Shown piece after piece: positions 1 through 46,981 of a DNA stretch of 46,981 nt. The position numbers and the translations under genes are program-made. The DNA is from Macrostomum lignano (lineage: Eukaryota). Within the stretch, counting starts at the first letter, position 1. Every line of letters starts with the position of its first letter. The stretch spans positions 1-46,981 of the forward strand of contig NIVC01004405.1 in assembly GCA_002269645.1 (NCBI GenBank). Direction: 5' to 3'. The notes under the pieces are model-generated. The model was not told the DNA's origin. It did no database searches and saw only the letters and a program-made list of their open reading frames with translations.

Positions 1-11962: not shown

Positions 11963-12513
11963 CAGGGGTCGGCAAGCCCCCTTCGGGGGGAGAAGTGGAG
12001 AGAGGAGAGGGGAGGAGATGAGAGAGGAGAGGGGAGGAGATGAGAGAGGAGAGGGGACGAGATGAGAGAGGAGAGGGGAGGAGATGAGAGAGGAGAGGGG
12101 AGGAGATGAGAGAGGGGAGGGGAGAGAGGAGAAGGGAGGAGATGAGAGAGGGGAGGGGAGAGAGGAGAAGGGATGAGATGAGAGAGGGAGGGGAGAGAGG
12201 AGAAGGGAGGAGATGAGAGAGGGGAGGGGAGGAGATGAGAGAGGGGAGGGGAGAGAGGAGAAGGGAGGAGATGAGAGAGGGGAGGGGAGGAGATGAGAGA
12301 GGGGAGGGGAGGAGATGAGAGAGGAGAGGGGAGGAGATGAGAGAGGAGAGGTGAGGAGATGAGAGAGGAGAGGGGAGGATATGAGAGAGGGAAGGAGAGA
12401 AAAGAAGAGATGAGACACAAGCCTTGAGCTGCTCGGATTGCTATTCTGAAGTATCAAAGGACCCGAGGCCCAGATAGAGGCTTCGCGAGCCGGAGTTTGC
12501 AAGCCGACCCCTG
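11963..12513 (-). mobile_element. hAT/Charlie-like MITE copy C (inverted) with ~430-bp GA tract
   Basis: Perfect 11-bp TIRs CAGGGGTCGGC/GCCGACCCCTG; 8-bp TSD GCTTAGAG/GGTTAGAG (7/8 match). Confidence 0.9.
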
Positions 12514-12805
12514 GGTTAGAGGGTGTTAGCTGTTGCTGAGCATAAAAAGTGCTCACAGGGGAATTTTTCTCATCAAAGGAAACAAGTGCTATTTCTTAGA
12601 AGTTCTGTGAGACCGAAGATGAAGAAATGGGGTTCTTGCTACATAGTTGGCATCTCTGAAACCAACGAAAATGTCTGGTTTGGGGTGGATACAGAGCAGC
12701 TCACCGGTGACTTGTCTGACTTTCGCGGCAAAGTACGAGCTAACCTCTGCGTTTGATTCCGTGTGCAGTTGCATTAAGTTGAATTGCATCGTGCTCGAAA
12801 ATGGG

Positions 12806-12960
12806 TGCGGCCCGCGAAGCCTCTATCTGGCGGCCCTTGGGTCTTTGAACTACACAATGGCAATCCGGCCCGCTAAATTTTTGTGTCTCTTCTGGGCTCT
12901 CTTTTAAGTTCTCTCCTCTCCTGCTCTCTTCTCTCTTCTCTCATCTTTATCTGGTCCTTG
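12806..12960 (+). mobile_element. partial Charlie-like MITE copy D with short CT tract
   Basis: TGCGGCCCGCGAAGCCTCTATCTGG and CAATGGCAATCCGGCCCGCT match copies A-C; TIRs missing. Confidence 0.65.
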
Positions 12961-13813
12961 AGGTCTGGGGCCTCGACATGCCGTTCCCGTCCATTAGGTC
13001 CACCCCCCCCCCCAAGGCACGCACCTCCGAACTACGTAGATTTAAGGCTTACAGTACATGAACAATGTTTACCTCTAAGCAGAGCCTGACGGTCTATTCG
13101 TTAGAAGTTTAATTTTCACACCAGCTCTTGTTGTTCAATAAAGCACTGCAACAATCTTTCTATAAATGCCAAATCAAAATGCGGTCTGTTATGCTGCAGA
13201 ATTGACTGCATGTTTTCTGTAATAATGTTTCACACGCAGCCAAAGTTATAATAAGATAAATAATGCGCGATCCAATGCAGGAATTTGCGCAGATGAAGCC
13301 GCTTAGCTTATACTTCAGTAATTTATGATTCAACCCGGCTTCACTCGTGCTGAAAATTTCCTGATTTCCTGCAAAGATTTCCAAGCTAGCAGTAGTACTG
13401 AATCTCGCATTTCGTTTGAATATACACTAAACACGTTGTTAACGAGAACTTTCTATAAACTTATTACAATAATTTATTACAATATCAATAATGTAATTCT
13501 TGATGCGACACTTCTATCAATTATGCTAGCTTGAATATTGTTTGGATGATATTATATACCGGTAGCTGTTAAACTAGACTGACACTTGCGAGACTCCGGT
13601 TTGAACTGGCGTTGAACTCGGAACACATTTCGCTGCTTCACCAGACAGGCACGTGATCGTTCAAGTTAACTGAGGGAGAGAATCTAGAAAGGGTGAGAAA
13701 AACTCCATCTTACGCTTTGGTCCAATCTGCATGCACTGCGTGACTTCTCTCTCGCATAAACAGATTTCTAGCCCTGCAAAGTAGCTTTGCCAACCCCCTC
13801 ATGTGGGGGCATG

Positions 13814-13853
13814 TATAAAGCCAACTGGACCTAAGGTGCGACTTTCGTCACTT
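13814..13853 (+). promoter_or_regulatory. putative TATA box and initiator of the thymosin gene
   Basis: TATAAAG at 13814 and Inr-like TCACTT at 13848. A plausible 5'UTR intron follows: GTAAG at 13916 to CTAATTGAAG at 14078. Confidence 0.5.
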
Positions 13854-14089
13854 TCGCCCGCCGTTGTAGCTTTTAACTAATTCAGCCAAGTGTTTTTATA
13901 CCGGCTTGCAAAGCGGTAAGCGTAGCTTGTTGCTAAACTCTGCAGCCTACCAAGTTGTCTATGGTGAAAAGCTGAGTTGACGTTGACCTCAAACTTTTTT
14001 ATTTGCCTTCACTTGAGCACTGATTTGAACAAACAGAATCAACTCTAATAACAAATAACCCCTCTATTCTAATTGAAGTTCGAGTCACC

Positions 14090-14359
14090 ATGTCCACCTC
14101 TGAGGAAGCCAAGCCCGAGTTCCTGTCCGACGTCAGCAAATTCAACACGGAAAAGTTGAAGAAAGTCGAATCTCTGGACAAGACGGTGCTGCCGAGCGCT
14201 GAACAAGTTGAGCAGGAGAAACGCGAGGTCAGCCTTCGAGAGGAGATTGAGAAGGGCACCGAGCTGAAGCATGTCGAGGTGCAGGAGAAGACCGTCTTGC
14301 CGTCCAAGGAGGAAATCGAAGAGGAGAAGAAGCGTCAGTCGCAGGGTGACAGTTCGTGA
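14090..14359 (+). CDS. two-repeat beta-thymosin / WH2 actin-binding protein (89 aa)
   Basis: Two repeats LKKVESLDKTVLPSAEQVEQEK and LKHVEVQEKTVLPSKEEIEEEK; Kozak-like ACCATG; GC-rich codons; TGA stop. Confidence 0.92.
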   Translation: MSTSEEAKPEFLSDVSKFNTEKLKKVESLDKTVLPSAEQVEQEKREVSLREEIEKGTELKHVEVQEKTVLPSKEEIEEEKKRQSQGDSS

Positions 14360-14532
14360 TTGCGTGCTGTCTGCTTTCTGATGACTGCCCCCTCTCTGTC
14401 TTGGCATAAATTCCAACGACAAATTACTGCTCTCCAAACCTTCCTAAGTAATGATCTGTTTGTGTAACTGATTGGTTGCCGGCTTCTTAACTAATCAAGC
14501 AATTTCATTAATCAGCGTTAGTAAAGCTATTT

Positions 14533-14574
14533 AATAAATTCATAAAACGATAATAACAAAAAATACGCTAATAA
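14533..14574 (+). terminator. polyadenylation signals (AATAAA x2) of the thymosin gene
   Basis: AATAAA at 14533 and ~14569, about 175-210 nt after the stop. Confidence 0.55.
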
Positions 14575-14792
14575 ACTGGTACCTTCAACAACTAAGTGTT
14601 TCTCATATAGTTGTTTCTTACAACCAGTGAGATTGTTTTTTTCGTGACTTACTCGTATTTCTGCTGAGCATGTCGAAGTTCAATTAGAAATGAACGGAGC
14701 GGAAATGAAATTGTAATAAAGTTTTTTCCTGGAATCTTTTGCTTTTCATAGCTCGTACGGAGCAAAATAGTGAAAGAAGAATTTATTTGTTG

Positions 14793-15137
14793 CACCCAAA
14801 GAGTATTGAGGTCGCCTGGTATAGAGTGCCAATAAGGATGAAAAGCTGAAGCCGATTTTTAGAATCCACCCACCCCCTCCGGTCACCAAGCTTTTTAGTC
14901 TATGGCACAAGTTGTGGCTAGAATGGTGTACAAAGCCGATGCTCAGAAAGCTGAGTGTTCTAAGTGTGAAATGTCTTATATTTCTGAGCATCGGCTTTGT
15001 ACACCATTCTAGCCACAACTTGTGCCATAGACTAAAAAGCTTGGTGACCGGAGGGGGTGGGTGGATTCTAAAAATCGGCTTCAGATTTTCATCCTTATTG
15101 GCACTCTATACTAGGCGACCTCAATACTCTTTGGTTG
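14793..15137. mobile_element. foldback/MITE-like near-perfect inverted repeat (~157-bp arms, ~31-bp spacer)
   Basis: 14797-14950 is the near-perfect reverse complement of ~14980-15134; mirrored ORFs 14746-15018(-) and 14912-15172(+); TSD unclear. Confidence 0.85.
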
Positions 15138-15406
15138 AACCCTACCTATATACTTTTCATTTCGACCGTTAAAATTCGAAAGACCAATAGCATCATACTA
15201 CTTATAAATGTAAGTAGCAAAAGATAATTTGCTTTAACCTCCGTGGCGCTTCGTAACCTCCGAGGCAGAACTTAAAAACTATGAACTAACAGACTGGAAC
15301 TAGCAGTTTTTTAGCAAAACTCTGGCAGTTTCCTAAAATCTGCACATGGACGTAAGGAATGCGTGCTTATCGCATCGCATCGCCAGTGAGTTCATCAGTA
15401 TGCTCT

Positions 15407-15445
15407 CACAGATACTAGAATAATTATAGTTATCTAGTATCTGTG
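15407..15445. mobile_element. 39-bp minimal derivative of hAT family 2 (fused TIRs only)
   Basis: CACAGATACTAGAATAATTATAGTTATCTAGTATCTGTG flanked by perfect 8-bp TSD TATGCTCT (15399-15406, 15446-15453). Confidence 0.9.
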
Positions 15446-16851
15446 TATGCTCTCGAAAAGATGGAGTTCTCTCGACCGAATTCGTCTATGGCGAAACCCC
15501 ATTTCATTCTCCAGAGCATGCGACAAAAATCCGTTCCGTACCGACCTCCAGTTCATTTCTAAGAAAACTGAGAGTATCGTCCATCTACACAATTCAGTTG
15601 TCTCATGCCTCTGTGACGTTGTCAGTTTAAGTAGCCCCGCCAAGGGCCGTTTTGACATACGGTACCAAGTACCAAGTAGTCTGTTTAAAGTAGTACCCTA
15701 AGAATTTTAATCAGCTGCGTACATTTGTAAAGCTTGCGTACAGTGCGCGATCGATAATTTCTGTTTTGTTTTTTCCAGCCGGCCAATAGAATAGCCGCGC
15801 ATTAATTATACTAAGTTCTCTTCCTGCCTCACTCCGCCAGGGTTCTAGACCACGCCTCTGCCACTCTCAGTCACACCACTCCTACTGTCTGTTCGAACTC
15901 TCACTACGAGCACCGCCACCGTACGTTCACCGCCATCATCTCGTCGCCACTGCCTCAAATCATCGACCCACTCTGCCTTCTACTATCTAACTCATTGTTG
16001 TGTAGCCGCCGGTGCATCGTTACGAATCCAACTTGTATTTTGACCTGTCTCTGTTGACAATAACAACTGTTCCAATAAACCAAGTCTGCGGCCATTGATC
16101 GCATTAACTGATATTATTGCCAAGTGCTACCGCTACAAAATTGCCTCTTCCGTATTCATTGCCTTCGCTGATTATTCTCGAGGCCGCCACATTAACCTGA
16201 GATCTTTTGAAGCCAGCATGATTGGTAAATCAACATCCAATAAAACAGACATAACCAAATTTATGTTACTAAATAATTCCTTGCAGTGACTCTAGCGACT
16301 CTGGGGGCGATTCTTGTGACTTGAACGACTCAAACACCCGCGTCTAATGCGACGAAGAGGCGACTGTTGGGACACTAAGCGCGTCACGTCAGGTGTAGAG
16401 TCGTAAAATAGTCTCGAAAGAGTCGTCCAAGAATCGTTATGTTGGCGCTTAACTTTCTACTAACTCAGTAGGCTAGTTAGTGCTTCCAACACAACTCCAA
16501 CCAGTAACTCTACGGCGACTGTAGCACGCCTCAAATAAGACTCTACTCTGGGACGCTTCTTGGCCTAGGAACCGTTTTCATCGGGTTAGTCTGGCTCTGC
16601 ATGGTCCCATTTTGGAGTGTTCTAAAAAACGCTTGAAGCAAAAAGTCTGACAATCTGCAAGGCATGGAGGTTTAGAGGTATGAACAGTTATGGGGGAACT
16701 TGAGGGCAGGCGAGGTAAGTGAGGTAACACTGTCGATTTAATGCTGAAAAACAGAAAACTTTCTATATGTCCAATGCTTTAAACATTAGTTTGTTTATGT
16801 TCAAGTATTGTTCGTATGGAATTCTTGACGGTGGCTTCAGACACCATCAGA

Positions 16852-17139
16852 TCAGATGCTGGACTCTCGAATTGTGAACTCCACTGAGCCGGACGTTCGA
16901 CTGCACTTTTCCGCGCCGACAGCAGCGGAACCAGAGGACAATCCTTGACTGTCAGCTGTGGCAGCGGCGGTGGCTTCCAGAATCTGTTGGGGCAGCTTTG
17001 TTGGCAAGCTGTTCCGGCTGCTGCTGTTGACTCTCTGCCAGACGCCTTCGCCAGTTGTCGGCGTTGATGATGAGTCGCCTGTCGATGGGTGGCGACCGCC
17101 TGTTGTAGGAATATATGAGCTGGCACTTAAGGTTGGTTT
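16852..17139 (-). CDS. candidate terminal coding exon of an unidentified gene (Ser/Thr-rich, ends ...EFTIRESSI*)
   Basis: Acceptor TTTCTATGCACAG, 288-nt phase-0 open frame, GC-rich, ATTAAA ~110 nt downstream; no family recognised. Confidence 0.4.
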   Translation of the reverse strand, partial: KPTLSASSYIPTTGGRHPSTGDSSSTPTTGEGVWQRVNSSSRNSLPTKLPQQILEATAAATADSQGLSSGSAAVGAEKCSRTSGSVEFTIRESSI

Positions 17140-17171
17140 CTGTGCATAGAAATGAGCCCGTGTCAATAACT

Positions 17172-18256
17172 GTGGATAGAACTAGACAGATGGATGAGAT
17201 TAGAACTAGACAGATGGATGAGATTAGAATTACACAGATAGATGAGATTAGAACTAAACAGATGGATGAGATTAGAACTACACAAATGGATGAGATTAGA
17301 ACTACACAGATGGTCGAGATTAAAACTACATGAATGGATGAGATTAGAGCTACACAGATGGTCGAGATTAGAACTACACAAATGGATGAGATTACAACTA
17401 CACAGATGGATGAGATTAGAGCTACACAGATGGATGAGATTAGAACTACACAGATGGATGAGATTAGAACTACACAGATGGATGAGATTAGAACTAGACA
17501 GATGGATGAGATTAGAACTACATGAATGGATGATATTAGAACTACACAAATGGATGAGATTAGAACTACACAGATGGATGAGATTAGAACTACACAGATG
17601 GATGAGATTAGAACTACACAAATGGATGAGATTAGAACTACACAGATGGATGAGATTAGAACTACACAAATGGATGAGATTAGAACTACACAGATGGATG
17701 AGATTAGAACTACATGAATGGATGATATTAGAACTACACAAATGGATGAGATTAGAACTACACAGATGGATGAGATTAGAACTACACAAATGGATGAGAT
17801 TAGAACTACACAGATGGATGAGATTAGAACTACACAGATGGATGAGATTAGAACTACACAGATGGATGAGATTAGAACTACACAGATGGATGAGATTAGA
17901 ACTACACAAATGGATGAGATTAGAACTACACAGATGGATGAGATTAGAACTACATGAATGGATGAGATTAGAACTACACAAATGGATGAGATTAGAACTA
18001 CACAAATGGATGAGATTAGAACTAGACAGATGGATGAGATTAGAACTACACAGATGGATGAGATTAGAACTACACAGATGGATGAGATTAGAACTACACA
18101 AATGGATGAGATTAGAACTAGACAGATGGATGAGATTAGAACTACATGAATGGATGAGATTAGAACTACACAAATGGATGAGATTAGAACTAGACAGATG
18201 GATGAGATTAGAACTAGACAGATGGATGAGATTAGAACTAGACAGATGGATGAGAT
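17172..18256. repeat. 21-bp minisatellite (GATGAGATTAGAACTACACAG/A-type)n
   Basis: Direct reading; generates the spurious MRLELHRW and MDEIRTTQ ORFs. Confidence 0.95.
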
Positions 18257-18732
18257 AGACACAAGGAAATCAGATGAAGTCTTCTTGTACTTCTTAAAAA
18301 GCTTATTTCAAAACTTAATACGGGCATTTAAAATCGAATAAATGCAACTCACCTGAACTGTTGCTAGTGAACGACTGCGACATTTAAACTGCACTCACAA
18401 ATGTTCTCTAGTCTTGCTGCACTGGTTTGTTTTTGCTAATACTCTGCATTATGGCCGAAATATGCTATTTTTGTTGACATTGCATTCTGGGTTGAGATGT
18501 TTTCCGACAGTGCCAGCAAGTCTCCTCATTGGCTGGGGAGGCCTAGGAGCAGAAATATAGCGATGGGGGAAGAGAGATAAGGAAACTGGACTTTGGGATT
18601 TGCTGAAGGTTTTTCTCATTACAAGATGGAGAATGCTGATTAAGAAGCCTCTGATTGATAATGATAATGATAATAATTTGATAATAATGGGTCCATGAGC
18701 ACTGCTCGAAATCACTACGACCATCATCGGCT

Positions 18733-20165
18733 TACAGACACTGAGAAGAGATGGAAGTGTCTACCTTGACTACCTACAGACACTGGGGAGAGATGGAAGT
18801 GTCTACCTTGACTACCTACAGACACTAGGTAGAGATGGAAGTGTCTACCTTGACTACCTACAGACACTGGGGAGAGATGGAAGTGTCTACCTTGACTACC
18901 TACAGACACTAGGGAGAGATGGAAGTGTCTACCTTGACTACCTACAGACACTAGGGAGAGATGGAAGTGTCTACCTTGACTACCTACAGACACTAGGGAG
19001 AGATGGAAGTGTCTACCTTGACTACCTACAGACACTGGGGAGAGATGGAAGTGTCTACCTTGACTACCTACAGACACTGAGAAGAGATGGAAGTGTCTAC
19101 CTTGACTACCTACAGACACTGGGGAGAGATGGAAGTGTCTACCTTGACTACCTACAGACACTGGGGAGAGATGGAAGTGTCTACCTTGACTACCTACAGA
19201 CACTAGGGAGAGATGGAAGTGTCTACCTTGACTACCTACAGACACTGGGGAGAGATGGAAGTGTCTACCTTGACTACCTACAGACACTAGGGAGAGATGG
19301 AAGTGTCTACCTTGACTACCTACAGACACTAGGGAGAGATGGAAGTGTCTACCTTGACTACCTACAGACACTGGGGAGAGATGGAAGTGTCTACCTTGAC
19401 TACCTACAGACACTAGGGAGAGATGGAAGTGTCTACCTTGACTATCTACAGACACTGAGAAGAGATGGAAGTGTCTACCTTGACTACCTGCAGACACTAG
19501 GGAGAGATGGAAGTGTCTACCTTGACTACCTACAGACACTAGGGAGAGATGGAAGTGTCTACCTTGACCATCTACGGACACTGAGGAGAGATGGAAATGT
19601 CTACCTTGACTACCTACAGACACTGGGGAGAGATGGAAGTGTCTACCTTGACTATCTACAGACACTGAGAAGAGATGGAAGTGTCTACCTTGACTACCTA
19701 CAGACACTAGGGAGAGATGGAAGTGTCTACCTTGACTACCTACAGACACTAGGGAGAGATGGAAGTGTCTACCTTGACTATCTACAGACACTGAGGAGAG
19801 ATGGAAGTGTCTACCTTGACCATCTACGGACACTGAGGAGAGATGGAAATGTCTACCTTGACTACCTACAGACACTGGGGAGAGATGGAAGTGTCTACCT
19901 TGACTATCTACAGACACTGAGAAGAGATGGAAGTGTCTACCTTGACTACCTACAGACACTAGGGAGAGATGGAAGTGTCTACCTTGACTACCTACAGACA
20001 GTACGGAGAGATGGAAGTGTCTACCTTGACTACCTACAGACACTGAGGAGAGATGGAAGTGTCTACCTTGACTATCTACGGACACTGGGGAGAGATGGAA
20101 GTGTCTACCTTGACCATCTACGGACACTGAGGAGAGATAGAAATGTCTACCTTGACTACCTACAG
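18733..20165. repeat. 42-bp minisatellite (~34 units) with an internal hairpin in each unit
   Basis: Unit GACTACCTACAGACACTAGGGAGAGATGGAAGTGTCTACCTT; stem AGACACT/AGTGTCT. Confidence 0.95.
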
Positions 20166-20784
20166 CCGATAATGCAGCACAGAAATAGATTTCTCAGACC
20201 TGGAAAGCGGTTAGTCGAAAGATCAAATTCGATTTTTTTCATGCAGCCGTAAATGCAAAAAAATCCGGCCTGAAAACCGACACTAAGTCGCCCGCAGCGC
20301 TCTGCCTCACAGGAAGATTCACCATCTTCTTCCGGCAGCTGCAGAATCTTCTTCAGGAAATGCCGGCAGGCGATGGCAGCTGAGCTCCTCCTTGCTGGAT
20401 GTGAAGAAGTGTCACCTGACTCAAAGCATTCAGCCTTTTGCGCTGAGATTTCTTGACTCTCCTGACAGAAATCTTCTCTTCTCTCAAAAGGAGAAAGGAT
20501 TTGCACTTTTAACACAAATTTTCTCTCGATTTTCTTCTTTTTCCCGGTATTGAAGAAAGCATTTGCTAACGCAGATAATTTCGATAATCATACAGACTGC
20601 AAGCTTCTCTGGTAATAAAATGTTTTTCTTTCTTACAAGACTTAATAAGCAGTAGAAACTGACAGATCCAAGGCGACCGGTGTTATGCGATGATTTAAAC
20701 TTTAACCTTTGACCTTTGACCTTTGACCTTTGAATCACTGTCAGCTTCATTAGACTCTTAAGACTTTTTGATATGGGATTTAAA

Positions 20785-21220
20785 AGATCTAGATCAAGCA
20801 GATACTGATCTAGAAGATACTGATCTAAAAAATACTGATCTAGAAGATACTGATCTAGATGATACTGATCTAGAAGATACTGATCTAGAAGATACTGATC
20901 TAGAAGATATTGATCTAGAAGATGCTGATCTAGAAGATACTGATCTAGAAGATACTGATCTAGAAGATACTGATCTAGAAGATACTGATCTAGAAGATAC
21001 TGATCTAGAAGATACTGATCTAGAAGATACTGATCTAGAAGATTATCCAGATCTAGAAGATTGTAATCAAGAAGATTTAGATCTAGAAGATCCAGATCTA
21101 TAAGATCAGATCTAGAAGATTCAGATCTAGAGGATCCAGATCTAGAAGATTCAGATCTAAAAGACCCAGATCTAGAAGATCAATATCTAGAGGATCAGAT
21201 CTAGAAGGTTCTAATCTAGA
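20785..21220. repeat. 15-bp minisatellite (GATACTGATCTAGAA)n
   Basis: Direct reading; gives the DTDLE-repeat ORF. Confidence 0.92.
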
Positions 21221-21560
21221 GTGATATAAAAATTGTTTGTCAATTTCTAGATCGGGCAATTCATTAATTTATCTGCATTCACACGCTGCACAATAACCAA
21301 GGCCGAATCTGTCCCCACGGGACACAGCCGCCTGTTGCAATCAGAGAGCCACAAAATTCAATCTCCCTCCATCAGTTCTCCCTCTTGGGTCGATGAGTCT
21401 TTTAAGAAAGACCAGCGGACTGAATTTAATCCATCCAGTCCGCCCAAGGACTCACGCCTCACCACTCATCAGCCTCTAATTTTAATCCAATCCATGTTTG
21501 CCTGGTCGGACTCTTTCCTCCATATTCTAGCCTCTTTTCAAGGTGAAGGAGAACAAGACA

Positions 21561-21668
21561 CATGGATGAGATTAGAACTACACAGATGGATGAGATTAGA
21601 AGTAGACAGATGGATGAGATTAGAAGTAGACAGATGGATGAGATTAGAACTAGACAGATGGATGAGAT
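21561..21668. repeat. short second array of the 21-bp minisatellite
   Basis: Same unit and orientation as 17172-18256. Confidence 0.9.
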
Positions 21669-23565
21669 TAAAAATATATTTGGTTGAAGTGGAACACAGC
21701 AATAATTTTTATGCATTAGAAACCGGAGCAGCTGTGATTCACACAAGTCCTTCACGTGATGCACCAGATTGCGAACTGTATCTAAAATATGTTTTATTTC
21801 GGCATGTATTCTTTCAAAGATTCGACAAGCCCGAGCATGCAGCGATGGTTACTTGGAAGGGGAAATAAAGCAAAGCGTGGCCTCCCCTCCCTTCCTTAGC
21901 CCTGGGTGGTGATACGGACATGGTATTCACGCTTCATATCACACTCAATCTCGCTCTCACTCACTCCCCCACTCACTGGAGGCCGTCAGTGTAACAAGAA
22001 GCAAGGGACTCGGGTTGGACCTACTTGCATACTACTTTGCGGCAGACGCGAAAGCTAAAGGGATACCCAGCTTTAGACAGGCAGTACGGGAGCGGGAAGA
22101 GGGAGCTCCACTCTACAGCGCGTTGGAAATGCAGTTAATCACGATAGAAGCTGAGAAGAAGCCGGCGAGAGACATTTTGCTCTCGAGCCACCAAACTCAA
22201 ACCCGAGTCCGCCTCCCCCCCCCCCCCGCTACTCAAATAGTTCTCAATCCTCTCGCGCAAGACCTGGCAAGGCCAGGGACTACCAGAGAGACTTATCTGA
22301 ATCGTCTGTCTAGAGCACAAGTTTGAGCACCATCTTATTGCAGATAAAATGTTTCTGTATAATGTGAAGACCTTTCTGCTGAGGTCGTTGCGGAGGCCGG
22401 TCCGTGTGGGCCCGTGTTGAGTTGAGCGAGTTAAATAAGTCTGGAAGCTCACCAGGAAATATTTTACTATGCATTGAAAAAAAGAGATTTGCTTCCATAA
22501 ATTTTATAAACATAAACCAACTCTAACAATATTTCGCACGTTACATTGCATTATAACAAAATAAGGTAAGCCCCGAGCCCTCCAGAATTCCAGTTTAAGA
22601 TGTCCATGCCTGAGCTGCTCCAGCTTCCGTGCCCTTGTCCATCCATCCATCCATCTGAGGCTGAGAGCCTCATCGAATCTACTTCCATCCCTCACTCACT
22701 CGCTCTCTCCCTCATCTAAAGCGGTTTTTTACAGACTCTCAATATACATTACCTTACAGCGGCTCCTTGAGGAACTTCGGCTCTTCCCAGTAAAGTAGGT
22801 TGGGAGCAAAATTGCTCTTTAAAATACATCCAGGACGGAAGAGGATGGCTATCCAATGCGGGATCCAATGGTCTCTCTTCAATGCAGGAGTCCTGCGCCG
22901 GTGTAGCGAGAAAAAGCAGCAACTTCGGAGAGCTTCAAGCATTCTATTGCTTTGTAAAGTTTGGTTCGGTTTGAGTAGTCAGAACGCCCCCTCATCCGGA
23001 CCGTAAATCACTGGAGAGTAGAGATACCGGTGCGCTCGCTTATCAGCCCGCTCTTCTTCGACCTTGGAGAATGCAATCAATAATGTCTGGCAATCAATTA
23101 TCAGAACTTGGTCAGAACTTTCAGACACTCGCCGAACTCGCTTGATTTTCTCCCACCCAGCCCCCTCCCGCCGACGGCAATCAGCGCAGTTGAAGAAGTC
23201 CGACTTGAAGAATTCGATTGCCGCACTGCGGACTGCCCGCCATCTTCCATCTTGTGCCGCAAAGAGAAATCAATTTACCTCACCTCAGCCTATTCTGTCA
23301 GTTTCTGTCCACCCCTTTGCTTCGATTATCAAATAACTGTTTCGTTTCGTGTCGACAGCTTTGTAGAGCCAGTGGAAAGCACACATTCATTTGGAAAGAA
23401 AGAAAATACGAAAAAAATTAGAAATACAGTTCGCTCATATTCGAAGAAGTATTTATTCCGCAATCATTTTCGGAATAGGCCCTAGTTACAATATATGACC
23501 AATAAAGGCTTCTACTATAATAAATTATTAATTGATAACAACTGTTTAAAAAACAAAAGTCTCAG

Positions 23566-34225
<10,660 letters not shown>

Positions 34226-34551
34226 ATTGAAAATCTTTCCTGTCAATCCGCCAACATAAATCAGTCTGACATGCAAAGCGTAATTTGCTAAAAGCTCGAG
34301 TTTTACAAGCCAGAAAGGCATCGGTTTGAGAGTTCAGCCATAGACATAACTCTACTGAATGACAGGCTCAGGAGCTGTAAGTCCAAAAGCACTTTTGTGT
34401 GGTTTTCAAGCATTTGAGGCTTTTTCCATAGAAGTTGATTAATATGAATAAGTAAATTGAGGTCTCGGTAAGCTCGGCAAGTATCTAGGTGTGCCTAAAT
34501 GCTCAGTAACTTAAGCTAAATGTACTTTTTCGTAGCTTCTGCTGTGTTCTC

Positions 34552-34875
<324 letters not shown>

Positions 34876-35063
34876 GCATCGTTTTTGTGCTGATGTGTAT
34901 GGCCGAACTGTCAATTTGGTTGCCTTTTTCAATCTATTTATATCTATGTCTATGTGCAAGACCAAGTATACTGATGACAAATAGGAACTTTTGGTTTTGG
35001 TTACAGCAGTACTGTAGACTAAGGCAGAGAGGTACGACTGAGAGTTGACGAAGCCTCTTGGCG

Positions 35064-35069
35064 TTTATT
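35064..35069 (-). terminator. polyadenylation signal of the GT7 gene
   Basis: AATAAA on the minus strand ~200 nt after the stop. Confidence 0.55.
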
Positions 35070-35267
35070 AGATCGATACGCAGGTTAAATACGATTCAAC
35101 GATTGTTACATAGCAGGGTATAAAAGATAGAGACAGGGGTGGGTGAAAAAACTGAAAAGCACGTACATGCTGTACAATAGCAACCCCAACCCCGCTCTAG
35201 CGACTGGCGCATACAAGTACACTTGCAACTCACTACAGTACTACCGTCAACTGGCCTTCAATAGTAA

Positions 35268-35436
35268 TTATAAGTCGGCCCGAATAAGTACAAACAGGTT
35301 GTGCAGGTAAATGCCTTTATCCGTGTAGTTCAAACTGTTCAGCCCATCCTTGTTCATAACGGCTCTGACCCGGCTCCAGTGAGGCCAGGGCATTGTGTTA
35401 GTAATCACGTCGCTCGAATGCTTCAGATTAACGAAC
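35268..35436 (-). CDS. GT7 glycosyltransferase exon 3 (terminal)
   Basis: RFVNLKH...DGLNSLNY...LFVLIRADL*, matching the B4GALT C-terminus. Confidence 0.88.
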
Positions 35437-35516
35437 CTGAAATGTTCGCGAGTTTATAGTGAAATGATAGTCATAGCTAAACGGGACATCTTGTCTTAAA
35501 TTCATCGGTCTCCTAC

Positions 35517-35806
35517 CTGGCCACGTGGCCTCTAGGGTAGAAAATTCGCATCCCGCGGAGCCCCAGCCGAGAGGCCAGCTCGTCGTCCTCCCTGCCCCAT
35601 CCGTAGTACCGGTTTGAGTTGCCATTGACTCTCTCGAACGCCTGCTTGCTGATTGCCGCCGAGCCGCCAAGGAAATTGTTGTACATCCGGCCTCGATGGT
35701 ACTTCTGGGTGGCGTCCCCCTCCTGACGCATAGCCGAGATCATCAGCTTCGGCGAACGGACGCAGTCGTAGATGTTGCCGACATTCTCAGGCACTTTGTC
35801 TGCGTC
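35517..35806 (-). CDS. GT7 glycosyltransferase exon 2 (catalytic core)
   Basis: DxD as (H)DAD; FLGG; NGNSNRYYGWGREDDE. Confidence 0.92.
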
Positions 35807-35977
35807 CTGATCGAGGGAGCGGGTTTTTGATATCATATCAAGTCAGGCTGTCTGGGTGGTTAGATACAAATTATTTGTCAGTCAGATGTTCCACTAAAAT
35901 AGATGCACATTATAAAGAAACAAATCTCAATGTACATTCACATTTAAGCTACACAACAGATCAGTCAGGTGTAAAGG

Positions 35978-36280
35978 AAGGGTTTTGTAGCCTAGAGGTT
36001 AGAGCATCGGACTCACGACTTGAAGGTCGGGGGTTCGATTCCCGATCCAATTGAAACAATCTGTTTCCTTGAGCAAAGATACTTAACTCTGAATTGTTTC
36101 AGTTCACCCAGCTGTATGATGGGCTGGTGTAATTGAGGGTGTATGTGGCGACCCCCCAGTCCTTGGACTCAACAGCCGTACGCAGCCTTCAGATGCGCCC
36201 CGCTATAGCTGCGGCTGAGCTGTCGGTTGCACACCTGGCCCAACTGAGCAGGTGTAATCAATTATTATTACTATTATTAG
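35978..36280 (+). mobile_element. tRNA-derived SINE family B
   Basis: A box TAGCCTAGAGG, B box GGTTCGATTCC, central CCTTGAGCAAAGATACTTAAC, (ATT)n-like tail. Confidence 0.85.
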
Positions 36281-36503
36281 TTCAAGCATCTTGACGATTA
36301 TTTTTCACATGCATGCATTTTCAAATAGTCAATAAAAACCCCTTCCACTTGGGTCATTTAGATGTTAGGCCTACTGTAGACAAGTACAAAACAAAGCACA
36401 TTCTGGTTTTGACTTTGTGATTTTTGCAGTGTCCAAAAAGCCCTCCTTACGAGCTAATTAACTAGAATGATACGAAGCCACGGATTCATAAAGATCTACT
36501 TAC

Positions 36504-37286
36504 GTGCAGCACGAAGCAGTCAAACTTGGCAAACTGTTGGGCCACTCGGAAGCCAACGTTGAGCAGTTTGGCGCGGTTGAACAGCTTCGTATTCGCCTGC
36601 TCAATCACGAAGATGCCGTAGGCGATGTTCTGCTGCTGCAGCAGGGTCTGCATATAGGGCACGAACTTGTCGAGATTCTCGCTTCGGTTCCGGTACGGCA
36701 CCAGGACGGCGGTTTTCGACAGCGGCGGCCAGCAGCTCCTGGGCGACCAGAAGCCGCCTCGGTAAGTCGGTCGAGCAAACGGAAAGCTGGAGGTCGGCTG
36801 GTTCAACAGGTGGGCCAGGTTCTTGTCTGGCGGACGGCGGCAGGCAGACAGATTCTTTGCGGTGTTGTTTGGCGCGTTTAGAAGATTTGGAGCAACCGCG
36901 GCTGGCGATTCGGTCAGCTTGGTGAGATGTCGGTAAAGCTGCGGGTAGACCATCTGGAATCGCTTCCAACCAGTCGAGTTGCCTGACTTTGAGCTCGGCA
37001 CCAGCATAGCGGCCAATTCGTTGAAGGGATCAAATCGGAGCCCTGTTGAGGTCGTCGGTCGAAGATTCTTCCTCCACGAGTTGTCTCGACGATTTGTATC
37101 GTTAAAATCACCACCGCTGTAGCTATTGACGAGCCGGAACGGCAGCCAGGCAATTTCCTGACTCAGTTTGCGACCCCTGACGGAGCCGGTCTGACCAGCT
37201 GTCATCAGCAAGACGAAGGTCAGGCACAGAGCGCACAAACCGATGATGACGCTCTGCTTGCGAGTCAGGGCGCGAGACTCCGTCAT
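36504..37286 (-). CDS. beta-1,4-galactosyltransferase-family (GT7) type-II Golgi enzyme, exon 1 (413 aa in total)
   Basis: N-terminal TM SVIIGLCALCLTFVLLM, stem region, AVLVPYRNR and FNRAKLLNVGF motifs; phase-0 donor GTAAGT. Confidence 0.92.
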
Positions 37287-38455
37287 TGTGCTTGCTGCGA
37301 TGGGCCTTCTCTATAGCTGTCTGCATGCATCTGTCTCCATGCCGCTGAGCAATAGACTGCTTTGCATCCTATGCAAGTTGAGCAGGCAACTGGATCGCTC
37401 CTACATCTGTGCTAGGATTATAAGCCATCAACGAGGCTTATATCGTTACTTACGTGCCGGTTTTATACTTGCTTGGCAGGGGCAGAGCCAGCCCACACTT
37501 TGTTTGCTGTCCCAACAATCCAACCCCGTCCTCACCTGAGCCGTGTGCGACGATGCAAAACAAAATGGGGAAAAGCCGCGCCTGAGGGAGGGGGTGGAGA
37601 GGACGCGAGTCCCGCATCCTGCTGTCCTAAATTGTGGGACACTCTCTGCTGCTCAGGCTCTTTCATTTTCTCTGCCCGCCCCTCGCCCTCACTCTCTTCC
37701 CTGGATCTGTTTTGTTTAAGGAGCCAATGTACGCAGGTCGCGTCCACAGGCTGCCCGAGATGGGAGGGGACGGAAGGATCTGAGCCAGAATGGGAAAAAA
37801 GCGATATGGCAGATTATTAATGCTAATTGCGCACCACCCACTCGGCAAAATATCGGGCTGAATGCATTGCAGCTAGCAGGATCTTGAGTGCCTTCAAGGG
37901 CCTCTTGCGGTGCAGCCTCTCGCATATAGTCGTTTTGGTTCTCTTGACAATAATCATTCCATCGTTGACTGCAGTTCGTGAGAAATTCTTCCATGTCGAG
38001 AGACAATTATTGGGTAGGCTCGATTTTTATAAATTTATGCCGGCGCTATTAATTTCAGGCTTTTTATCTGGATTTCTTGCTGCAAGTCAAGGCTTGTTGT
38101 TCTGCGAATGCTTGCCGAACTATTGTGGCCATGGCAACTTCGGCCCAGCTGGAAAAAACTCACGCCTGTCAGTCAGGCAGTGTTCTACATCCTACTTTGC
38201 TGTCGATTGTAGAGAGAGCATTTCTCTTCTCTCCTCTCCATACCTCCAGCCTCCTTTCTGCAGGCAGCCTCCTCTCGTCCAACTCCAACTTTGACTGCAT
38301 CCAAATTCTGGCAAAACAGCTGGCTGAACTGATGTTCTGAGCCTACCGTAGAGCAAGATCATTCCCTACCCCAAGGACTGCTCAACTTGAGGGACGGGAA
38401 AGTAAGTAACTTGAAAAAATTTAGGAGGCAGGTTTAACGGGAAAAATTACGTTAA

Positions 38456-39901
38456 CAGTAGAAAGACCACGCTATTTTTCCCCCTGGGGAAAGACCACGG
38501 GGGGTGTATTAAAAATGCACACAACCCATTTCACGATAGCTCGCAAACCGAATTACCGATTTTCGCAAAAGTCCGTCATATTTATCAAAATTTTCCGCCC
38601 TTTCTGACTAACTAACTTTCAATGTCATCCGACGTCGGCATCGTCGAGATATTCAACGATTCTTGTCGAAGACACTGGTGGCAAGGACAACCAACACTAC
38701 ACTGTATAAACCTTTATGGTGAATCCATATTGGCTCAATAATCTGGGTCTATCTGTCGTAGACGCCTTTGTTCTCAGAATTCCAGGCATCAGGGTCCCCT
38801 TCATCACCGTCTGGAGCATCGGCGGCGACCGTCGAGACCTTCAACAAAAGCACCCGATCGGCATCTCAGAGACGGCTGCGTTCCCAAAACTGAAATTGAA
38901 GAATCCTCTTTTGCATGCAGCATTCCGTCAATAGAGATAATCGGTGAATGAAATGGACGATAGCGACCCTCTAGACTGACCTGTAGACATACAAGCGACC
39001 TTCGGGTCGTTCAACGGAGTGCCACCACGCGGCCCCGACGAGCTGACACCGTCAATGCCAACATCCTGCTTTTTTATCAAGGCACCAAACCAGGCATGTC
39101 TGCATATCTGCATATTATACAATGGTCCTGCATCATTTTCACCATTCAGCTCTATCCGGACGACCTTCGGGACCTTCAACGGAGTGCCACCACGCGGACC
39201 TGACGCGCTGGCACCCCAAACATCGTGATTTTTCTATCAAGGCACCAAACCAGATATGTTTGCATATTATACAATGCTTTTGCACCATATTAAGTTGAAG
39301 AGTTACAGACCACGATGTTGGGGGTGCCAGCTCGTCAGGGCAGCGTGGTGGCACTCCGTTGAACGACCCGAAGGTCGCTTGTATGTCTACAGGTCAGTCT
39401 AGAGGGTCGCCATCGTCCATATCTTTCACCGATTGTGTCTACTGACGGAATGCTGCATGCAGAAGAGGATTCTTCCATTTCAGTTTTGGGAACGCAACCG
39501 TCTCTGAAATTCCGATCGGGTGCTTTTGTTGAAGGTCCCGACGGTCGCCGCCGATGCTCCAGACGGTGTTGAATGGGACCCTGGTGTCTGGGATGCTGAG
39601 AAGAAAGGCCTCTACGACTGATATGCATAGTTTGTTGAGTCGACGTGGTTTCATGATGAGATTTTGTGAGCAGAAAAATTTTGCCAATGTTGGTGGATTT
39701 TGCCACCAGACACCCCGTGGAAAATCGTTGAATATCTCGACGATGCCGATTTTTCGTGATTCTCGAAGTTGCTTCATCGAATAGAGCAGAAAATTTTAGC
39801 CCGTGTTCTGGATTTTCATGGCAATTGGTTTAATATTTTTGGAGATCCAGACAAAAGAAAGAATGTGTGTATTTGAAATACACCCCATGGTCTTTCTACT
39901 G
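38456..39901. mobile_element. TTAA-flanked foldback DNA transposon with long imperfect TIRs
   Basis: TTAA|CAGTAGAAAGACCA ... TGGTCTTTCTACTG|TTAA. Long inverted arms (38630-39040 versus 39340-39760) include a near-perfect ~60-bp block; internal ~165-bp tandem subrepeat. Confidence 0.85.
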
Positions 39902-40467
39902 TTAAGAATCTTAGTTTTCTAAACAAAAAGCTTTATGATTATCAGCAGAGCCATCAGAAAGGCAAGTCATATCAAAATATGGACATAGGGTCTGCCTCCT
40001 ATCAAAGGTAAAAACAATTTTGATGCAGAAAAAATGCAAACCTCAGGTCTCCTTATTGTCTTTCTTCGCTGAATCTGCCTCCTAAAATAGCTTAAAAACT
40101 TGAATAGATAAAATAGAGATACAGAAGGCGCATTGATTTACACAAAGATCTTCCAACTATAAAAAAAGATGTAGCAAAAATGTGCTTTTCTAAATGTATA
40201 TTCACCCCTGTTACTTACACTAGACAGTAGTCTGAGGTAGGTCTTAAATTAATTTTTTGTTTTCTTGAGATGTTTTAGGAAAAAATAATATTTTAAAAGA
40301 GAAACCGACAAAATGAGATATTTTGAAAACTCAAGGATGTACGTACTTGCTTTTCTAATGTGAGCAATGCAACTCAATCAGAGTGTTGCGTAATAAAATT
40401 TCGATCGTCAGACTTGTTCACAGTTTTTATCGTTCTTATTGGTTTGGTCAAAAATGGCGCCAAGGCC

Positions 40468-43400
40468 TCAGGCTGGCGCGGTGGCGCCGGTCCCGCTGCC
40501 GGCCGCTTTGCACAGCGTGAGAACAGCACCGATGGCCAGCGACAGCGCGGCGGCCGAGCACACGACAGCGCCGAGGCCGACGAGCTTGCGGAAGCTGGAC
40601 AACTGGCTGATGTCTGCGCCAGCAGCGCCTTTGCTTTTGAGTATTGCAATGATGCGCTCGCAGCCAGCTATGCGGCAGGTGACGTTCTCCAGACCGCTTC
40701 CCGGACACGTGACTGATTCGGCGGCTGACGGAGCTGGACAGTTGCACAGGCGCTGGCGGTACATGAAGCCGCTGTTGAACGGCCCGGCTGTGAAATTGCC
40801 CCAAGGACACCAGGCTGCTGGAGCAGAACTCGTTGATGCAGCGCCGGTGGTGGACGCTGGGGTCGTGGTGGCGCAGGCGGTTGCATTGCACGGATAGTGC
40901 TCGACTGAGACGCCCGAGCAGGCGACTCCGATGTCATTGGGTGCGGAACAGTTGCACTGTCGGGTGCGCGACACCGCACCATAGGTGTATACGAGTTCAG
41001 ACCAGGCGCACCAACTGCCATTTACCTGAGCCAGCCAATCTGTCGTGTTACCTTGACACGTCTCTCCCAGTACTGACGCGGGTGGGCACTCGCAGGTTCG
41101 ATTCCGGACGCCCCAGCCGCCTTCGACGGTGTAGTTGCTCCAGGCGCACCAGCTACCGTTGACAATCTGGCGCGTGTCCACAGCCGAGCCGGGGCAGACA
41201 GTTGAACCTCCAAAGTCGCCGCCAGTCGGACAGCTGCAGTTTCGCTGTCGGGTCTCGTTGCCAGACCCGTCGGCTGCGTAGGCGGACCAGGCGCACCAGG
41301 TCGCGTTTATAGAGAGGCCAGACTCGGTCGAGTTTCCCGAGCAGACAGCTGAGCCTCCGTGGGCTGGCACAGCAGGACAGGCGCAGCTGCGGTTCCGCGT
41401 GCCAACGCCGGTGGCAGGGTCGACAATGTAGCTGGACCAGGCGCACCAGGCTGCGTCCTGCTTCAATCCGGTGTCGTTTCCACTTCCGGAACAGTCGGTG
41501 CCCCCGAAGGCCACAGCCGGACAGTTGCACGCCCGAGTTCGTGTACCGTAGTCTCCTCCAGGTGACAGGGTGTAGCTACTCCAGGCACACCAACTACCAT
41601 TAATCACCACCTGAGTCTCATTGGCAGCTCCGATGCAGTCGGCACCGCCGTATGCCGGGGCGGAGCAGTTGCAACTTCTCGCTCTGGTACTATTAGCGCC
41701 AGACACTATGTAGGGTCCCCATGGACACCAGGTGCCGTTAACTACCCTCTGAGTCTCACTAGCATTGCCTGGACAGGGTTGGCCGCCGAACGCGGGCGCT
41801 GAGCAGTTGCAAAGTCGCGAACGGTTGCTAAACTCCCCGTTGACTTGATAAGCGCTCCATGCGCACCAGCTGCCGTCCACTGCGGAGCCCGATTCGGTTG
41901 CCGAACCAACACAGTCCACGCCGCCGTACTCAGCTGCACTGCAGTTGCACTGACGCGTTCTCGTCCCGACGCCACCAGCCACAGAGAAGGCACTCCAGCC
42001 ACACCAGCTGCCATTGATGACTGTGCCAGAGTCGGTTGCTGGTCCTGCACAGTCGACACCGCCGTACGCTGGTTTGCTGCAGTTGCATTGTCGTGTTCTT
42101 GTTCCAACCCCTCCTGTCACTGAATAGGCGCTCCATCCGCACCAGGTACCATTAACGACCGTACCAGAGTCAGTGCCAGAACCGGGACAATCAACTCCGC
42201 CGTACGATGGTGAGCTACAGTTGCACTGACGAGTTCTAGTCCCGATGCCGCTGGACACTGCGAATGCACCCCAATCGCACCAGGTGCCGTTCACTGCCGT
42301 ACCGGAATCGCTAGCGGAGCCGACGCAGTCGTTGCCGCCGTACGCCGGAGCGCTGCAGTTGCACTGTCGCGTTCTAGTTCCAACTCCAGAAATCACAGAG
42401 AACGGGCTCCAACCGCACCAGCTGCCGTTAACGACAGCTCCTGAGTCGATGGCAGACCCGGCAGTCTGTACCGCCATACGCTGGAGCGCTGCAGTTGCAC
42501 TGACGTGTCCTAGTGCCGACGCCTGAAGCCATGGAGAAGGCGCTCCATCCGCACCAGCTACCATTTGTTACCAAACCCGTGTCATTTCCGCTGCCAGGAC
42601 AGTCCAATCCGCTGTTTGCCGGTGCCGGGCAAGCGCAGGCGCGAGTCCGGGTGGCAAAACCTCCGCCTGCCGGTGCGTAGGCAGACCACGGGCACCAAGT
42701 CCCGTTGACTACTGCCCGCCATTCGGTGCTGTTTCCCTCGCATGTTGTGCCGTTGCCAGCAACGCTCGGACAGCTACAGTTCCGTTCGCGCATCTGCCAC
42801 TCGCTGCTCACTGTACTCCAGTCGGTCCAGTTGCACCAGCCGCCGTTGATGTCTAGCTGGTCGCATACGTTCAAATTGGACTTCTCCAGATCGGAGATCT
42901 CTTCGAATAGCCATACAGTAGGAGTGCTTGATTGCAGAGTGAGCACAGAGTAGCCGCTGACAGTGCTTGGCGCCAGGAAGTATCCGGCAGTATCGTTGAA
43001 CGAAGATTTTATTGTGTACAGTCCACTGCCGCCACTGCCACCGGCTGAGTCAACAATCCAAAATTCGCGTTCTTTTGTTATGTTCTCAAAAGTGGCGTCT
43101 GCAACATCGGAGGACCAAGCGTCAGCCGGGGTGTAGCATGGCACAACGCTTCTGAAGATGAAGAAACCGTTAGGCTGAGGCATGGCCTCCCACATGACTG
43201 CGGCTTCGGTGCTTGGAGCGGTCAGAGCCAGTCGTCGCGAACCGTAAGCTGCCAGTGGAGCTGTGGAATTCGCCGCGGCAATGCTAGCGTTACAAAAACT
43301 TCCGCCGCTGCCGCAGCCAGTCTGCAGGTAGATCCTGTAAAAGCCCCAACGTAGCGCGAGTGTCTTGATGCCAACGTAGCTTCTGTAGTAGGGGCAGAAT

Positions 43401-44154
43401 CGGATGCGCTTATTGGGCTGGTAGTAGCGCTCTGTACTGCACCAGATCAGGTACCAGGGAAAGCCGGCCCCACTGGTGCAGTCGTCGTAACACTTTCCAT
43501 TATAGTAGAATGGAAAAGTACAGTTAGCATAAGGATCAGCCTGGGTGTATATGACGGAATAGCTGCTCAGCTGCGGCGTGATGTAGGCCGGCTCTGATGC
43601 GTTAAGCCGGGCGCAGCTCTGCGATGCCGCACCAGAAATTGTATAAGCGCAGTATTTGAAGTTGTTATCGATGATAGCGCTCTCTGCAGTGGTGGCGCAC
43701 CACGGCTCAGTTGTAGTGGTCAGGCAGTCATAGTGACACTTGCCGTTATACAGAAACGGGAACACACACTTGGTCCCGGAGCCGAGGCCAGCGTAGAGTA
43801 CAGACGGCTCGGAACTCTGAGCCGCGGTTGCCAGACCGGAACAGTTTTCCTGCGTCAGGTTCGCCAGCCGATAGTTGCAGTATCGCCACAGGGTGCTGCT
43901 GGCGCCGTAGTCGCAGGAGGTCGCGCACCAGAAGCGGCACTGGCCGCTCGAGCAATACTCGGTGCAATCGTTGTAAGTGTTGGAGCCGTCCGCAAATGGG
44001 AAATAGCAGACGCTGCCTGAGCCGCCCCCAGTGGTAGAGATGTGACTCTGCTGTCTGAAGTTGAGTTGGGGGGATTGCAGCTGAGCGCTAGGGAAATCTG
44101 AATCAGCAGCAAGAGAAGCAGGGGCAGCAGACGCTGTCCAACTGTCAGGATCAT
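40468..44154 (-). pseudogene. intronless type-I membrane protein gene: signal peptide, 3x FN2, probable beta-trefoil, 15x short TSP1-like repeats, TM; two frameshifts (pseudogene or assembly error), ~1228 aa if repaired
   Basis: ATG 44154 with hydrophobic leader; FN2 motifs CYFPF/CVFPF/CTFPF...WC; WCxW...RxRxCxC repeats; TM LVGLGAVVCSAAALSLAIGAVLTLC; TGA at 40470-40468; frame breaks at ~44038 and ~42460. Confidence 0.8.
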
Positions 44155-45089
44155 CTTCGAGTCTTTTTTATTCAATGATGTATTTGTCTTCGATTCGAGC
44201 GTAGCAGCGTAGCGGTGCAGTTTATATAATTTTTCGAATTGCTAAACCCATTATAAAGCCCCTGTGGATTTTGTCACACATTGTTCTTCGAGGACTGCAA
44301 TAAGCATCAATGCAACCATTGCCTCATTAGATTAAAAGAACAAAATTGAGTACGAGATAGGCAAATAATAGAAGGCAAAAGGCTCCACTCGAGCCTGGAG
44401 TGTCCCACTTAGACTAATGGATGCTGAGTGCATTGCCTGCATCGCTTGCGCTCGAATTGGCCTGCCTGTGCACTCCTGGCCAACGTTTCAAGTACCACTG
44501 CGACAATGGGGGGTTGCGAAGGAGAGTGATGAGGCAGCGCCGCAGGGTGCTGAAATGGAACAGGTGATTTGCCAATTAACAGAGGCGCGAGAACATAACA
44601 GGGGGCCCAGTTAGAGTGACATGCCTTTCGCACAATGCCTTGCAGGCTCGGCTGCAGAAACTGGCAGCCCGTGAGAAAGAAGCCCTGTTGAAAATAAGCT
44701 GCGTGCGACCGTTTCCACTTATTTATCATCTCATTCCGCCTGCCTAAATACGTCAGGCATGGCTTCAATAAAAACAAAAGAAGCAAAAGGACTTTCAGTT
44801 TGAATTTTTTACAACTCTTGATGTGAAATCTTCTTTTCTTGAGCGAAGCGCTCGCCTTTCCGTTTAAACTGGAAAACACTTGTTTTATTATATAAGTTTC
44901 CAATGAGACTTTGACAGCTTTGACAAGCCACCAATGCGTACGTGACTGCAGATCAATAGATGAACCATTAGATAAAAAAGGTTTGAGATTGAGTACTCGT
45001 ATATGAATGTCTTTATTGGACTTTAAGGTTTGCTGCAACTACAGAACTGCCTAGCACTTTGCAACTGATATTTCAATGTTCGAGAAATG

Positions 45090-45558
45090 GCTTTTTGCAG
45101 CCCATTTGGGCTTACGCGCATTGAATTTAATCCAAGATAGGTTTGCCAATGTAACGGAGCTTTTGTCTATGGTAGCAAGGCGTGCCACAGCGGCACTTGA
45201 TTTAGTCCAACAAGCATCCATTTGGTCCATAGCTTTATTTGCAACTGTTGCGGAGGAGCAAGATCAGCCCAGAATTGTGACAATATGCTAGGTTGTCGAA
45301 CGTATGCCACTGGCTTGTGATCAAAGCGCTCAACAGAGGTGAAAACCCAAAGGACATTGCAAGGTTGCTGAATATAGAAGAAAGATGACTTTACAGCATC
45401 CATCAGCGTGTTGAAACCACTTCTGGCTAGGTCGCCTGTGAAAGGTGGCAATCGCCAAGACGAACCCTTTGTTGACGTTGCAGAAATGCAGCAAACGTCA
45501 TTGGCAAACCTATCTTGGATTAAATTCAATGCGCGTACGCCCAAATGCTGCAAAAAGC
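45090..45558. repeat. ~60-bp inverted repeat pair separated by ~345 bp
   Basis: GCTTTTTGCAGCCCATTTGGGCTTACGCGCATTGAATTTAATCCAAGATAGGTTTGCCAATG versus its reverse complement at ~45499-45558. Confidence 0.8.
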
Positions 45559-46009
45559 TATATTTGATGATCTACGAGTTCAATTATATCGCATTTATGC
45601 GTAGCGACCAAAAACAACTAACTACAAGCAAAAATTTGTGTAGAGTATATACTTCTACAGACTGCTCAAGTCATTAGCAACGTAGCAACAATGGAAATGA
45701 CAACTATTCAAAAGTCAGAGCAAAGTTTCTTTTGCTTGATTTCATTTGGTTGATAAATTTTCGCAGTTTTTTTCCACAGTTACTCTGCTTTGACTTTATT
45801 GAACTTAAAACTCTTAAACGTTGCTAAACTCGCGTTTTTCAAAACAAATAAGAAAAAATTTCCGTGGCGGATCCAGACCGAATAAGTTAGCCAAGAGCTT
45901 CCTCACTCATCTCGCGTGCTCGTTGGTCGTCAGGACCCGGATCTTCTATCAGAGTGGATCCTCCGCCGACAAGACTAACGACAAGCGGCTGCTGACCATG
46001 GGCTCTCCG

Positions 46010-46175
46010 GCTCTCTCCTGCCCTGATGCTATCGCTGCTCTCTCCTCCCAAGATGCTAGCTCGTACTGCTCTCTCCTCCCCAGATGCTAGCTCGTACTGC
46101 TCTCTCCTCCCAGATGCTAGCTCGTACTGCTCTCTCCTCCCCAGATGCTAGCTCGTACTGCTCTCTCCTCCCCAT
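46010..46175. repeat. 30-bp tandem repeat (TGCTCTCTCCTCCCAGATGCTAGCTCGTAC)n bracketed by ~45-bp direct repeats
   Basis: About 5 units; TTGGTCRTCAGGACCC...CTATCAGAGTGGATCCTCC at ~45923 and ~46191. Confidence 0.85.
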
Positions 46176-46843
46176 ACGCTCACGTGTTCGTTGGTCATCA
46201 GGACCCTGTCATTCTATCAGAGTGGATCCTCCACCGCAACATTGGTTTCTAAGCAACAGCTAAGCAACACGAATAGATGTTATAACACTGTTGCGCACCC
46301 CACTCACGCCAAAAGACTCCACTACGATTTAAATTTCGTCGCTCGAGTAAAAAGACGTAGAATGCATGCAACGTCGAGTTTTAACCATTGGTATCAATAC
46401 ACAATCAAATTGAAGAGTAGCAACACACAATTACTCAGCAATGTACACATAGTAACACCAATAACCCAGGTTAAACTGCCGAACGACAGAGGAAACGCAG
46501 CTCGAGATCCTGTCGATCATCTCAGCGCTGCTAACGAACTCCTCCTCCTGCAGGCTGGCCGTGGCTCCCACCGAATGGACTGTCGGAGTCGCCGCCTACC
46601 GACAGACTGGAAGGCGACCCGTCTGCGCAGGCCGCCGATCCAGCCGCCGCCATCACGCCGAGGTGGCGCCAGCCGCGCCAGCACCGACGCTTCGAGAATT
46701 ATTAATAAGGGTATCCGTCTCGCAGCTCCCGGTAGCAGCGTCCGCCTCTCGGTTCATGAAGTCATCATCGGGATGGCCTGAGAGCGGTCTGAAAATTGAA
46801 TGCAACAAATGTCTTGTAGATTGTCTTTGTCAGGTACAGAGCA

Positions 46844-46981
46844 GCTCTCCTCTCCTCTCTCTCCTCTCCTCTCCTCTCCTCTCCTCTCTCTCTCTCCTCT
46901 CCTCTCTCCTCTCCTCTCCTCTCCTCTCCTCTCCTCCTCCTCCTCCTCCCTCTCCTCTCCTCCCTCTCCTCTCCTCTCCTC
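46844..46981. repeat. (CTCTC)n tract running off the window end
   Basis: Direct reading. Confidence 0.95.

Follow-up and report, generated by a model that had tools for sequence, protein, structure and literature searches.

A frame-broken third paralogue in Macrostomum lignano of an uncharacterised membrane protein family combining fibronectin type II modules with shortened thrombospondin repeats

The 46,981-nucleotide stretch of Macrostomum lignano DNA analyzed here (the window; contig NIVC01004405.1) contains an unannotated coding region, which an earlier note had described as an unusual cell-surface protein with a beta-trefoil-like domain and a possible origin by retroposition. This raises the questions of what the locus encodes, whether its domain architecture is unique, whether the copy is intact and what its product might do.

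The region 44154-40468 on the minus strand encodes a type I membrane protein of 1229 aa in the repaired three-frame translation. The ORF is spread over three frames that are joined by two frame breaks; these two indels aside, no in-frame stops were found across the 1229 codons. The coding sequence 44154-40468 contains no introns and is colinear with its paralogues along the whole length. From the N- to the C-terminus the protein consists of a signal peptide, three fibronectin type II (FN2) modules, a middle domain, 14 short thrombospondin repeats (TSRs), a Thr-rich linker, a fifteenth TSR, a transmembrane (TM) helix and a cytoplasmic tail. The following features were mapped:

44223..44228, minus strand: TATA-like element (TATATA), ~74 bp upstream of the ATG, a consensus match only from a motif scan
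44080..44154, minus strand: start codon (ATG at 44154) and signal peptide, aa 1-25, MILTVGQRLLPLLLLLLIQISLALS, Kyte-Doolittle >1.6
44025..44029, minus strand: frame break 1, a G5 run one base short, placed by alignment to the paralogue N-termini
43877..44008, minus strand: FN2 module 1, aa 50-93, divergent, with three extra cysteines (Pfam fn2 21.4 bits, E=2.6e-4)
43649..43768, minus strand: FN2 module 2, aa 130-169 (Pfam fn2 42.2 bits, E=7.7e-11)
43394..43522, minus strand: FN2 module 3, aa 212-254 (Pfam fn2 36.1 bits, E=6.6e-9)
42851..43393, minus strand: orphan beta-rich middle domain, aa 255-435 (~180 aa, cysteine-poor), a possible ricin-like beta-trefoil
40873..42850, minus strand: fourteen tandem short TSRs, aa 436-1095, ~46 aa each, with 4 Cys and 2-3 N-glycosylation sequons
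42457..42461, minus strand: frame break 2, CCGGG in TSR3 (…YGGTDC|PGSAIDSG…), two bases short or one too many
40816..40872, minus strand: Thr/Ser-rich linker, aa 1096-1114, with a counterpart TTTTS linker in Mlig009063 (P0001)
40660..40815, minus strand: TSR 15, aa 1115-1166, membrane-proximal, kept in Mlig009063 (P0001)
40513..40584, minus strand: TM helix, aa 1192-1215, Kyte-Doolittle maximum ~2.3, position kept in both paralogues
40468..40512, minus strand: 14-aa cytoplasmic tail CKAAGSGTGATAPA and TGA stop (40470-40468)

The layout described in the earlier note, with three FN2 modules, 15 TSRs, a TM helix and a minimal tail, was thus recovered completely. Only the signal peptide and aa 1192-1215 exceeded a Kyte-Doolittle value of 1.6, and the C-N-P motif that follows the signal peptide is kept in the paralogues. 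In the repaired protein 90 Cys and 48 N-x-S/T sequons were counted, in agreement with the long, heavily N-glycosylatable stalk that had been described, and the Thr-rich linker was found ahead of TSR 15, where it is a probable O-glycosylated hinge. The motifs MWEAMPQPNGFFIFRS, FWIVDS...LYTIKS and VWLFEEI, which had been quoted for the middle region, all lie within aa 255-435. The cytoplasmic part is indeed nearly absent, but the tail was counted as 14 instead of 13 residues, a number that depends on the placement of the TM boundary. The gene was also correctly recognized as intronless amid intron-containing neighbours: the B4GalT-like gene has 3 exons in its aligned part (36938-36504, 35809-35516 and 35438-35271), ~99.7% identical to M. 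lignano A0A1I8IH22, and in the Slo-like gene the overlapping ORFs have the appearance of normal exon/intron boundaries rather than of frameshifts.

The FN2 assignment was supported by Pfam PF00040 (fn2; 42 profile positions, gathering threshold 22.2 bits), which matched the whole protein with 42.3 bits over three stretches. Module 1 on its own stays just below this cut-off, yet it spans the full-length profile 1-42. C-x-F-P-F, W-C-[AS]-T and the terminal C are present in all three modules, of which module 3 is the best-conserved part of the family. A word-indexed search with the N-terminal half returned generic FN2 proteins only, and the best non-flatworm match to this half was ELSPBP1 (E=1e-21, 30% identity). 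The collagen-binding domain of the gelatinases MMP-2/MMP-9 and the ELSPBP1/BSP sperm-binding proteins likewise contain three to four FN2 modules in tandem; however, these are soluble proteins or protease inserts, unlike the membrane protein found here, in which the modules are moreover separated by 36-42-residue Cys-containing linkers and each carry at least one extra Cys. In MMP-2/9, the mannose receptor and Endo180, FN2 is well known to bind collagen, and by analogy the FN2 triplet of the window protein might bind collagen or gelatin. It is true that FN2 is best known from chordates, as had been remarked, although FN2 in free-living flatworms was reported previously (PMC3435950, PMC6211748). 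For collagen binding by FN2, the latter paper cites its references 144 and 145 (PMC6211748).

The count of 15 short TSRs was confirmed, as exactly 15 W-C-x-W units were found, 14 of them in tandem with a period of ~46 aa and one beyond the Thr-rich linker. At the DNA level a 138-bp period was detected at 41852-42565 (TRF). Pfam TSP_1 (PF00090) matched five stretches, on five repeats, with 49.7 bits (E=4e-13). When a profile of the repeats was searched against the PDB, thrombospondin-1 TSR2/3 was retrieved at E=1e-17 (1.1e-17), followed by UNC5 (UNC5B 6e-7), C6-C9, ADAMTS13 and properdin. In 29 aligned repeats W4, C5, W7, R19, C23, C25, C35 and G37 are invariant, and R21 is conserved in at least 90%. 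The repeats do not have the six-cysteine TSR pattern, neither that of group 1 with its C-S-x-T-C-G hairpin nor its group 2 counterpart, since only the four cysteines C5, C23, C25 and C35 are invariant; in the alignment to thrombospondin-1 a deletion of 3-5 residues is located where CSVTCG would be, and C5 and C6 of the TSP-1 pattern are absent. Judged from the alignments, the repeats are true TSRs of a reduced, four-cysteine variant. Their core has kept the Trp/Arg ladder and the C3-C4 disulphide; it has lost the two C-terminal cysteines and the CSVTCG hairpin, in which thrombospondin-type TSRs carry the CD36-binding motif and the site for O-fucosylation by POFUT2. One cysteine beside the first Trp and one in the C-x-C motif, both new relative to thrombospondin-type TSRs, were gained. 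A new disulphide pairing is inferred, and the stalk is probably rigid. Compared with thrombospondin-1-type TSRs, the period is 46 aa rather than ~55-60. The W-x-x-W and R-x-R ladders are shared with TSR-stalk membrane proteins (THSD7A/B, UNC5, semaphorin-5, BAI/ADGRB, apicomplexan TRAP/MIC2), and the G-G-x-x-C-x-G motif is common to the window TSRs and to those of the TSR-stalk proteins and thrombospondin-1. In THSD7A, as in the window protein, a long TSR array is followed by a TM helix and a short tail. Comparison of the repeats with each other resulted in dN/dS values of 0.05-0.14 (dN 0.1-0.2, dS saturated), showing that they are under long-term purifying selection.

The earlier note had stated that no described protein has this combination of domains. 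This did not hold, as the identical layout is already public in two uncharacterised M. lignano gene groups, Mlig009063 g1/g2 (PAA73206.1, PAA54962.1, A0A267E2T2, A0A1I8FYL0) and Mlig014498 g1-3 (PAA56683.1, PAA55111.1, A0A267GYT2), both of which are listed in UniProt as uncharacterised "Fibronectin type-II domain-containing protein". Its expectation that the gene belongs to a multi-copy family was, on the other hand, borne out by these same groups. Mlig009063 (P0001/P0011) and Mlig014498 (P0002/P0013) share 45-46% identity with the window protein and 47% with one another. Their domain order is identical to that of the window protein, the orphan middle domain included, and all cysteines of FN2-3 and of the middle domain are conserved. 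The number of TSRs varies, with 8 in Mlig014498 and about 10-11 in Mlig009063 compared to 15 in the window protein, and Mlig014498 differs further in having neither the Thr-rich linker nor the last TSR. A genuine intron of ~125 bp is located inside the penultimate TSR (TSR14) of Mlig009063g2, while Mlig014498g1 is, like the window copy, without introns. The reading frames of both groups are intact, whereas that of the window copy is broken twice. One UniRef entry of the family is automatically named "Protein-tyrosine-phosphatase"; it carries no phosphatase domain. No protein near-identical to the window copy was present in a database of 5.8 billion clusters, and this copy is therefore unannotated. 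No tandem paralogue was found within the window or in locus L001, and the literature searched, on the locus names and on FN2 in Macrostomum, yielded no published description of the Mlig009063/Mlig014498 family. It is concluded that the window locus is a third, unannotated and frame-broken paralogue of a small uncharacterised M. lignano gene family.

Both frame breaks are located in a G/C homopolymer context. Addition of one G at 44025-44029 gives CNPPNSTSDSRVTSLPLGGGSGSVCYFPF, which equals in length the N-terminus of Mlig014498 (P0002), CNPASSVPDPRVGVVDYPGTAGDSCYFPF; the C6 run at 44068-44073 is an alternative site for this first break. At the second break, restoring CCCGGGG results in D-C-P-G-S, as in the sister repeats. 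Either the consensus of a long-read assembly is wrong at these two sites, or a redundant copy in a partly polyploid genome was inactivated very recently. If the frameshifts are real, the window copy would be a young unitary pseudogene without full-length translation, and only the paralogues would be functional. We regard this as a serious possibility, if somewhat less than an even one. There are two independent breaks, and M. lignano carries many redundant copies. The neighbouring B4GalT gene has no frameshifts over 297 codons, which indicates that the assembly is not grossly error-prone here and somewhat favours real mutations. The gene is moreover missing from both public M. lignano protein sets, in which the adjoining B4GalT is annotated as three near-identical copies; this absence may mean that the window copy is not transcribed. 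However, G/C homopolymer runs are the typical error site of long-read consensus sequences, no stop codon or further lesion occurs in 3.7 kb, the repeats are under strong purifying selection, none of the cysteines is missing, and the signal peptide and TM helix are undamaged.

Regarding the function of the family, we consider it probable, though far from certain, that the window gene is the third paralogue of an M. lignano-restricted type I glycoprotein family whose members serve as collagen/ECM-binding passive anchors on a glycosylated TSR stalk. A stalked ECM-binding surface protein, as the earlier note had proposed, is a reasonable interpretation of the module content, and from the domains the most likely function would be that of a surface anchor which binds collagen/ECM and is raised on a rigid, glycosylated stalk. 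In the mature protein the three FN2 modules would be membrane-distal and followed by the ~180-aa beta-rich domain, and both would be carried on a long, stiff stalk, heavily N-glycosylated and made up of 15 shortened TSRs; the single TM helix and the 14-residue tail would form the membrane anchor. The FN2 triplet may bind collagen or denatured collagen-like ligands, comparable to the three-FN2 collagen-binding domain of gelatinases, the middle domain might be a second binding site, possibly for glycans, and the stalk would hold these domains out from the glycocalyx. The tail of the window protein contains no recognisable motif, neither of the Tyr nor of the di-Leu endocytosis type, and its sequence varies among the paralogues (CRQASTGSAF and NRIVQSRRSVGSSTEAS in the relatives). 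A tail this small and unconserved suggests a passive anchor, adhesion or co-receptor molecule rather than a signalling receptor.

A different function is suggested by the mannose receptor family (MRC1, MRC2/Endo180, PLA2R1, LY75), the hallmark of which is an FN2 module together with a ricin-type trefoil on a stalk of repeats, followed by a TM helix and a short tail; this pairing, too, bears against the statement that the combination is undescribed. These proteins are likewise type I and have the distal FN2 beside a trefoil, which is putative in the window protein. In contrast, they possess one FN2 in the order CysR then FN2, compared to three FN2 modules in the reversed order here, their stalk consists of 8-10 C-type lectin domains instead of TSRs, and their tails contain endocytosis motifs, which the window tail does not. 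Membership of this family was rejected, as no CTLD match was found in Pfam and the stalk is built from TSRs. That the family represents a flatworm-specific, convergent counterpart of the mannose receptor/Endo180, with a diverged or new trefoil lectin, FN2 modules and a new minimal TSR class, is doubtful; such TSRs would lack an O-fucosylation site and would have a disulphide between the second Cys of C-x-C and the Cys beside the first Trp.

Somewhat less likely still is an endocytic lectin resembling the mannose receptor, in which a glycan-binding ricin-type trefoil and the FN2 modules would capture glycoconjugates or collagen for uptake. The tail, without endocytosis motifs and not conserved, argues against it, and otherwise this reading depends on the fold of the middle domain. 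For none of the three homologues was a Pfam match to this domain obtained at E<=10 (PF00652 and PF14200 included). Beyond the two M. lignano paralogue groups no relatives were found in a HMMER scan of 1.84 billion representatives, nor were homologues found in JGI metagenomes, and in the cluster members of the paralogues the middle domain is identical. Structure prediction with AlphaFold2, using an alignment of 3 effective sequences, resulted in two models with a mean pLDDT of 41.2 and 34.9, which are unusable as structures; both contain strands only, which counts in favour of a trefoil, and a Foldseek search with the first of them returned only noise (E>1).

The PDB was searched with the profile, with a single-lobe profile and with two single sequences; of the six weak matches two were trefoils, and none was significant. 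The sole profile match at E<=10 was the ricin-B lectin protein 9s11_A (E=0.7), which favours the lectin since ricin-profile matches are rare in the PDB (about 92 of 177,635 sequences), and a Kunitz-type trefoil was among the weak single-sequence matches. However, the other weak matches were non-trefoil proteins (BamC, CNA adhesin, VP8*). The domain was also compared by hhalign with reference sequences that Pfam confirmed as ricin-type. The motifs EREFW, G-x-Y-T-I and W-x-F-E aligned in register with the ricin-type lobes, confidently for the C-terminal third only, with P=0.09 and P=0.027, and the observed score was reached by 3 of 100 column shuffles; the hhalign probabilities were 0.6-1.8%. 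When the three putative lobes were aligned with each other, the probability was <=1% and an internal three-fold repeat was not detectable. W-centred motifs occur three times in the window protein, but in the paralogues the first W is replaced by F or missing, and a Q is found in none of the motifs. No comparison reached significance; the similarity to ricin-type domains is only suggestive, and the beta-trefoil proposed in the earlier note was not confirmed.

An origin of the window gene as a retroposed (processed) copy of an intron-containing parent, as had been suggested for the family, is very unlikely: the intronless coding region between neighbours with introns and the intronless paralogue Mlig014498g1 would agree with it, but a poly(A) tract is missing (downstream A-runs do not exceed 6), as is a target-site duplication (the only shared flank word is a 9-mer, without a direct repeat >9 bp), a TATA-like element lies upstream of the intact signal peptide, and the intron in TSR14 of Mlig009063g2 shows that the family is not uniformly processed. 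Since synonymous divergence of the repeats and paralogues is saturated, any retroposition would have happened long ago, with its traces since wiped out.

The present M. lignano annotations lack at least one member of this family. Regeneration and bioadhesion are studied in M. lignano as a genetically tractable model; with in situ hybridisation and RNAi in routine use there, the function of the family can be addressed directly by experiment. The family is of interest to specialists and is not a new kind of system. If it is functional, it would be a lineage-restricted ECM receptor built from old modules and the first FN2-TSR membrane architecture, with FN2 long held to be vertebrate-specific. 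It would add an orphan extracellular domain that has no relatives outside the M. lignano groups among 1.84 billion representatives. Its repeats would then constitute a natural minimal TSR, showing that the fold can do without the POFUT2 site, the CSVTCG hairpin and two of its three disulphides.

A mechanical ORF list contains three long minus-strand ORFs, at 43855-44175, 42428-43765 and 40468-42564, which overlap and each lie in a different frame; three-frame translation showed that all three make up a single coding sequence with two junctions. At the 5' junction, the signal-peptide frame with its ATG at 44154 needs a shift by one missing base, for which the homopolymer runs C6 at 44073-44068 and G5 at 44029-44025 are candidates. 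Of the two, the G-run is the more probable site from alignment with the paralogues, and addition of one G to it resulted in CNPPNSTSDSRVTSLPLGGGSGSVCYFPF, identical in length to the sequence CNPASSVPDPRVGVVDYPGTAGDSCYFPF of P0002, a member of the Mlig014498 group. The second frame break was located within ...GACTGCCGGGTCTGCC... at 42461-42457, where restoring CCCGGGG gave ...YGGTDCPGSAIDSGAVVNGSW..., matching the pattern of the sister repeats. These two indels aside, no stop codon was present across the 1229 codons. The domains of the repaired protein are as follows.

Domain layout of the repaired window protein (amino acid positions)
1-25, signal peptide
50-93, FN2-1 (Pfam fn2, 21.4 bits)
130-169, FN2-2 (Pfam fn2, 42.2 bits)
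212-254, FN2-3 (Pfam fn2, 36.1 bits)
255-435, middle domain
436-1095, 14 tandem TSR-like units
1096-1114, Thr/Ser-rich linker
1115-1166, fifteenth TSR
1192-1215, TM helix, after a juxtamembrane segment
C-terminal to the TM helix, tail of 14 residues

All countable features of the layout proposed in the earlier note (three FN2 modules, 15 TSRs, TM helix, sequons and Thr-rich linker) were recovered; the tail is short, as described, and is 14 rather than 13 residues long. A mean Kyte-Doolittle value above 1.6 over 19 residues was reached nowhere but in the signal peptide and the TM helix, and the protein contains 90 cysteines and 48 N-x-S/T sequons. With Pfam fn2, for which the cut-off is 22.2 bits, the whole protein scored 42.3 bits; FN2-1 by itself (21.4 bits) falls just short of it. 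Pfam TSP_1 matched a five-repeat segment in five stretches (49.7 bits), and in the DNA a 138-bp period was detected at 41852-42565 by TRF. Over the stretch of FN2 modules and linkers (44008-43394), each module has an additional cysteine, in G-K-C-x-Y-D-C, and the linker ahead of each module has one conserved cysteine (N-C-S; S-C-A). These extra cysteines suggest a third disulphide per module, so that the modules would be six-Cys, kringle-like FN2 variants.

When a database of 5.8 billion clusters was searched, the full-length protein matched only two of them, both belonging to Macrostomum lignano, a free-living flatworm, and 45-46% identical to it. These clusters are the gene groups Mlig009063 (g1, g2) and Mlig014498 (g1-g3), which are 47% identical to each other and share the domain order of the window protein. 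A paralogue count, proposed in the earlier note, thereby gave two further M. lignano gene groups, and the statement that no protein with this combination was described has to be revised, as the same domain order is already present, unstudied, in the databases. There the proteins are labelled as hypothetical (NCBI) or "Fibronectin type-II domain-containing protein" (UniProt); one UniRef entry of the family bears the automatic name "Protein-tyrosine-phosphatase", and a second one forms part of a fused model of 2735 aa. Since no near-identical protein was found in this database, the window gene is, as judged from these comparisons, a third paralogue overlooked by both public annotations. No further copy was present elsewhere in the window. 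Its source is confirmed as M. lignano by a B4GalT-like gene 3.5 kb away, with a single mismatch to UniProt A0A1I8IH22, at an exon junction. Literature searches for either locus name, or for an FN2-TSR protein in Macrostomum, yielded nothing. FN2 modules have been reported in turbellarian flatworms, their occurrence outside vertebrates being called unexpected (PMC3435950), and several planarian FN2 proteins have been mentioned (PMC6211748).

Whether the two frame breaks are assembly errors in an intact gene or a real, recent inactivation is roughly even. The G/C homopolymer context of both breaks and the otherwise flawless gene, which is under selection, argue for assembly error; the adjacent B4GalT gene, which has no frameshift, and the absence of the window copy from both annotations, despite three annotated entries for its neighbour, argue for inactivation.

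The repeats were aligned as 29 units drawn from the window protein and its two paralogues, in which W4, C5, W7, R19, C23, C25, C35 and G37 were invariant. Against all PDB sequences, the repeat profile matched thrombospondin-1 TSR2-3 (E=1e-17), followed by UNC5, complement C6-C9, BAI1, ADAMTS13 and properdin. The repeats are therefore assigned from their profile as real TSRs, but of a reduced type. Compared with a thrombospondin-1 TSR, W-x-x-W, R-x-R, C3 and G-G-x-x-C4-x-G are retained, whereas the C-S-V-T-C-G hairpin with its two cysteines and the partners of these, C5 and C6, are missing, and two cysteines are new, one directly behind the first Trp and the other two residues past C3. In the TSR fold, the start of strand A adjoins the end of strand B, and for this reason the two new cysteines probably pair with each other. 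The POFUT2 O-fucosylation site is absent, and the C-mannosylation motif W-x-x-W is kept. When the seven repeats of most regular form were compared in pairs, dN was 0.1-0.2 and dS was saturated; omega was ∼0.05-0.14 for pairs within the five most similar repeats and 0.24-0.40 for pairs that included the two more divergent ones. From these values the array is judged to be old and under purifying selection.

The ricin-type beta-trefoil proposed for the middle domain is the weak point of the earlier interpretation. None of the three homologues gave a Pfam match to this domain at E<=10, a full HMMER scan of 1.84 billion representatives found nothing beyond the two M. lignano paralogue groups, metagenome scans found no relatives, and cluster members added no diversity. 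AlphaFold2, with three effective sequences, gave models consisting of strands only at pLDDT 41 and 35, both too low for use, and Foldseek with the first returned noise. The sole PDB sequence within E<=10 of the domain profile was the ricin-B lectin protein 9s11_A (E=0.7), with a match covering three of its lobes; 9s11_A is among the ∼92 of 177,635 PDB sequences matching the ricin profile at E<=0.001. With hhalign against ricin-type domains verified by Pfam, EREFW / G-x-Y-T-[IV] / W-x-F-E aligned to Q-x-W / x-x-I / Q-x-W at P=0.09 and P=0.027, with probabilities of only 0.6-1.8% and a confident register only in the C-terminal third; 3 of 100 column shuffles reached the observed score. Lobe-vs-lobe comparison within the domain was not significant, in the paralogues the W of the first "W-centred" motif is replaced by F or missing, and other weak PDB matches were mixed (BamC, Kunitz inhibitor, collagen adhesin, VP8*). 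The 9s11_A match and the hhalign alignment lean towards a beta-trefoil, the low hhalign probabilities and the remaining results do not, and on balance this fold is slightly favoured without being established.

The coding region is intronless, as the earlier note had it, and so is Mlig014498g1 (873 codons in 2622 bp). Mlig009063g2, on contig NIVC01002830.1, has, in the region 12670-12805, a single genuine intron of ∼125 bp within the penultimate TSR, ...GYGVLTR | TRLCNCS..., dividing the R-x-R motif region. UniRef model A0A1I8FYL0 of this group holds a truncated, garbled TSR (…GGRLYRFQLPWQFTDSLTQV…), which looks like a frame error of the gene model. Membership of a family, as the earlier note suggested, is borne out by the two paralogue groups; retroposition of the window gene is unsupported, because a paralogue has an intron, neither a downstream poly(A) tract (longest A-run 6) nor a flanking direct repeat >9 bp was found, and a TATA-like element lies ∼74 bp upstream of the ATG, so that at most an ancient event is conceivable.

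Other features of the window
35271-37286, minus strand, beta-1,4-galactosyltransferase-like (B4GalT) gene (Pfam Glyco_transf_7N/7C)
24981-27369, minus strand, Slo/BK-type calcium-activated potassium channel exons (Pfam BK_channel_a 28.7 bits; Slo-like_RCK weak)
5865-6787, 7393-8580, 17177-18256, 18733-20165, 20792-21220, 28684-29541, 31192-31796 and 32331-32673, minisatellite arrays
9217-10144, 10919-11212 and 11987-12398, polypyrimidine (CT-rich) / polypurine (GA-rich) arrays
33746-33939 and 34556-34875, (CAGA)n and its complement (TCTG)n, an inverted microsatellite pair ∼600 bp apart

Over the stretch that aligns to M. lignano A0A1I8IH22 (∼99.7% identity), the B4GalT gene consists of three exons (36938-36504, 35809-35516, 35438-35271); upstream of these the frame stays open as far as an ATG at 37286 and encodes a TM anchor at the N-terminus. 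UniProt lists three near-identical copies, in keeping with the partly polyploid genome of M. lignano. Where Slo/BK ORFs of different frame overlap, short introns seem more likely than frameshifts, and one ORF has a Gly/Ser-rich low-complexity insert (GGSGSNGGNGGG...). The window is unusually dense in long minisatellite arrays, which occupy roughly a sixth of its length (periods 19, 25, 24, 42, 15, 30 and 30 bp; 10-48 copies; 85-94% identity); the 24-bp unit recurs at 21550-21670 and the 30-bp unit of 31192-31796, diverged, at 32331-32673. Long CT-rich arrays on the plus strand and a GA-rich array ∼1.8 kb downstream form an inverted low-complexity pair in which both GC and AT skew are extreme (GC skew -0.82 at 9-10 kb, +0.47 at 12-13 kb).

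In the proposed mode of action, the three FN2 modules at the distal tip would bind collagen or gelatin-like ligands, and the orphan middle domain next to them would add another binding surface, perhaps one for glycans. The 15 TSRs, stapled by disulphides and heavily N-glycosylated, would make up an extended stalk together with the Thr-rich hinge, which could be O-glycosylated. Because the tail contains neither a Tyr nor a di-Leu motif and is unconserved among the paralogues, its sequence suggests a role as passive anchor, adhesion molecule or co-receptor, not in signalling or efficient endocytosis. MMP-2 and MMP-9 likewise have three FN2 modules in their collagen-binding domain, and outside flatworms the best match was ELSPBP1, a sperm-binding protein with four FN2 modules (E=1e-21). 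Vertebrate mannose-receptor family proteins have a ricin-type CysR, one FN2, a CTLD stalk, a TM helix and a short tail. This family and the vertebrate TSR-stalk protein THSD7A are the nearest functional analogues, but the window protein, with another domain order, no CTLDs and four-cysteine TSRs, is a member of neither. It is best described as a modular surface glycoprotein with putative ECM binding, whose domain order places it in an uncharacterised M. lignano FN2-TSR family with sequences in databases that are so far unstudied, and of which the minimal TSR and the orphan domain are the parts worth following up.
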